Source: Patescibacteria group bacterium
GTDB taxonomy: Bacteria; Patescibacteriota; Saccharimonadia; UBA4664; SCTI01
Length of the DNA: 49,466 bases
NCBI GenBank assembly: GCA_004297735.1
Contig: SCTI01000001.1
Coordinates: 1-49,466 of the forward strand
Reading direction: 5' to 3'
Made by a program: the position numbers and the translations under genes
The notes under the pieces: model-generated
What the model was told of the DNA's origin: nothing
What the model saw: only the letters and a program-made list of their open reading frames with translations
The model's database searches: none
In this document: positions 1 through 49,466 of the stretch, one piece after another
How positions within the stretch are numbered: position 1 is the stretch's first letter
Layout: each line of letters opens with the position of its first letter

Positions 1-59
1 CGGCGCAACCTAAAGATAAAAAGCCGGGCAAAAAGTCGGCGGTTCCAAGCATCGGCAAG

Positions 60-1208
60 ATGCAAAAACGAGCGCTATGGGCCGGAGCGGCGGTAGCTAT
101 ATTGCTGCTAATCGTTGGTCTTAACTTTTACTTTACCCGTGCTACTGTGACCCTGTTTGCTAAGGGCGCACAAGTTAACTCTAGTTTTGATTTTACGGCC
201 GATCCATCGGCCCGCCAGTCGGATATTGGTTCGGCGACCTTGGCTGCTACCGAACTGTCGCTCAATAAAACCTTAAACGCTAGCGTTCAGGCCACCGGCA
301 CCAAAGATCTGGGCACCAAAGCCAGCGGCACCATAACGGTTTACAACGAGTATGACTCCAATGATCAGGCCCTGGTGGCTGGCACCCGTTTTGTGACTTC
401 GGATGGTAAGGTGTTCCGTTCGACCGCTGATGCCACCGTCCCAGGTGGGTCGGTTAGCGGCGGCAAGATTGTGGCCGGCAAAACCACGGTTTCGGTGCAG
501 GCCGATCAAAATGGCGACCAATACAACGTTGGTCCAACCCGGTATTCGATTCCGGGGCTGTCGGCAGCGCAGCAGTCGGGTATTTACGGTCAGGGTCAAC
601 AGATGCAAGGTGGTTCGTCTAAGACCGCCAAGGTAATTACGCAAGCAGATATTGACCGAGCTCAGCAGGCCGCGGTAGAGGCCGATAAAGCGGAGGCCCA
701 GAAGGATCTTAAGGATAAGGCCGGCAAGAGTCAGGTTGTACTCGAGCCATCCTTGCAGCAAAAGGTAACTAAATCTAACCCCAGCCCGGCTGCCGGCTCT
801 GAGGCGAGCAGTGGGACCGTTGCGATTAGCGTTGAGTACACCCAGCTGGCGGTTAAGCAGTCGGAGCTATCGGAGCTGGCTAAAAGCAAGGAACAGGAGC
901 AGATTGGTCAGGATAAAGAGATATACGATGATGGCAGCGGCAACTTACAGTTAAAGACGATGGGTGCAGCGACCGGTAGCGGGGCGCAGAAGTTCCGTGC
1001 TAACGCCACCGCTTTTGCCGGTACCAAGATTGATAAAGATGCTCTCGTCAAGGACATCAAGGGTAAGAAGATAGGCGAGGCTACCGAGATTGCACAGCGT
1101 TTGCAAGACGTAGAGAAGGCGGAAATTAAGGTGACGCCAACTTGGGCGACCAGCTTACCGCTGATGACCAGTCACATCAAGGTTGAAGTTAAGGTCTCAA
1201 ACCAATAG
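60..1208 (+). CDS. membrane-anchored hypothetical protein (one N-terminal TM helix, large Gly/Thr/Gln/Lys-rich outer domain)
   Basis: 382-aa ORF with the hydrophobic helix ALWAGAAVAILLLIVGLNFYF near the N-terminus. The same frame stays open back to base 3, so the true start may lie upstream of the window. The stop is 3 nt before the ruvX start. Confidence 0.6.
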   Translation: MQKRALWAGAAVAILLLIVGLNFYFTRATVTLFAKGAQVNSSFDFTADPSARQSDIGSATLAATELSLNKTLNASVQATGTKDLGTKASGTITVYNEYDSNDQALVAGTRFVTSDGKVFRSTADATVPGGSVSGGKIVAGKTTVSVQADQNGDQYNVGPTRYSIPGLSAAQQSGIYGQGQQMQGGSSKTAKVITQADIDRAQQAAVEADKAEAQKDLKDKAGKSQVVLEPSLQQKVTKSNPSPAAGSEASSGTVAISVEYTQLAVKQSELSELAKSKEQEQIGQDKEIYDDGSGNLQLKTMGAATGSGAQKFRANATAFAGTKIDKDALVKDIKGKKIGEATEIAQRLQDVEKAEIKVTPTWATSLPLMTSHIKVEVKVSNQ

Positions 1209-1211
1209 CCG

Positions 1212-1616
1212 ATGGTGGTTTTAGCAATTGATTATGGGGAAAAGCGAGTTGGCTTAGCGATTGCTGGGGGTGAAAGTGCCCGGCCGCATCGACTTAAGGT
1301 TGTTGCCAACACCCCAAACTTAATTGCCGATTTGGGCGAGGTAATTGAACGTCAGGAGGTAGGGGAGATTGTGGTTGGTTTGCCGCGTAATCTGGACGGC
1401 GACGATACCGCTCAGACCGGCAAGGCCAGAGCCTTCAGCCAGCATTTGCAGCAACAGTACCCCGATATCAAGATTATTCTTCAGGATGAGGCCGATACCA
1501 GTAATATTGCGCGTGAGCGTTTGGGCCGAGAGGGTTTGGTTGGCGATGAGCTCAAGCGCTGGCTTGACGCCGAGGCCGCGGTAATTATTTTGGAAGATTA
1601 CCTTGCAGAACACTAA
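1212..1616 (+). CDS. ruvX: YqgF/RuvX-family putative pre-16S rRNA nuclease / Holliday junction resolvase-like protein
   Basis: 134 aa. The N-terminus VLAIDYGEKRVGLAIAG is the typical YqgF signature. The size is right, and the gene overlaps the mltG start as in many bacteria. Confidence 0.9.
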   Translation: MVVLAIDYGEKRVGLAIAGGESARPHRLKVVANTPNLIADLGEVIERQEVGEIVVGLPRNLDGDDTAQTGKARAFSQHLQQQYPDIKIILQDEADTSNIARERLGREGLVGDELKRWLDAEAAVIILEDYLAEH

Positions 1617-2664
1617 TCCAGTATCACCCGTATTTGAGGCCGATCAGCCGCCGGCGCCAAAGCGGCGCTGGCTTGTGGTGTTGGTAGTGGTAGTTGGTGT
1701 GGTGTTAGGGTTGGCTTTTACCGTATTGGCGTGGTACTGGTGGGCGCTTCAGCCGGCCAACGTCTCGTCCAGTCAGTCGGTTCTAATCGATTACGGTAGC
1801 GGTGAGTCGACCGAGGCACTAGCGGCGGAACTAGAGCGAAAGCATTTAATTCGAAGCCAACTCGCTTTTAGCGTGTACGCTACCTTGACCGGTAAGCGGC
1901 GAATGCTTCAAGCTGGTAACTATGAGATCCAATCGGCCCGCAGTACTCCAGAAATTATTACCATGATTGCTGATGGCAAAATTGCTTCCAATCAACTATT
2001 GATTACCGAAGGCTCAACCATTTTTACACTCAAGGAGCGCTTAAAGCAGCTCGGCGTTGATTCGGCTGAGGTTGAACAGGCGTTACTAGCCACGTACAAC
2101 GCGCCTACGGCCAATCAGCGCCCGTCCGGGAGCTCGCTTGAAGGATATTTGTTCCCGGACACCTATACCCTTCAGAAGCCGTATAATGCTCAATCGATTG
2201 TGCAACAGGTTCTAGATAACTTTGAGCAACAGCTAGCCAACACCGACTATCCTAAAAAATGGGAGATTCAAGGGCTTTCGGTGCATCAGGCGCTAACGCT
2301 GGCTTCAATCGTTGAGCGTGAGGTTAAGACCGATCAGGATAGAGCGATGGTGGCGCAGCTCTACTTAAATCGGTTGAGTCGTGGCATGATGCTGCAGGCC
2401 GACCCAACCGCTATCTATGCTACCGAGCTGGTCGGTAAACCGACGAGCCCAATTGACCTTAAGATTAATTCTCCCTATAACACCTATCTAAATAAAGGTC
2501 TTCCACCTGGGCCAATTGGCAATCCAGGATTGAGTTCAATGAGAGCGGTAGCCAACCCAACTCCAAATAATTACCTCTACTTTATATCCGATAAGGAGGG
2601 CGTTACTCATTTTGCTGTCACTTACGAAGAGCATCAAAAGAATATTGACCGCTACTTAAAGTAA
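1603..2664 (+). CDS. mltG: endolytic murein transglycosylase MltG (YceG-like)
   Basis: 353 aa with an N-terminal TM helix. YceG motifs are present: EGYLFPDTY, LASIVEREV, ADPT and NTYLNKGLPPGPIGNPG. Confidence 0.9.
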   Translation: MQNTNPVSPVFEADQPPAPKRRWLVVLVVVVGVVLGLAFTVLAWYWWALQPANVSSSQSVLIDYGSGESTEALAAELERKHLIRSQLAFSVYATLTGKRRMLQAGNYEIQSARSTPEIITMIADGKIASNQLLITEGSTIFTLKERLKQLGVDSAEVEQALLATYNAPTANQRPSGSSLEGYLFPDTYTLQKPYNAQSIVQQVLDNFEQQLANTDYPKKWEIQGLSVHQALTLASIVEREVKTDQDRAMVAQLYLNRLSRGMMLQADPTAIYATELVGKPTSPIDLKINSPYNTYLNKGLPPGPIGNPGLSSMRAVANPTPNNYLYFISDKEGVTHFAVTYEEHQKNIDRYLK

Positions 2665-2715
2665 GAGCATAATCTATTCCGGTTATGTATGGGGGCGTAG
2701 CCTGGCCTTATTCTT

Positions 2716-2946
2716 GTGCGTAACCAAAATACAACCCAGAGTCACCTGGAGGTGATTGCTTTCGATAAGCAGATTGAGGCAGGTTCTAGGGGCGGAGATA
2801 AGCTGTGTATCTGCCCAGCTTGCGCCTGTGAGACCCAGGAGGAGTGCCTAGACCCGCGTAATGAGTGCTGTCATCACGCCGAGTGCTGTGCAGACCCCGG
2901 TGCCCTCAAGGCAGATGTACATCAGCGTGAGTTGGTGTTGACGTGA
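2716..2946 (+). CDS. possible small Cys-rich protein (9 Cys and 2 His within about 30 residues)
   Basis: 76-aa ORF starting at GTG with no clear SD. The core is CICPACACETQEECLDPRNECCHHAECC. It lies between mltG and a strong terminator. Coding status is uncertain. Confidence 0.3.
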   Translation: MRNQNTTQSHLEVIAFDKQIEAGSRGGDKLCICPACACETQEECLDPRNECCHHAECCADPGALKADVHQRELVLT

Positions 2947-2961
2947 GGGTTATAGAAAAAT

Positions 2962-3001
2962 GGGTGAGATGGCAGAAAGTCCGCTATCTCACCCTGGTTT
3001 T
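2962..3001 (+). terminator. rho-independent terminator
   Basis: 9-bp stem GGGTGAGAT / ATCTCACCC (2962-2970 / 2986-2994) followed by TGGTTTT. Confidence 0.75.
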
Positions 3002-3109
3002 AACCATAAGCTTTTATAATTAAGACATATTTTGTCAAAAAAGTCACTTTTTGGCAGAATTATAGTAAAAAATAGCAGTTTATGCCTTAATAAAGCCAAA
3101 AAAGCCGTA

Positions 3110-3138
3110 TTGACACTACTGGAGTGGGCTGATAGTAT
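3110..3138 (+). promoter_or_regulatory. sigma70-type promoter (TTGACA-17-TAGTAT)
   Basis: TTGACA at 3110-3115, a 17-nt spacer, then TAGTAT at 3133-3138. An AT-rich tract lies upstream. Confidence 0.6.
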
Positions 3139-3340
3139 TCGGAATGTACATTGATAAGCGTAAGCGTATTTGCCGATCGGCCTCGAAAGGGCATCAGATT
3201 GGTTCGTTTGCGGTTGTCAATTGCCTGTCAGAAGTGTCGTACGGATCACCACTAAGGTCGAGGTGATTCTGCCCAAAGCGAAAGCAAAGGGGAAAGACAT
3301 GGTACGACAGAGCCCACGTTAAGCTCTGCTAAAGCAGAGT
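3139..3340 (+). promoter_or_regulatory. long structured 5' leader, candidate riboswitch or attenuator controlling the LysM-CHAP hydrolase gene
   Basis: About 200 nt lie between the promoter and the ORF. A three-way junction is closed by GTCGTAC (3236-3242) / GTACGAC (3302-3308). Its arms are ATCACC/GGTGAT (3245-3250 / 3262-3267) and CCC-AAA-GC-GAAA-GC-AAA-GGG (3272-3291). Two mutually exclusive hairpins follow: AGAGC/GCTCT (3309-3313 / 3323-3327) and CTCTGC/GCAGAG (3324-3329 / 3334-3339), directly before the start. Confidence 0.5.
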
Positions 3341-4561
3341 GTGGGGTGGAGAAAAGTCATTAGTAGAGAAGTTAGTGGCTCGCTGCCTGCTATAGGCATT
3401 GGGCTATCCAACATCCAAGACGCTTCCAAACTAAAACTTCCAAACACAACTCAACAAAATACTCAAACCATACCGGTACCGGCACAGGGGCTAACCCCAG
3501 TCGGTCAGGTAGTTCAAAAGGCTGGTATTGTAGCCACTCACAGCGCTTTTCCGCGTTTTGCCACCCATTTAGCCGCCGTGGCTTTGGTTGGCGCAGTGGT
3601 TCTAGCCGGCTCAACAACTCACTCCGCCCGTCTTAACCCACTTGCAAACCAAGTTGGGTTTGGTTCAACCATCGATAAGGCCGCCGAAATGGAAGTGGCC
3701 GCTGCGGTTGCTTCGCAGACCGACTTACTGGTTGAATCTGACATTTCAAGTAACGCTAAGACTCTGAACTCTCAGGTTGGCTTGCCAACCTCCGGAGATG
3801 CTACTTTGGCACAGCGCCAGGTGGTTGACACCAGTGGTTCATCGGCTCGTGGCGTAACCAGCTACACCGTTCAGCAGGGTGATACCCTGGCCAGTGTGGC
3901 GGCTAACTTTAACATCACCACCGATACTATTCGCTGGGCCAACGGTAACATGGCGCCTACGGCCGAGCTGAAGCCAGGCCAGAACCTGGTCATCCTGCCG
4001 ATTTCGGGATTACAGCACCAGGTTAAGGATGGTGAAACCGCCCAGAGTTTGGCCGATCACTACAGCTCAAACGCAGAGCAGATCATTGCCTTTAACAACG
4101 CTGAGGTGGATGGCTTGAAGCCAGGCCAGGTCATTGTGGTACCCGATGGGGTGTTCCCCGAAGCTGCTCCAGTAGCCCGCGCTGCCGCAAACACACCGGC
4201 AGCTACACCGGCGCCAGCTGAATCAAGCGCTCCAGCTAAGGTGAGCTTGGCCCCAGGTAGCCGCAACAACACCTACTCGTACGGTTACTGTACTTGGTAC
4301 GTTGCTAGCAAGCGAGCAGTGCCAGGTGGTTGGGGTAACGCTCGGTCATGGTATGCTAACGCTCAGGCCTCTGGTATTGGCGTCGGTAGCGCACCTCGAC
4401 CGGGAGCAATCGCTTGGACCGGCGCAGGCTACTACGGTCACGTGGCGTACGTAGAGAGCGTCAGTGGAAACATGGTAACGGTGAGTGAGATGAACTATAA
4501 CGGCTGGAACCGCGTTTCAAGCCGAACCGTACCCGCCTCTACCTTCCGTTACATCTACTAA
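3341..4561 (+). CDS. peptidoglycan hydrolase with two LysM domains and a C-terminal CHAP amidase/peptidase domain
   Basis: LysM repeats YTVQQGDTLASVAANFNITTDTIRWAN and HQVKDGETAQSLADHYSSNAEQIIAFNN. An Ala/Pro linker follows. The CHAP-like C-terminus is YGYCTWYVASKR...GHVAYVESV. A TM anchor sits near aa 75-95. The GTG start at 3341 is uncertain and the real start may be further downstream. Confidence 0.85.
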   Translation: MGWRKVISREVSGSLPAIGIGLSNIQDASKLKLPNTTQQNTQTIPVPAQGLTPVGQVVQKAGIVATHSAFPRFATHLAAVALVGAVVLAGSTTHSARLNPLANQVGFGSTIDKAAEMEVAAAVASQTDLLVESDISSNAKTLNSQVGLPTSGDATLAQRQVVDTSGSSARGVTSYTVQQGDTLASVAANFNITTDTIRWANGNMAPTAELKPGQNLVILPISGLQHQVKDGETAQSLADHYSSNAEQIIAFNNAEVDGLKPGQVIVVPDGVFPEAAPVARAAANTPAATPAPAESSAPAKVSLAPGSRNNTYSYGYCTWYVASKRAVPGGWGNARSWYANAQASGIGVGSAPRPGAIAWTGAGYYGHVAYVESVSGNMVTVSEMNYNGWNRVSSRTVPASTFRYIY

Positions 4562-4592
4562 TTTTGTTAAACAAAAACTGATAAACACGAAA

Positions 4593-4615
4593 GGCCGCCT
4601 ACCAGGCGGTTTTTC
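4593..4615 (+). terminator. rho-independent terminator
   Basis: Stem CCGCCT / AGGCGG (4595-4600 / 4604-4609) followed by TTTTT. Confidence 0.65.
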
Positions 4616-4633
4616 GCTATAATAAGGAATACT

Positions 4634-5896
4634 ATGTTCGCAGATACCGCTAAAATCATAATCCAGGCTGGCAAGGGTGGCGATGGCCGCCTGAGCTTTC
4701 GTCGCGAAAAATACCGGGCCATGGGTGGTCCGGATGGCGGCGATGGTGGCGATGGCGGCAGCGTTATCTTTGAAGTAAGCCACAACGTCAGCACCCTGTC
4801 GGCTTTTCGGCGCAAGCAGCGGATTGAAGCTGAGGCCGGACAGGTTGGCGGCGACAACCGCAAGCGCGGTAAGGGTGGCGAAGATATGGTGGTACCGGTG
4901 CCAGAGGGAACCCAAGTTTACGATGGCGAGCAGCTGATAGCCGACCTAACCGCGGAGCAGCCACGAGTTGTGATTGCTAAAGGGGGCAAGGGCGGCTACG
5001 GTAACGCCCACTTTGTGTCCTCGGTGCGTCAGGCTCCGCGCATTGCCGAAAAGGGGGAGCCAGGTCATAGCTTTGAAGCTCGGCTTGAGTTAAAGTCGGT
5101 AGCCGATGTCGGCTTGATCGGTCTGCCTAATGCTGGCAAGTCGACCTTGCTATCGGTTACTACCGGCGCCCGTCCAGAAATTGGCAACTACGCCTTTACC
5201 ACGATCACTCCTAACTTAGGAGTAGCCAGCTGGCGCGATAGCTCATTTACCATAGCCGACATTCCCGGCTTGATTGAAGGGGCTCATCAGGGCAAGGGGC
5301 TGGGTGATGAGTTTTTGCGCCATATCGAGCGCACCGCCGTATTGGTGCATTTAATTGATGTCGCTAGCCAGAATGTGGCTCAAGATTATAAGCTCATCCA
5401 GGAGGAACTAGGGCAATACCAGGTTGATTTGAGTGGTAAGCCGCAGTTAGTGGCGCTATCAAAGATTGACACCGTTGCCGATGCAAAGCAGGTAAAGCAA
5501 GCAGAGACAGCCTTAAAGAAGGCCGGCGTAAAGCAAGTTTTCCAGATATCTTCAACCACCCATACCGGCTTAAACGAGCTGCTGGATGCTGTTCTTAAGC
5601 TAGTTGAAGCCGATCGTCAGCGTCGTGATCAGGAGGTGGCCGAAAAGCCCAAGGTAATTATCGATGAAGCTAGCCAGCCCGATTTATGGAGTGTTGAAAA
5701 AGCCGATAATGGCTTTATAGTCCATGGCGAAAAGATTGAACGATTTGCCCGCCGGACCAACTGGGATAGCGATATTGGCGTTGATCGAATTAAGGATATT
5801 TTACGACGCCAAGGCGTGGTTAAGGAGCTACTTAAACAGGGCCTGACTGAAGGCATGGTGATACACATTGCCGATTACCAGCTAACCTGGGAGTAG
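4634..5896 (+). CDS. obg: GTPase Obg/CgtA
   Basis: 420 aa. The N-terminus is the Gly-rich Obg fold (FADTAKIIIQAGKGGDGRLSFRREKY). G1 is GLPNAGKST and G3 is DIPGLIEGA. A C-terminal OCT-like domain is present. Confidence 0.95.
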   Translation: MFADTAKIIIQAGKGGDGRLSFRREKYRAMGGPDGGDGGDGGSVIFEVSHNVSTLSAFRRKQRIEAEAGQVGGDNRKRGKGGEDMVVPVPEGTQVYDGEQLIADLTAEQPRVVIAKGGKGGYGNAHFVSSVRQAPRIAEKGEPGHSFEARLELKSVADVGLIGLPNAGKSTLLSVTTGARPEIGNYAFTTITPNLGVASWRDSSFTIADIPGLIEGAHQGKGLGDEFLRHIERTAVLVHLIDVASQNVAQDYKLIQEELGQYQVDLSGKPQLVALSKIDTVADAKQVKQAETALKKAGVKQVFQISSTTHTGLNELLDAVLKLVEADRQRRDQEVAEKPKVIIDEASQPDLWSVEKADNGFIVHGEKIERFARRTNWDSDIGVDRIKDILRRQGVVKELLKQGLTEGMVIHIADYQLTWE

Positions 5897-5927
5897 CTGC
5901 TCGGTTTTGGTATAATACCTCCGTTAT

Positions 5928-6003
5928 GGGGATATAGCTCAGCTGATAGAGCGCTGCATTCGCATTGCAGAGGCCGGCGGTTTGAATCCGCCTATCTCCA
6001 CCA
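5928..6003 (+). tRNA. tRNA-Ala (anticodon CGC)
   Basis: Hand-folded cloverleaf. Acceptor GGGGATA/TATCTCC with G3:U70 and A73. Anticodon stem CTGCA/TGCAG with loop TTCGCAT. T-loop TTTGAATCC. CCA is encoded. Confidence 0.9.
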
Positions 6004-6096
6004 GGAATTATTTAATCAAACTCTTTTGAGTTTTTGCTTCAGTCGAAATGTGGTAATAATACTGCACAGGTGTGTACCCGACAGAATTGAGAGATA

Positions 6097-6666
6097 ATGG
6101 CTACTCATGAGGCGCGACGTAAGCCGGAGCGTGATGCAAGTGATTTCCAGGGCGAAGGTATGCCTGGGTGGATGCGGGAGCAGCTCCGTCGTGAACGGTT
6201 CCGCCAGAAGTCAAAAAAGAAGCAGGATGCTGGTCCGCCAGTTCCGCCACCAATTGAGGACGCTATTTTGATGGCGGCTTCAGATCTGCGTGACTTTCCA
6301 ATGTACCCAGTGATTGTCGACAGAAGCAGGCACATTGTGGATTTTGACTGGCGTAAGCCTGAGCACTGGGGAGCCACCCATCAGCTTGGCCAGTCTGGAA
6401 TAGCAGCGTACCTGCTGTACTACATGACCACTCTTTCAGACAGGGAGATTGCCGATCTGATTGGCGTAAGTGCGCCAACGGCGCGAAAGCGCCGCGAGAT
6501 GATTGAGTGCGATTTGGCTCGAGAGCTAAAGACCGACGACAAGCGTACTTGGTGGGATTGGGTCGAAGAGTCGATGGAGAAGGCCCAAGAGATTGCCGAG
6601 TGCGCTATCCTGTGGTTGGACGGCGTAGAGTATCCAGCGGATTGGGGTGCCTCGGCTCAAGCATAA
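6097..6666 (+). CDS. hypothetical protein with a C-terminal helix-turn-helix (sigma-70 region 4 / LuxR-like)
   Basis: 189 aa. The HTH-like segment is LSDREIADLIGVSAPTARKRREMIE. The N-terminus is basic and Pro-rich. The DNA is visibly richer in GC than the flanks. Confidence 0.55.
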   Translation: MATHEARRKPERDASDFQGEGMPGWMREQLRRERFRQKSKKKQDAGPPVPPPIEDAILMAASDLRDFPMYPVIVDRSRHIVDFDWRKPEHWGATHQLGQSGIAAYLLYYMTTLSDREIADLIGVSAPTARKRREMIECDLARELKTDDKRTWWDWVEESMEKAQEIAECAILWLDGVEYPADWGASAQA

Positions 6667-6668
6667 AG

Positions 6669-6695
6669 GGTCCCCGGAACAAGTTTCTGGGGACC
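6669..6695 (+). terminator. stem-loop after the HTH gene (no clear U-tract)
   Basis: GGTCCCC (6669-6675) pairs with GGGGACC (6689-6695). Confidence 0.4.
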
Positions 6696-6736
6696 TCAAG
6701 CTACCATGAATTATATGTTCAAACCTCTAAAAAATC

Positions 6737-6765
6737 TTGAAAAAAGGCTAGTAGAGTTGTATTGT
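6737..6765 (+). promoter_or_regulatory. sigma70-type promoter (TTGAAA-17-TATTGT)
   Basis: TTGAAA at 6737-6742, a 17-nt spacer, then TATTGT at 6760-6765. Confidence 0.45.
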
Positions 6766-6816
6766 TAGCCTAGGTAGCAACCATAACCACCATCGTCGTA
6801 CGAAAGGGGTGTGGTC

Positions 6817-7296
6817 ATGGTGCAGAAGCTTAACAACTACGAGGGGCCGCCTGGCTCAATGCAGTGCATGCCGGATCTGCCGGAGTGGGTCAGCAGGGGG
6901 ATGGCCTGCGAGGCTGAGGTGAGAAAGGGGGTGATCACCTGGAAGCCCTGTGGGCGCGGGCACATCCGTGAGGTCACCCGGACCTCAATCGCTCCAGTTA
7001 GCGGGTCGCATGATCACCCTGAAAGGTGTGTCAGGTGCGACATGGACTACGTCGAGATCTTCGACACGCTTGACTGGGACGATGAGTCGAGTCGGGTCAT
7101 TCTCGAACTGGTCTGCAACAACTGCGGCTGGAGTGGCGAAGTACGGCTGACCATAGAACAGGACAGCCGACTGATCGCCATCAACCGCGAGCAGCGCAAT
7201 CAAGTTGCTCTCGACGACTACAACTGCTTTGCTATGTGGGCGCGACGGTTCACTCTGGCGCTGCGGGAGGGTCACGTCAAGCCCGAAGACTTCTAG
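6817..7296 (+). CDS. hypothetical zinc-ribbon protein (two CxxC pairs)
   Basis: The ORF is open from 6811 (GTG). ATG at 6817 sits 7 nt after AAAGGGG. It contains CVRC and CNNC motifs. The region is very GC-rich: a hand count of the line 6841-6900 gives 42 of 60 G+C. A perfect 22-nt palindrome follows. Confidence 0.5.
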   Translation: MVQKLNNYEGPPGSMQCMPDLPEWVSRGMACEAEVRKGVITWKPCGRGHIREVTRTSIAPVSGSHDHPERCVRCDMDYVEIFDTLDWDDESSRVILELVCNNCGWSGEVRLTIEQDSRLIAINREQRNQVALDDYNCFAMWARRFTLALREGHVKPEDF

Positions 7297-7305
7297 CTAC
7301 CTGAT

Positions 7306-7327
7306 GGGGCGGTCATATGACCGCCCC
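7306..7327 (+). terminator. perfect palindromic hairpin terminator
   Basis: GGGGCGGTCATATGACCGCCCC, with a T-run a few nt downstream. Confidence 0.6.
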
Positions 7328-7423
7328 TGGAACGTTTTTATACCTGGGAAACCGGGATTTAATCAAAATTTAATAATCGTTTGTTAGGCTGTTTTTAAAA
7401 CTAACTCAAAAGAAAGAGGGGAT

Positions 7424-7936
7424 ATGAGTAGCAGTCTAAAAGAGTTTGCGAGCAAAGAAGATATTTGTAGACTTCAGAGGGAAGTGGATCGTCTTGACCA
7501 ACGAATTGATATTTCCATGGAGCAGCTCGAGGGTAACATTATCGGCAAAATGTCAGCCATGGAGCACCGAATTATGAAAAGTGTGGATAATAAATTTGAA
7601 GAGTTTACTATACTTTTTATGCAAGAGCTGGATCGTCGATTTGAAGGCTTTGAAGCAAAAATAGATCAAAAAATTAATTTGCGAACCGGGAAGATTGAAG
7701 CTCGATTAGACAAATTCGAGGCCCGTTTTGGCAAACTGGAGTTTCGATTTGATCGGCTGGAAGAGCGCTTTGATAAGCTTGAGGCACGCTTTAATAAACT
7801 TGAACAGCGCTTCAACCAGCTAGAAGCCCGGTTCGATAAACTAGAAGCTCGCTTTGACAAGCTAGAAGCCCGTTTCGATAAAATTGAGGATCTTTTGCTA
7901 AAAGTACTAAGCGGTCAGAGCCAGGCTAAAACCTAA
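7424..7936 (+). CDS. coiled-coil protein built from LEARFDK heptad repeats
   Basis: 170 aa with an SD (AGAGGGG) upstream. The C-terminal half holds nine consecutive 7-aa units (IEARLDK, FEARFGK, LEFRFDR, LEERFDK, LEARFNK, LEQRFNQ, then LEARFDK three times). Confidence 0.7.
   Translation: MSSSLKEFASKEDICRLQREVDRLDQRIDISMEQLEGNIIGKMSAMEHRIMKSVDNKFEEFTILFMQELDRRFEGFEAKIDQKINLRTGKIEARLDKFEARFGKLEFRFDRLEERFDKLEARFNKLEQRFNQLEARFDKLEARFDKLEARFDKIEDLLLKVLSGQSQAKT
7694..7882 (+). repeat. 9 x 21-bp in-frame tandem repeat (heptad repeat coding)
   Basis: The units differ mostly at synonymous or conservative positions, so the periodicity is kept at the protein level. Confidence 0.85.
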
Positions 7937-7958
7937 ACGCTTATGCTACAATGTGGCC

Positions 7959-8120
7959 ATGGCAAAAAACTTTCTAGATGAAGAACCAAAAGCGCGCGGA
8001 TTGTCCCATATGGATGGTTTTAGATTTGGGTTTGGCTTTTTTATAGCAAACTTAATTGGTTTGACGGTCTTGGCGGCACTAACTGCAGCGGTTGGTTATG
8101 CTGTTCAGCGGTTGCATTAA
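7959..8120 (+). CDS. small membrane protein (53 aa, below the ORF-track cutoff)
   Basis: ATG at 7959 and TAA at 8118-8120. Sequence MAKNFLDEEPKARGLSHMDGFRFGFGFFIANLIGLTVLAALTAAVGYAVQRLH, with one clear TM helix. Confidence 0.45.
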   Translation: MAKNFLDEEPKARGLSHMDGFRFGFGFFIANLIGLTVLAALTAAVGYAVQRLH

Positions 8121-8156
8121 ACCTGTAGATCTGGTAAATTTGGCACTTGTGGACGC

Positions 8157-8233
<77 letters not shown>

Positions 8234-8258
8234 GAAATTATTCTTGTATAATAACCAC

Positions 8259-9542
8259 ATGCAAACCTTTTTGCGGCGGCTGGTCGCTAGTCAACTTGAA
8301 CAGCGAGTCCAGCAGCTAATTCGTAAAAATAAACTCAAAATCGTAGCCGTTACTGGCAGTGTCGGTAAGACTAGCACTAAGCTTGCGATCGCATCGGTGT
8401 TGTCGCAAAAGTATCGAGTGTTAGCTCATCAGGGAAATTATAACTCTGAGCTGGGGATGCCGCTGTCAATTTTTGAGCTAGAGGTTCCCGCTTCGCTCAA
8501 AAACCCAATGGCGTGGTTTAAGATACTCAACTTAATTGATCAAAAGCTCAAACAGCCATATCCATATGATGTACTGGTGCTGGAGATGGGCGCTGATCAG
8601 CCAAACGACATTCAAAAGTTTATGCGCTACATTGAGCCAGATATTGGTATTGTCACAGCAATTGCGCCGGCTCACCTAGAGCAGTTTGGGAGTGTAGACG
8701 CAATCGCGCACGAAAAAATGGCCTTAGCACGTGGCAGTCGAGTGGTGCTGCTTAATGCCGAAGATCCGCGGGTGATGGAGGAGTCAAAGAAGTTAGGCCG
8801 CGAGGTAAGCACCTATGGCGTGCGCGACGGCAATGCTCACTTTGAAGGCATTACGCGGTTGAAGAACCTGACACTAAATGGTCGCCTGCAGCTAGCTGAT
8901 GACGAGGTAGCGGTTAAAACCAATTTTGTTGCCGAGCATAGCTTGAGTGCTCTAGCCGCCGCCGCAGCGGTGGGTGAAGAGCTGGGCTTGAATGGCAATG
9001 AGATCAAGGCTGGCATTCAGACCTTTGAGTCGGTTTCGGGTCGCATGCAGGTGTTTAATGGGGTGAATGGCTCAACCATTATTGATGACACCTATAATTC
9101 TAGCCCTCGAGCAGCCACGGCGGCGGTGGCCGAGCTGCTACGCCTGCCAACCGAGGGTCGTCGTATCGCGGTGCTCGGCACCATGAACGAGCTTGGTGAC
9201 GCCGCGACTGAGGCCCACCGTGAGTTAGGCCGCGTGGCCGCTAAGGTCGATTTGCTGGTCACAATTGGCAAGCTAGCCGGTGATTACATTACTGCCGGCG
9301 CGGTTGAGGCGGGCATTGATGATGCCAAAATTAAGAACTTTATGTCCCCGTACAAAGCCGGTGAGTTTTTAAAGAGCGAGCTGAATCAAGGTGATTTGGT
9401 TTTGGCTAAGGGCTCTCAAAACGGTGTGTTTGCCGAAGAGGCGGTGGCGCTAATTTTGGCCGACCCTAAAGATCGCAAAAGGCTTGTGCGTCAGAGCGAA
9501 TCGTGGGAACGTAAAAAGCAAGAACAGTTTAAGGTCCAATAG
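8259..9542 (+). CDS. murF: UDP-N-acetylmuramoyl-tripeptide--D-alanyl-D-alanine ligase MurF
   Basis: Mur ligase P-loop VTGSVGKTSTK, plus DDTYNSSP and a C-terminal Mur ligase domain. The ORF-track start at 8244 (TTG TAT AAT) is really a -10 box, TATAAT at 8247-8252. ATG at 8259 lies 6 nt after it, so the transcript looks leaderless. Confidence 0.9.
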   Translation: MQTFLRRLVASQLEQRVQQLIRKNKLKIVAVTGSVGKTSTKLAIASVLSQKYRVLAHQGNYNSELGMPLSIFELEVPASLKNPMAWFKILNLIDQKLKQPYPYDVLVLEMGADQPNDIQKFMRYIEPDIGIVTAIAPAHLEQFGSVDAIAHEKMALARGSRVVLLNAEDPRVMEESKKLGREVSTYGVRDGNAHFEGITRLKNLTLNGRLQLADDEVAVKTNFVAEHSLSALAAAAAVGEELGLNGNEIKAGIQTFESVSGRMQVFNGVNGSTIIDDTYNSSPRAATAAVAELLRLPTEGRRIAVLGTMNELGDAATEAHRELGRVAAKVDLLVTIGKLAGDYITAGAVEAGIDDAKIKNFMSPYKAGEFLKSELNQGDLVLAKGSQNGVFAEEAVALILADPKDRKRLVRQSESWERKKQEQFKVQ

Positions 9543-9548
9543 GAATAT

Positions 9549-10310
9549 ATGGAACGCCTCCAAAAACTACTTTTAGCGCCGGTAAAAATCCTTTCGCGCG
9601 GCATCCCGTCTCGACTACTACAGTCAAATATTGCAGTTGATAAAAAATACCTTGAGCGGATCAGTCGAGAGCACAAGATTGAGCGTGATTGGTATGAAAA
9701 AGTACCGAGCTTTCCTACGAACTCAGACATAATAGATGCTGCCAATAAGGGCGTGTTAGTAAAAGTAGTTGAAACCCCAGACTACTTACCTATAATGCGT
9801 TTGCGCAATCCTAAACTACACGATGAGTATCCGCCATACCTAACTAAGGCTTCAGCAGCTCTTTTAGGCCAGATTACTGCCGAATGGCGCAAGCGAATGC
9901 TGGCAGAAGGTTTTGATAAAAATGTTCGGCTGGCGGTTACTAGCCTAACTCGATCGCAGGAGTATCAAGATCAAATTGTGGCATCCGGGAAGATGGCGCT
10001 ATCGGATGGACCGCACTTGCGTGGTGAGGCTTTTGATATTGATGGCTGCGGTTATTACGTGGGAGACAAGCCGGTTAACCCTCGTCAGAAAAAGGTAGGT
10101 GGGGAGTTTCATAAAGCCTTTGAACAGATGGATGCCGGTCTTCCGGAGCCAGAACTAATCGACTATTCTGAGTATCAGCCACGAATTCATGAGATTTTGC
10201 ATGAGGTCCTTAATGACCTGATGGCTAAAAACAAACTACATTACCTACATGAGTTTCCAAATACCAACAATACGGTATTCCATGTAGCACGTAATCCAAA
10301 CGCCTCATAG
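9549..10310 (+). CDS. hypothetical protein with a LAS-type (VanY / peptidase M15-like) zinc peptidase motif
   Basis: 253 aa. The motif SDGPHLRGEAFDID fits HxxGxAxD of D-Ala-D-Ala carboxypeptidase-like enzymes. It lies 6 nt after murF. Confidence 0.5.
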   Translation: MERLQKLLLAPVKILSRGIPSRLLQSNIAVDKKYLERISREHKIERDWYEKVPSFPTNSDIIDAANKGVLVKVVETPDYLPIMRLRNPKLHDEYPPYLTKASAALLGQITAEWRKRMLAEGFDKNVRLAVTSLTRSQEYQDQIVASGKMALSDGPHLRGEAFDIDGCGYYVGDKPVNPRQKKVGGEFHKAFEQMDAGLPEPELIDYSEYQPRIHEILHEVLNDLMAKNKLHYLHEFPNTNNTVFHVARNPNAS

Positions 10311-10350
10311 ATATCTCATCCCATCTGATTTTCTGCTACAATAAGCCGTA

Positions 10351-13233
10351 ATGAAACGTTATAGTCCAAAGGAAATTGAACCCAAGTGGCAAAAGATTTG
10401 GGAAGAGACCAAGCTGTATCAAACCAGCGATGATGATCCTCGCCCAAAATGGTACCAACTGGAATTCTTTCCCTATCCATCTGGCGTAACCATGCATGTT
10501 GGCCACGTCCGCAACTATGTTATATCGGATGCGTTTGCTCGATATAAGCGCATGACTGGCCACAATGTGCTTCACCCGATGGGGTGGGATGCCTTTGGTT
10601 TGCCGGCCGAGAATCAAGCGATTAAGACGGGCTTGCCAGCGCGTAAATCAACCGAGCAAAACATTGCCGTGTTTAAGCGTCAGCTAAATCAAGTTGGCCT
10701 GTCGTATGACTGGAGTCGCGAGATCAACTCGTCAGAGCCAGATTACTATCGCTGGACACAGTGGCTGTTCCTATTATTCTACGAGCGCAAACTTGCCTAT
10801 AAAGCCGAGTCGGCAGTTAACTGGTGCCCACACGACAAGACCGTGCTTGCAAATGAACAAGTCATTAAAAAAGATGGTAAGAATGTTTGCGAGCGGTGTG
10901 GGCATGAAGTTGAGAAGCGCAACCTGTCGCAGTGGCTCTTTAAGATTACCGATTATGCTGATCGCTTACTGGAAGACCTTGAGAAGATTGATTGGGCCGA
11001 CAACGTAAAGGCAATGCAGCGCAACTGGATTGGGCGAAGTGTTGGCGCTGAAGTTGAGTTCAAGTTGAAAAATGGACCTCAGGATGAGCTCGTCGCCTTT
11101 ACTACTCGCGCCGACACCTTGGCGGGTGCTACCTTCCTAGTGATTTCACCCGAGTTGGCTCAGACCTGGGTCGAAAAGGGATGGAAGGCGTCAGCGGAGG
11201 CTCAAGAATATATTACGGGCGCAGTAAGTAAATCGGAAATTGAGAGGCAAGAGACCGACCGTAAGAAGACCGGAGTAAATACTGGAATTATCGCAGTCAA
11301 TCCTCTTACTAAGGAAGAAATACCGGTATGGGTGGCCGATTACGTGCTGGGTGGGTATGGCACCGGTGCGATCATGGCGGTACCGGCTCACGATCAGCGT
11401 GACAATGAGTTTGCGCAGGCCTTTGAGCTGCCAATTAAGACTGTGATTGAGCCAATTACTGGTACTCCGCAAAAAGATCCGGTGTTTCGTCGCAGTATTG
11501 TAGCGCTTGTTGAGGATCCTGAGACTGGCGATGTGCTATCTATCAAATGGAATACTCAGCACGGAGAAAACTACCTTCTAGTTGGAGGTGGGGTGGAGGA
11601 AGGCGAGGATCTAATTGAGGCTGCTCGCCGCGAAATAGCCGAGGAGACAGGTTATACCGATGTTGAGTTTATTGAACAGATGGAGAATGTACATCACAGC
11701 TACTTTGCATCTGCTAAAAATATTCCGCGTGAAATCATTGCGACTGGTCTGAAATTTAAGCTTAAGAGTCACGACAAACAACCTTTGCAGCTTGAAGCAA
11801 GCGAGCAAGGTCGAATGGTTGCAGAGTGGCTAACCCCGAAGCAGTTTAGTAACCTTGTAACGGATGAGCTACATCAAAGAGTATTTGAACGGCTAATGTT
11901 TGGCACGATTTACAGTGGCGAAGGTATCATGACGAGCTCAGGCACCTATGACGGCCTGAGCTCAAGCGAAGCGCGTAAGAAAATCACGGCCGAGGTTGGT
12001 ACTGAGCGAGTTAACTATAAGATGCGAGATTGGCTGATTAGTCGTCAGCGTTACTGGGGCGCACCGATTCCAATTATTCACTGTCCAAAGTGCGGTATCG
12101 TTCCGGTGCCAAAAGACCAGCTCCCCGTTGAACTGCCCGAGCTTGAGTCTTATCATCCAAGCGATGATGGTCGTTCTCCGCTGGCGCGAGTTAAGGAGTG
12201 GCTACATACCGAATGTCCACAGTGTGGCGGCCCAGCTGAGCGCGAGACCGATACTATGGATACATTTGTTGATTCAAGCTGGTACTTTTTGCGCTTTACG
12301 GATCCAAATAATGACAATGCACCATTTGATGGTGTAAAGGCCAATCATTGGCATCCTGTAGACACCTATGTCGGTGGTGTAGAGCACGCGGTGGCTCACC
12401 TTTTGTTCGCGCGATTCTGGACCAAAGTTCTGCATGATGCCGGGCTGATTAATTTTGAGGAACCGTTTAAACGCTTACGTAATCAGGGTATGATCGGCGG
12501 TAGCGATGGCCGCAAAATGGGTAAACGCTACGGTAACGCCGTAACCCCTGATGATTTAATTGACCAGGGTTATGGCGCAGACGCCCTACGTCTATATGAA
12601 CTATTTATTGGCCCGTATGATCAGGGGGTCGACTGGAATCCGACTGGTATTGATGGCACTAAGCGCTTTTTGAATCGGGTGTGGGCGCTGACACAAGAGC
12701 ATCTCGAGGCCCGCAATGAGGGAGAGAGTGGTGATAGTAAGCTTGAGACCGCGCTTGCGGTTACGGTTCACAAGGCCATTAAGAAAGTCACCTTCGACTT
12801 GGAGCAGTTTGGTTTTAACACCGCCATCGCCGCAATGATGGAAACGGTTAATGAGATGTATAAGCTCAAGACCGAACTGCCGCTTGGGAGCGAGGCTTGG
12901 CAGCAAAACTTGAAGTTGCTGGTACAGATTTTAGCCCCATTTGCACCCCACATTACCGAGGAGCTGTGGCAGCAGCTGGGCGGTGAGACTAGTGTGCATG
13001 TGGCCAGCTGGCCGGCCTTTGATGAAAAGCTCGTGCAGGACGAACTGGTCACGGTGGTGGTTCAGGTGAACGGTAAGGTTCGCGCTAAGCTTGAGGTTGG
13101 CGCTGATGCCGGTGAAAATCAGGTGAAGGAGCTGGCCGAGAAGAGTGACTCAGTCAAAGCCCAGCTGGAAGGCAAAGAGATTGTGAAGACAATCTATGTC
13201 CCGGGTAAGATCCTTAACCTAGTTGTAAAGTAG
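10351..13233 (+). CDS. leuS: leucine--tRNA ligase carrying an inserted Nudix hydrolase domain
   Basis: 960 aa. HIGH-type motif HVGHVRNY. Editing-domain motifs [12 protein letters not shown] and [25 protein letters not shown] is present, and the KMSKS variant is KMGKR. Codons at about 11455-11916 encode an extra roughly 150-aa segment with a perfect Nudix box. Confidence 0.95.
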   Translation: [960 protein letters not shown]

Positions 13234-13258
13234 AAAGCTTTGTTTTAAAATACAAACA

Positions 13259-13269
13259 GTTTCGTAGGC
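13259..13269. repeat. direct repeat copy 1 (GTTTCGTAGGC)
   Basis: Identical 11-mer to 13340-13350. It overlaps the foot of the terminator hairpin. Confidence 0.8.
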
Positions 13270-13301
13270 ATAAAAGCGCGGTTTCGACCGTGCTTTTATG
13301 C
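13268..13301. terminator. bidirectional hairpin terminator between leuS (+) and the tRNA-like gene (-)
   Basis: GCATAAAAGCGCGG TTTCGA CCGTGCTTTTATGC forms a 14-position stem with one mismatch. A/T runs sit in the stem arms. Confidence 0.7.
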
Positions 13302-13304
13302 GTC

Positions 13305-13376
13305 TGGTGGAGCTACCGGGGATCGAACCCGGCGACATGGTTTCGTAGGCCTTACCGCGACACCAGCCGTAGCCCC
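13305..13376 (-). tRNA. atypical tRNA-like gene (tRNA-Ala-type acceptor and T arm, non-canonical D/anticodon region)
   Basis: The minus strand reads GGGGCTA CG GCTGGTGTCGCGG T AAGGC CTACGAA ACCAT GTCG CCGGG TTCGATC CCCGG TAGCTCC A CCA. The acceptor is a perfect 7 bp with G3:U70 and A73, the T arm is canonical, and CCA is encoded. The D region is too short and the anticodon stem is weak, so I could not fold a standard cloverleaf. Confidence 0.5.
13340..13350. repeat. direct repeat copy 2 (GTTTCGTAGGC)
   Basis: It lies inside the tRNA-like gene and covers the candidate anticodon loop (minus strand GCCTACGAAAC). Confidence 0.8.
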
Positions 13377-13395
13377 CTACTTTGCTCCAACCAGA

Positions 13396-13423
13396 CATAT
13401 AGACCATATCAGCCCGGCATTAA
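13396..13423 (-). promoter_or_regulatory. candidate promoter of the tRNA-like gene (TTAATG-16-TATATG on the minus strand)
   Basis: -35 is the reverse complement of 13418-13423 and -10 is the reverse complement of 13396-13401. The predicted TSS is near 13389, about 12 nt upstream of the mature 5' end. Confidence 0.4.
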
Positions 13424-13447
13424 CAGATTCTTAAGCCGCCCAACCCC

Positions 13448-13476
13448 TTGCGATTTTTGCTAAATCGTCGTATTAT
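13448..13476 (+). promoter_or_regulatory. sigma70-type promoter (TTGCGA-17-TATTAT) for the DUF177-rpmF operon
   Basis: TTGCGA at 13448-13453, a 17-nt spacer, then TATTAT at 13471-13476. The ATG is 15 nt downstream. Confidence 0.55.
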
Positions 13477-13491
13477 ACTGCCCAAGAGCGC

Positions 13492-13911
13492 ATGCACATA
13501 GACGTTAACGACATCTTAAGGCAAGGGGAAGGCTCAATTACCGACTTTAAGGTCGATAATGAGAGTCCGGAGCTTGCTGATGTAAAGTTAGCGCAGCCGC
13601 TCGCCGGTAGCCTACGGATAATGGGGACTCGCGACGGTGTGCTAGCCATCGGTGATTTGCAGACCGCTGTCGAGCTGGAATGCGGTCGCTGTTTGCGCAC
13701 TTTCACTCACTCGCTTGAGCTGCCGATCCGGGCCGAGTTCGCTCGTAACCCCGACGAAGATAGCTTCCCAATTGATAGTAAAGGTACTATTGATCTGGAC
13801 GAGCCGGTTCGGCAAGAGCTGATTCTACAGCTACCGATCCAACAGCTTTGCAAAGACGACTGTGAGAGCTTACAATTAAAGGAAACAAAGGACTCCAATG
13901 GCCGTTCCTAA
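13492..13911 (+). CDS. YceD/DUF177 family protein (large-subunit ribosomal protein L32 accessory)
   Basis: 139 aa. The CGRCL motif is present in ELECGRCLRTF. It sits in the conserved position directly upstream of, and overlapping, rpmF. Confidence 0.85.
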   Translation: MHIDVNDILRQGEGSITDFKVDNESPELADVKLAQPLAGSLRIMGTRDGVLAIGDLQTAVELECGRCLRTFTHSLELPIRAEFARNPDEDSFPIDSKGTIDLDEPVRQELILQLPIQQLCKDDCESLQLKETKDSNGRS

Positions 13912-14068
13912 AAAACGTACGAGTAAAACTCGCCGCAATCAACGCCGTAGCCACGATGCGCTTAAAGCGCCAGCGCTACAGCTTGCCAGCGATGGCAGCC
14001 TGGCTCCTCGCCGCCTGCACAAGGCAATCAGCTTGGGCCTAACTAAATTAGTGAGGCGGGAGCGCTAA
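13898..14068 (+). CDS. rpmF: 50S ribosomal protein L32 (56 aa, below the ORF-track cutoff)
   Basis: ATG at 13898 and TAA at 14066-14068. MAVPKKRTSKTRRNQRRSHDALK is the canonical bL32 N-terminus. Confidence 0.9.
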   Translation: MAVPKKRTSKTRRNQRRSHDALKAPALQLASDGSLAPRRLHKAISLGLTKLVRRER

Positions 14069-14071
14069 AGC

Positions 14072-14527
14072 ATGGCCTCTAACCGACATCTCGGTCGAAT
14101 CGTTGCCATGCAAACATTGTATGAATACGATTTTCGCGAGAATGCCGGTGCCGATGTCGATAAAGCCGCCATCATTGATCGTAACTTTGGCGAGTTTGCC
14201 AACGCGATTGATGACAAAAACTTTGTTTACGACATCGTTGAGGGCGTTCAGGCTCACCAGCAAGAAATTGACGACATGATTGGCCCGGCTGCACCAGAGT
14301 GGCCGGTTGATCAAATTGCCAAGATCGATAAGATCATTTTGCGCATTGGCGTGTATGAGCTTTTGTTTAAGCGCGAGGTTCCCCCAAAGGTGGCTATTAA
14401 TGAGGCGGTCGAACTAGCCAAGGCCTTTGGTGGCGAGAACTCTAGTAAATTTGTAAACGGCGTACTTGGTACCATTTACCGTGGAAGCGATGTCTACGAA
14501 CCAGAAGAAGAAAAGAAAGCAGACTAA
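14072..14527 (+). CDS. nusB: transcription antitermination factor NusB
   Basis: 151 aa. R-rich N-terminus followed by [10 protein letters not shown], then [23 protein letters not shown]. Confidence 0.9.
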
Positions 14528-14981
14528 ATCAAAGCGTCCCGCTCGCACCAAGGCGGTACGTGAGTTTACGGCGGGCGGAATGGTGTTCCGCCGGGTCGGC
14601 GCTAGTGATATTGATATTTTGATGATCCAGGATCGGCTGGGGCGCTGGACCATACCAAAAGGCCACGTAGAGGAGGGCGAGAGTCTGGAACAGACCGCCG
14701 TGCGTGAGATCGGCGAAGAGACCGGCTTAACCAAGCTTTCAATTAAGGATAAGCTGGATAAGATTCACTTTTTTTACCGCAAAGAGGGCAAACTGATTTA
14801 TATGACCACTCATGTGTTCTTGATTGAAGCGCTTGGTGATACCGACACATTGATACCTGAAGATAGCGAGGGTATTGTTGACGCTAAGTGGTTTGACCGG
14901 GCCGAGGCGCTGAAGCTGATTGAGTATAAAGACACCGAAAGGCTGTTTAATATGGGCTTAGAAAAGCTGGGGTTGGCATGA
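14490..14981 (+). CDS. Nudix hydrolase with a Lys/Arg-rich N-terminal tail (possible RppH-like RNA pyrophosphohydrolase)
   Basis: Perfect Nudix box [23 protein letters not shown]. The ORF is open from 14466 and ATG at 14490 is the more likely start. It overlaps the nusB end, and its stop overlaps the rnc start (ATGA). Confidence 0.8.
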
Positions 14982-15688
14982 GTAATGTAAAGGTGGAGGC
15001 GAATTTAGACGCGCTGGAGCAGGAGCTCGAGCTAGAGTTTGCCGATCGCAGTTTACTCGAACGGGCCTTCATTCATCGTTCTTACCTCAATGAGCATCCT
15101 AATTTGGGTCTGGAGCACAATGAGCGCCTGGAGTTCTTGGGTGATGCGGTCTTGGAGCTAGTCGTAACCGATTATCTGTATAAGAACTACCCCAACCCCG
15201 AAGGAGATTTAACCAACTGGCGCAGCGCCCTGGTTAAGACCGAGTCGCTAAGCGAGGTGGCCGCAAAGCTCGACTTTGATCGCTACCTGCAGCTCAGCCG
15301 CGGTGAGGCTAAGGGCAACGCTCGCAGTCGCGCTCTAATTCACGCCAACTGCGTGGAGGCATTAATTGGTGCCATTTACCTTGATCGCGGTTACGACGAA
15401 GCCAAGCGCTTTATTAGTAGCCATATTGTTAGCCGGCTGCAAAGCATCCTAGAAGAGGGCAGTTGGGTTGATCCAAAAAGCCGTTTTCAAGAACTGGCCC
15501 AGGAGCGTGAGGGGCACACGCCGCACTATAAGGTGTTAGATGAGGCCGGGCCAGATCACGACAAGGTGTTTGAGGTTGGCGTTTACGTCGGCCAACGCTT
15601 GTGCGGCAAGGGAAAGGGCTCAAGCAAGCAGGCGGCTCAACAGCAGGCGGCAGCCAACGCGCTGAAAGCTTACGAAGCCAACAAGTAG
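14978..15688 (+). CDS. rnc: ribonuclease III
   Basis: 236 aa. RNase III signature NERLEFLGDAVLELVV and a C-terminal dsRBD (GSSKQAAQQQAAANAL). Confidence 0.95.
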   Translation: MSNVKVEANLDALEQELELEFADRSLLERAFIHRSYLNEHPNLGLEHNERLEFLGDAVLELVVTDYLYKNYPNPEGDLTNWRSALVKTESLSEVAAKLDFDRYLQLSRGEAKGNARSRALIHANCVEALIGAIYLDRGYDEAKRFISSHIVSRLQSILEEGSWVDPKSRFQELAQEREGHTPHYKVLDEAGPDHDKVFEVGVYVGQRLCGKGKGSSKQAAQQQAAANALKAYEANK

Positions 15689-15818
15689 AGATATCCCTTA
15701 ATAAAGACAAAAAACGGTTGTAAGTATAACCGTATGTGTGGTATTACTAAGTTGCGACGCGCCAAGGCATTATCCCTTTCCGCGCCGGGCACTATCCTGT
15801 GACCCAAGGAGGTGGTTC

Positions 15819-16020
15819 GGTGTTTGCCGTAACCACAAGCTGGATTCGCCCCTTGTTTGGGGTGGCAGTTGCAGGAGCTGCTTTGGTTCGTTCGATCCAG
15901 GACGAGCTCAGCAGAGAGTGGACTCCTGCAGACAGCCCGCCTCCGGTTCGATTCCCGCGTGCCAGCATCACGCATTACGGAACCCCACCTGAAGCAGCCA
16001 AGGTCGAGCGGGTGGCCTAG
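15819..16020 (+). other. ambiguous GC-rich segment: either a 66-aa small membrane protein ORF or part of a roughly 300-nt structured ncRNA
   Basis: Perfect SD AAGGAGGTG (15805-15813) lies 5 nt before GTG at 15819. That frame reads FAVTTSWIRPLFGVAVAGAALV (TM-like) followed by a polar tail, with the stop at 16018-16020 just before a terminator. However, all three + frames and one - frame are open here, and the region folds into several strong hairpins. Confidence 0.35.
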
Positions 16021-16031
16021 CCTCCTATATG

Positions 16032-16062
16032 CGCCTCACTCGGTTGGTATTGAGTGAGGCGT
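16032..16062 (+). terminator. hairpin terminator
   Basis: GCCTCACTC GGTTGGTAT TGAGTGAGGC. Confidence 0.6.
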
Positions 16063-16084
16063 TGATCGTCTTTATGGCTACAGG

Positions 16085-16113
16085 TTGACAAACCTGGCGC
16101 ATATCTGTAAAAT
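16085..16113 (+). promoter_or_regulatory. sigma70-type promoter with extended -10 (TTGACA-17-TAAAAT, TG at -15/-14) for rpsP
   Basis: TTGACA at 16085-16090 and TGTAAAAT at 16106-16113. Confidence 0.65.
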
Positions 16114-16146
16114 CGACCTCATTGTTAAGAGATACAACTCACTCAT

Positions 16147-16593
16147 ATGTTAGTAATTCGCTTGGCCCGTGGTGGCCGCACCAAATACCCAGTTTACCGA
16201 GTCGTTGCGGCTGAATCTTCACGCGCCGCTACCGGCAAATTTATTGAGGTACTTGGCTCATACAACCCTCACACCAAAGAAGTTAAGCTCGACAAAGAAG
16301 CGATTGAACGTCGCTTAGCTCATGGAGCTCAGCCTTCAAACTCAGTTGTTAGGCTGCTGATGCAGGAAAAGATTGAGCTGCCTTCCTGGGTTAAACTTAA
16401 AACCAAACAGTCTAAGCCTAAGAGCGAGCCAGAGGAAAAGCCGGCTGCCGAGGCGCCAGCCGAAGATGCCCCAGTGACCGAAGAAGCAGAAGCTGAAGCA
16501 CCGAACGAAGAAGCCAAATCGGATACGCCAGAGCCTCAAGCTGAGACCGCGACCGAAGAAGATAAGCCAGCCGAAGACTCCGACAAGGCATAA
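16147..16593 (+). CDS. rpsP: 30S ribosomal protein S16 with a long acidic Pro/Glu/Ala-rich C-terminal extension
   Basis: MLVIRLARGGRTKYPVYRVVAAESSRAATGKFIEVLGSYNP is canonical bS16. Residues from about 85 to 148 are low complexity. Confidence 0.95.
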   Translation: MLVIRLARGGRTKYPVYRVVAAESSRAATGKFIEVLGSYNPHTKEVKLDKEAIERRLAHGAQPSNSVVRLLMQEKIELPSWVKLKTKQSKPKSEPEEKPAAEAPAEDAPVTEEAEAEAPNEEAKSDTPEPQAETATEEDKPAEDSDKA

Positions 16594-16653
16594 GCTATAT
16601 CAAATCGCCAAAGTGCGGTATGATGTACAGTATCAAGAAGGAAACCTCACTTC

Positions 16654-17049
16654 ATGGCAGATCTGCGCGAAGACTTTGTTAATTATGTAGTTAAAGCCCT
16701 AATATCAAATCCAGATGCTGTTGAGCTGAAGCGCGTACGCGATGATAAGGGTGAATACTTGGAGCTCCATCTGGACGCCGCCGACATGGGTAAGGTTATT
16801 GGCAAGGCCGGAGCTACCGCCAAAAGTATCCGTACGTTGTTGCGCGGCGTGGGTGCTAAGGATGGTCTAGCACCGTTGCCGCTCAAGATTGTTGACCCGG
16901 AGGGTGGCCCAAGTGAACGAAATGAGGCACCAGCTGAAAGCCAAGAGGCAACCGATGCCGATCCAGCGCCGGCGGAAGAAGACGAGATAGCGACCCGTCA
17001 CGCTCAAACCAAGCGTGAGGCGGAGGAGCTAGCCGACCTCGAGCTGTAA
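16654..17049 (+). CDS. KH-domain RNA-binding protein (YlqC/UPF0109 family) with an acidic C-terminal tail
   Basis: KH GXXG motif in [19 protein letters not shown]. It holds the conserved position between rpsP and trmD. Confidence 0.85.
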
Positions 17050-17053
17050 GCCA

Positions 17054-17734
17054 ATGCGAATCGATATTATTACGCTTTTCCCTGGTATGTTTAAGGGGCC
17101 GTTCGACATGAGTATGCTGTGGAAGGCTCAAGATCGTGGGTTGGTACATATTCATCTTCACGATTTGCGCGAATTTGGGCTTGGCCCTCGTCGCACCGTT
17201 GATGATACCACCTACGGCGGCGGTGACGGCATGCTGCTAAAGCCCGAGCCCGTGGTGGCGGCCATAGAGTCAGCCAAAAAAGATAACCCCGAGGCAACGG
17301 TGATCGCTTTATCGCCTCAAGGGGTGCAGTTTAAGCAAAATCTGGCCGCGGATTTATCGGCTAAAAAAGGTCTAATTTTAGTAGCCGGACATTATGAGGG
17401 GTTTGATGAAAGAATTATTAAGTATGTCGATATTGAGTTATCGGTGGGCGACTACGTATTGACCGGAGGCGAGCTGCCTGCCATGACGCTGGTTGATACG
17501 GTGGTACGCTTAATCCCGGGCGTTCTGGGGGGCGAACAAAGCGCTCACGTGGAATCGTTTAGCGACGGCTTACTTGAATATCCACAGTACACTAGACCGG
17601 TTGAGTTTAGGGGCGACAAGGTACCTGAGGTGTTGCAAAATGGTCATCATGCCGAAATCGAGCAGTGGCGCAAGCAGCAAGCGCTAATTAAAACCAAGCG
17701 TAACCGCCCAGACTTACTTAACGAGCGGTCATAG
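17054..17734 (+). CDS. trmD: tRNA (guanine37-N1)-methyltransferase TrmD
   Basis: 226 aa. Motifs [30 protein letters not shown] and VLTGGELPA. Confidence 0.95.
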
Positions 17735-18752
17735 CGGCGTAAACATCCTGGCTTAGTTGCTTAAAAGCAGTCGAGGCTGAACCGCCATTCTTCCAGGGGC
17801 CGCTTAATCCGGCGATAACATACTGGCCTTGCGCAGTATAAACAATGCCGGCATCGTGTATGTAGCCGCTAAGATCACCGGTTTTATGGGCGATTACGGT
17901 ACCGGCTGGTAGGCCCGTGGGAAACCGATTGTTAATGGTTTGGTTTTTAAGGTTGTTGATGAGCTCGGCCGAATATGTAACGCCAACCAGCTCCCCGCGG
18001 TAGAGGCGTTGGAGCAGCAGGGCGGTGTCGTGAGCGCTGGTTTGCTGGGTGCCGTAAGCGCGCAAGTAGGTGTTAGCGTAACCTAGTTGGTGCAGTCGAG
18101 CGTTTTGCTTGTCCCAGCCCGCCACCGTGCCTAGCTTTTCGCCGCATAGGTTATCGGAGATTGTGATCATTAACTTTAAGCACTGGCTATAGCTTTTGCC
18201 CGTTCCTGGGACAGTTGATTTTGCCTTAATGGTCCCGGCTTGAAGCTTTTTGTAAATTGCTTCAGCTACAAACAGCTTATAAATACTAGCGCTGGTAAAA
18301 ATATGGTCCTGATTAACTCCAGCGGTTTCCCCAGTTTGAAGATCAATAACTACAACCGCACCGGTGCCGCCTGCCTGGTTGGCAAAGTTAGCCAGCGGGG
18401 CGGCTAAGCGAGTTTGGAGCGGTTCGGTGGGAGCTGGTGCCGGCTGAGCGGCTGGAGTGGTCGTTGGTGACGATTCGGCCGTAGCTACCGGTTGGGTGGT
18501 AGGTAGAGGCTGAATAATCGCCTCGGCTTGCTGCGAGTGGGTGTAGTAGTCCCAGCCGAACGCGGTTAAGGCTCCTATTAGCGCTAAAAAGCCGATTACA
18601 AATAAAAGCTTAGAGCCAAAATTTGAATGATGATTGGTTGGTCCAATTTGGTACTTGTCGTAATCTAGCGATCGGGCGATCGGGCGAGCTTTTGGGGCCG
18701 CTACTATCGGCTTTGGACTTGCAATAATTCCATCAACACGCTGACCCACCAT
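17718..18752 (-). CDS. membrane-anchored class A beta-lactamase-like serine hydrolase
   Basis: 344 aa with a TM helix and a Pro/Thr/Ala linker. Motifs are SxxK (SASIYK), SDN (ISDNLCG) and KTG (HKTGDL). Confidence 0.75.
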
Positions 18753-18779
18753 AACTGCATTGTAGTTATGGTTGAGTGG

Positions 18780-19565
18780 TTACTCAAGCGTTGGTTCAAA
18801 AACTTGCCTAACAAAGGCTCGGCAGGAGCGCCAAGGCGATCGGGGTAAAAGCCTTAATGGCCAGACAAAGCTGAACAGGGTTAGCATGTGCTCAATGGGC
18901 AGATAGCGGGCTGCAACTCGCCCATTTGCCGACTTGATTCGTTGAACAAAGGTTTTGGCGTAACCAATTTTTACAATTGGGTCAAAGTAGCCGTGAACAA
19001 CTAGGGCGGGGGAGAGCGTGCTAGGCAGCTGCTTGCCAATACGCCAGGGTTCAGATAGATCTTTAAGCGGGAAGATTGGTTGGAGATCGGGACGTGGATA
19101 AAAATCGTACGGGCCCGACAGGCCAATAAAGCCCTTAAGGACTTGGCGAGAAAGCCCGGTTTTCTCCCAGTAACCAGGCAAGTAAGCCAGGGCGCTGGCA
19201 GTGTGGGCGCCGGCAGAATGTCCGGCAATCACAACCCGCTGAGGGTCGCCACCATACTCGCTAATTTGCTCGTCGACCCATTTTATCGCTAGCGCAGCAT
19301 CATCAACAAAGGTCGGGTAGCGTATTTGAGGGTACTTACGGTATCCAACCAATACCGCTACGACTCCCATCTTGGCTAAAGCCCGCCCAACAAAGCCGTA
19401 GCGCCATAGACCGCCGTTCTTCCATGTGCCTCCATGCCAAAAAACCACCACCGGGAGCGGTTGAGTTGGTGGCGGCCCAGGTGCTCGGTAAACATTCAGC
19501 TTCATTAAGCGATCCGGCCCATATGGTAGTTGGTTGCCAATACGCCAACGGGTTAACGGTCTCAT
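18780..19565 (-). CDS. alpha/beta hydrolase (esterase/lipase-type)
   Basis: 261 aa. Oxyanion HGG motif (FWHGGTW) and nucleophile elbow GHSAG. Confidence 0.75.
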   Translation of the reverse strand: MRPLTRWRIGNQLPYGPDRLMKLNVYRAPGPPPTQPLPVVVFWHGGTWKNGGLWRYGFVGRALAKMGVVAVLVGYRKYPQIRYPTFVDDAALAIKWVDEQISEYGGDPQRVVIAGHSAGAHTASALAYLPGYWEKTGLSRQVLKGFIGLSGPYDFYPRPDLQPIFPLKDLSEPWRIGKQLPSTLSPALVVHGYFDPIVKIGYAKTFVQRIKSANGRVAARYLPIEHMLTLFSFVWPLRLLPRSPWRSCRAFVRQVFEPTLE

Positions 19566-19601
19566 ATACCCTAGTGTACAATAGACTAAAAAGGAGCGGC
19601 G

Positions 19602-20216
19602 ATGTTTACTTTACCCGATTTACCCTACGGCTACGATGCGCTTGAGCCTCATATTGATGCCAGAACCATGGAGGTTCACCACAGCAAGCATCACGCGACC
19701 TACGTTCAGAAACTTAATGATGCCCTAAAGAGTCAACCCGACTTAGCGCAAAAAGACATCACGCAGCTGCTTAAAAATCTCGGTGATCTGCCTAAAGATG
19801 TTCAGTCGGCGGTACGTAACAATGGGGGAGGCCACGCTAATCACAGCTTGTTTTGGCAGGTGATGTCGCCTAACGGGGGAGGCGAACCGGCCGGCGAGCT
19901 GGGCGAGGCTATCAATGTGGCCTTTGGCAGCTTAGGTGAGTTTAAGAAGCAATTTAAACAAGCTGCCATCGGCCGATTTGGCAGTGGTTGGGCTTGGCTG
20001 TGTGTCGATACCGACGGCTTGCATATCTGCTCAACCGCCAACCAGGACACCCCATTAAGCGATGGTCACATTCCAATCCTAGGGCTAGACGTGTGGGAGC
20101 ACGCCTACTATTTGCATTACCAAAACAAGCGCCCAGACTATATTGACGCTTGGTGGAATGTGGTAAATTGGGACGAAGTCGAACGTCGATATAGCGAGTC
20201 CAAGACTAAATATTAA
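19602..20216 (+). CDS. sodA: Fe/Mn superoxide dismutase
   Basis: 204 aa. Motifs [28 protein letters not shown] and DVWEHAYYL. Confidence 0.95.
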
Positions 20217-20248
20217 ACAAATTAAAATTCTAACCGGAGAAAAATGGT

Positions 20249-20731
20249 ATGCCAGAAATGAATGATTTTGCAGCGCGTAAATTTGGAGAGGTTTTGGCTT
20301 TTGCCGAAACCTTTAATGACACGGTTGATCGCGCTCTTGAAGCAATTGGCAAGGAGCGAAGCGACGAGCAGATCCAACAGCTCAAAGATACTAGCACCGA
20401 TCACGCTAATCGAATCAAAGCTATTGTTTTGGCGGCTGGCACCAGCGAAAGCACCCTTAAAAAGGCCGAAGCCACCAACAAAAAGCTTCGCACTATGCGC
20501 GATACCTACATTGGTGACAGCTGGGATGAGCTGACCGAGATTTATGAATGGCTGGGCTTTTTTACCGGTGCCGCCATTGTGCACTGGGCGTTAATTGAGG
20601 GTGTTGGCGAAAGCCTAGAGGATGACGAGACGGCCGGCTTGGTTAAGGATGCCAAGGAGTTCTACCAGCAGCTAATGAACGATTCAATCAAACACCTGCA
20701 GCTGGTTGGTCGTAATCGCACCGGCGACTAA
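20249..20731 (+). CDS. hypothetical all-helical protein
   Basis: 160-aa ORF followed by a terminator. I recognise no motif. Confidence 0.55.
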   Translation: MPEMNDFAARKFGEVLAFAETFNDTVDRALEAIGKERSDEQIQQLKDTSTDHANRIKAIVLAAGTSESTLKKAEATNKKLRTMRDTYIGDSWDELTEIYEWLGFFTGAAIVHWALIEGVGESLEDDETAGLVKDAKEFYQQLMNDSIKHLQLVGRNRTGD

Positions 20732-20760
20732 AAGCTTTAAGCCAGATTCAAGTTGGAGCT

Positions 20761-20787
20761 AGGGGATTGAGAAAATCCCCTTCTCTT
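20761..20787 (+). terminator. rho-independent terminator
   Basis: GGGGATT / AATCCCC stem (20762-20768 / 20774-20780) followed by TTCTCTT. Confidence 0.65.
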
Positions 20788-20813
20788 GCTATACTCCTAA
20801 GGTTAAAACTCGA

Positions 20814-20888
20814 TGGGGCGTGGCCAAGTGGTAAGGCGCTTGATTCTGGCTCAAGAGATCGTAGGTTCGAATCCTACCGCCCCAGCCA
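20814..20888 (+). tRNA. tRNA-Gln (anticodon CTG)
   Basis: Acceptor TGGGGCG/CGCCCCA with U1:A72 and G73. Anticodon stem CTTGA/TCAAG with loop TTCTGGC. T-loop TTCGAATCC. CCA is encoded. Confidence 0.9.
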
Positions 20889-20942
20889 GGAATTATTGAA
20901 TGGTATAATTTTACTAGCATTAACAAAAAATTAGGGGGTAAG

Positions 20943-21245
20943 ATGGAAATAGGAATAGTAACGTCATATGATAGCGATACAGAACTTGGCGTAGTTGCAG
21001 CCAATAATAACGAGCTTAGCTTTAAGTATGGGGATGGCCAGAATATGATTTTTGACTCCAAGCTCAAGGAGCCGACGCTCAGCGGTAAGCACGAACAGCC
21101 AGAAGGTTTTTCTTTAAAGGAACCTGATATTGGCGATCCCATAGCGTTTATGCGCGATAATGAACTGGTAACGGCGTGGGGGTATTTGAATCACTATATT
21201 GGACTTGCTGAGCGAAAGCATCCTACGAGATTTGTTGCGGCATAG
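20943..21245 (+). CDS. hypothetical protein
   Basis: 100-aa ORF with the SD AGGGGG upstream, AT-rich, and the first gene after tRNA-Gln. Confidence 0.5.
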   Translation: MEIGIVTSYDSDTELGVVAANNNELSFKYGDGQNMIFDSKLKEPTLSGKHEQPEGFSLKEPDIGDPIAFMRDNELVTAWGYLNHYIGLAERKHPTRFVAA

Positions 21246-21271
21246 CTGGGCTTATTTTGAGGCGCAGTATC

Positions 21272-21304
21272 ACTATGACCGAGCTGTTAAAGCCCGGTCA
21301 TAGT
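21272..21304. terminator. bidirectional hairpin between convergent genes
   Basis: ACTATGACCG (21272-21281) pairs with CGGTCATAGT (21295-21304). Confidence 0.6.
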
Positions 21305-21309
21305 TTGTC

Positions 21310-21801
21310 TCACCCCAGGTAGTCCTCAACCACCTTGAACGGTGTCTTGCGGCGGTAAGGCTTTCCTGCCGCCAGGTGATAGCGCTTGGCTAATGCTTGG
21401 CGCTGCTTCTCTTGCTCTTCGTAGTTGTAATAGGAGCCGGTTTCCTCTTGGGAGAGCTCGATATACTGCTTCAGAATTGGTTTGGCATCGAGCTCCTCCA
21501 GGTCTATATGAAGTATCTGGGCGTCATCGGTGATGGGGCGGATGTCCGATTGGCTCTTTGGGGCGTAAATCAGCTCACCGGTTTCTAGGTCGACGCCACC
21601 AATGTGGTAGCCGTGGGCGTTAAGTGATTCTAGTACCATCATTCCCACGGAGTACTCATATCCGGGGCCCCAACCGGTCCGCCCCTGCGCCTGCAGTACC
21701 AGCCACGGAAGCTGGTTCCACAGATCAACTTGTGACCGGCAAAACTGGCGGATCTCCTCGGCCAGCTCGTGCTGGTTGCGCCGCAGCTTTTTGATTGTCA
21801 A
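21310..21801 (-). CDS. hypothetical protein (GC-rich ORFan)
   Basis: 163 aa. TTG start preceded by GAAAGGA at 6-nt spacing. No motif recognised. Confidence 0.55.
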   Translation of the reverse strand: MTIKKLRRNQHELAEEIRQFCRSQVDLWNQLPWLVLQAQGRTGWGPGYEYSVGMMVLESLNAHGYHIGGVDLETGELIYAPKSQSDIRPITDDAQILHIDLEELDAKPILKQYIELSQEETGSYYNYEEQEKQRQALAKRYHLAAGKPYRRKTPFKVVEDYLG

Positions 21802-21934
21802 AGGATATCCTTTCTCAAACGGCTTGATGCTTTTAGGATAGGTGAGTGAGCTGACACTATCTAGACAGACCTTTTTGAGTCAAAATAATATGAGCTAATG
21901 TTTATAGTCAGAAAACTTATTGTATAATCGTCGT

Positions 21935-22372
21935 ATGGGTAAGAGCAGACAAATATTTTATGGGTTGGTTTTTGCGATAGCGCCAACCATTCTGCTTTTT
22001 GTATCTGGCGCAATTATATTTGATTACCTATATAACCGAGAGGCGGAGAGTCTGAAGGGGCAGTATATTGAACCCTGTATTATACCGGAAGGCTGCCCCA
22101 AAGAGCCGGGTATTATGCCGGCGGTAATATCAATGGCCATAGCAGCAGTTCTGGTAGTGCTCTCGGTAGTTATTTTGATGAGGCTGGTCAAAACTACCTG
22201 GATAAAAGCACTGGTTACCGGTCTGATGTGTGTAGTATTCGGAGTTGTAGTCATAGCTGGATTTGTGGGCCTAAACCAGAGTATTGATGGTAATAAATTG
22301 ATACCAATTATGATTGCAGTCATATATCTAGGGTATGGTTCGATTATTTCATTGAATTTAAGGAAGAAATAG
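21935..22372 (+). CDS. integral membrane protein (about 4 TM helices)
   Basis: The ORF-track start at 21920 (TTG TAT AAT) is a -10 box, TATAAT at 21923-21928. ATG at 21935 lies 6 nt after it (leaderless geometry). The gene is AT-rich and the product hydrophobic. Confidence 0.6.
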   Translation: MGKSRQIFYGLVFAIAPTILLFVSGAIIFDYLYNREAESLKGQYIEPCIIPEGCPKEPGIMPAVISMAIAAVLVVLSVVILMRLVKTTWIKALVTGLMCVVFGVVVIAGFVGLNQSIDGNKLIPIMIAVIYLGYGSIISLNLRKK

Positions 22373-22386
22373 CAACCTTGGATCTT

Positions 22387-22986
22387 TTAAGGAGCTTGGT
22401 AAAAATCCAGTATCCACAAAGCTAGCTGATCTCGATCAACCAGCTCACATTTATTAGAGGCGGCTAGAGCTTTAGCGTGTGGCGTGAACTGATTATTAGT
22501 GATGACCATTGATTTTGTGCATCTGTAGTGAGCCATACCGGAAAATGCTTCTCTGACTGCTTCTTGAGCCACCGCTTTTGAGTAGCATTTTAATTGAACG
22601 GCGGTCCGAACCTTATTTCTTGTAATAACAAGGTCAACTCCATAATCACCGCTAACCGGTGTTGTTTTAACGCTATAACCTTGGTATTTAAGCAGCTCGG
22701 CGACATACTTTTCAAACTGAATACCCGACATTCGGTCGACATCATCAAGCCGAAGTAGTCGAAGAGCCTGCAGGCGTTTCTGGCTACGCCGCTGCTGGAT
22801 AATGTAGGAAACGCCGATTACGGTTAATCCTACAGCAAGGATGATCGCGACAAATAAGCCTGTAAGTTCAATTAGGCTGGTTGTTTGGGTGACGCTCATA
22901 ACCACGACCACCAATACAATCACCCAAAATAGCAATAAGTGGTTGGTTTGTTGAACTTTGTTTTTACTGTAGCGTCTTCTCGCCAT
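22387..22986 (-). CDS. membrane-anchored restriction endonuclease-like protein (Mrr catalytic domain type)
   Basis: 199 aa with two N-terminal TM helices. The C-terminal half is FEKYVAELLKYQGY...GDYGVDLVI...VQLKCY, typical of the Mrr_cat / restriction endonuclease fold (D...D/ExK). Confidence 0.65.
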   Translation of the reverse strand: MARRRYSKNKVQQTNHLLLFWVIVLVVVVMSVTQTTSLIELTGLFVAIILAVGLTVIGVSYIIQQRRSQKRLQALRLLRLDDVDRMSGIQFEKYVAELLKYQGYSVKTTPVSGDYGVDLVITRNKVRTAVQLKCYSKAVAQEAVREAFSGMAHYRCTKSMVITNNQFTPHAKALAASNKCELVDRDQLALWILDFYQAP

Positions 22987-23088
22987 AGATTCAGTATACT
23001 TTAGACGTAAAATGCCTGTGTTCAGTAGCTGATAGTATTAAACATAAGCACTATTGCGGTTTGGGGGAGGCGGGGATAGAATATTTTT

Positions 23089-23928
23089 ATGAACACCCAA
23101 CTCCGGCGGCAAAGTGGCTTTTACGTTATTGAGGTTATTTTAATTATTGCTGTCGTCGCAGTACTGGGGTTTGTGGTCTGGATGTTTATCACCAAAAAGA
23201 GTCCCTCTCAAGCGTTAAATGGTATAACCGGTAACTCAAATGGCTTGGTGGAGTGGGATTTTAATGGCGACAGCTGGAAGGCGATGGGCAAGGCGCCGGA
23301 ATGTGAAAATCCGCTAACGATTGCATCACCGGTGGATGTGACCAAGGTTAACTCGGTTTTACTGCCTGGAGAGGTTAGAGGGGGCGACTTTAAGCCTCAC
23401 GGCGGGCTGGGCGGCGACCCTTCAACCAACAATATGATTACGGTATCGGCTATTCGCGATGCTTACTTGTATCGAGGCTCTCGCTATCTGGTTGAAGGGC
23501 AGGTTCAGTATATGTTTGATTTTATGGACTCGTGTGGTGTGATGTACCGATTGGATCATTTAGCCACCCTGACTCCGGAGTTTCAAGCTTATGCCGACAA
23601 ACTACCGCAGCCTCAGCCGGATGATAGTCGTACCGAGAAGTTTCGTGATCATCCGTTAATTAAAAAAGGCACCATGATTGCCACCGAAGTGGGCATACGC
23701 CAGGGTAAAAATGTGTTCTTTGATCTTGGCGTGTACGATTTGCGGCAGCCAAACGATGCATCCAAAACCGATCTGTATAAGACCGATCAACTACGAATTC
23801 AAGATAAAGAGCAGTCTTTTTATGCATTGTGCTGGTTTGACTACCTGACCGGTAGCGACAAAACGGCCATCAAGGCATTGCCGGTACGTAATGGTCAGCC
23901 GGCTGGCACCAGCGACTATTGTAAGTAG
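23089..23928 (+). CDS. type IV pilin-like protein (prepilin-type N-terminus) with a large unknown C-terminal domain
   Basis: 279 aa. The N-terminus RRQSGFYVIEVILIIAVVAVLG fits the class III signal: G then F at +1, E at +5, followed by a hydrophobic helix. Confidence 0.6.
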   Translation: MNTQLRRQSGFYVIEVILIIAVVAVLGFVVWMFITKKSPSQALNGITGNSNGLVEWDFNGDSWKAMGKAPECENPLTIASPVDVTKVNSVLLPGEVRGGDFKPHGGLGGDPSTNNMITVSAIRDAYLYRGSRYLVEGQVQYMFDFMDSCGVMYRLDHLATLTPEFQAYADKLPQPQPDDSRTEKFRDHPLIKKGTMIATEVGIRQGKNVFFDLGVYDLRQPNDASKTDLYKTDQLRIQDKEQSFYALCWFDYLTGSDKTAIKALPVRNGQPAGTSDYCK

Positions 23929-24021
23929 TCACAGCCTAGTTGTTAAAAGTTGACATTATTCCTGGCGAGCCATATTGTAAAAGTGCATAAGAATTAACTG
24001 TGGGCGGCCAGGAGTAGGGTT

Positions 24022-24333
24022 ATGAGAAAGATTCAAGTCAACAAAATAGGGGTCGCCTCATTTGGTAAGGTGGTCGGCTTTACTCAGGCAATCATTGCCT
24101 TTGTATACGGTCTACTGGTTAGCTTTTCGGCGGTTGCTGGCATTCTGGGCAGTAACAACGACTGGCTAGCTAAGATGGGTATTAGCTTGAGCGTGGCAGT
24201 GTTTGCCGTGTTTATCCTGCCGCTAGTAGGGTTCGTTTTTGGCTGGGTGCAGGGCGTGATTGCAGCCGCAGTCTTGAACGTGGTCTTTAGCGAATCAAAG
24301 GGCCTCGAGCTGGAAGTCCAAGACGTTAAGTAA
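24022..24333 (+). CDS. small membrane protein (3 TM helices)
   Basis: 103 aa with SD AGGAG upstream and a terminator downstream. Confidence 0.55.
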   Translation: MRKIQVNKIGVASFGKVVGFTQAIIAFVYGLLVSFSAVAGILGSNNDWLAKMGISLSVAVFAVFILPLVGFVFGWVQGVIAAAVLNVVFSESKGLELEVQDVK

Positions 24334-24340
24334 GCGTTAA

Positions 24341-26021
<1,681 letters not shown>

Positions 26022-26147
26022 ACCCAATATAGTACCTTGTACTTTATTTTTTATCGAGCACAGCCGTTTTGGCTTTAGCATAAGCGTTTTTGGCTTGATA
26101 AAGCCAATAAAACATTGTACGATTGTAGATTACTAACTGAGGTCCGG

Positions 26148-26741
26148 ATGGAGCGGTTTGCTTTTCATCACCCAAAACTATATAGACGCAGCCTAATGGC
26201 GATCCTGATCGTAATGATTGCGAGTGGTCTTGGCTCGGTGTTTGCCGGCGGTTCTAGCCGTGCCGACAGCCAGCCGGGCTTGCAGGTTAGCCCTAAGATG
26301 CAGCCGCCGGTCCAAAAGGCGGCTGCTAATACCAGAAAATCGGTTCGTCCAAGCGGTTGGTCTGGTGTGACCAAGCTGCCTGGTAGCGACGGTAGCGGGT
26401 CGGTGGCCTCGGCGCAGTCCACGCCAAAAGCGGCGGCGACAACGGCTATCCCATTGGGATCGGGCAGCTCAATGGCCTTGGGCCGTTCGCTTAACGCGGT
26501 GCAGTTTGGCGATGAGCATTGGCCGGCGCTTCAAGCGCTGTGGACGCGCGAGTCAAACTGGAACCCGGCGGCCCGTAATCGCTCAAGCGGAGCTTGTGGT
26601 ATTCCACAGGCGCTACCGTGTTCAAAAATTAAGGACATGAGCCCGCAGGGTCAGATTGAATGGGGGCTTAACTATATTCAGCAGCGTTATGGCACGCCGA
26701 CTAAGGCATGGCAGTTCTGGCTGGCCCACCACTGGTATTAG
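26148..26741 (+). CDS. secreted lysozyme-like / SLT-type transglycosylase domain protein
   Basis: Signal-like N-terminus. The C-terminal motif is ALWTRESNWNPAARNRSSGACGIPQALP, typical of small actinobacterial and Firmicute lytic transglycosylase-like proteins. The ORF is open from 26115. Confidence 0.7.
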   Translation: MERFAFHHPKLYRRSLMAILIVMIASGLGSVFAGGSSRADSQPGLQVSPKMQPPVQKAAANTRKSVRPSGWSGVTKLPGSDGSGSVASAQSTPKAAATTAIPLGSGSSMALGRSLNAVQFGDEHWPALQALWTRESNWNPAARNRSSGACGIPQALPCSKIKDMSPQGQIEWGLNYIQQRYGTPTKAWQFWLAHHWY

Positions 26742-26747
26742 GCTAGT

Positions 26748-27512
26748 CTAGCGGTTGATAAAAGAGGCGGCTAAGTCTCGTCGACTGCGACGGTATCGCC
26801 AGCCGGTGTATCCCATGATGCCGGTGCCAAAAGCGGCGGCTAAACCACCGGTGTCACCGGTTTTAGGTAGCGCAGCTGGTGCCGGTTGTGGTGCTGGAGC
26901 CGGAGCGGGCGCAGGAGCAGGGGCGGTTTGCTGCTGTTGCTGCTGCTGGACCACAATCACTTGGGGAGCTGGTGCGGGCTGCTTGGCTTGAACCTTTTTG
27001 GCAGGTGCGGAGGTTACCGCTTTGGCTTGGACTAAGTTGCCGCAGGCCTTAATAACCGCAAACTGAAACACTCCGTCCTTCATGTAGACAAAGGCTGCTA
27101 GCGAGCTACTCTGGAACGAAACTTCAGTAGAACGAACGTACAGATTGCCATCTTTTTTAGAGCCGGCAATGTTTTGCCGACCATAGCTGCGAGCGCCGGT
27201 TGCCACGGTTTTGTCACCCACGATCACCCGACCACTTTTGGTTACGGTGCCGTTAACCATGTTGTCGGATTTAAGCTCGGCCATGCTGACGCCGCGGCTG
27301 GTAAACTCATGTCGAATCGACTGGCCGCTATGCTGACCATCACCGTTTTGAAGCTTGTTAATCAATTCTTGAGTCGAGTAGGCGCCATTATAAATCATGG
27401 CGTTAGCATCGGCGTCACGCGGGCCGCTGCTCGCAGCCAAGGTTACGCCAGGTGCTAGTACCAAAATAAAACTAAATACAATAGCGACAAATCGCTGCAA
27501 CTTATAAGACAT
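26748..27512 (-). CDS. LPXTG-anchored surface protein
   Basis: 254 aa with a signal peptide. A poly-Q run and an (AP)n linker precede LPKTG, a hydrophobic segment and an RRSRR tail. This is a classical sortase sorting signal. Confidence 0.8.
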   Translation of the reverse strand: MSYKLQRFVAIVFSFILVLAPGVTLAASSGPRDADANAMIYNGAYSTQELINKLQNGDGQHSGQSIRHEFTSRGVSMAELKSDNMVNGTVTKSGRVIVGDKTVATGARSYGRQNIAGSKKDGNLYVRSTEVSFQSSSLAAFVYMKDGVFQFAVIKACGNLVQAKAVTSAPAKKVQAKQPAPAPQVIVVQQQQQQQTAPAPAPAPAPAPQPAPAALPKTGDTGGLAAAFGTGIMGYTGWRYRRSRRDLAASFINR

Positions 27513-27629
27513 CGTTCTTCCCCACTTAAACTACATCTACCCTACATTAGACCAAGATCTTATGCAAAACTCTTAATATATTTCCATACAGAACGCTCAC
27601 TGTCTATGGCAAAATGCACAATTAAATCA

Positions 27630-28634
27630 CTAGGAACGGCGCGGCACAATTAATGGCTGCCGGATAGCCGTGGATGGGCTGGGGTCAATGCAGTCCTGCA
27701 AAAGAGCTTCTATCTGGGCTTTGCTTAGATCTCGTCCAATAAAGACCAGCCGAGTTTTGGGGGTTGATGCTCCCCATTCGTCCCAGCTTAACTCGGCCCG
27801 ACGGCCAACCTGGTGGAATAGATATTTACGCCCCTCACCCTTGGTTCCAAAATCTACAAAGCCTTTGGCACGATAAAGGTTGGTCGGGATCTGTTGATTA
27901 ACAAACCTTTGAAACCGTGCTGGATCCAGCGGCTGGTTAGGCTCAAAGCTAAAGGTAGAGTAGTGGTCGTGGACGTGCTGATGGGAGTGATGGCCATCAT
28001 CGCTCTGATGACTAATGTTCTTATCGTGATCATGCATCTCTTGGTCGAGTAGCAGGCGTACATCAACCCTGGCCTGCTCGGTGACAATAGACCGAGTTCG
28101 TGAATTAATGCCATTAACAAAGTCTTGAGCCTGTCGTAAACGTTTTTGGTCTACCAGGTCGGCTTTGTTTATAATCACAAAGTCACCGTGCTCAACCTGC
28201 TCTTTAGCTAGCTTAATTGAGTCGGGATTACTGTCGTAGTTGGCGGCGTCAAGCACTGCCACCACGGCATCTAGTCGGGCATGATCGCCACAGGCACGCC
28301 TTAAAACCGCGGTTAAATCAGCTGGCTCGGCTAGTCCACTGGCCTCGATTACAATATAGTCGACCGGGCTGCTAGGGTGAGTGAACTGTTCAATAGCCTC
28401 ATCAAGGTCAAGCGAGTCAAGCGTGCAGCACATGCAGCCATTGGTAAGTTCAAGGAGATCATCGCTTTGCTCCTTAACCAGTTCGGCATCAATATTAATG
28501 TCGCCATAATCGTTAACCACCACCCCGATCTTGTAGCCGTGCGGGTTGTTTAAGATCTGCCCCAGCAAGGTGGTTTTTCCGGATCCTAAAAAGCCGGTTA
28601 GAGCGGTAATTGGCACTACGGTTGGCTGCTTCAT
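27630..28634 (-). CDS. COG0523-family (CobW/YjiA/ZigA-like) metallochaperone GTPase with a His-rich insert
   Basis: P-loop GFLGSGKTTLL, metal motif GCMCCT, and the His-rich stretch HDHDKNISHQSDDGHHSHQHVHDH. ATG at 28634 is preferred over the longer ORF, which runs to 28691. Confidence 0.85.
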   Translation of the reverse strand: MKQPTVVPITALTGFLGSGKTTLLGQILNNPHGYKIGVVVNDYGDINIDAELVKEQSDDLLELTNGCMCCTLDSLDLDEAIEQFTHPSSPVDYIVIEASGLAEPADLTAVLRRACGDHARLDAVVAVLDAANYDSNPDSIKLAKEQVEHGDFVIINKADLVDQKRLRQAQDFVNGINSRTRSIVTEQARVDVRLLLDQEMHDHDKNISHQSDDGHHSHQHVHDHYSTFSFEPNQPLDPARFQRFVNQQIPTNLYRAKGFVDFGTKGEGRKYLFHQVGRRAELSWDEWGASTPKTRLVFIGRDLSKAQIEALLQDCIDPSPSTAIRQPLIVPRRS

Positions 28635-28694
28635 GCCAATAAGTATAGCGGCTGTGGATTTTTTATGCTTATAATTGATTCCAAGGAGCAACGC

Positions 28695-29105
28695 ATGTCA
28701 AAAGTACTGATTCTAGAAGACGATAGTCAAATTCGCACCGCCTACACCTACGCCCTGGTTAAAGCCGGACACACCGTGTATGAGGCACCGGATGCCGGTG
28801 TAGCGGCAGCCCTGATTAAGCAAAATCATCCCGAGGTGATTATTTTGGATATGCTGCTGCCGGGCACCTCCGGTCTGGAGATGTTGCGCAACGAGCAGAT
28901 TGCTCAGCAGTACCCTCAGACCAAGATCATCGGTTTTAGCAACATCGATAACCCTAATATCATTAAAGAAGCACAGAGCCTTGGGGTTACTCAATACCTC
29001 CAAAAGGTTGATGTTACTCCAGCTAAGCTGGTTGAGATTATTGAACAGCTACCAGCCGTACCAGCGCCACAAGACAATTTGAGTAAAGACAAAACCGCAC
29101 AGTAA
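28695..29105 (+). CDS. stand-alone response regulator receiver domain (CheY-like)
   Basis: ATG at 28695 after AAGGAG. Motifs LILEDD and IILDMLLPGTSG (phospho-acceptor Asp). There is no output domain and no kinase in the window. Confidence 0.8.
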   Translation: MSKVLILEDDSQIRTAYTYALVKAGHTVYEAPDAGVAAALIKQNHPEVIILDMLLPGTSGLEMLRNEQIAQQYPQTKIIGFSNIDNPNIIKEAQSLGVTQYLQKVDVTPAKLVEIIEQLPAVPAPQDNLSKDKTAQ

Positions 29106-29891
29106 ATTAAGCCACATCCAGCGTCGCCAGCCTTGATTAAAGTTTTTGGTTCGCCAGGACCACCACACATTCAAGGGGTACAGCGAAAGCGCTGCAAGCA
29201 AAATGTAGCTAACCGCCCCGTAGGTCGAGGTTATTATTGCTGCCAAGACAAACAAGGCAATACATAACCAGCTAGTGGCTGTTTGTCCAAGAGCGGTAGC
29301 GATTGAGCCGATTCCAGCCTGCTTATCTGGTTCAATATCCTGAATCGCACCAAAGGCATGGCTAGCCAACCCCCACACGAATAAAGCTAGAATAGCCGGT
29401 ACCAATTGCTGGTTGAAGCCAGCAGCCATTAGACCAAACAGCGCCGGTCCGGCAAAGTGAAAGCTTGAGCTGACCGAGTCGATAAAAGGTCTTTCTTTAA
29501 GGCGAAGCGGCGGCGCGCTATACGCGACGGCATCGATTAAGAGTAGGGCTAAAATTAAAGCAGCAATTAAATTGGCGGTGATTAAATATAATGCAAACGG
29601 TAAGCAAATCACTGTTGAAGCGCCTAAAACAAAGCGATGGTAAGGCTTGGGTATCTTAGCGCCTTCAATACCTCCTTTGCGCGGGTTAAGAATATCGCTT
29701 TCGTAGTCGTAAACATCGTTGACGCCGTACATCAGTAGATTAAACGGGAATAAAAAGAACAGACAGCCTACAGTAAAAAACGGCCCAGGCTGACCTCCTG
29801 CCAGCAAATAGGCTGCCGCAAACGGAAAGGCGGTATTAACCCAAGAGAAAGGACGGGATGCTAGCAGTAAAATTTTAATTCGTTTAATCAC
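29049..29891 (-). CDS. crtEb: UbiA-family prenyltransferase, lycopene elongase-like
   Basis: Multi-TM protein with the Asp-rich motif NDVYDYESD. A GTG start at 29891 overlaps the crtYf stop (GTGATTAA). It is the last gene of the crtYe-crtYf-crtEb arrangement. Confidence 0.7.
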   Translation of the reverse strand: MIKRIKILLLASRPFSWVNTAFPFAAAYLLAGGQPGPFFTVGCLFFLFPFNLLMYGVNDVYDYESDILNPRKGGIEGAKIPKPYHRFVLGASTVICLPFALYLITANLIAALILALLLIDAVAYSAPPLRLKERPFIDSVSSSFHFAGPALFGLMAAGFNQQLVPAILALFVWGLASHAFGAIQDIEPDKQAGIGSIATALGQTATSWLCIALFVLAAIITSTYGAVSYILLAALSLYPLNVWWSWRTKNFNQGWRRWMWLNLLCGFVFTQIVLWRWYGW

Positions 29892-30177
29892 GGCCGAGCA
29901 GTATCCACAGGGAAGGTACGAGTAGAACGACGGCAATGGTGTAGGATAAATCCTCAATCGGCGCCGAACCAATACGAATACCAGATATGAGGCTGGAGTC
30001 GTAATTTACAATTGGCAGGCCGGTCAGCAGGTTGTCAAAGATAACGGTGAGTAAAATCAGCGGTATTACCACCCAGACGAGCTGGCGAAAAAACTGCGGC
30101 TGTTGTCTAGCGGCCATCAAGGCTACGGCTGTGCTAATAATTAAAAATGGAACGCATACTAAAAAATAAACCATCAT
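29884..30177 (-). CDS. crtYf: lycopene cyclase domain protein, small subunit (heterodimeric carotenoid cyclase)
   Basis: About 97 aa with 3 TM helices. Its ATG overlaps the crtYe stop (ATGA). Confidence 0.65.
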   Translation of the reverse strand: MMVYFLVCVPFLIISTAVALMAARQQPQFFRQLVWVVIPLILLTVIFDNLLTGLPIVNYDSSLISGIRIGSAPIEDLSYTIAVVLLVPSLWILLGRD

Positions 30178-30476
30178 TGGGTGCGCCATCTCCAAATCAA
30201 AAGCGTAAGGTAGCTAAGCAGGGTTAAGAACAGCAGTTCTTCAAGCGGGAGATTGGGATGAGCGAGACTAACACCACTAACATAACGTTGGTTTGTGCTA
30301 AAAATTCCTACTAAAATCCCAACTACATCCCAGACTAAAAAGAATAGAACACTGATCGCAACGACGCGGGTGGTTAGTTGCGGCTGGGTAAAAAAAGCCA
30401 GTCGATATCGGTAATCGAGGTAGAACAGGCCGCCCAGAGAGACGACAAGAGTAATAAGGTAGATAAAGTTAGCCAT
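30174..30476 (-). CDS. crtYe: lycopene cyclase domain protein, small subunit (heterodimeric carotenoid cyclase)
   Basis: About 100 aa with 3 TM helices. ATG at 30476 (MANFIYLITL) is preferred over TTG at 30503. Confidence 0.65.
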   Translation of the reverse strand: MANFIYLITLVVSLGGLFYLDYRYRLAFFTQPQLTTRVVAISVLFFLVWDVVGILVGIFSTNQRYVSGVSLAHPNLPLEELLFLTLLSYLTLLIWRWRTQ

Positions 30477-30510
30477 TAATAAATTTATGGTAGCATAGGG
30501 CAAGATTTAT

Positions 30511-32010
30511 ATGGCAAAAGGCAGATCTAAAAAAGTTGTTATTATTGGTGCCGGTCTCGGCGGGTTAAGTGCGGCAATTAGGTTGTTAGCTGCTGGCTAC
30601 CAAGTTGAGCTGTACGAAAAAGAGTCTTTAGCTGGTGGGCGGGCGCAGCTAATTGAGCAGGACGGCTACCGTTTTGATATCGGCCCAACGCTTTTAATGA
30701 TGACCGATGTGCTTGAGCAGACCTTTGCAGTCGCCGGCAAAAACATGGGTGATTATCTTGAGCTCCAGCAGCTTGATCCCAATTATCGGATTGCTTTTGC
30801 CGATGGTAGCGGTATGGTGCTTACCAGTAATCTAGCCGAGCTAACCAAGGAGTTGGCGGCAATCGATCCGGCCGCACCGCAACAGTTCCATCGCTTTTTT
30901 GCCAAGCTGGCGATGATGTACCGACTGGGCCGAGATCGCTACATCGATAAGAATTTTGACTCGCTATTTGACTTTATCGATCCAGTAAGCGGTTTAAACC
31001 TGTTGCGACATGGCGGTCTGCGGAGTCTATACGGCTTGGTTGGTAGCTACTTTACCGACCCACGCTTGCGCCAGGCGTTTAGTTTTCAGTCAATGTATCT
31101 GGGTGTCTCACCCTACGACGCCCCAGCAATTTATGCAATTATTGCGTACATGGAGACGGCTGGTGGGATTTGGTACGCCAAGGGTGGAATGCATCAGGTA
31201 CCTCGAGCGCTGGCTAAGCTGGTAGGTGAGATGGGCGGGGTGATCAAGCTTAACGCTCCGGTTAAGCGAATTGTGGTTGAATCTGGCCGGGCTACCGGGA
31301 TCGAACTAGAGTCGGGCAAAAGAGTGAAGGCAGATATTGTGATTTCAAATGCCGATCTGAGCTACACCTATAATCAACTTTTGACTCCACTTGAGCGGCC
31401 TAAAATGAGCGACCGGAGACTATCTAAGCTTAAACAGTCTTATTCGGCAATGCTGTTTTATTGGGGAGTTAACGCAGACGTATCAAACTTAGAGCACCAT
31501 AATGTGGTATTCAGCCAAGACTATAAGGCCAATTTTGATCAAGTTTTCAACCAAAACGTACTACCAGAAAACCCAGCCTTTTATACCCACGTACCTACTA
31601 AAACCGACCCGACGGTGGCCCCGGAGGGTAGGCATGTTGTTTACACCTTGGTGCCGGTGCCAAACTTGACCGGCAAGGTTGATTGGGCGCAGGCCGAAAA
31701 ACGCTTAAGACAGCACGTATTAACAACTCTAAAGCAAAGATTTGGGGTTGACTTAAGCCGGTCAATTGAAACTGAGGTGGTGTTTGGTCCTCACGACTTT
31801 AAAACCAAATACAACCTGCCGGATGGTGCCGCCTTTGGGCTAACTCATACCTTGGGGCAGTCTGGGTATTTCCGCCCGCATAACTATGTTAAGGGGGTTA
31901 GTGGGCTGTATCTTACTGGTGCGAGCACCTACCCTGGATCGGGTGTGCCAATGGTATTATTGAGTGGTAAATTGGTGGCAGAACGCATAATGCGTGATAT
32001 AAAGAAATAA
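30511..32010 (+). CDS. crtI: phytoene desaturase
   Basis: 499 aa. FAD fold VVIIGAGLGGLSAAIRLLAAGYQVELYEK and the C-terminal motif GASTYPGSGVP. Confidence 0.9.
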   Translation: MAKGRSKKVVIIGAGLGGLSAAIRLLAAGYQVELYEKESLAGGRAQLIEQDGYRFDIGPTLLMMTDVLEQTFAVAGKNMGDYLELQQLDPNYRIAFADGSGMVLTSNLAELTKELAAIDPAAPQQFHRFFAKLAMMYRLGRDRYIDKNFDSLFDFIDPVSGLNLLRHGGLRSLYGLVGSYFTDPRLRQAFSFQSMYLGVSPYDAPAIYAIIAYMETAGGIWYAKGGMHQVPRALAKLVGEMGGVIKLNAPVKRIVVESGRATGIELESGKRVKADIVISNADLSYTYNQLLTPLERPKMSDRRLSKLKQSYSAMLFYWGVNADVSNLEHHNVVFSQDYKANFDQVFNQNVLPENPAFYTHVPTKTDPTVAPEGRHVVYTLVPVPNLTGKVDWAQAEKRLRQHVLTTLKQRFGVDLSRSIETEVVFGPHDFKTKYNLPDGAAFGLTHTLGQSGYFRPHNYVKGVSGLYLTGASTYPGSGVPMVLLSGKLVAERIMRDIKK

Positions 32011-32012
32011 TC

Positions 32013-33104
32013 ATGAATAAAACACTTCAAGACAGCCAGATACTAACCAAATCGGAGTTCCGAGTTTTAGTGGATGAGCGTTTAGCTAAACTTTATGCCG
32101 CTAAGGCTCGTCAGGCTGCCAAAATCGATGCTAGCTATGCCCAGCTGATCGAGGAGATGGCAGCTTTTGTGAATCGAGGGGGCAAACGAATTCGCCCCTA
32201 TTTGATGTACTTAATTTATGCGGGGTACGGGGGCGACCGCCTTGGCGCGGCACTAGATATGGCAGCTAGCCAGGAGCTGTATCACAACTTTCTATTGATA
32301 CACGACGATATTATTGATCGAGACACCACTCGTTATGGTGGTCCTAATATTGCCGGTCGTTACTGCGAACTACTTGGCCGCAATCTGTCGCCGCAAGAGG
32401 CTCGCCATTTTGCCGACGGCATCGCTCTGATGGCGGGCGACACCAATGCCGGACTGGCCTTTGAGCTGATACTAAAATCAGACTTTGATGATTCAACCAA
32501 GGTGCGAGCGGCCGAGCGTATGACCCAAATGATCTTCGAGGTTAGCGGCGGCGAGGTGCTCGACGTGCTGCTGCCATTAGGTGATGCTAGCGAGGTAACC
32601 GAACACCGTCTGCACCAGGTGCTGCATTACAAAACGGCAACCTACAGTTTTGACGCGCCAATGCAATTGGGTGCGATTTTGGCGGGCGCCAACCAAGAGC
32701 AGTTAAATGCAATTCACGATTTGGCCATTCCGGTAGGGTGTGCTTTCCAGTTAACCGATGATCTTTTAGGGATGTTTGGGGATGAGAAAAAGGTTGGTAA
32801 ACCGGTTACCAGTGACCTGGCCGAGGGCAAACGGACCATTTTAATGCAGTATGGTTTTGAGTTGGCTGATGCCGACCAGCGGGCAGTACTTGAGCAACAC
32901 TTTGGCGACCCAAAGGTTAGCGTAGAAGGCCATGCGGAGGTGAAGCGGATTTTGGAGGTGACAGGGGCGCATGCCAAAACCCAGGCTTTAGCGGCCAGCT
33001 ATGCCACCAAGGCCGGGCAGGCTCTTGATCGTCTGGCGCTGGCGGCTCCGGCCAAAGAGGCGCTGGCCGAAATCATGGCCTTTACGGTGAGCCGGCAAAA
33101 GTGA
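32013..33104 (+). CDS. crtE: polyprenyl (geranylgeranyl) diphosphate synthase
   Basis: 363 aa. The first Asp-rich motif is LIHDDIIDRD and the second is FQLTDDLLG. Confidence 0.85.
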   Translation: MNKTLQDSQILTKSEFRVLVDERLAKLYAAKARQAAKIDASYAQLIEEMAAFVNRGGKRIRPYLMYLIYAGYGGDRLGAALDMAASQELYHNFLLIHDDIIDRDTTRYGGPNIAGRYCELLGRNLSPQEARHFADGIALMAGDTNAGLAFELILKSDFDDSTKVRAAERMTQMIFEVSGGEVLDVLLPLGDASEVTEHRLHQVLHYKTATYSFDAPMQLGAILAGANQEQLNAIHDLAIPVGCAFQLTDDLLGMFGDEKKVGKPVTSDLAEGKRTILMQYGFELADADQRAVLEQHFGDPKVSVEGHAEVKRILEVTGAHAKTQALAASYATKAGQALDRLALAAPAKEALAEIMAFTVSRQK

Positions 33105-33985
33105 AGCTAGCCGACCAGGCTATATATGATAAGGCCTCGACGGCCGCTAGCGCTGCAATTACACACACCTACACCACCTCTTTTGGGTGGGCGCTGAAGC
33201 TGCTACCACGGCGACAGCGACAGGCTATCTATGGGATTTACGGCTTTGTGCGCCTAGCCGATGAGCTGGTGGATAGTTTTCCGCCGGCTACTGCTACCGA
33301 GCTGCTGCGGCGGTTGCGTCATGAGCTCAAAGCCGCCAACCTGCTGGGCACGTCAATCAATCCGGTGGTTCAAGCATATATTAAGGTGATGCGTAGTTAT
33401 CAAATTGGCGCAACATTAACCGAAGCTTTTTTGGAGAGCATGGAGATGGATATTGCCAAGCGTTCCTACAGTCAAAAGGAGTATGAGCGCTATATCTATG
33501 GCTCGGCCGAGGTGGTTGGATTGATGTGCTTACGGGTATTTGTTGAGCATAAGGCTTACCTTAAGCTAATGCCGGCGGCACAAAGCTTGGGATCGGCTTT
33601 TCAAAAGGTTAATTTTTTACGCGATTTCGCTAGCGACTACAACGACCGTCAAAGAATTTATTTCCCAGCGGTTGAGTTTGATACTTTTGACGATTTAGCT
33701 AAAGTAAAGGCTGAACAAGACATAATTGGTGATTTTAAGGAGGCTTTAGACGGTTTGAATAAGCTGCCTTGGGCCAGCAGGGTGGCGGTAGCGGTGGCCA
33801 CCCGTTACTACTGGGAGTTACTTCATCGCTTGCAGCGTTACCCGGCTATACGATTGCGCCAAAAGCGGATTAGAGTACCTAACGGTTATAAGCTTATATT
33901 GGCGCTTCAAACCTTGTTGCTACAGGGGTTACTACGGCGCCCGCTTCGCCTTAAGCCGTCACGCCGCTTGCGCGCTTCGGTATAA
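33101..33985 (+). CDS. crtB: phytoene synthase
   Basis: 294 aa. Squalene/phytoene synthase motifs YGFVRLADELVD and YIYGSAEVVGLM. Confidence 0.9.
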   Translation: MKLADQAIYDKASTAASAAITHTYTTSFGWALKLLPRRQRQAIYGIYGFVRLADELVDSFPPATATELLRRLRHELKAANLLGTSINPVVQAYIKVMRSYQIGATLTEAFLESMEMDIAKRSYSQKEYERYIYGSAEVVGLMCLRVFVEHKAYLKLMPAAQSLGSAFQKVNFLRDFASDYNDRQRIYFPAVEFDTFDDLAKVKAEQDIIGDFKEALDGLNKLPWASRVAVAVATRYYWELLHRLQRYPAIRLRQKRIRVPNGYKLILALQTLLLQGLLRRPLRLKPSRRLRASV

Positions 33986-34004
33986 TAGAGGTAAGGAGAA
34001 CCAT

Positions 34005-34262
34005 ATGCCAAACATCAAAGATATTAAGATTTATACCACCTCAACCTGTGTTTACTGTAAGGCCGAAAAAGAGTACTTAACTCAGCACAAAATTCCGTTT
34101 ACCGAGGTTCGAGTTGATACCGACGAGCAGGCGGCCCAAGAAATGATTCAAATCAGCGGGCAAATGGGGGTGCCGTTTACGGTCATCACTAAAAGCGACG
34201 ACAGCCAAGAGGGAATCCTTGGCTTTGATCAGCCACGCTTGCAGGCAGTGCTGGGGCTATAG
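34005..34262 (+). CDS. glutaredoxin-like protein (NrdH/YruB type)
   Basis: 85 aa with the CVYC redox motif after a beta-strand (IKIYTTSTCVYC). It lies directly upstream of trxB. Confidence 0.8.
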   Translation: MPNIKDIKIYTTSTCVYCKAEKEYLTQHKIPFTEVRVDTDEQAAQEMIQISGQMGVPFTVITKSDDSQEGILGFDQPRLQAVLGL

Positions 34263-35204
34263 ATGGCCGAAACACTTTATGATGTGGCGGTGGTTGGCGC
34301 CGGCCCAACTGGTTTGGCTGCCGCAGTCTATACCACGCGAGAGGATCTTAAGACGATCGTTGTAGACAAGGGGGTTGTCGGTGGTTTAATCGCAACCACT
34401 GAAACGGTGGATAACTATCCGGGTTTTCCAGATGGTGTTGGTGGTATTGAGCTGGCTGAGCGGATGCAAAAGCAAGCTGAGCGCTTTGGCGCCGAGATAA
34501 AGCTTAATACCGAGGTTGTTGGTTTGAGCCCTGCAGATGATCATGTTGAGCTAAAGCTGGTCGACGGGGTAATTAAGGCACGCAGCGTGTTGATCGCCAC
34601 CGGTTCGGCCTATCGCAAACTCCAGATACCAGGAGAAAAGGAGCTGGAGGGCCGCGGGGTTCATTACTGTGCTACCTGTGATGGCCCGCTTTACCGCAAT
34701 AAAGATTTGGTGGTGGTTGGCGGTGGCAACACCGCGCTGCAAGAGAGCCTGTTTTTAGCTAAGTTTGCCCGCAAGATTACTATGCTGGTTCGCAAGAGCG
34801 AGTTTCGCGGTTCGGAGATTTTGGTTGAGGCGATTCAGCAAAAAGACAACATTGAGGTTAAATTTGAAGCTGAGGCCACCGAAGTGGTGGCAAGCCAAGG
34901 CCGCTTTGATCATGTGGCGGTAGCCACCAAAGGTCAGACCGAGTCGCTTAAGGCGGATGGACTGTTTGTCTTTATCGGGTTATTGCCAAATACCGACTGG
35001 CTACACAAGGCGGTTAGCTTGGATGAGCGTAATTTGGTAGAGGTGGACAAACAGATGCGTACCAATATTGCCGCGGTTTTTGCGGCCGGCGATGTAACCG
35101 AGGGTTCGATTGGCCAGGTTGCCAGTGCGGTGGGCGAAGGGGTGTCGGCGGCGCTCGCAATCCGTGCTTATCTCGACCCGCACCACGGTACAACCGGTTA
35201 CTGA
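34263..35204 (+). CDS. trxB: thioredoxin-disulfide reductase
   Basis: 313 aa. Motifs VVGAGPTGLAAAVY, redox CATCDG, and GGGNTALQE. Confidence 0.95.
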   Translation: MAETLYDVAVVGAGPTGLAAAVYTTREDLKTIVVDKGVVGGLIATTETVDNYPGFPDGVGGIELAERMQKQAERFGAEIKLNTEVVGLSPADDHVELKLVDGVIKARSVLIATGSAYRKLQIPGEKELEGRGVHYCATCDGPLYRNKDLVVVGGGNTALQESLFLAKFARKITMLVRKSEFRGSEILVEAIQQKDNIEVKFEAEATEVVASQGRFDHVAVATKGQTESLKADGLFVFIGLLPNTDWLHKAVSLDERNLVEVDKQMRTNIAAVFAAGDVTEGSIGQVASAVGEGVSAALAIRAYLDPHHGTTGY

Positions 35205-35255
35205 TTTGGTATACTAAGCAGCAATACGACTAAAACTTAAAAAGGAAACTCGTTG

Positions 35256-35777
35256 ATGTCTAAACTTGATGCCGGCTCAAAGGCTCCCGACGTAGTTAAT
35301 GTGGTAATAGAAATTCGCCAGGGCGAACGTAATAAGTACGAGATGGATAAGGATACCGGTTACATTACTCTAGACCGAGTAACTCCGGTGGCGATGGGCT
35401 ACCCAACCGACTACGGTTATGTTCCGGAAACTCTGTGCGAAGATGGCGATCCGCTTGATGCCTTGCTGGTAATTGATGAGTCGGTGCCACATGGCGTGGT
35501 GGTTCCGTCGCGGCCGATAGGCGTGCTGAGAATGGTTGATGGTGGCGAGGGCGACGAGAAGTTAATTTGTGTGCCAAAGGATGATATTACCAAGGATCAC
35601 ATTACCGAGGTCGACCAGCTGGGTGACAACTTTAAAAAGATGGTTGAGCACTACTACACTCATTACAAGGACTGGAAGAAGGATTGGCAGGGCGCCGAAG
35701 TTAGCTTTAATGGCTGGGGTAACGCCGCTGAGGCTAAAAAGGTCGTTACCGAGTCGATTGAGCGGGTGAGCCAGTAA
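35256..35777 (+). CDS. ppa: inorganic pyrophosphatase (family I)
   Basis: Motifs EIRQGERNKYEMD, YGYVPETLCEDGDPLDAL and DEKLI. ATG at 35256 follows AAAGGAAA. Confidence 0.9.
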   Translation: MSKLDAGSKAPDVVNVVIEIRQGERNKYEMDKDTGYITLDRVTPVAMGYPTDYGYVPETLCEDGDPLDALLVIDESVPHGVVVPSRPIGVLRMVDGGEGDEKLICVPKDDITKDHITEVDQLGDNFKKMVEHYYTHYKDWKKDWQGAEVSFNGWGNAAEAKKVVTESIERVSQ

Positions 35778-35851
35778 GGCACGCTCGCAGAAACTTGCAC
35801 CAAGACGCCTATGCTTATATGATGTAGGCAAGTAAGGGTAAAAACAAAAAC

Positions 35852-36862
35852 ATGGCATATAAGCTCGCAATCAATGGATTTGGCCGAATTGGCCGAAATG
35901 CCTTTAAGATCGCCTGGGGTAACCCTGATCTTGAGGTAGTAGCAATTAATGACCTGGGTGATACCAAGACCTTGGCTCATCTGCTAAAGCATGACTCAAA
36001 CTACGGCCTGTACCATCACCAGGTTGGTTTTGATGACAAGCACCTTATTGTTGAGGGTCACAAAATACCGGTTACGGCCGAAACCGAACCGGCAAAGCTG
36101 CCTTGGAAGAAGCTCAAAGTCGACGTGGTGATTGAAAGCACTGGGCGCTTTACCAAGCGCGTGGATGCCGAAAAACATCTTAAAGCCGGCGCCAAGCGGG
36201 TGGTGATTTCGGCTCCAGCCAAGGACGAGGATGTCCCAACCATTGTGATCGGCGCTAACGAAGATGAGCTGACCGCTAAAGACACCATCATCTCGAACGC
36301 CTCATGTACCACCAACTGTATTGCCCCGGTTATGGCGGTGCTGGACGATGTGTTCGGCGTCGAAAAGGCGCTGATGACCACCACTCACTCCTATACGGCA
36401 ACTCAGAGGCTGCAGGATGCTCCAGCTAAGGATATGCGCGAGGCACGTAACGCCGCCGAAAACATTATTCCGACCACCACCGGTGCATCAAAGGCCGCTG
36501 CCAGAGCTTTACCGCAGTTAAAGGGTAAGTTTGATGGCATGAGCGTGCGCGTACCCACCCCGGTAGTGAGCCTCAGCGACATCACCTTTGTCAGTAAAAA
36601 GAACACCAGCATCGAAGAGGTTAATCAGGCGTTAATGGATGCTGCTAGTAGCGAGCGCTTCGCCGGCATTTTAACCGCTACTGATCTTGAGCTAGTGTCG
36701 CGTGACTATTTGGGTAACAGTTACTCGGCCATAGTCGACCTGCCACTCACCAACGTGGTTGGCGGCAACTTGGTTAAGGTGGTGGCTTGGTACGACAACG
36801 AGTGGGGATACTCCAATCGGCTGGTCGAACAGGTTGTTAATGTTGGGAAGACCATCAAATGA
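35852..36862 (+). CDS. gap: glyceraldehyde-3-phosphate dehydrogenase (type I)
   Basis: 336 aa. Motifs INGFGRIGRN, the active site SNASCTTNC, and WYDNEWGYS. Confidence 0.95.
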   Translation: MAYKLAINGFGRIGRNAFKIAWGNPDLEVVAINDLGDTKTLAHLLKHDSNYGLYHHQVGFDDKHLIVEGHKIPVTAETEPAKLPWKKLKVDVVIESTGRFTKRVDAEKHLKAGAKRVVISAPAKDEDVPTIVIGANEDELTAKDTIISNASCTTNCIAPVMAVLDDVFGVEKALMTTTHSYTATQRLQDAPAKDMREARNAAENIIPTTTGASKAAARALPQLKGKFDGMSVRVPTPVVSLSDITFVSKKNTSIEEVNQALMDAASSERFAGILTATDLELVSRDYLGNSYSAIVDLPLTNVVGGNLVKVVAWYDNEWGYSNRLVEQVVNVGKTIK

Positions 36863-37308
36863 AAGTCTTCATCGGATCGGACCATCGAGGCTATGAGCTA
36901 AAAAATCAAATTCGTGAACACTTGGTACACAAAGGTTATGACGTGTCGGTGGTAGGTGGCGAGGTCAAAGATGACAATGATGATTATCCGCCCATCTCCT
37001 ACGAAGTAACTAGCAAGCTGTTGGGCGAGGATGATGGTACGGCGCGCGGTGTTTTGGTGTGTGGTAGCGGCCAGGGCATGGCAATCGCCGCCAACCGGGT
37101 ACGTGGCATTCGCGCCGCGCTGGCTTGGAGTCCGGCCGAGGTTAGAGCCGCTCGGAATGATGACGACGCCAATGTTTTAGTGTTACCGGCCGATATGCTG
37201 GACGTTGATACTGCCCTGGCGGTGGTGGATGTATTCTTTGAGCAAAAGTTTAGCGGCGAGGAGCGCCATCAGCGTCGAATCGACCAAATCGAGGAGCTGT
37301 ATGGCTAG
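36859..37308 (+). CDS. rpiB: ribose-5-phosphate isomerase B (RpiB/LacAB family)
   Basis: 149 aa. Motifs MKVFIGSDHRGYELK and LVCGSGQGMAIAANR. The start overlaps the gap stop (ATGA). Confidence 0.9.
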   Translation: MKVFIGSDHRGYELKNQIREHLVHKGYDVSVVGGEVKDDNDDYPPISYEVTSKLLGEDDGTARGVLVCGSGQGMAIAANRVRGIRAALAWSPAEVRAARNDDDANVLVLPADMLDVDTALAVVDVFFEQKFSGEERHQRRIDQIEELYG

Positions 37309-37939
37309 TGTGGTGCCAACCATTCTGGCTACCAGCCCAGAAGAGTACCAACAGATGTACGATGTAGCCCGTAGCTTAAGCGTACGAGTCCATGTTGATG
37401 TTAGCGACGGTAAGTTTACCGATAACGCTACGCTAGGTATAGCCCAGGTACATCGGGATGATGAGGCTGAACTTGACCTGCACCTGATGGTTGAGGACCC
37501 TACTAGCATCCTGGAAAGCGCGCTTAGCCTTAAGCCGCAGTTAATTATTTTTCATGCCGAATCGCAGGGTGATGTCGGTGCCTGTATTGAGCACTGTCGC
37601 GAATTGGGTGTTAAGGCCGGGGTGGCCATTCTACCCCAAACCTCGGTTGAATCGGCTCGTGAGCTGATAGTTAAGGCCGATCACGTGCTAATATTTACCG
37701 GCTCACTTGGCCATAACGGTGGTGAGTTTGACTTAACTCAGCTTGGGCGGGTCGGTGATGTAAGAAACCTTAAGCCGAGCATCGAAATTAGTGTTGATGG
37801 CGGCGTAAATGACAAAGTGGCCTCGCTAATTGCGGTTGAAGGAGTTGACGTGTTGTATTCCGGTGGATTTTTACAGCAAGCCGAGGAGCCCAAGGCGGCT
37901 TTTGAGTCAATCAACGGTCAGATAGGGGCGACGGTATGA
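37301..37939 (+). CDS. rpe: ribulose-phosphate 3-epimerase-like protein
   Basis: ATG at 37301 (MASVVPTILA). Motifs VHVDVSDGKF and HLMV. The longer track ORF from 37205 overlaps rpiB and is not needed. Confidence 0.75.
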   Translation: MASVVPTILATSPEEYQQMYDVARSLSVRVHVDVSDGKFTDNATLGIAQVHRDDEAELDLHLMVEDPTSILESALSLKPQLIIFHAESQGDVGACIEHCRELGVKAGVAILPQTSVESARELIVKADHVLIFTGSLGHNGGEFDLTQLGRVGDVRNLKPSIEISVDGGVNDKVASLIAVEGVDVLYSGGFLQQAEEPKAAFESINGQIGATV

Positions 37940-38820
37940 AATCACTAACGGTACCGCAACTCGAAAAGCAGGCCAATCAGATTCGCCAAGACATTATTGA
38001 GATGTTGGTCGAAGCTGGTAGCGGGCATTCGGCCGGTTCACTTGGGATGGCCGACATTTTTACGGCCCTATACTTTCGCATTATGAATCATGATCCAAAA
38101 AAACCAGACTGGTCGGAGCGCGATCGCTTAATTCTATCTAATGGCCACATTGTACCGGTACGCTACGCAACTATGGCTCGAGCCGGTTACTTTCCGGTTA
38201 AGGAGCTTAAGACTTTGCGCAAGTTTGGGTCGCGCCTGCAAGGTCACCCGGAGCGCGTCCGCCTGCCTGGCCTGGAGACTACAAGTGGTCCGCTTGGCTC
38301 AGGTCTGAGTGCCGCTTGTGGCATGGCGCTAGCTCTTAAAATGGATGGGGCTAAGCAACAGAGAGTGTACTGCTTAACCGGTGACGGCGAGCTGGATGAG
38401 GGCAATATCTGGGAGGCAATTATGTTTGGTGCCAAGTACAAGCTCAGTAATCTGACGGTGATTGTTGACCGTAACAACATCCAAATTGATGGCCCAACCG
38501 AAAAGGTGATGCCATTAGAGGATCTCGCCGCCAAGTGGGAGAGCTTTGGTTGGCATGTAATTGAGATTGATGGTCACAGCATGCAGGGAATTATAGATGC
38601 CTGCAACATGGCTAAGGCGATTGAAAATCGCCCGGTGGTAATTATTGCTCACACCATTCCTGGCAAGGACGTGGATTACATGGAAAATGATTACCATTGG
38701 CATGGTAACCCGCCCGGACTAGCCGATATGGCCGGAGCGCCCCCTAAGGCTCAGCAGGCCAAGGTGGCACTGCATGAGCTACGGACGCTTGGCGGCCGGA
38801 TTCGAGGCGAGCATGAGTAA
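37936..38820 (+). CDS. tkt: transketolase, N-terminal (TPP-binding) subunit
   Basis: 294 aa. Motifs GSGHSAGSLG, SNGH and GDGELDEGNIWEA. It is a split-gene form. Confidence 0.9.
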   Translation: MKSLTVPQLEKQANQIRQDIIEMLVEAGSGHSAGSLGMADIFTALYFRIMNHDPKKPDWSERDRLILSNGHIVPVRYATMARAGYFPVKELKTLRKFGSRLQGHPERVRLPGLETTSGPLGSGLSAACGMALALKMDGAKQQRVYCLTGDGELDEGNIWEAIMFGAKYKLSNLTVIVDRNNIQIDGPTEKVMPLEDLAAKWESFGWHVIEIDGHSMQGIIDACNMAKAIENRPVVIIAHTIPGKDVDYMENDYHWHGNPPGLADMAGAPPKAQQAKVALHELRTLGGRIRGEHE

Positions 38821-39793
38821 AGAAATGCATTTAGACGACAAGGCGCTTACCAAGGACGCTACGCGAGAGCCAATCCGCGCTGGTTTTGGGCGCGGCCTGG
38901 TTAAGGCCGGGCAGCTGAATAGCCAGGTTGTAGCCCTGTGCGCCGACCTCACCGATTCGGTGAAGATGGGGGCTTTTGCTAAGGAGTTTCCGGATCGCTT
39001 TGTTGAGGTTGGCATCGCCGAGCAAAACCTAGTTACGGTTGGTTCGGGCATGTCGTTGATGGGTAAGGTTCCATTTGTTTCTAGTTACGCCGCGTTTTCG
39101 CCCGGTCGCAACTGGGAGCAAATTCGTACAACCGTTTGCCTAAATGAAGCTAATGTTAAAATTGTTGGCTCGCATGCCGGTTTAATGACCGGTCCAGACG
39201 GCGCCACCCATCAAATGCTCGAAGACATCGCCTTAATGCGAGTATTGCCAAACATGACGGTGGTGGTGCCCTGCGACAGTATTGAGGCCGAGAAGGCTAC
39301 CCTGGCAATTGCTGGCCATAAGGGTGGCGCTTACCTGCGTTTGGCTCGTGAAAAAACTCCGGTTTTGACTACGGCTGATACGCCGTTTGCCCTAAACAAG
39401 GCCCAAGTGTTCCGACCGGGTAAGGACGTTACAATTGTTGCTTGCGGCGTTATGGTTCATCAGGCGTTGGCGGCGGCTGAGGCGTTGGCCAAAAAGGGCA
39501 TTGAGGCCGAGGTGATTAACTGCCCGGTAATTAAGCCCCTTGATACCATTACCCTGCTGGCCTCAATCCGCAAAACCGGTAAAGTTGTCACTTGCGAAGA
39601 GGGCCAGATCAACGGTGGCCTAGGCGGGGCCGTGGCCGAGATGCTGGGCGAACACCATCCAGTGGCGATGCGGCGGGTTGGTATGCGCGATCGTTTTGGT
39701 GAGTCTGGCACCCCAGATGAGCTGCTGGAGCACTTTGAGCTGACCGCGCCACATGTCGCGAAAACTACAAACGAACTCATCAAAAACACTTAG
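38813..39793 (+). CDS. tkt: transketolase, C-terminal (pyrimidine-binding) subunit
   Basis: ATG at 38813 overlaps the stop of the N-terminal subunit (ATGAGTAA). Motifs FVEVGIAEQN and THQMLEDIA. Confidence 0.9.
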   Translation: MSKEMHLDDKALTKDATREPIRAGFGRGLVKAGQLNSQVVALCADLTDSVKMGAFAKEFPDRFVEVGIAEQNLVTVGSGMSLMGKVPFVSSYAAFSPGRNWEQIRTTVCLNEANVKIVGSHAGLMTGPDGATHQMLEDIALMRVLPNMTVVVPCDSIEAEKATLAIAGHKGGAYLRLAREKTPVLTTADTPFALNKAQVFRPGKDVTIVACGVMVHQALAAAEALAKKGIEAEVINCPVIKPLDTITLLASIRKTGKVVTCEEGQINGGLGGAVAEMLGEHHPVAMRRVGMRDRFGESGTPDELLEHFELTAPHVAKTTNELIKNT

Positions 39794-39829
39794 CAGATGC
39801 TAAACTTAAAGAAATAAAGGAAAACCCAT

Positions 39830-40717
39830 ATGCAACATGAACAGCTAGAGCGAATTCAACATGGTAAGGGTTTTATTGCGGCGCTCGATCAGAGCGGCGG
39901 TAGCACCCCTAAAGCCTTAGAGAACTATGGCATTACAGAAGATGCCTATTCGAATGAAGATGAGATGTTTGATCTGGTTCACCAGATGCGTAGCCGGATT
40001 ATTCAGAGTCCGGCCTTTACCGGGGAGCATATTTTGGGAGCCATTTTATTTAAAGCGACGATGGAGCGGCAAATAGATGGTCTCGATACAGCCGACTTTC
40101 TGTGGCAGAGTAAGCAGATCGTACCGTTCTTAAAGATTGATAACGGCTTGGCGGAAGAGGTAGACGGGGTTCAGCTTATGAAGCCAATGCCGGAGCTGGC
40201 ACAGCTGCTTGATCGGGCTAAACAAAAGCACATCTTTGGCACAAAGATGCGATCGGTCATCAAAGAAAACAACGCTGACGGTATTGCTCGGGTGGTTGAT
40301 CAACAGTTTGAGCTGGCCAGGCAGATAATTGCAGCCGGCTTAGTGCCGATTATTGAGCCAGAGGTCGATATTCATGCCGCCGACAAGGATGTGATCGAAG
40401 CGGTCCTCAAATCGGAGCTTAAAGAGGGCCTCGATGGCCTACGTGATGATGAGTTGGTTATGTTTAAGCTAACATTACCAGAGGAGGATGATCTCTACCA
40501 TGAATTTACCGCTCATCCAAAGGTGATCCGGGTGGTGGCCTTGTCGGGTGGCTACGCCGCTAAGGAGGCAAATGAACGTCTTTCTCGCAACCACGATGTA
40601 ATTGCCAGCTTCAGCCGCGTGCTCGCCGAAGGCTTATCGGTGGATCAGACAGATGAAGAGTTTGATGCCACGTTGCAAGCTACGGTTGATAGCGTTTACG
40701 AAGCTTCTTTGACTTAG
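39830..40717 (+). CDS. fba: fructose-bisphosphate aldolase, class I
   Basis: 295 aa. Motifs [19 protein letters not shown] and PFLKIDNG, as in Gram-positive class I aldolases. Confidence 0.85.
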
Positions 40718-40810
40718 CAGAGCTAAAAACATTCTTCGCGAGTAGGTGTTAAGAATTATTTAATAATTTATTGATACAGTGGGCTTAACACAAACTAAGC
40801 CGGAGGACTT

Positions 40811-41101
40811 ATGGCTCTAACAACCGAAGACAAAACTTATATTGACGCAAGCGTAAAGAAAATTATCGACCATGCGCTTGAAGAGTTTGCCATATCGATC
40901 AATAACAGTTTTCAGGCAATGCACCAAAGATTTGATCTTTTAGAGATTCGGGTTGGGAATTTAGAGACGCGGATGTCTAAAACTGAGGCTAGATTGGAGG
41001 AGATGGATCGTCGCTTGGGTCACAAGGTGGATTTGCTGTTTGATGCTATCTCATATCGGTCCGAGGAGGCGGCTGTTGAGTCGCAGGCGCAAACAGCCTA
41101 A
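40811..41101 (+). CDS. small coiled-coil protein related to the heptad-repeat protein at 7424-7936
   Basis: 96 aa with SD GGAGG upstream. It shares the pattern RFDLLEIRVGNLETRMSKTEARLEEMDRRL. Confidence 0.6.
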   Translation: MALTTEDKTYIDASVKKIIDHALEEFAISINNSFQAMHQRFDLLEIRVGNLETRMSKTEARLEEMDRRLGHKVDLLFDAISYRSEEAAVESQAQTA

Positions 41102-41174
41102 TTTTAATTTAAGATTAAGATAAGCCGCGACTAAAAAACCTGTAATTTTTAAGCATAGACAGTATAATAATGTC

Positions 41175-42152
41175 ATGAGCACTCACAATCATATCCGCAT
41201 AGTTTCGGTCGGGGCGGCCTCTCAGGATGTGTTTATTATGGGTAAGGCGCTTCATGGTAAGCGCGACGTACGATCTCATGCGCTGGTTGAACAGTTTCCG
41301 CTGGGTGCCAAGCTGGAGCTTGATAGGGTGGTTTTTGATACCGGGGGCGGGGCTACGAACGCGGCCGTAACCTTTGCCCGCCAGGGTTTTAGTAGTAGCT
41401 ACGCCGGCAAGATTGGCAAGGACCCAGCCGGGGCAGAGGTATTGCGCGTACTTAAGCGCGAAGGTGTCGATACCTCTCATTTGCGGGTTGACGAGCGACT
41501 GGGCACGGCTTATTCGACCATTATGCTATCCGATACCGGTGAGCGAACCATATTAGCCTACCGCGGCGCTTCGGCTCGCTTAAAGGCCGATGATTTTTAC
41601 GGCAGTCATATTATGGAGGGCGACTGGATGTATATCTCGTCGCTGGCGGGCAACATGGATCTGCTTAAAAAGCTGCTGCAGCACGCCCATAAGCAGAGGA
41701 TGAAGGTAGCTTTTAATCCAGGTAAGGGAGAGCTAGCCAATCCCAAAAAGCTGCGAAGTTATTTGCAGGGTGTCGAAATTTTAATGGCCAATAAAGAAGA
41801 GATGCAGTTGGTGTTTGGGGGTGAGCGGCCGGTTGATACGGTTCTAAATGCCATGCCGTACTGCCCCTACATTGTGCTAACCGATGGCCCGGCGGGCAGT
41901 TATGTGTCTGACGGTCAAAGCATCTACTTTGCTGGTCAGTATAAGCGAGTTAAGGTGGTTGATCGCACCGGTGCCGGTGACGCTTTTTGTGCTGGCTTTG
42001 TTGCCGCAATTGCCCGGGGCGATTCGGTTGAGGATGCGCTAACGTTGGGTAGTGCAAACTCTACCGGGGTGGTACAGCAAATTGGCGCCAAGACCGGTAT
42101 TCTGCGTACCAACCGGCTCAAGACGATGAAGGTTAAACGAGTCTCAATTTAA
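41175..42152 (+). CDS. PfkB-family carbohydrate/nucleoside kinase
   Basis: 325 aa. The N-terminus carries a GG motif (FDTGGGATNAAV) and the PfkB signature DRTGAGDAFCAGF is present. TATAAT at 41163-41168 lies 6 nt before the ATG (leaderless geometry). Confidence 0.85.
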   Translation: MSTHNHIRIVSVGAASQDVFIMGKALHGKRDVRSHALVEQFPLGAKLELDRVVFDTGGGATNAAVTFARQGFSSSYAGKIGKDPAGAEVLRVLKREGVDTSHLRVDERLGTAYSTIMLSDTGERTILAYRGASARLKADDFYGSHIMEGDWMYISSLAGNMDLLKKLLQHAHKQRMKVAFNPGKGELANPKKLRSYLQGVEILMANKEEMQLVFGGERPVDTVLNAMPYCPYIVLTDGPAGSYVSDGQSIYFAGQYKRVKVVDRTGAGDAFCAGFVAAIARGDSVEDALTLGSANSTGVVQQIGAKTGILRTNRLKTMKVKRVSI

Positions 42153-43387
42153 TGACCAGGTTAGCGGAGTTTTTACAGGCCAAAGAGCCATTGTTTGACC
42201 ACGCACTTAAGCAGCTGGAGCAGCGGACCGGCCAAAAGGGCGCTGACGCCAAGTTGAGCGCCGAGCTGGCGGAAAAGTCGGCCAACTTTACCAAGCTGCT
42301 CGGACTCAACTCGGACTGCAGCGGCGAAGATCTTTACTCGGCCTTAACCGTTAAAATTAAGGATCAAGACAAACACTTAGCCGAAGCAATTGGCGGTACG
42401 CACCACGAAAATGTGGCCGAGATGGTTCCGCTGGCAATTCGCCGGTTGGAGCAGATTAATATGCCACGGAGCTGCTTTGCAATGAAGTATAAGGTGGCCG
42501 CCAAGATGTTGGCTAAGCAGCCACCGCAAGAACTGATGAAGCGACTGGGCTACTCCGACATTGAAGCAATGATTGAAAAAGAGGATTTAGCCGAGCTGTT
42601 TATCGCCATTCGCTTTACCGAGGGGCCGGATTGGCTGAACCGGTTTAATGAGGTCTATCAAGACCTAAAGCCAAGTGATTTTGAGGAACGCCCAATTAAG
42701 TTGGTGCGTTTTGATGGCGATAAATGGGGTAATGTAGCGGAGCACTTCATCGTTAAAAAGAAGCATATCAACACGCACTCCAAGGAGCTTGGCGTGGTGG
42801 CAATCCTGCATCCGCCGCACTCGGAGATGAAGGCGATTACGCTCAAGGTCATCACCTTAACCCTGCACTATTACAACGAGGTACGTTTATATAGCGCCTA
42901 TTTTAAGTACCTCGCCAAAAATGAAAAAAACTTTGGTAAAACCATCGTCGAAACCTTAATTGCTGATACGCCATCGGTTAAGATGATTGATCATGGTGAC
43001 ATTCATTGGCGAGTAATTCAGCGCTACTACGGTAAAATTGGCGAAAGCGCTCAGCACCCTGAAGTTTTTCAGCCACATTTGCAGCCAGAGGATCTACATT
43101 GGCGTAGTGCTGAAAAAATTCTGTACCAAATCGACCCAGAAATGGGTATCTGGCAGGATATGGATTATGTGGCGGTTAAAAAACCGGACGGCGTAGTCAC
43201 CTTTAATTTAATGGATGTAGCGTTAAGCTATGCTAACGAAGTGCCATATGTCGATCGCTATCTGTATCACTTCCAGGAGTCGCTGTGGAATGAGATCTTT
43301 GCGCGGTATATGGGCGATGACGTGCTGCGCGAACAGCTGCTAGTCAAGCTCGATAACGCTATCGTTGAACCGGAGGACCTAACTTAA
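42152..43387 (+). CDS. conserved-looking hypothetical protein (411 aa), translationally coupled to the pfkB-family and LOG-like genes
   Basis: TAATG overlap with the kinase stop, and its own stop abuts the next ATG. I recognise no motif. Confidence 0.6.
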   Translation: MTRLAEFLQAKEPLFDHALKQLEQRTGQKGADAKLSAELAEKSANFTKLLGLNSDCSGEDLYSALTVKIKDQDKHLAEAIGGTHHENVAEMVPLAIRRLEQINMPRSCFAMKYKVAAKMLAKQPPQELMKRLGYSDIEAMIEKEDLAELFIAIRFTEGPDWLNRFNEVYQDLKPSDFEERPIKLVRFDGDKWGNVAEHFIVKKKHINTHSKELGVVAILHPPHSEMKAITLKVITLTLHYYNEVRLYSAYFKYLAKNEKNFGKTIVETLIADTPSVKMIDHGDIHWRVIQRYYGKIGESAQHPEVFQPHLQPEDLHWRSAEKILYQIDPEMGIWQDMDYVAVKKPDGVVTFNLMDVALSYANEVPYVDRYLYHFQESLWNEIFARYMGDDVLREQLLVKLDNAIVEPEDLT

Positions 43388-43957
43388 ATGGCTAAACTGC
43401 CCCCGCACGCTCAGTATCCCTACCAGATCTGCGTATCTGGTGCCGCCAAGGGCACCACGGTTAAGTACGCTCATAATCTTGCCGAGCAGGCCGGTAAGCG
43501 AATTGCCGAACGTGGCCACATTACACTAACCGGCTCAACCACCGGGCTGCCAGACTATGCGGCGGGAGGCGCTAAGCAGGTGGGCGGAGTTTCAATTGGC
43601 TTTTCACCGGCCTCTAGTCGTCGCGATCACGTTAAGTCCTACCAGCTGCCAACTAAAAACTACGACAGCATTTTGTGTACCGGTTTTGACTACACCGGGC
43701 GCGACCTGCTTTTAATCCGCTCGGCCGATGCGGTCGTTATGATTGGTGGGCGGATTGGCACACTGCAAGAGTTTGCGGTGGCTTTTGAGGAAAAGACTCC
43801 GATTGGCATTGTTGCTGGCTCGGGTGGGGTGAGTGATTCGATTAAAGAAGTGTTAAAGGCCGCCAAACGTAATCGGCATACCGTGCTGTTTAACGATGAC
43901 CCGGCTAAGCTGGTCGACGACCTAATTAAAATCTTAGATAAAAAATATAAGGAATAA
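43388..43957 (+). CDS. LOG / TIGR00725-family Rossmann-fold protein (possible nucleotide 5'-monophosphate nucleosidase)
   Basis: 189 aa. It has the GGxGTxxE motif (IGGRIGTLQEF) and the general LOG/SLOG layout. Confidence 0.7.
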   Translation: MAKLPPHAQYPYQICVSGAAKGTTVKYAHNLAEQAGKRIAERGHITLTGSTTGLPDYAAGGAKQVGGVSIGFSPASSRRDHVKSYQLPTKNYDSILCTGFDYTGRDLLLIRSADAVVMIGGRIGTLQEFAVAFEEKTPIGIVAGSGGVSDSIKEVLKAAKRNRHTVLFNDDPAKLVDDLIKILDKKYKE

Positions 43958-43967
43958 GAAAGCACTA

Positions 43968-43998
43968 CGCCCCGCGAAACTTCCGCAGGGCGCTTTTT
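43968..43998. terminator. bidirectional rho-independent terminator
   Basis: CGCCCCGCG / CGCAGGGCG stem (43968-43976 / 43984-43992) followed by TTTTT. Confidence 0.7.
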
Positions 43999-44365
43999 AT
44001 GAACTCAGCTTGATCTCGGCGCTAGCTAGCTCTTTTCGCAACTGCCTCCGCTTCCGTAGAAAAAAGTAGAAAGCAATCGAACCGGCCGTCGCCATTACCA
44101 CTGCAAAAAACGGTGGTTGATCCATCTCGTCCCACCCTAGGGAGTCCCGGTAAGACAGACAAACATACCAGGCCATACCCATTAGCCAGACGATATTTCG
44201 GCCCAAAATCAGACGCAGATCACTTGATCGGTACCGCTTTTCGCGCCGATTTTGAGTGATCGTATAGCCCGCAAAGTGGGAGTAAAGCGCCACAAATGCA
44301 GCGGCGCTGACGGTGATCGTTGAAGCTATGAAGTGAACTGCAAACTCCAGGGTCAGGTTACCCAC
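43997..44365 (-). CDS. integral membrane protein (about 4 TM helices)
   Basis: 122 aa. The start overlaps the stop of the upstream membrane gene by 8 nt. Confidence 0.55.
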   Translation of the reverse strand: MGNLTLEFAVHFIASTITVSAAAFVALYSHFAGYTITQNRREKRYRSSDLRLILGRNIVWLMGMAWYVCLSYRDSLGWDEMDQPPFFAVVMATAGSIAFYFFLRKRRQLRKELASAEIKLSS

Positions 44366-44786
44366 GATGCCTCTTTCTGCCGTAGCTAGAGGGGATCCAC
44401 CCTTGCACGATGAAAAACCACTGCGTCATTGCGGCAAAAGCCACAAGCAGGAAGCCAGTCGCTACCGGGCTTGAATCGCTAGTAAGCGTCAGGCTGGTTA
44501 TCGCTGTAGTGGCCAGCCATAGGTAAATCCAGCGCCAGTTCTCCTTCTGCGCCCCCATGCCTTCGGCAATGGCATGCAGAATGATGAAAATGGCTACAGA
44601 CAAGATCATGTCCATCACAAAAATGAACATGCTGGATGTGCTTGGCGGGTAGGCCGCTAGCGCATGAAGACCGCAGATTAACCCGATGGCGCTACCGATG
44701 ACCTGAATTGCTGCCAGCGGGTAGTTATCCCGGGTTCGCAAACCAATGGCAACCAGGGTATCCCAGATAGGGCGTCGATTATACAT
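44358..44786 (-). CDS. integral membrane protein (about 4 TM helices)
   Basis: 142 aa. It has its own promoter, TTGACG-17-TATAAC, on the minus strand (44862-44834). Confidence 0.55.
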   Translation of the reverse strand: MYNRRPIWDTLVAIGLRTRDNYPLAAIQVIGSAIGLICGLHALAAYPPSTSSMFIFVMDMILSVAIFIILHAIAEGMGAQKENWRWIYLWLATTAITSLTLTSDSSPVATGFLLVAFAAMTQWFFIVQGWIPSSYGRKRHRG

Positions 44787-44879
44787 GAGAGGTGCTCTCT
44801 TTCGAGTACGAGTAGACGAAAAACGCTAACGCAGTTATACGTAAAAATTAAACAAACGTCAATAAATGCCAAAGAGAAA

Positions 44880-44918
44880 GCGCTCAGGTTGAATGTCGTT
44901 GGTACGACGCCTGAGCGC
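44880..44918 (-). terminator. hairpin terminator for the 81-aa membrane gene
   Basis: GCGCTCAGG / CCTGAGCGC 9-bp stem with an inner GTCG/CGAC stem. On the minus strand a T-rich run follows (TTTCTCTTTGG). Confidence 0.55.
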
Positions 44919-44969
44919 GTGATTCCGTTCTTCTCTTTACTGCTTGTTCGGCCCCCGAGAGGGGGTCGG

Positions 44970-45215
44970 CTACCAGAATTTGACGGCCTTGTAGCCCGCG
45001 CCACAGGCTGCCACGAAGAGGGCAGCAGCTACGAGTGGCAAGGACAGGTTGGCGATCACGCTGACCACCATGTGGCTCAGCATGTCGCCGAGCCACACCA
45101 TGATGGCGTAGAAGATCCCGGTGAGGTAAAGCACCACGATGATGGTGCTGCTCACTGCAATCCGGCGCCAGGTGCCGAACATGAAGGTCCCGAGCTGCCT
45201 CAGGAGCAGGGGCAT
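44970..45215 (-). CDS. small GC-rich membrane protein (2-3 TM helices)
   Basis: 81 aa and hydrophobic (IIVVLYLTGIFYAIMVWLG, ANLSLPLVAAALFVAACGAG). GAAAGG lies upstream of the ATG. The overlapping + strand ORF translates to low-complexity His/Gly/Asp sequence. Confidence 0.5.
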   Translation of the reverse strand: MPLLLRQLGTFMFGTWRRIAVSSTIIVVLYLTGIFYAIMVWLGDMLSHMVVSVIANLSLPLVAAALFVAACGAGYKAVKFW

Positions 45216-45359
45216 GGCTTGCCTTTCGGTTGAGGGGTAGCTATGTAAAGTCTTGTGAAACGGAACTGCGTCTGGTCTGAGATCTCTCCCAAATCAGATA
45301 ATTACTACTATACCAAAATACTTACGTTTTGTCAATAGATGTGGTACAATAGCCAGGAT

Positions 45360-47327
45360 ATGGCAAAGTTTGAACTCTCCTCCAAGTACAAGCCAACCGG
45401 TGACCAGCCTCAGGCGATTGAGGCTCTGGTTAAGGGTCTGGATCGTGGCGACAAAGAGCAGACTTTGCTGGGTGTAACCGGCTCCGGTAAAACCTTTACG
45501 ATGGCTAATGTGGTGCAAAAGGTGCAAAAGCCGACCCTGGTGCTGTGCCACAACAAGACGCTGGCGGCGCAGCTGTACGGTGAGTTCCGTCAGTTCTTCC
45601 CCAATAACGCGGTGCAGTACTTTGTGAGCTACTACGACTACTATCAGCCGGAGGCCTACATTCCGCGGAGCGATACATATATCGAAAAAGACAGCTCAAT
45701 CAACGAGGAGATCGACCGCTTGCGTCACGCCGCCACCATGAGCTTGCTGACGCGCGAGGATGTGCTGATCGTGGCTTCGGTGAGCTGTATTTATGGCCTT
45801 GGCAACGTTGAGGATTACACCGCCATGACGGTCGACGTTAAGGTGGGCGAGGTGCGCAAGCGTGATAAGCTCCTACGGCTGCTAACCGATATTCAGTACA
45901 CTCGCAACGACACCGCCTTTACTCGCGGCACCTTTAGGGTGCGTGGCGACACGGTCGAGGTCTTCCCGGTGAGTGATGAGACGGCTTACCGGATTGAGTT
46001 TTTTGGCGACGAGGTGGAGCGGATCCGCCGGGTTGATCCGTTGACCGGTGAGGTGCTGACCGAGCCCAAGCAAATCAAGATCTTCCCGGGCAAGCACTTT
46101 GTAACCCCGCAGCAAAAGCTGCAGCACGCGATTGCGCGTATTAATGAGGAGCTGGCCGGTCGGGTGGCTGAACTAAAGGCTAACGGTCAGTTGCTAGAGG
46201 CCCAGCGCTTGGAGCAGCGGACACGTTACGACATGGAGATGCTGGAGCAGACCGGGTATGTTGCAGGTGTCGAAAACTACTCGCGCTACCTAACCAACCG
46301 TGAGCCTGGCGAGCAGCCGGCCACCCTGCTTGATTACTTCCCGGATGACTTTTTACTGTTTGTGGATGAAAGCCATATGACCATTCCACAGGTTCGCGGC
46401 ATGTTTAACGGCGATCGCGCCCGTAAGCAAACCTTGGTTGAGTACGGCTTTCGTTTGCCGAGCGCGCTCGATAACCGCCCGCTCAAGTTTGACGAGTTTG
46501 AGCGCCACGTAAACCAGGCGGTGTACGTCTCAGCTACTCCAGCCGACTGGGAGGTTGAGCGGTCCAGCCAAGTGGCCCGACAGGTGATTCGACCGACCGG
46601 CTTGCTGGACCCAGAGATTGAGGTGCGCCCGGTTGAACACCAGGTTGATGACCTAATTGCCGAAATTCGAGCGACCATTACCAAGGGCCAGCGGGTGTTG
46701 GTGACCACCCTAACCAAACGAATGGCCGAGGATCTGACCGAGTACCTGCAGGAGCTCAACATTAAGGTGACATACTTGCATTCAGAGGTGCACACGCTTG
46801 ATCGGGTCGATATTCTGCACGACCTACGTAAAGGTGTGTATGACGTCGTGGTCGGTATTAACCTGCTGCGTGAGGGTCTTGACCTGCCGGAAGTAAGTTT
46901 AGTAGCCATTCTCGATGCCGACAAAGAGGGCTTTTTGCGTAGCCAGTCGGCGTTGATTCAGACCATTGGTCGGGCCGCCCGTCACGTTGAAGGTCGAGTT
47001 ATTATGTATGCTGACAATATTACTAGGTCGATGAAGGTAGCAATTGATACTACCCAGGAGCGCCGCAAGATCCAAACCGCCTATAACGACAAACACGGTA
47101 TCACCCCAGCCGGTATTCAAAAGGCACTGTCGGAGCGGATGCAGGCCGAGGAGGCGGCGGAAACCGACGACATTAAGAAGTTCAACATTGATGATATACC
47201 CAAGGATGAGCGCAAGCATTTACTAAGTGAGCTTGAGAATCAGATGAAGCTGGCGGCCGAGAATCTGCAGTTTGAGAAGGCCGCTGCCTTGCGCGATCAG
47301 ATTGATGAGATCAAGGGCGCCGAGTGA
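45360..47327 (+). CDS. uvrB: excinuclease ABC subunit B
   Basis: Motifs [30 protein letters not shown] and DESH, helicase motifs, and a C-terminal UVR domain ([11 protein letters not shown]). An extended -10, TGGTACAAT at 45342-45350, lies 9 nt before the ATG. Confidence 0.95.
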
Positions 47328-47338
47328 GGCAGTGGTCA

Positions 47339-47965
47339 CTATCGCCAGCGAGACCGGCGGTACTGCTTGGTGTTCGCCTGCGTGCGCCAGTACGGGTTGG
47401 GCTTTTCGACTCGTATCTTGTCGTATGAGATGCAGAGCCACCAAAAGCAGAGAAAAACGAAACAGAACCCCCTCATGAGCATTTCCTCGTAATTCCACGA
47501 TGCGAAGGCGAGGCTAGCGATGCCACAACCTAGCAGCATGAATACAAAGAACGGCATGACGAAAAGATCGTGATGGATCTTACTCGCCATCCAGGCCTCT
47601 TCGTCCTGCATGCGGTTTTCGGGTCGGTTACGCTCGCCTTCGCGAAACTGCCATCCGACGCTGAAGGCAAATAGCAGAATGACAATCTGTCCCCCAACCA
47701 GGGTCCATTCGCTCACCCTTACATCTAGGGTGTCAAAGGTGCTGACTAGACAGGCTACGGCGACCCCTAGGAATACCTCGCCGAAGTAGCCGAGCCAGTT
47801 GTCTTTGAGGCGCCAAGAGAAGTGGCGATCTTCGCCGAACTCGACCAAGATGAAAGTCCAGATGTGCGAGACCAGCAGGGAGCCTAGGAGGGCGCCCCAA
47901 AAGCCGTGGTCGAAGATCCAGCTGAGAAACGGGATCCAGATGTGGAGCTGTTCAGAGGGAGACAT
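47339..47965 (-). CDS. integral membrane protein (about 6 TM helices), rather GC-rich ORFan
   Basis: 208 aa and Trp/Phe-rich. It is convergent with uvrB, leaving a 12-nt gap. Confidence 0.55.
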   Translation of the reverse strand: MSPSEQLHIWIPFLSWIFDHGFWGALLGSLLVSHIWTFILVEFGEDRHFSWRLKDNWLGYFGEVFLGVAVACLVSTFDTLDVRVSEWTLVGGQIVILLFAFSVGWQFREGERNRPENRMQDEEAWMASKIHHDLFVMPFFVFMLLGCGIASLAFASWNYEEMLMRGFCFVFLCFWWLCISYDKIRVEKPNPYWRTQANTKQYRRSRWR

Positions 47966-48145
47966 GGTGTCATTCCAATCTGTCGAAGTTGTCGATGAAC
48001 TGCCTGCGCGGCATTATGCCATAATTTGTGCAAATTTACAATTGCGATGTGGTGGTAATAAGTTGGATGGGCGGCACTCTAGCCAAAACCGCTTTTTCTG
48101 TGTATAATCCTAACTTGATTTTATGCGGGGACAATTGGTTTGAGT

Positions 48146-49466
48146 ATGCAAGACAAGATCGTGGTACGGGGCGCACGTGAGCACAACCTCAAAGACATTA
48201 ATGTTGAGATTCCACGCGACAAACTAGTAGTTATTACGGGGCTGTCTGGCTCCGGTAAATCGTCGCTCGCCTTCGATACCATTTACGCCGAGGGACAGCG
48301 TCGGTATGTCGAAAGCCTCAGCGCTTACGCTCGTCAGTTCCTGGGCTTAATGGAAAAGCCCGACGTCGATCAAATCGACGGCCTCAGCCCGGCAATTTCA
48401 ATCGACCAAAAGTCGAGCAGCCGTAACCCTCGCTCAACCGTTGGTACGGTTACCGAGATTTACGATTACATGCGCCTGCTGTGGGCGCGCGTTGGTGTTC
48501 CGCACTGCCCAATTTGTGGTAAAGAAGTGGTGCGTCAGACCAGTGGCCAGATCGTGGAGCAGATCGTTAAGCTGCCCGAGGGTACTCGAATTATGGTCTT
48601 GGCCCCAGTGGTCGACGACAAAAAGGGTGAGCATCGTAATGTGGCTGCAGATCTTAAAAAGGCCGGCTTCTCACGTCTACGTGTGGACGGCCGCGTCATC
48701 GACATCGACGACTTCCCCGATCTCGACAAAAAGCGCAAGCACACCATCGAGGCGGTGGTGGACCGCATGGTGGTGGAGGACGAATCACGCCAGCGGATGA
48801 CCGACTCAGTAGAGCAGGCGCTGGCTTTGGCCGAAGGCATCGTTAACATCAATCAGCCCGATGAGGACAAAACCCAGAGCTTTAGCGAGCACTACGCCTG
48901 CCCGGTTCATCGCGAGGTTAGTCTGCCCGAGGTGGCACCACGAAACTTTTCGTTTAACTCGCCCCACGGGGCCTGTCCGCATTGTACCGGCCTTGGCACC
49001 AAGCTAGAGGTCGACCCTGAGCTGGTGATCCCTAATCGGCGCCTAACTCTGGCCGAAGGGGCAATTCGCCCATGGTCGCGCACCACCGCGCGGGTAACCT
49101 GGTATACCCGATTGCTTGAAGGCGTGGCCAAAGAGTTTGGTTTTTCGCTAGACGTACCGGTTAGTCAGATGAAGCCAGAGGATTTAAAGATTATTTTGTA
49201 CGGTGCCGGTGACCAGCCGCTAAAAATGCGCGGTCCGGGTGGACGAACCTACAACACTACCTACGAAGGCGTGATCCCTAATTTGGAGCGTCGTTATCAT
49301 GAGACCGACTCTGACTTTGTGCGGCGCGATATCGGCAAGTACATGGCCGAGCGTGAATGCCAGGTCTGCCACGGCAAGCGCCTCAAGCCCGAGATTTTAG
49401 CGGTCACCATTGCTGGCGAGTCGATTGTGGACGTAACCACTCGCTCGATTAATGATGCCGCCACTT
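48146..49466 (+). CDS. uvrA: excinuclease ABC subunit A (5' part only; it continues beyond the window)
   Basis: Not in the ORF track because no stop is reached. From ATG at 48146 my translation is [67 protein letters not shown]...[11 protein letters not shown]...CPICG. The frame stays open to base 49466. Confidence 0.95.

What the first reader, a model, noticed from the sequence alone, without database searches (positions are those of the whole stretch)
11455..11916. Intact Nudix hydrolase domain inserted in-frame inside leucyl-tRNA synthetase
LeuRS here is 960 aa. Up to [26 protein letters not shown] it follows the bacterial LeuRS pattern (E. coli has [24 protein letters not shown]). It resumes with [23 protein letters not shown]...[21 protein letters not shown] (E. 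coli: GVLFNSGEFNGL...[21 protein letters not shown]).

Between these points E. coli has about 20 residues. This protein has about 150, and they contain a letter-perfect Nudix box: [23 protein letters not shown], matching GX5EX7REUXEEXGU. Typical flanking beta-strand sequence is also present ([21 protein letters not shown]...YLLVGGG).

All catalytic glutamates of the box are kept, so this does not look like a decayed relic. I know of no described LeuRS-Nudix fusion.

aaRS enzymes make Ap4A and can release mis-activated aminoacyl-adenylates, and both are plausible Nudix substrates. A built-in clearing or signalling activity is therefore conceivable, but that is inference only. A second, free-standing Nudix gene (14490-14981) has a very similar box ([23 protein letters not shown]).
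Basis: partly seen in the sequence, partly recalled or inferred. Interest (0 to 1): 0.75.

Follow-up and report, generated by a model that had tools for sequence, protein, structure and literature searches.

The report
Nudix hydrolase nested inside leucyl-tRNA synthetase
This bacterium's leucyl-tRNA synthetase carries a complete, well-conserved second enzyme (a Nudix nucleotide-pyrophosphate hydrolase) spliced into a loop at the rim of its proofreading pocket, an arrangement shared by hundreds of uncultured bacteria but apparently never described or tested.

Summary
ORF 10351-13233 (+) encodes a 960-aa bacterial LeuRS with a ~149-aa Nudix domain (aa 373-521, nt 11467-11913) inserted in frame.

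- **Domain quality.** Pfam NUDIX scores 54 bits. AlphaFold2 gives pLDDT ~94 and a canonical Nudix fold. The catalytic box is nearly invariant in 114 homologues. dN/dS is ~0.03, as low as in the LeuRS body.
- **Not an artefact.** The same architecture occurs in more than 100 independent assemblies of Saccharibacteria, other Patescibacteria and low-GC gut Bacilli.
- **Position.** The module sits in the variable I4b loop of the CP1 editing domain, at the mouth of the editing pocket. The LeuRS synthetic and editing motifs are intact.
- **Evolution.** The module has been lost cleanly several times, duplicated, and exchanged between closely related LeuRS genes.
- **Wider pattern.** Related LeuRS also carry HAD, α/β-hydrolase, Ham1 or ASCH inserts. 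Stand-alone members of the same Nudix subfamily lie next to aaRS genes far more often than chance.
- **Likely substrate.** A conserved Tyr aligns with the adenine-stacking Tyr of Ap4A hydrolases. The best guess is an Ap4A-type (dinucleoside polyphosphate or adenylate by-product) hydrolase tethered to the synthetase. This is inferred, not shown.
- **Novelty.** No literature description was found.

The parts
10351..13233 (+). leuS: 960-aa bacterial-type leucyl-tRNA synthetase carrying the insert
   Evidence: ORF. TIGR00396 scores 1035 bits against a cut-off of 548. The AF2 model has pLDDT 91.5 and superposes on T. thermophilus, E. coli and N. gonorrhoeae LeuRS structures.
10495..10506 (+). HIGH motif (HVGH, aa 49-52) of the synthetic active site
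   Evidence: Motif position. G51 and H52 are invariant and H49 is >=90% conserved in 103 aligned homologues.
11101..11118 (+). Thr-rich editing motif TTRADT (aa 251-256) of CP1
   Evidence: Motif position. T251, T252, D255 and T256 are invariant. Corresponds to T247TRPDT252 of S. pneumoniae LeuRS (PMC3747510).
11389..11403 (+). HDQRD (aa 347-351): editing-site Asp pair. D351 is the equivalent of E. coli D345 / S. pneumoniae D347
   Evidence: Motif position. H347, D348, R350 and D351 are invariant. Residue equivalences from PMC3747510.
11026..11466 (+). N-terminal part of the CP1 editing domain (aa 226-372), up to the I4b loop
   Evidence: PF13603 matches aa 224-373 at profile positions 1-147 of 185. 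Aligns to T. thermophilus LeuRS residues 218-375.
11467..11913 (+). Inserted Nudix module (aa 373-521), nested in the I4b loop between CP1 helices alpha2 and alpha3
   Evidence: Boundaries from insert-less relatives. Pfam NUDIX at aa 379-508. The AF2 insert-only model has pLDDT 93.8 and pTM 0.88. Foldseek hits to Nudix enzymes have probability 1.00. dN/dS is ~0.03.
11587..11655 (+). Nudix box [23 protein letters not shown] (aa 413-435), the catalytic and metal-binding motif
   Evidence: Among 114 insert-bearing homologues: G413, E428, E431 and E432 in 114/114; R427 in 110; E419 in 109; G434 in 113.
11701..11718 (+). X-loop strand YFASAK (aa 451-456) with conserved Tyr451 and Lys456, the candidate substrate-base contact
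   Evidence: Y451 in 100/114 (plus 8 Phe) and K456 in 109/114. hhalign places Y451 on NUDT2 Tyr82 and K456 on NUDT2 Lys87. The marker is defined in PMC5389931.
11914..12030 (+). C-terminal part of CP1 (aa 522-560), including helix alpha3 and the strand returning to the catalytic core (VNYKMRDW)
   Evidence: Aligns to T. thermophilus LeuRS residues 377-440. The AF2 model has a helix at 538-549 and a strand at 550-556.
12514..12528 (+). KMSKS-type loop, here KMGKR (aa 722-726)
   Evidence: Motif position. K722 and K725 are invariant. The same variant occurs in 18 of 120 relatives.

Best explanation
The gene encodes a working bacterial LeuRS whose CP1 editing domain carries a second, independently folded and catalytically competent Nudix pyrophosphohydrolase.

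**Shown**
- The Nudix module replaces the short, variable I4b loop between CP1 helices alpha2 and alpha3.
- It belongs to a distinct Nudix subfamily that occurs both as this insert and as small stand-alone proteins encoded next to aaRS and tRNA-modification genes.
- It is under purifying selection as strong as that on LeuRS itself.
- It is modular. It has been lost cleanly, duplicated, and replaced by divergent alleles between closely related LeuRS genes, so it is not needed for aminoacylation as such.

**Inferred from published structures, not measured here**
- The I4b loop lines the mouth of the editing pocket, so the module hangs at that rim.

**Inferred, most likely mechanism**
- The module hydrolyses adenine-containing dinucleoside polyphosphates of the Ap4A type, or closely related adenylate by-products of aaRS chemistry.
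- It would use the Nudix-box glutamates with Mg2+, and Tyr451 to stack the adenine.
- Tethering to an abundant, constitutively made synthetase keeps this clearing or signal-terminating activity stoichiometric with, and close to, a source of such nucleotides.
For: **LeuRS is intact**
- TIGR00396 scores 1035 bits.
- HIGH, the Thr-rich motif, GTG, HDxRD and both lysines of the KMSKS loop are conserved.
- The AF2 model superposes on LeuRS crystal structures.

**The Nudix module looks real and active**
- Pfam NUDIX scores 54-58 bits.
- The insert-only model has pLDDT 93.8 and a Nudix fold.
- Box residues are 96-100% conserved in 114 homologues, as are W400, Y451, K456, E485, W493 and H508 outside the box.
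- dN/dS is 0.03 against 0.02-0.06 for LeuRS body regions.

**Position**
- The insert lies between T. thermophilus residues ~375 and 377.
- It lies between helix 349-357 and helix 538-549 of the model.
- That matches the definition of I4b. The S. pneumoniae I4b residue Thr373 (about window P377) lies ~4 A from ligand in the editing site (PMC3747510; offset).

**Modularity**
- Insert-less LeuRS are scattered among insert-bearing ones.
- Insert identity is bimodal at fixed body identity. The window versus P0007 is 86% in the body and 33% in the insert.
- Some LeuRS carry two or three modules.

**Link to aaRS genes**
- Of 8 stand-alone family members sampled, 4 are immediately adjacent to an aaRS gene (argS, thrS, leuS, a Val/Ile-type gene) and 6 are within two genes.
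- I estimate that roughly 5% would be adjacent by chance. This estimate is mine and is not a computed statistic.

**ApnA lead**
- hhalign puts Y451 on NUDT2 Tyr82 (Tyr87 in 1XSC numbering), the ApnA specificity tyrosine.
- Lupin Ap4A hydrolase is the second-best profile hit in the PDB (5.5e-11).
- A. aeolicus Ap4A hydrolase, RppH bound to Ap4A, T. thermophilus Ap6A hydrolase and NUDT2 are all among the top fold matches.
Against: - No biochemical data exist, and Nudix substrate specificity is hard to predict from sequence.
- Fold-search E-values are nearly flat across ApnA hydrolases, RppH, CTP/NTP pyrophosphatases, MutT1 and ADP-ribose pyrophosphatases.
- The best sequence and fold hit, 2azw, has no known function.
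- No NCBIfam equivalog reaches its cut-off.
- An aromatic residue in the X-loop is not unique to ApnA hydrolases.
- From general knowledge, LeuRS is only a moderate Ap4A producer, and ArgRS (one of the neighbouring genes) does not form Ap4A without tRNA.
- One stand-alone member sits next to fpg, a MutM/MutT-like context.
- Other inserts in related LeuRS (Ham1, HAD) are general nucleotide house-cleaning enzymes, which favours the piggy-back rival.
- Some lineages keep the module with a degenerate box (RE to RK or AE), so catalysis is not always required.
- I had no access to model coordinates, so the position at the pocket rim rests on sequence register, secondary-structure order and a published structure of another species.
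Confidence: 0.5

Rival explanations
1. Piggy-back house-cleaning enzyme. The Nudix module is a general nucleotide-pool sanitiser, for example an 8-oxo-(d)GTP, CTP or other NTP pyrophosphohydrolase. It has no mechanistic connection to LeuRS. In small, regulator-poor genomes it is fused into a tolerant surface loop of an essential, constitutively expressed protein simply to guarantee expression.
For: - Related LeuRS carry other house-cleaning hydrolases at other sites: Ham1/ITPase, HAD and alpha/beta hydrolases.
- An IleRS carries an inserted His_Phos_1 domain. Stand-alone members lie among dUTPase, dNK/Tmk, NTPase_I-T, YfbR and TatD genes.
- One stand-alone member follows fpg.
- The best single-sequence PDB hit is a putative CTP pyrophosphohydrolase. 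NudI, YmfB and MutT1 are among the fold hits.
- The module is lost repeatedly without loss of LeuRS.
Against: - It does not explain why stand-alone members of this particular subfamily sit immediately beside aaRS genes of both classes in 4 of 8 cases.
- It does not explain why the module is nested at the editing-pocket rim rather than fused at a terminus.
- It does not explain why the module is duplicated two- or three-fold within LeuRS.
- The MutT equivalog models score far below their cut-offs (17 vs 97.9).
Confidence: 0.25
2. RNA or tRNA-end enzyme. The module is an RppH-like pyrophosphohydrolase or decapping enzyme. CP1 holds it next to the tRNA acceptor end. It acts on 5'-triphosphate, NAD- or Np4-capped ends, or on a modified 3' end, of tRNA(Leu) or other RNA.
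For: - E. coli RppH structures, including complexes with RNA and with Ap4A, make up a large share of the top fold matches.
- RppH gives the best hhalign probability (95%), although only over the box region.
- RppH family models are the top NCBIfam hits, though sub-threshold.
- The insertion site borders the pocket that receives the tRNA 3' end.
- Stand-alone members neighbour tRNA genes: tsaD, miaA and a SpoU methylase.
Against: - The RppH equivalog models score 31 bits against a cut-off of 116.
- The RppH alignment does not extend past the box.
- The genome already has a separate Nudix gene in an RNA-processing operon (nusB-nudix-rnc), which is the more obvious RppH candidate.
- From general knowledge, mature tRNA 5' ends are monophosphates after RNase P.
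Confidence: 0.12
3. Non-catalytic structural or regulatory insert. The Nudix fold serves as an enlarged I4 'cap' that modulates access to the editing pocket or binds a nucleotide ligand to tune LeuRS. This would be analogous to the eukaryal/archaeal I4ae helix or to ligand-sensing Nudix domains.
For: - The module occupies the I4 site, whose eukaryal/archaeal counterpart covers the editing pocket.
- Some lineages retain the module with a degenerate box. Five of 114 fail the motif, as do L016, L038, L049, L053 and L054. Multi-module LeuRS pair intact and degenerate copies.
Against: - In this protein and in 109/114 homologues every catalytic box residue is kept, under dN/dS ~0.03.
- Close relatives function with only a 4-10-residue loop at this site, so no cap is required.
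Confidence: 0.08
4. Conflict-driven detoxification cassette. The inserted hydrolases inactivate aminoacyl-adenylate-mimicking antibiotics or toxin-modified tRNA ends at the site where they bind. The cassette turnover would reflect an arms race.
For: - Evolution is discontinuous and cassette-like, with many discrete module types exchanged among near-identical LeuRS bodies.
- Several hydrolase classes are inserted in LeuRS and IleRS.
- From general knowledge, LeuRS is a known target of nucleotide-mimic inhibitors. The agrocin 84 toxic moiety and benzoxaborole adducts both appear in LeuRS structures.
Against: - This is purely circumstantial.
- No defence or toxin genes were seen nearby.
- The LeuRS gene is mosaic elsewhere too, for example the N-terminal part of P0008, so recombination is not specific to the insert.
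- Purifying selection within a module type is strong.
Confidence: 0.04
5. Artefact: an assembly chimera or mis-called frame joins a Nudix gene to leuS.
For: None found.
Against: - The reading frame is uninterrupted across both junctions.
- Composition is uniform.
- The same insert sits at the same site in more than 100 independent assemblies from several pipelines and in 58 of 80 genome loci.
- The AF2 model of the whole protein is confident across the junctions.
Confidence: 0.01

Closest known systems
Peripheral insertions of the LeuRS CP1 editing domain (bacterial I4b loop; eukaryal/archaeal I4ae helix)
   Same: Same insertion point, between CP1 helices alpha2 and alpha3 and ~25 residues after the catalytic Asp. 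This position is known to be variable and to border or cover the editing pocket (PMC3747510).
   Different: I4b and I4ae are a loop or a single helix with no enzymatic function. Here the site holds a complete ~149-aa enzyme domain with its own active site, sometimes in two or three copies.
Asymmetric Ap4A (ApnA) hydrolases of the Nudix family (human NUDT2, lupin and A. aeolicus Ap4A hydrolases, T. thermophilus Ndx1)
   Same: Compact single-domain Nudix fold, intact box, and a conserved X-loop Tyr that aligns with the adenine-stacking Tyr of NUDT2. Both relate to aaRS, which are the main cellular source of Ap4A (general knowledge).
   Different: Sequence identity is only ~17-23%, and no family-level model reaches its threshold. 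The known enzymes are free-standing proteins and none is embedded in a synthetase. The substrate here is untested.
E. coli RppH (NudH/YgdP), RNA 5'-pyrophosphohydrolase and Np4A-cap/ApnA hydrolase
   Same: Among the top fold matches. hhalign probability is 95% over the box region.
   Different: The NCBIfam RppH equivalogs score far below their cut-off, and the alignment stops after the box. A separate nusB-nudix-rnc gene is the likelier RppH of this genome.
aaRS with appended accessory enzyme domains, such as IleRS with a GNAT domain (NCBIfam NF040702), ProRS with INS/YbaK-type editing domains, and AlaRS/ThrRS editing modules
   Same: A housekeeping synthetase carries an extra catalytic domain (NF040702 is listed; the rest is general knowledge).
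   Different: Those domains either act on aminoacyl-tRNA (editing) or are terminal fusions. Here a nucleotide pyrophosphohydrolase is nested inside the existing editing domain.
Enterococcus faecalis MutT/nudix family protein (PDB 2AZW)
   Same: Best profile hit (1.9e-11, near full length, including the C-terminal His-containing helix) and best fold hit (6.8e-10).
   Different: It is a stand-alone structural-genomics protein of unknown function, with 17% identity, so it gives no functional guidance.

Membership tests
Nudix hydrolase superfamily (Pfam PF00293) | Nudix box GX5EX7REUXEEXGU with the catalytic and metal-binding Glu residues | tested here: met
   [23 protein letters not shown] at aa 413-435. 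Box residues are conserved in 109-114 of 114 homologues.
Nudix hydrolase superfamily (Pfam PF00293) | Family HMM score above the curated gathering threshold | tested here: met
   54.0 bits in the full protein and 58.5 bits for the excised segment, against a cut-off of 21.1.
Nudix hydrolase superfamily (Pfam PF00293) | Alpha/beta/alpha sandwich Nudix fold | tested here: met
   The AF2 insert model has pLDDT 93.8 and pTM 0.88. Foldseek finds 555 PDB matches at E<=1e-3, and every one of the top 50 listed is a Nudix enzyme, probability 1.00.
Nudix hydrolase superfamily (Pfam PF00293) | Divalent-cation-dependent hydrolysis of a nucleoside diphosphate linked to X | not testable with these tools
   Needs an enzyme assay.
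ApnA (Ap4A) hydrolase type of Nudix enzymes | Conserved Tyr in the X-loop downstream of the box that stacks on adenine (Dunn 1999 marker; Tyr87 of 1XSC = native NUDT2 Tyr82) | tested here: met
   hhalign (probability 91.8%, 115 columns) aligns Y451 with NUDT2 Y82. Y451 is Tyr in 100/114 and Phe in 8/114. Marker from PMC5389931. Numbering offset verified.
ApnA (Ap4A) hydrolase type of Nudix enzymes | Closest sequence and structure neighbours are characterised ApnA hydrolases | tested here: inconclusive
   Lupin Ap4A hydrolase ranks 2nd by profile and A. aeolicus Ap4A hydrolase ranks 2nd by fold. E-values are nearly flat across several functional classes, and the top hit, 2azw, is uncharacterised.
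ApnA (Ap4A) hydrolase type of Nudix enzymes | Asymmetric cleavage of Ap4A to ATP + AMP | not testable with these tools
   Needs an enzyme assay.
Bacterial leucyl-tRNA synthetase (TIGR00396) | Equivalog HMM above the curated cut-off | tested here: met
   1035.3 bits against 548.4, matched in two stretches on either side of the insert.
Bacterial leucyl-tRNA synthetase (TIGR00396) | Class I signature motifs HIGH and KMSKS | tested here: met
   HVGH at aa 49-52. KMGKR at aa 722-726, with both lysines invariant. The same variant occurs in 18/120 relatives.
Bacterial leucyl-tRNA synthetase (TIGR00396) | Intact CP1 editing site (Thr-rich motif, GTG loop, conserved Asp) | tested here: met
   TTRADT at 251-256, GTG at 337-339, HDQRD at 347-351. 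All key residues are invariant in 103 sequences.
CP1 I4 peripheral insertion (I4b / I4ae) | Located between helices alpha2 and alpha3 of the CP1 core, next to the editing pocket | tested here: met
   In the model, helix 349-357 is followed by the insert at 373-521 and then helix 538-549. The insert aligns between T. thermophilus residues 375 and 377. S. pneumoniae I4b Thr373 corresponds to about window residue 377, using a numbering offset of +4. Proximity to the pocket is inferred from the published structure and was not measured on this model.
RppH RNA pyrophosphohydrolase (NCBIfam PRK00714 equivalogs) | Equivalog HMM above the curated cut-off | tested here: not met
   Best score is 31.1 bits against a cut-off of 116. 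The hhalign alignment is limited to the box region.
MutT 8-oxo-dGTP diphosphatase (TIGR00586) | Equivalog HMM above the curated cut-off | tested here: not met
   17.1 bits against a cut-off of 97.9.
Intein or other self-splicing/mobile in-frame insertion | N-terminal Cys/Ser and a C-terminal His-Asn followed by Cys/Ser/Thr; a Hint fold; flanking repeats | tested here: not met
   The junctions are VIEP|ITGT and TIY|SGEG, with no His-Asn. The whole insert folds as Nudix. No flanking repeats were found.

The most novel reading that the evidence does not exclude
Patescibacteria and some allied low-GC Bacilli may have turned class Ia synthetases (LeuRS, IleRS) into scaffolds that carry exchangeable hydrolase cassettes at the rim of the editing pocket and at the CP1 hinges. 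The cassettes seen are Nudix, HAD, alpha/beta-hydrolase, His-phosphatase, Ham1 and ASCH.

In this reading the Nudix cassette is not a passenger. It acts in cis on adenylated species or tRNA ends presented at CP1. Candidate substrates are mis-activated aminoacyl-adenylates, Ap4A-type by-products, Np4-capped or toxin-modified tRNA ends, and adenylate-mimic antibiotics. That would amount to a second, nucleotide-directed quality-control or self-defence layer built into a synthetase. The cassette swapping would then record selection by changing chemical threats.
Probability: 0.12. Interest if true: 0.9.

Novelty: new variant of a known kind. Interest (0 to 1): 0.7.

Why it matters
**What would be new**
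- Aminoacyl-tRNA synthetases are among the most studied enzymes. Their accessory domains are well catalogued, and none of them is a Nudix hydrolase.
- A nucleotide pyrophosphohydrolase nested inside the proofreading domain of LeuRS is therefore a new synthetase architecture. It is conserved across a large part of the uncultured bacterial tree and under strong selection.

**What it could make testable**
- If the module degrades Ap4A-type nucleotides, it is a natural fusion of a producer and a destroyer of a molecule whose status, alarmone or by-product, has been debated for decades. The fusion offers a ready-made system for testing that coupling.
- If the module acts on adenylates or tRNA ends at the editing pocket, it would be a new form of translational quality control.

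**Practical and evolutionary value**
- The insertion site borders the pocket targeted by benzoxaborole LeuRS inhibitors.
- The wider pattern shows how reduced genomes package housekeeping chemistry onto essential proteins. That pattern includes several hydrolase classes inserted in LeuRS and IleRS, stand-alone paralogues beside aaRS genes, and cassette exchange.

Tried and rejected
- **Insert-only database search.** It found only two fragmentary LeuRS-Nudix proteins and suggested rarity. This came from the word-index limit. The full-length search and the exhaustive profile search showed the architecture is common.
- **Recent duplication of the neighbouring free-standing Nudix gene.** Rejected. 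The two share only the box. The neighbour is a syntenic gene present with and without the insert and scores ~50 bits on the insert profile, against 150-200 bits for true modules.
- **Gene fission in insert-less relatives.** No family member lies within ±6 kb of the insert-less leuS in Saccharibacteria loci.
- **Intein or mobile element.** Rejected on junction residues, fold and absence of repeats.
- **Foreign origin by composition.** G+C is uniform across the gene.
- **Subfamily assignment by single-sequence PDB search and NCBIfam.** Matches are limited to the box or are sub-threshold, so neither was informative.
- **Geometry.** I tried to obtain model coordinates to measure distances between the Nudix site and the editing or synthetic sites. 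They are not exposed to the scripting environment, so geometry is argued from sequence register and a published structure.
- **Other Nudix genes next to ileS (L082) and leuS (L091).** They are not members of this subfamily (26-36 bits), so I did not count them as family evidence.
- **RNA features.** The Rfam scan of the window found only three tRNAs.
- **Literature.** Six searches with different term sets found no description. Subscription-only papers are not covered.

Full report
**1.

The window has an uninterrupted 960-codon ORF at 10351-13233 on the + strand. It scores 1035 bits on the bacterial LeuRS equivalog model TIGR00396 (cut-off 548), matched in two stretches. Pfam finds the class I catalytic domain, the LeuRS editing domain PF13603 and the anticodon-binding domain. 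It also finds a NUDIX domain at aa 379-508 (E = 2.3e-14, 54 bits, cut-off 21.1). The editing-domain model is interrupted at profile position 147 of 185, exactly where NUDIX begins.

The segment named in the finding (11455-11916) scores 58.5 bits on NUDIX when scanned alone. The box [23 protein letters not shown] (aa 413-435) fits the Nudix consensus exactly. G+C content is uniform across the gene, and there are no flanking repeats.

**2. It is not an artefact, and it is not unique**

A first search with the insert alone returned only two fragmentary LeuRS-Nudix proteins. This reflected the word index, not true rarity. With the whole protein as query, 114 of the 120 best hits carry PF00293 together with the LeuRS domains. 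They are 51-86% identical and mostly 950-985 aa long (a few reach ~1,130 aa). They come from NCBI, JGI, ENA and Logan assemblies. Those with names are Candidatus Saccharimonadales MAGs annotated only as 'leucine--tRNA ligase' or 'class I tRNA ligase family protein'.

A scan of one genome per species kept 80 loci. In 58 of them the LeuRS matches a profile of the insert at the same site. These include Saccharibacteria, Moran-, Nomura- and Magasanikbacteria, and unclassified Patescibacteria. They also include about 30 low-GC (26-34%) gut MAGs labelled Bacilli, Erysipelotrichaceae, Tenericutes or Firmicutes by independent submitters.

An exhaustive profile search of 1.84 billion representatives found 84 clusters at E<=1e-30 and 703 at E<=1e-10.

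**3. Boundaries and position in LeuRS**

Close relatives lacking the domain have only 4-10 residues between '...PIKxVIE' and 'GEG...'. Examples are P0009 (88% identical in the best BLASTP segment), P0025, P0092 and P0120. The insert is therefore aa ~373-521, nt 11467-11913.

Against solved LeuRS sequences, the flanks align to T. thermophilus residues 218-375 and 377-440. They align to E. coli chain residues up to 386 and from 397, which are native ~366 and ~377.

An AlphaFold2 model of the full protein, built with 103 aligned homologues, has mean pLDDT 91.5 and pTM 0.80. Block pLDDT across the insert and both junctions is about 87-97. The model superposes on T. thermophilus, E. coli and N. gonorrhoeae LeuRS structures, none of which has such a domain. 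In the model the order is helix 349-357, strand 366-371, the Nudix module (378-517), then helix 538-549.

Hu et al. 2013 (PMC3747510) define the bacterial CP1 insertion I4b as a long loop between helices alpha2 and alpha3. They report that it is not conserved among bacteria. Its residue Thr373 in S. pneumoniae lies about 4 Å from ligand in the editing site. In eukarya and archaea the equivalent I4ae helix covers the pocket opening. This protein's numbering runs 4 ahead of S. pneumoniae at both the Thr-rich motif and the Asp pair. Thr373 therefore corresponds to about residue 377, the residue just before the first Nudix strand.

The module is thus nested in the I4b loop, at the rim of the editing pocket. 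This placement is inferred from sequence register and secondary-structure order.

**4. Both enzymes look functional**

*LeuRS.* Several motifs are conserved across 103 aligned sequences:
- HVGH at aa 49-52
- the Thr-rich motif TTRADT at 251-256
- GTG at 337-339
- HDQRD at 347-351, where D351 is the equivalent of E. coli D345
- both lysines of the KMSKS loop, here KMGKR

*Nudix box.* Among 114 insert-bearing homologues:
- G413, E428, E431 and E432 are present in 114
- G434 is present in 113
- R427 is present in 110
- E419 and Y435 are each present in 109

*Outside the box.* Six further positions are conserved in 101-113 of 114 once conservative Phe at Y451 is counted: W400, Y451, K456, E485, W493 and H508.

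*Fold.* The insert modelled alone has pLDDT 93.8 and pTM 0.88, with the Nudix strand-helix order. It matches Nudix enzymes in the PDB with probability 1.00.

*Selection.* I compared the window's coding DNA with its two nearest relatives that share the same module type. Against P0008 the module gives pN 0.037 and pS 0.60, so dN/dS is about 0.03. LeuRS body regions give 0.02-0.06.

**5. The module is modular**

*Loss.* On a neighbour-joining tree of the LeuRS body with the insert masked, insert-less sequences are scattered among insert-bearing ones within Saccharibacteria. For example, P0009 sits next to the window's protein. One old insertion followed by several clean losses is the simplest reading.

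*Faster, discontinuous divergence.* The module diverges faster than the body. Mean pairwise identity is 0.39 for the module and 0.61-0.62 for the catalytic and CP1 regions. The divergence is also discontinuous:
- Among pairs whose bodies are 80-90% identical, insert identity is bimodal. 45 pairs fall at 0.2-0.5 and 106 at 0.8-1.0, with a dip at 0.5-0.6.
- Up to four discrete module types occur within a single 75%-identity body clade.
- The window's protein and P0007 are 86% identical in the body but 33% in the module.

This pattern fits replacement by recombination. The gene is mosaic elsewhere too. P0008 matches the window at 93% in the module but 57% in the N-terminal Rossmann part.

*Duplication.* P0006 and P0011, two of the window's close relatives, have the window-type module plus a second, ~35%-identical module about 40 residues downstream. 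Other LeuRS have two or three modules, some of them at the N-terminal CP1 hinge.

*Degenerate boxes.* Some lineages carry degenerate boxes (RE to RK or AE, E to Q). Multi-module proteins often pair an intact copy with a degenerate one.

**6. A wider pattern**

Related LeuRS also carry other inserts, and all of these proteins have a Nudix in CP1 as well:
- a HAD hydrolase (P0155)
- alpha/beta Ser-hydrolases (P0194, P0204, P0221; P0084 in the precomputed Pfam annotation)
- a Ham1/ITPase before the anticodon-binding domain (P0202)
- an ASCH domain (P0015)

A 1,167-aa IleRS-type protein has an inserted His_Phos_1 domain.

The module's subfamily also exists as genuine stand-alone proteins of 155-200 aa. 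I sampled eight of them for genomic context:

| Protein | Context |
|---|---|
| P0276 | 13 nt downstream of argS |
| P0288 | 87 nt upstream of thrS, which is followed by miaA |
| P0152 | 2 nt upstream of a leuS that itself has the insert |
| P0141 | between tsaD and a Val/Ile-type aaRS gene |
| P0176 | in a co-directional array running from metS to leuS |
| P0168 | two genes from proS |
| P0170 | directly after fpg |
| P0185 | no such neighbour |

Four of eight are immediately adjacent to an aaRS gene and six of eight lie within two genes. For about 20 aaRS genes in a genome of under 1,000 genes, I estimate roughly 5% adjacency by chance. That figure is my rough estimate, not a computed statistic.

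The neighbouring free-standing Nudix gene in the window (14466/14490-14981) is a different paralogue. It lies in the conserved array leuS-yceD-rpmF-nusB-nudix-rnc in loci both with and without the insert.

**7. What the module most likely does**

Sequence-only comparison does not assign a subfamily. NCBIfam hits are all sub-threshold, and single-sequence PDB hits cover only the box.

A profile of 30 diverse modules hits, over most of its length, the uncharacterised E. faecalis protein 2AZW (1.9e-11) and then lupin Ap4A hydrolase (5.5e-11). After 2AZW, the top fold matches are:
- A. aeolicus Ap4A hydrolase
- E. coli RppH bound to Ap4A, nucleotides or RNA
- a putative CTP pyrophosphohydrolase
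- YmfB and NudI
- T. thermophilus Ap6A hydrolase
- human NUDT2
- MutT1

The E-values are nearly flat, so this is only a lead.

Srouji et al. 2017 (PMC5389931) restate the Dunn et al. marker. A conserved Tyr in the 'X-loop' downstream of the box, Tyr87 in the human Ap4A hydrolase structure, stacks on adenine and tracks with ApnA hydrolase activity. I verified that the 1XSA/1XSC numbering is native +5. A profile-sequence alignment (hhalign, probability 91.8%, 115 columns) places the family's conserved Y451 on NUDT2 Tyr82. It also places K456 on NUDT2 Lys87. The RppH alignment covers only the box region.

Taken with the aaRS neighbourhoods, the best-supported reading is an Ap4A-type hydrolase, acting on dinucleoside polyphosphates or adenylate by-products, tethered to the synthetase. 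I rate the combined statement at about 0.5. The structural and evolutionary parts are close to certain. The substrate assignment is perhaps 0.35-0.4.

The main rival (0.25) is a general house-cleaning NTP pyrophosphatase riding on LeuRS for expression. It is favoured by the Ham1 and HAD inserts and by the nucleotide-salvage neighbours. Lesser rivals are:
- an RppH-like activity on RNA or tRNA ends
- a non-catalytic cap on the editing pocket
- a detoxification cassette

**8. Novelty**

Six full-text searches with different term sets found no description of a LeuRS-Nudix fusion or of hydrolase insertions in Patescibacteria synthetases. Subscription-only literature is not covered, and the architecture is visible in precomputed Pfam annotations.

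I class it as a new variant of a known kind. It is a known enzyme fold at a known variable site of a known synthetase, but in a combination and with an evolutionary behaviour that have not been described.

Noticed in passing
Related proteins P0155, P0194, P0204, P0221, P0202, P0015, P0084 (not in the window): LeuRS relatives carry further inserted domains besides the CP1 Nudix. These are a HAD hydrolase, alpha/beta Ser-hydrolases (one protein with two matched stretches), a Ham1/ITPase before the anticodon-binding domain, and an ASCH domain at the N-terminal CP1 hinge. LeuRS appears to be a general scaffold for hydrolase insertions in these lineages.
   Followed up: partly
Related proteins P0125, P0126, P0139 (3 modules); P0127, P0129, P0131, P0132, P0138, P0228, P0232, P0006, P0011 (2 modules): Some LeuRS have two or three copies of the Nudix module at up to three sites: the N-terminal CP1 hinge, the I4b loop, and ~40 residues downstream. 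An intact-box copy is often paired with a degenerate-box copy ('GQT...AE'). This could form an intramolecular pseudo-dimer.
   Followed up: partly
L082:7387-10890 (also L081, L083): A 1,167-aa IleRS-type synthetase has a His_Phos_1 (histidine phosphatase) domain inserted at aa 506-669 and is followed directly by a Nudix gene of another subfamily. It sits in a cluster with argS, a stand-alone member of the insert family, dUTPase, dNK/Tmk, NTPase_I-T and PNPOx.
   Followed up: partly
Loci L013-L015, L017, L019-L020, L022-L023, L025-L030, L032-L035, L037-L040, L048, L052, L054-L055: About 30 low-GC (26-34%) gut MAGs labelled Bacilli, Erysipelotrichaceae, Tenericutes or Firmicutes have the same LeuRS::Nudix architecture. 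Their module scores (150-166 bits) are as high as those of Saccharibacteria, and they form one clade next to Patescibacteria LeuRS on a neighbour-joining tree. This suggests horizontal transfer of leuS between Patescibacteria and these Bacilli. The taxonomy rests on record titles only.
   Followed up: partly
window 14466-14981 (probable ATG at 14490): A free-standing Nudix gene overlaps the end of nusB (14072-14527) and the start of rnc (14978-15688). It is conserved in the array leuS-yceD-rpmF-nusB-nudix-rnc in Saccharibacteria both with and without the LeuRS insert. The RNA-processing context makes it a plausible RppH-type enzyme.
   Followed up: partly
window 12514-12528 (aa 722-726): The KMSKS loop of this LeuRS reads KMGKR. 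The same variant occurs in 18 of 120 close relatives (86 have KMSKS and 12 have KFSKS). Both lysines are invariant.
   Followed up: partly
window 10351-11025 compared with P0008 (L095:5442-8309): The leuS gene is mosaic beyond the insert. P0008 is 93% identical to the window's protein in the Nudix module and 76-84% in the CP1, core and C-terminal regions, but only 57% in the N-terminal Rossmann part. This indicates recombination within the gene among related Saccharibacteria.
   Followed up: partly
Loci L016, L038, L049, L053, L054; proteins P0031, P0032, P0038, P0050, P0124: Some lineages keep the module at the same site but with a degenerate Nudix box (for example RE to RK or AE, and the first Glu replaced by Gln or Leu). 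The fold may be retained there for a non-catalytic role.
   Followed up: no
window 9549-10310: The gene between murF and leuS encodes a 253-aa DUF5715 protein. In the close relatives L094 and L095 this position holds a 196-aa gene instead, with a weak Peptidase_C39_2 hit in L094. This slot in an otherwise conserved array is therefore variable.
   Followed up: no

What the first reader, a model, noticed from the sequence alone, without database searches (positions are those of the whole stretch)
13259..13423. Stand-alone tRNA-like gene: perfect tRNA-Ala acceptor/T-arm, non-canonical body, Arg-like ACG loop, flanked by an 11-nt direct repeat
The minus strand 13376 to 13305 (72 nt) reads GGGGCTA CG GCTGGTGTCGCGG T AAGGC CTACGAA ACCAT GTCG CCGGG TTCGATC CCCGG TAGCTCC A CCA.

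Canonical features seen in the sequence:
- The acceptor stem is 7/7 paired and carries G3:U70 plus A73, the AlaRS identity set. It is the same acceptor as tRNA-Ala(GGC) at 8157.
- The T stem has 5 Watson-Crick pairs with a canonical TTCGATC loop.
- CCA is encoded.

The middle is not canonical:
- Only 13 nt sit where a D arm needs 15-17.
- The best D stem (CGGC/GCGG with a G.G mismatch, loop TGGTGTC) leaves no positions 8-9.
- The only 7-nt loop with U33 is CTACGAA (anticodon ACG, Arg), and it is closed by a stem with only 3 of 5 Watson-Crick pairs.
- An alternative fold is one long irregular hairpin (TGGTgTCG...CGAaACCA). That resembles the tRNA-like domain of tmRNA more than a tRNA.

The unit has its own candidate promoter (TTAATG-16-TATATG, giving a roughly 12-nt 5' leader) and a strong terminator (13268-13301). 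It therefore looks like a real transcription unit.

The 11-mer GTTTCGTAGGC occurs at 13259-13269 and 13340-13350, so the anticodon-loop segment is duplicated just beyond the terminator. That pattern is expected after site-specific recombination inside a tRNA gene.

Possible interpretations, all inference:
- a chimeric or decaying tRNA;
- an Ala-accepting RNA that reads Arg codons (deliberate mistranslation);
- an alanyl donor that is not used by the ribosome, for example for cell-wall cross-bridges.
Basis: partly seen in the sequence, partly recalled or inferred. Interest (0 to 1): 0.75.

Follow-up and report, generated by a model that had tools for sequence, protein, structure and literature searches.

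The report
Mini-tmRNA-like gene with antisense partner
The odd "tRNA" is a real, conserved 72-nt RNA gene that looks like the alanine-accepting head of the ribosome-rescue RNA (tmRNA) without its message, and the nearby 11-base repeat marks a predicted small antisense RNA that pairs with it; this two-RNA unit recurs in Saccharibacteria and related tiny bacteria and I found no description of it.

Summary
The sequence is as described. ARAGORN and Rfam at gathering thresholds do not call it, so it is not an ordinary tRNA.

It belongs to a conserved family of about 72-nt compact cloverleaves:
- a 7-bp acceptor stem with invariant G3:U70, A73 and encoded CCA;
- a 4-bp D stem with a 4-nt UGGN loop directly abutting the acceptor stem;
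- a variable central hairpin and no connector nucleotides;
- a canonical T arm.

Covariation supports the fold. A covariance model built without the window scores it 75.9 bits. Rfam's tmRNA model aligns it end to end (31 bits, E 1e-8) with the whole message part deleted.

The 11-nt repeat is not a recombination scar. In Patescibacteria members, a degenerate copy of the gene's 5'/central part sits beside a hairpin terminator. An opposite-strand sigma70-like promoter points into that copy. This predicts an antisense sRNA that co-varies with each gene's central arm.

The "Arg ACG anticodon" has no statistical support.

Best reading, as inference: an accessory, alanine-charged, message-less tmRNA-like RNA gated by an antisense RNA. 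Expression, charging and function are untested. The family is patchy, sometimes multi-copy, and absent from the same locus in close relatives.

The parts
13305..13376 (-). Mature 72-nt compact tRNA-like / tmRNA-TLD-like RNA (RNA-1). Acceptor 5' strand 13376-13370; D arm 13369-13358 (CGGC-UGGU-GUCG); central arm 13357-13333; T arm 13332-13316; acceptor 3' strand 13315-13309; ACCA 13308-13305.
   Evidence: Sequence. The family structure is supported by covariation. Leave-one-out covariance model: 75.9 bits, E 1.7e-16. Rfam tmRNA aligns end to end at 31.0 bits, E 1.1e-8. Not called by ARAGORN or by Rfam gathering thresholds.
13333..13357 (-). Variable central hairpin, the analogue of tmRNA helix P2 or of an anticodon arm. 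It has 8 stacked positions with one A.A mismatch and a 9-nt loop CCUACGAAA. It contains the in-gene copy of the repeat (13340-13350).
   Evidence: The anticodon-arm test is not significant.
13377..13399 (-). Predicted 5' leader. GUCUGGUUGGAGC (13396-13384) is complementary to the 3' acceptor strand plus CCA plus trailer (GCUCCACCAGAC).
   Evidence: The precursor fold 13400->13300 has an MFE of -46.7 kcal/mol (z -3.45) with the leader paired to the 3' end. The same leader-CCA pairing is seen in Saccharimonadales and Peregrinibacteria members, including compensatory changes, but not in other clades.
13406..13434 (-). Candidate promoter of RNA-1: TTAAGA (13434-13429), 17 nt, TGATAT (13411-13406).
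   Evidence: By analogy with the conserved GTTAAGA...TTAAT...TAnnAT region upstream of family genes. It is not reported by the consensus scan. Inference.
13268..13301 (.). Bidirectional hairpin shared by RNA-1, leuS and the predicted antisense RNA: A-tract, GC-rich stem, T-tract.
   Evidence: Folds at -24.1 (+ strand) and -20.1 (- strand) kcal/mol, z about -5.5, with 0 of 200 shuffles folding as well. The strict terminator scan misses it.
13259..13269 (+). Seed of the predicted antisense RNA, GUUUCGUAGGC. It is perfectly complementary to RNA-1 nt 27-37 (the loop of the central arm). On the minus strand it is the second copy of the direct repeat. It is the core of a degenerate partial copy of the gene (gene nt 18-42).
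   Evidence: Seed duplex -19.4 kcal/mol, matched by 0 of 1000 shuffled seeds. Local alignment of the gene against its downstream flank scores 25, reached by 3 of 2000 shuffles.
13223..13251 (+). Candidate promoter of the antisense RNA: TTGTAA-17-TAAAAT. It overlaps the leuS stop codon (13231-13233). The -10 element ends 7 nt before the seed.
   Evidence: Reported by the consensus scan at 9/12. Equivalent promoters lie at the same relative position in L121 (TTGACC-17-TAGAAT, 10/12), L238 (TTGAAA-17-TATAAT, 11/12) and L089 (TTGAAA-17-TAATAT, 9/12). They are visible by eye in nearly all Saccharimonadales units.
13258..13303 (+). Predicted roughly 45-nt antisense sRNA (RNA-2), consisting of a 5' seed plus the terminator hairpin. 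Alternatively the same sequence acts as the 3' UTR of leuS mRNA.
   Evidence: No expression data. Inference.

Best explanation
**What it is.** The element is an intact member of an accessory family of about 72-nt RNAs. They have the architecture of a tmRNA tRNA-like domain closed by a short hairpin, that is, a message-less "mini-tmRNA" or compact tRNA-Ala-like cloverleaf. In Patescibacteria this gene comes as an RNA-only two-gene unit together with a cognate antisense small RNA.

**Shown by sequence analysis.**
- Family membership.
- The compact cloverleaf with an invariant G3:U70, A73 and CCA.
- End-to-end similarity to tmRNA with the internal 304 model positions missing.
- A leader complementary to the 3' end.
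- A degenerate partial copy of the gene lying beside a hairpin terminator.
- An opposite-strand sigma70-like promoter aimed at that copy.
- Co-variation between each gene's central arm and its own copy.

**Inferred mechanism.**
1. RNA-1 is transcribed from TTAAGA-17-TGATAT.
2. Its leader, which masks the CCA end, is removed by RNase P.
3. AlaRS charges the mature RNA through G3:U70 and A73.
4. Like a tmRNA tRNA-like domain, it is delivered (with SmpB and EF-Tu) to ribosomes with an empty A site. It can accept the nascent chain but offers no reading frame. It would therefore rescue or occupy stalled ribosomes without tagging.
5. RNA-2 starts at about 13258 with an 11-nt seed. It pairs with the loop of the central arm and can extend into the arm and D region. 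This would unfold or destroy RNA-1 and so gate its activity.

**Why I read it as accessory.** The distribution is patchy, some genomes carry several copies, the locations vary, and the partners are cognate. This fits an accessory, addiction- or defence-like module better than a housekeeping gene.

**Rough likelihoods.**
- Real family member: 0.9.
- Antisense partner real: 0.6.
- Alanine-charged: 0.6.
- Acts on ribosomes as a message-less tmRNA-like adaptor: 0.3.
For: **Family.**
- Pattern scans recovered the same architecture in Saccharimonadales, other Patescibacteria, Peregrinibacteria, Acidimicrobiia, Acidobacteriota, Planctomycetota, Chloroflexota and other MAGs.
- G3:U70 is present in 24 of 24 aligned members although the pattern did not force it.

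**Structure.**
- 79% of cells are paired against 62.6% in shuffles (0 of 500 shuffles reach this).
- The covariation score is 0.405 against 0.141 in shuffles and 0.05-0.24 in slid controls.
- In the D stem 3 of 4 pairs covary; in the T stem 3 of 5 covary.
- MFE folds of most non-Saccharimonadales members (Peregrinibacteria, Acidimicrobiia and several others) give the same four-arm shape; the window and most Saccharimonadales members do not fold into it on their own.

**Membership of the window.**
- The model built without the window scores it 75.9 bits. The canonical tRNA-Ala genes score 47.6 and 36.0.
- There is only one copy in the window.

**Kinship with tmRNA.**
- RF00023 aligns to model positions 1-374 at 31.0 bits, E 1.1e-8, for the window. 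Relatives score 28-29 bits.
- The family loop motif UUGCGAAAC equals E. coli ssrA nt 27-35. The ssrA 5' end I used was verified at 100% identity.

**Antisense partner.**
- Same-strand matches between the central arm and its own flank beat all or all but one of 52 non-own controls in 14 of 18 Saccharimonadales units (0 controls in 12, 1 control in the window and L234), and in 4 of 5 Peregrinibacteria/Patescibacteria units (the fifth, L187, is matched by 2 controls). This was seen in no Acidimicrobiia unit; among the other and phage/alpha groups only two isolated units (L153, L216) came as close.
- Opposite-strand promoters sit at a fixed position.
- Both layouts, divergent and convergent, keep the order promoter, anti-arm, terminator.
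- In the window, the seed duplex is -19.4 kcal/mol, matched by 0 of 1000 shuffles.

**Leader-CCA pairing.**, and for the window.

**Accessory nature.**
- The element is absent from the leuS-yceD spacer of the closest relatives, which share 76-86% LeuRS identity.
- It is absent from 54 Patescibacteria leuS loci.
- A strict family pattern finds only 13 loci among the GTDB species representatives, with two copies in some MAGs.
- Neighbouring genes are unrelated housekeeping genes, with no integrase, transposase, RT or smpB.

**Precedent.** Jakobid mitochondria have a tmRNA without a message domain, thought to be limited to freeing stalled ribosomes (PMC3590771).
Against: - There are no expression, processing or charging data.
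- All promoters and terminators are consensus-level predictions.
- The family was collected with a pattern derived from the window (GGGG, CTGG, GGTTCGA, CC, CCACCA). Part of the model score is therefore built in.
- The tmRNA score is below Rfam's gathering score (31 against 47).
- The D region forms a covarying helix, which is tRNA-like rather than tmRNA-like.
- I could not check whether the same genomes carry a normal ssrA and smpB.
- In the window the complementarity is only 11 perfect bases. The extended duplex is imperfect, and the extension of the partial copy is weakly significant.
- No other example with the window's exact constant parts was found in JGI metagenomes.
- The isolated 72-mer folds only slightly better than shuffles (z -1.6).
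- Non-Patescibacteria members lack the antisense copy, so that feature is not universal to the family.
Confidence: 0.5

Rival explanations
1. Conditional mistranslator. The RNA is a structurally compact but decoding tRNA. AlaRS charges it and it reads non-alanine codons: Arg CGN if the loop is read as CUACGAA (anticodon ACG), or Val GUR if it is read in the register of the family motif NGC-G-A, which gives UAC. The antisense RNA masks the anticodon arm.
For: - The loop CUACGAA has Y32, U33 and R37.
- The lengths D stem 4 bp plus arm 8 bp and acceptor 7 bp plus T 5 bp give two 12-bp stacks. From my own knowledge this geometry is similar to tRNA-Sec and allo-tRNAs.
- Related compact G3:U70 RNAs in phage and alphaproteobacterial tRNA arrays carry clean Ala anticodon loops. 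One viral example carries CUA.
- The antisense RNA targets exactly this arm.
Against: - A canonical 5-bp/7-nt anticodon arm is no better than shuffled arms in the window (81 of 300 shuffles) and in most members.
- The loop register varies from 7 to 12 nt.
- Many members have C at position 33.
- There are no nucleotides 8-9, 26 or 44-48.
- The phage/alpha group has a different, 7-nt D loop and is probably a separate lineage.
- Rfam scores tmRNA above tRNA for this locus.
Confidence: 0.12
2. Alanyl donor outside translation. The RNA is charged by AlaRS and used by a transferase, for example for peptidoglycan cross-bridges.
For: - The Ala identity set is intact while the body is non-canonical.
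- A Mur-ligase-type gene lies 4 kb away in the window.
- From my own knowledge, dedicated non-proteinogenic tRNAs for cell-wall synthesis exist in Firmicutes.
Against: - No Fem/MurM-type or other aminoacyl-tRNA transferase recurs next to family members. Neighbours are diverse housekeeping genes.
- The T loop and elbow motifs needed for ribosome and EF-Tu type interactions are fully conserved.
- This idea does not explain the cognate antisense partner.
Confidence: 0.08
3. Pseudogene or recombination scar. It is a decaying or chimeric tRNA or tmRNA fragment left by integration or excision of a mobile element, and the 11-nt repeat is the att core.
For: - There is a direct repeat with one copy inside the gene.
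- The element is present or absent among close relatives.
- No exact relatives of the window's version were found.
Against: - All helices are intact and the element scores 75.9 bits against a model built from other phyla.
- Covariation is present in the family.
- The repeat covers the central/5' part and not the 3' end up to CCA, which from my own knowledge is what tRNA/tmRNA att sites cover.
- No integrase or mobile genes lie nearby.
- The same layout, with a conserved promoter on the other strand, recurs in many independent loci.
Confidence: 0.07
4. Split tmRNA. RNA-1 is the acceptor piece and the opposite-strand RNA is a separately transcribed coding piece. The coding piece docks on the central arm and supplies a very short tag frame.
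For: - RNA-2 docks where helix P2 would be.
- In several Saccharimonadales units a short frame ends in UAA/UAG just before, or in the loop of, a hairpin. I noted this by reading the sequences.
- From my own knowledge, two-piece tmRNAs exist.
Against: - In the window RNA-2 has no room for a frame between the seed and the hairpin.
- The stop codons are explained by U plus A-tract terminators and are not universal.
- The family is patchy and multi-copy, unlike an essential ssrA.
Confidence: 0.05
5. An ordinary tRNA that hand analysis failed to fold.
For: The acceptor and T arms are canonical.
Against: - ARAGORN finds the three true tRNAs but not this one.
- The Rfam tRNA model is below threshold, and the best clan hit is tmRNA.
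- The D loop is 4 nt and there are no connector nucleotides.
Confidence: 0.02

Closest known systems
tmRNA (SsrA), tRNA-like domain
   Same: - 5' GGGGCU., a CUGG..UCG motif after the acceptor stem, G3:U70, A73 and encoded CCA.
- A GGUUCGAU T loop.
- A helix at the position of P2.
- The Rfam tmRNA model aligns end to end.
- The loop motif resembles E. coli ssrA nt 27-35.
   Different: - No mRNA-like domain, tag frame or pseudoknots; the whole RNA is 72 nt.
- The D region forms a covarying 4-bp helix.
- Patchy and sometimes multi-copy rather than single-copy and universal.
- Comes with a cognate antisense RNA gene and a leader that pairs with the CCA end.
Reduced mitochondrial tmRNA of jakobids (no mRNA-like region; contiguous form in Jakoba libera)
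   Same: It is a tRNA-Ala-like domain only, with G.U at position 3 and discriminator A. It is thought to free stalled ribosomes without tagging (PMC3590771).
   Different: - The jakobid form is organellar, mostly circularly permuted and two-piece, and CCA is added after transcription.
- The window's RNA is bacterial (Patescibacteria and others), contiguous, and has CCA encoded.
- The window's RNA is accessory and is paired with an antisense gene.
- No independent descent link was tested.
tRNA-Ala
   Same: The acceptor stem is identical to the window's own tRNA-Ala(GGC). It has a 5-bp T stem, a T loop and CCA.
   Different: - The D arm has a 4-nt loop.
- There are no nucleotides 8-9, 26 or 44-48.
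- The central arm is not a statistically recognisable anticodon arm.
- It is not detected by tRNA finders.
tRNA-Sec / allo-tRNAs
   Same: - A 4-nt D loop reading UGGU.
- Long D-plus-anticodon stack.
- Weak Rfam tRNA-Sec hits.
- Acidimicrobiia relatives sit between selA and selB.
   Different: - A 7/5 acceptor branch, not 8/5, 9/4, 8/4 or 9/3.
- A 4-bp D stem, not 6 bp.
- No long variable arm and no UCA.
- The Ala identity set, not Ser.
Trans-encoded antisense pairs of type I toxin-antitoxin loci, and RNA-RNA (type VIII) toxin-antitoxin pairs
   Same: - A short direct repeat in the DNA makes two separately transcribed RNAs complementary.
- Partners are cognate and co-varying.
- Multi-copy, patchy and variably located.
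   Different: - There is no toxin ORF.
- The targeted RNA is a tRNA-like alanine acceptor.
- Toxicity is untested.

Membership tests
Canonical tRNA (RF00005 / ARAGORN) | 7-bp acceptor stem, 5-bp T stem, GTTCRANYC T loop | tested here: met
Canonical tRNA (RF00005 / ARAGORN) | Recognised by tRNA covariance or heuristic finders at their thresholds | tested here: not met
   ARAGORN finds 3 tRNAs but not this locus. No Rfam tRNA hit at gathering score. No tRNA hit is listed at E up to 10 in the local scan.
Canonical tRNA (RF00005 / ARAGORN) | Connector nucleotides 8-9 and 26, variable loop 44-48, and a D loop of 7-11 nt | tested here: not met
   The four helices abut with no connector nucleotides, and the D loop is 4 nt.
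Canonical tRNA (RF00005 / ARAGORN) | Anticodon arm of 5 bp plus a 7-nt loop with U33 and R37 | tested here: inconclusive
   CUACGAA has Y32, U33 and R37, but only 3 of 5 stem pairs form. 81 of 300 shuffled arms do as well, and the loop register varies across the family.
tmRNA (RF00023) | tRNA-Ala-like domain: G3:U70, A73, CCA, T arm, D-loop-like CUGG..UCG, helix P2 | tested here: met
   End-to-end alignment to RF00023 positions 1-374 at 31.0 bits, E 1.1e-8. G3:U70 in 24 of 24 family members.
tmRNA (RF00023) | Score at or above Rfam's gathering threshold | tested here: not met
   31.0 bits against 47. Not found by ARAGORN's tmRNA search.
tmRNA (RF00023) | mRNA-like domain with resume codon, tag reading frame, stop codon and pseudoknots | tested here: not met
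   304 internal model positions are replaced by 5 nt. The RNA is 72 nt in total.
tmRNA (RF00023) | Works with SmpB; single-copy and near-universal in a lineage | tested here: not met
   - No smpB in the window (tblastn) or next to family genes.
- A strict family pattern finds only 13 loci among GTDB species representatives, with two copies in some MAGs.
- SmpB binding itself cannot be tested here.
Jakobid-type message-less tmRNA (RF02544) | tRNA-like domain only, with no coding region and Ala identity elements | tested here: met
   Description of the jakobid RNA in PMC3590771.
Jakobid-type message-less tmRNA (RF02544) | Sequence and structure match to the mt-tmRNA model | tested here: inconclusive
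   It is not listed. However, overlapping hits of one clan are suppressed, so a weak hit could be hidden.
tRNA-Sec / allo-tRNA | 13- or 12-bp acceptor branch in 8/5, 9/4, 8/4 or 9/3 form, 6-bp D stem, long variable arm | tested here: not met
   The branch is 7/5, the D stem is 4 bp and there is no variable arm. The tRNA-Sec hit is only 16.2 bits.
Trans-encoded antisense RNA pair (type I-like locus layout / RNA-RNA toxin-antitoxin) | Partner RNA gene on the other strand with its own promoter and terminator | tested here: inconclusive
   Consensus promoter hits sit at the expected place in the window and in 3 of 3 scanned relatives, and by eye in nearly all units. Hairpins are present. There are no transcript data.
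Trans-encoded antisense RNA pair (type I-like locus layout / RNA-RNA toxin-antitoxin) | Complementarity that is specific to each pair | tested here: met
   Own-flank matches beat 52 non-own controls in most Patescibacteria units. Examples include L239 at 22 of 22 and L245 with a changed loop in both copies.
Trans-encoded antisense RNA pair (type I-like locus layout / RNA-RNA toxin-antitoxin) | One partner is toxic and the other neutralises it | not testable with these tools
   This needs expression experiments.
att-site scar of an element integrated in a tRNA/tmRNA gene | Repeat spans the 3' part of the gene to its end; integrase or element genes are adjacent | tested here: not met
   The repeat covers gene nt 27-37, extending to about nt 18-42. 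Neighbours are leuS, yceD, nusB and rnc. No integrase lies near any family member.

The most novel reading that the evidence does not exclude
An RNA-only addiction or defence module. The effector is an alanine-charged, message-less tmRNA head that enters ribosomes and blocks or diverts ribosome rescue, or mis-inserts alanine. It is held in check by a short-lived cognate antisense RNA. This would make it a toxin-antitoxin pair in which the toxin is a tRNA-like adaptor.
Probability: 0.2. Interest if true: 0.9.

Novelty: new variant of a known kind. Interest (0 to 1): 0.72.

Why it matters
tmRNA is regarded as one near-universal bacterial RNA that always combines a tRNA head with a message. The only message-less form on record is in jakobid mitochondria.

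A bacterial family of message-less heads would be different in three ways. It is accessory, it is sometimes multi-copy, and it is paired with its own antisense RNA. This would show that the alanine-accepting head can be used on its own and regulated at the RNA level.

The window gives a concrete, small and testable system: two RNAs totalling under 130 nt.
- Can a tmRNA head alone rescue or poison ribosomes in cells?
- How do the very small-genome Patescibacteria tune translation quality control?

It also shows that tRNA and tmRNA finders systematically miss this class. It supplies a covariance model and a locus signature with which to find more members.

Tried and rejected
- **Direct similarity searches.**
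  - nhmmer with the 72-mer against 80 leuS loci found nothing.
  - megablast of the locus against phage genomes found nothing.
- **Flawed first scan.** The first collection scan used a pattern with one N too few before CCACCA, so it could not match the window itself. Its "2 hits" are meaningless. I corrected the pattern.
- **Search for the window's exact version.** A scan of JGI metagenomes for the window's constant parts found nothing.
- **Synteny.** The closest relatives lack the element at this site, so no orthologous alignment was possible.
- **Ideas considered and dropped.**
  - Classical integrase att repeats, target-site duplication, diversity-generating retroelement template/variable repeats (the differences are not adenine-specific), DNA operators for looping, and RNA-guided insertion. 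None of these fits a repeat copy that is always next to a terminator with a conserved promoter on the other strand.
  - Housekeeping two-piece tmRNA. The family is too rare for this.
  - tRNA-Sec. The Acidimicrobiia relatives sit between selA and selB, but the defining features are not met.
  - The bulged acceptor stem I first inferred for the main Saccharimonadales family. It was an artefact of starting the RNA one base too late. With the preceding G, the stem is a perfect 7 bp with G3:U70.
- **Standard tmRNA in relatives.** ARAGORN's tmRNA scan of all fetched loci found standard tmRNAs only in unrelated phyla. That sample is too small to say whether Saccharimonadales carrying this RNA also have a normal ssrA.
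- **Literature.** Searches, and reading, found no description of such a bacterial family. Much subscription literature is not covered.
Full report
**1. The observation**

The minus strand 13376->13305 reads GGGGCUACGGCUGGUGUCGCGGUAAGGCCUACGAAACCAUGUCGCCGGGUUCGAUCCCCGGUAGCUCCACCA.
- The acceptor stem is 7/7 paired, with G3:U70, A73 and encoded CCA. It is identical to that of tRNA-Ala(GGC) at 8157.
- The T arm is canonical.
- ARAGORN finds the window's three true tRNAs (Ala-CGC, Ala-GGC, Gln-CUG) but nothing here.
- Rfam at gathering thresholds finds nothing here.
- A local low-threshold scan gives only weak hits: mascRNA 20.9 bits and tRNA-Sec 16.2 bits.
- The isolated 72-mer folds only a little better than shuffles (z -1.6).
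- GTTTCGTAGGC occurs exactly twice in the window, at 13259 and 13340. Such an 11-mer repeat arises in 40 of 20000 shuffled flanks.
- The hairpin 13268-13301 is very stable on both strands (z about -5.5). The simple terminator scan misses it because the T-run lies inside the stem.

**2. Context**

The window is a chromosome piece of a Saccharibacteria/Saccharimonadales (Patescibacteria) bacterium.
- Its LeuRS is at most 66% identical to GTDB species representatives, all of them Saccharimonadales-type MAGs.
- The neighbouring genes are leuS, yceD, nusB, a NUDIX gene, rnc, rpsP, a KH-domain gene and trmD.
- The element lies in the 258-nt leuS-yceD spacer, convergent with leuS.
- In the closest relatives available (LeuRS 76-86% identical) the spacer is either 47 nt with nothing in it, or holds a different hairpin.
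- No member was found in 54 Patescibacteria leuS loci.

The element is therefore not a fixed feature of this locus.

**3. A family**

My first pattern scan was faulty. The corrected pattern recovered the same architecture in many genomes and in metagenomes. A last strict scan added more.

Members occur in:
- Saccharimonadales and other Patescibacteria;
- Peregrinibacteria;
- Acidimicrobiia;
- Pyrinomonadaceae;
- Phycisphaerae;
- Dehalococcoidia;
- Rhodobacterales;
- other lineages.

MFE folds of most members outside Saccharimonadales give one shape; the window and most Saccharimonadales members do not fold into it on their own, and for them the shape rests on the family alignment and the covariance models:
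- acceptor stem of 7 bp;
- a D stem of 4 bp directly abutting it, with a 4-nt loop UGGN;
- a central hairpin of about 25 nt;
- a T arm directly abutting that hairpin.

On a gapless 24-sequence alignment this structure is well supported:
- 79% of cells are paired, against 62.6% in shuffles (0 of 500 shuffles reach this).
- The covariation score is 0.405, against 0.141 in shuffles and 0.05-0.24 for slid partners.
- D-stem pairs 9-18 and 10-17 switch between GC, CG, AU and UA.
- G3:U70 is present in 24 of 24 sequences although the pattern did not demand it.
- The register of the central arm varies.

A covariance model built without the window scores it 75.9 bits (E 1.7e-16). The two real tRNA-Ala genes score 47.6 and 36.0 bits. 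An exhaustive search finds no second copy in the window.

Caveat: the family was fished with a pattern taken from the window, so about 24 positions agree by construction.

**4. Kinship with tmRNA**

When searched in a larger context, Rfam's tmRNA model aligns the window end to end.
- The alignment covers model positions 1-374 at 31.0 bits, E 1.1e-8, with 304 internal positions replaced by 5 nt.
- Saccharimonadales relatives behave the same way, at 22-29 bits.
- These alignments also showed that the main Saccharimonadales family starts one G earlier than I had assumed. That gives a perfect 7-bp acceptor stem with G3:U70. My earlier "bulge" was an artefact.
- The family's conserved loop motif (U)UGCGA(A/C) matches E. 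coli ssrA nt 27-35 (UUUGCGAAAC). I verified that ssrA sequence at 100% identity. The window has CCUACGAAACC at that place.

The score is below Rfam's gathering threshold (47) because everything between the two ends of a tmRNA is missing. The RNA has the head of a tmRNA and no message. The only message-less tmRNA on record that I could find is the jakobid mitochondrial one. It is thought to be restricted to freeing stalled ribosomes (PMC3590771). The 2025 tmRNA database paper does not mention a bacterial form.

**5. The repeat is the footprint of an antisense partner**

The 11-nt repeat is not unique to the window.
- In Patescibacteria members, a degenerate copy of the gene's 5'/central part lies just outside the transcription unit. 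It always sits within 0-28 nt of an A-tract/hairpin/T-tract terminator. The copy is best preserved over the central arm.
- There are two layouts. In most Saccharimonadales the order is terminator, copy, about 100 nt, gene. In the window, Peregrinibacteria and L154 the order is gene, terminator, copy.
- Each copy matches its own gene's arm, although arms differ between paralogues of one genome. Examples: L239 matches 22 of 22; L235 matches 19 of 21; L245 has the changed loop CUGUCAC in both the gene and its copy.
- Own-flank matches beat all or all but one of 52 non-own controls in 14 of 18 Saccharimonadales units (all 52 in 12; one control ties in the window and L234). The same holds for 4 of 5 Peregrinibacteria/Patescibacteria units; L187 is tied by 2 controls. 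No Acidimicrobiia unit shows it, and in the other and phage/alpha groups only L153 and L216 come as close.
- On the opposite strand a sigma70-like promoter points into the copy, and its -10 element ends a few bases before the anti-arm. The promoters are TTGACC-17-TAGAAT in L121 (10/12), TTGAAA-17-TATAAT in L238 (11/12), TTGAAA-17-TAATAT in L089 (9/12) and TTGTAA-17-TAAAAT at 13223-13251 in the window (9/12). Equivalent boxes are visible in nearly all Saccharimonadales units.

Both layouts therefore keep the order promoter, anti-arm, terminator. This predicts a small RNA whose 5' part is complementary to the variable arm.

In the window that RNA would start near 13258. It would carry GUUUCGUAGGC, complementary to RNA-1 nt 27-37, and end in the 13268-13301 hairpin.
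- The seed duplex is -19.4 kcal/mol, matched by 0 of 1000 shuffled seeds.
- An imperfect extended duplex reaches -36.9 kcal/mol.
- The partial copy extends over about gene nt 18-42 (3 of 2000 shuffles reach the score).
- The same sequence is also the 3' UTR of leuS, so the partner could be the leuS mRNA tail.

A direct repeat that makes two separately transcribed RNAs complementary is, from my own knowledge, the layout of divergent type I toxin-antitoxin loci.

**6. Other conserved features**
- In Saccharimonadales and Peregrinibacteria the 5' leader is complementary to the 3' acceptor strand, CCA and trailer, with compensatory changes (gccggaag/cuuccggc against gccagaag/cuucuggc). Other clades lack this pairing.
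- In the window the leader GUCUGGUUGGAGC (13396-13384) pairs with GCUCCACCAGAC. The precursor fold has z -3.45.
- A conserved GTTAAGA...TTAAT...TAnnAT region lies upstream of family genes.
- The nearest genes of 20 Patescibacteria units are unrelated housekeeping genes such as purH, purB, ftsZ, yebC, recJ and FAD oxidases. There is no integrase, transposase, reverse transcriptase, smpB or Fem-type transferase.
- The strict family pattern finds only 13 loci among all GTDB species representatives. Some MAGs have two copies, and one locus has a tandem pair.

**7. Is the central arm an anticodon arm?**

The window's loop can be read as CUACGAA, giving ACG. However, a 5-bp/7-nt arm with Y32, U33 and R37 is no better than shuffled arms, both here (81 of 300) and in most members. 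Loop sizes range from 7 to 12 nt.

In the register of the family motif NGC-G-A, relatives would carry Ala anticodons and the window would carry UAC. The register is not fixed, so no codon assignment is justified.

A separate group picked up by the same pattern does have clean Ala anticodon loops, and one member has a CUA loop. This group comes from phage and alphaproteobacterial tRNA arrays. It has a 7-nt D loop, no antisense copy and no leader pairing. I treat it as a different lineage.

**8. Interpretation**

Shown:
- a real, conserved, structurally coherent RNA gene of tmRNA-head type with the complete alanine identity set;
- a conserved locus architecture that predicts a cognate antisense RNA;
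- an accessory distribution.

Inferred:
- maturation by RNase P and charging by AlaRS;
- action on ribosomes as a message-less tmRNA-like adaptor;
- gating by the antisense RNA, possibly through RNase III.

Rivals: a conditional mistranslating tRNA, a non-ribosomal alanyl donor, a scar or pseudogene, a split tmRNA, and an ordinary tRNA. I rank them in that order. The last is contradicted.

The main gaps are the absence of any transcript or charging data, and the unknown presence of a normal ssrA and smpB in the same genomes. A third gap is that the family was ascertained with a window-derived pattern.

Noticed in passing
window 10351-13233 (+): The leucyl-tRNA synthetase carries a NUDIX hydrolase domain (aa 379-508) inserted after the editing domain. 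The same domain set appears in most Saccharimonadales homologues listed.
   Followed up: partly
window 3223-3351 (+): There is a sub-threshold match to the lysM-TM7 RNA motif (35.9 bits against a gathering score of 61.5, E 0.008). It lies just upstream of the ORF at 3341-4561.
   Followed up: no
L082 4593-4663, L128, L140, L142, L162, L124 (Acidimicrobiia MAGs): Members of the same compact G3:U70 RNA family sit between selA and selB in every Acidimicrobiia locus fetched that still carries those genes (L156, the seventh sequence-distinct locus, does not). The best Rfam hit there is tRNA-Sec (31 bits, below threshold). The loops read YUGAWAY, with no UCA anticodon. There is no antisense copy and no leader pairing.
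   Followed up: partly
L209 46-127, L218 1742-1823, L219 2411-2492 (viral contigs): These viral contigs carry an 82-nt RNA with textbook tmRNA ends (GGGGGUGGAUCUGGUUUCGACGGGG ... CUCGGACCACGGUUCGAUUCCGUGCACCUCCACCA) and no room for a tag reading frame. It looks like a phage-borne message-less tmRNA head.
   Followed up: no
L215 308-379 (viral contig): This is a compact G3:U70 tRNA-like gene whose central loop reads UUCUAGA (CUA). It is a possible alanine-inserting amber suppressor in a phage.
   Followed up: no
L083 5895-6117 and L084 5758-5972 (closest relatives, leuS-yceD spacer): The spacer keeps the family-promoter-like GTTAAGAATTTNTTAAA. This is followed by a perfect 13-bp hairpin (CCCAAAGTTCGGAAT..ATTCCGAACTTTGGG) instead of the RNA gene. 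It could be a lost gene, a replaced gene or a different small RNA.
   Followed up: partly
L184 about 6500-7300, L206 (two copies), L238 3930-4619: An ORF fusing a pterin-4a-carbinolamine-dehydratase-like domain to RNase H lies directly downstream of the family RNA gene in four units. In L206 the RNA gene and the ORF are duplicated together in tandem.
   Followed up: partly
L121/L164/L180/L132 upstream regions: In one Saccharimonadales subgroup the predicted antisense RNA has an extra 5' module. It consists of GGUUGGGCUUGG followed by a covarying hairpin with loop UUAUUA or UAAUAA. In L180 a perfect 12-bp long-range helix closes it.
   Followed up: no
L182 121-192: Here the copy of the central arm lies upstream in inverted orientation (CGTACTTGACAT, 12 nt). 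The complementary sequence would therefore be on the same strand as the gene.
   Followed up: no
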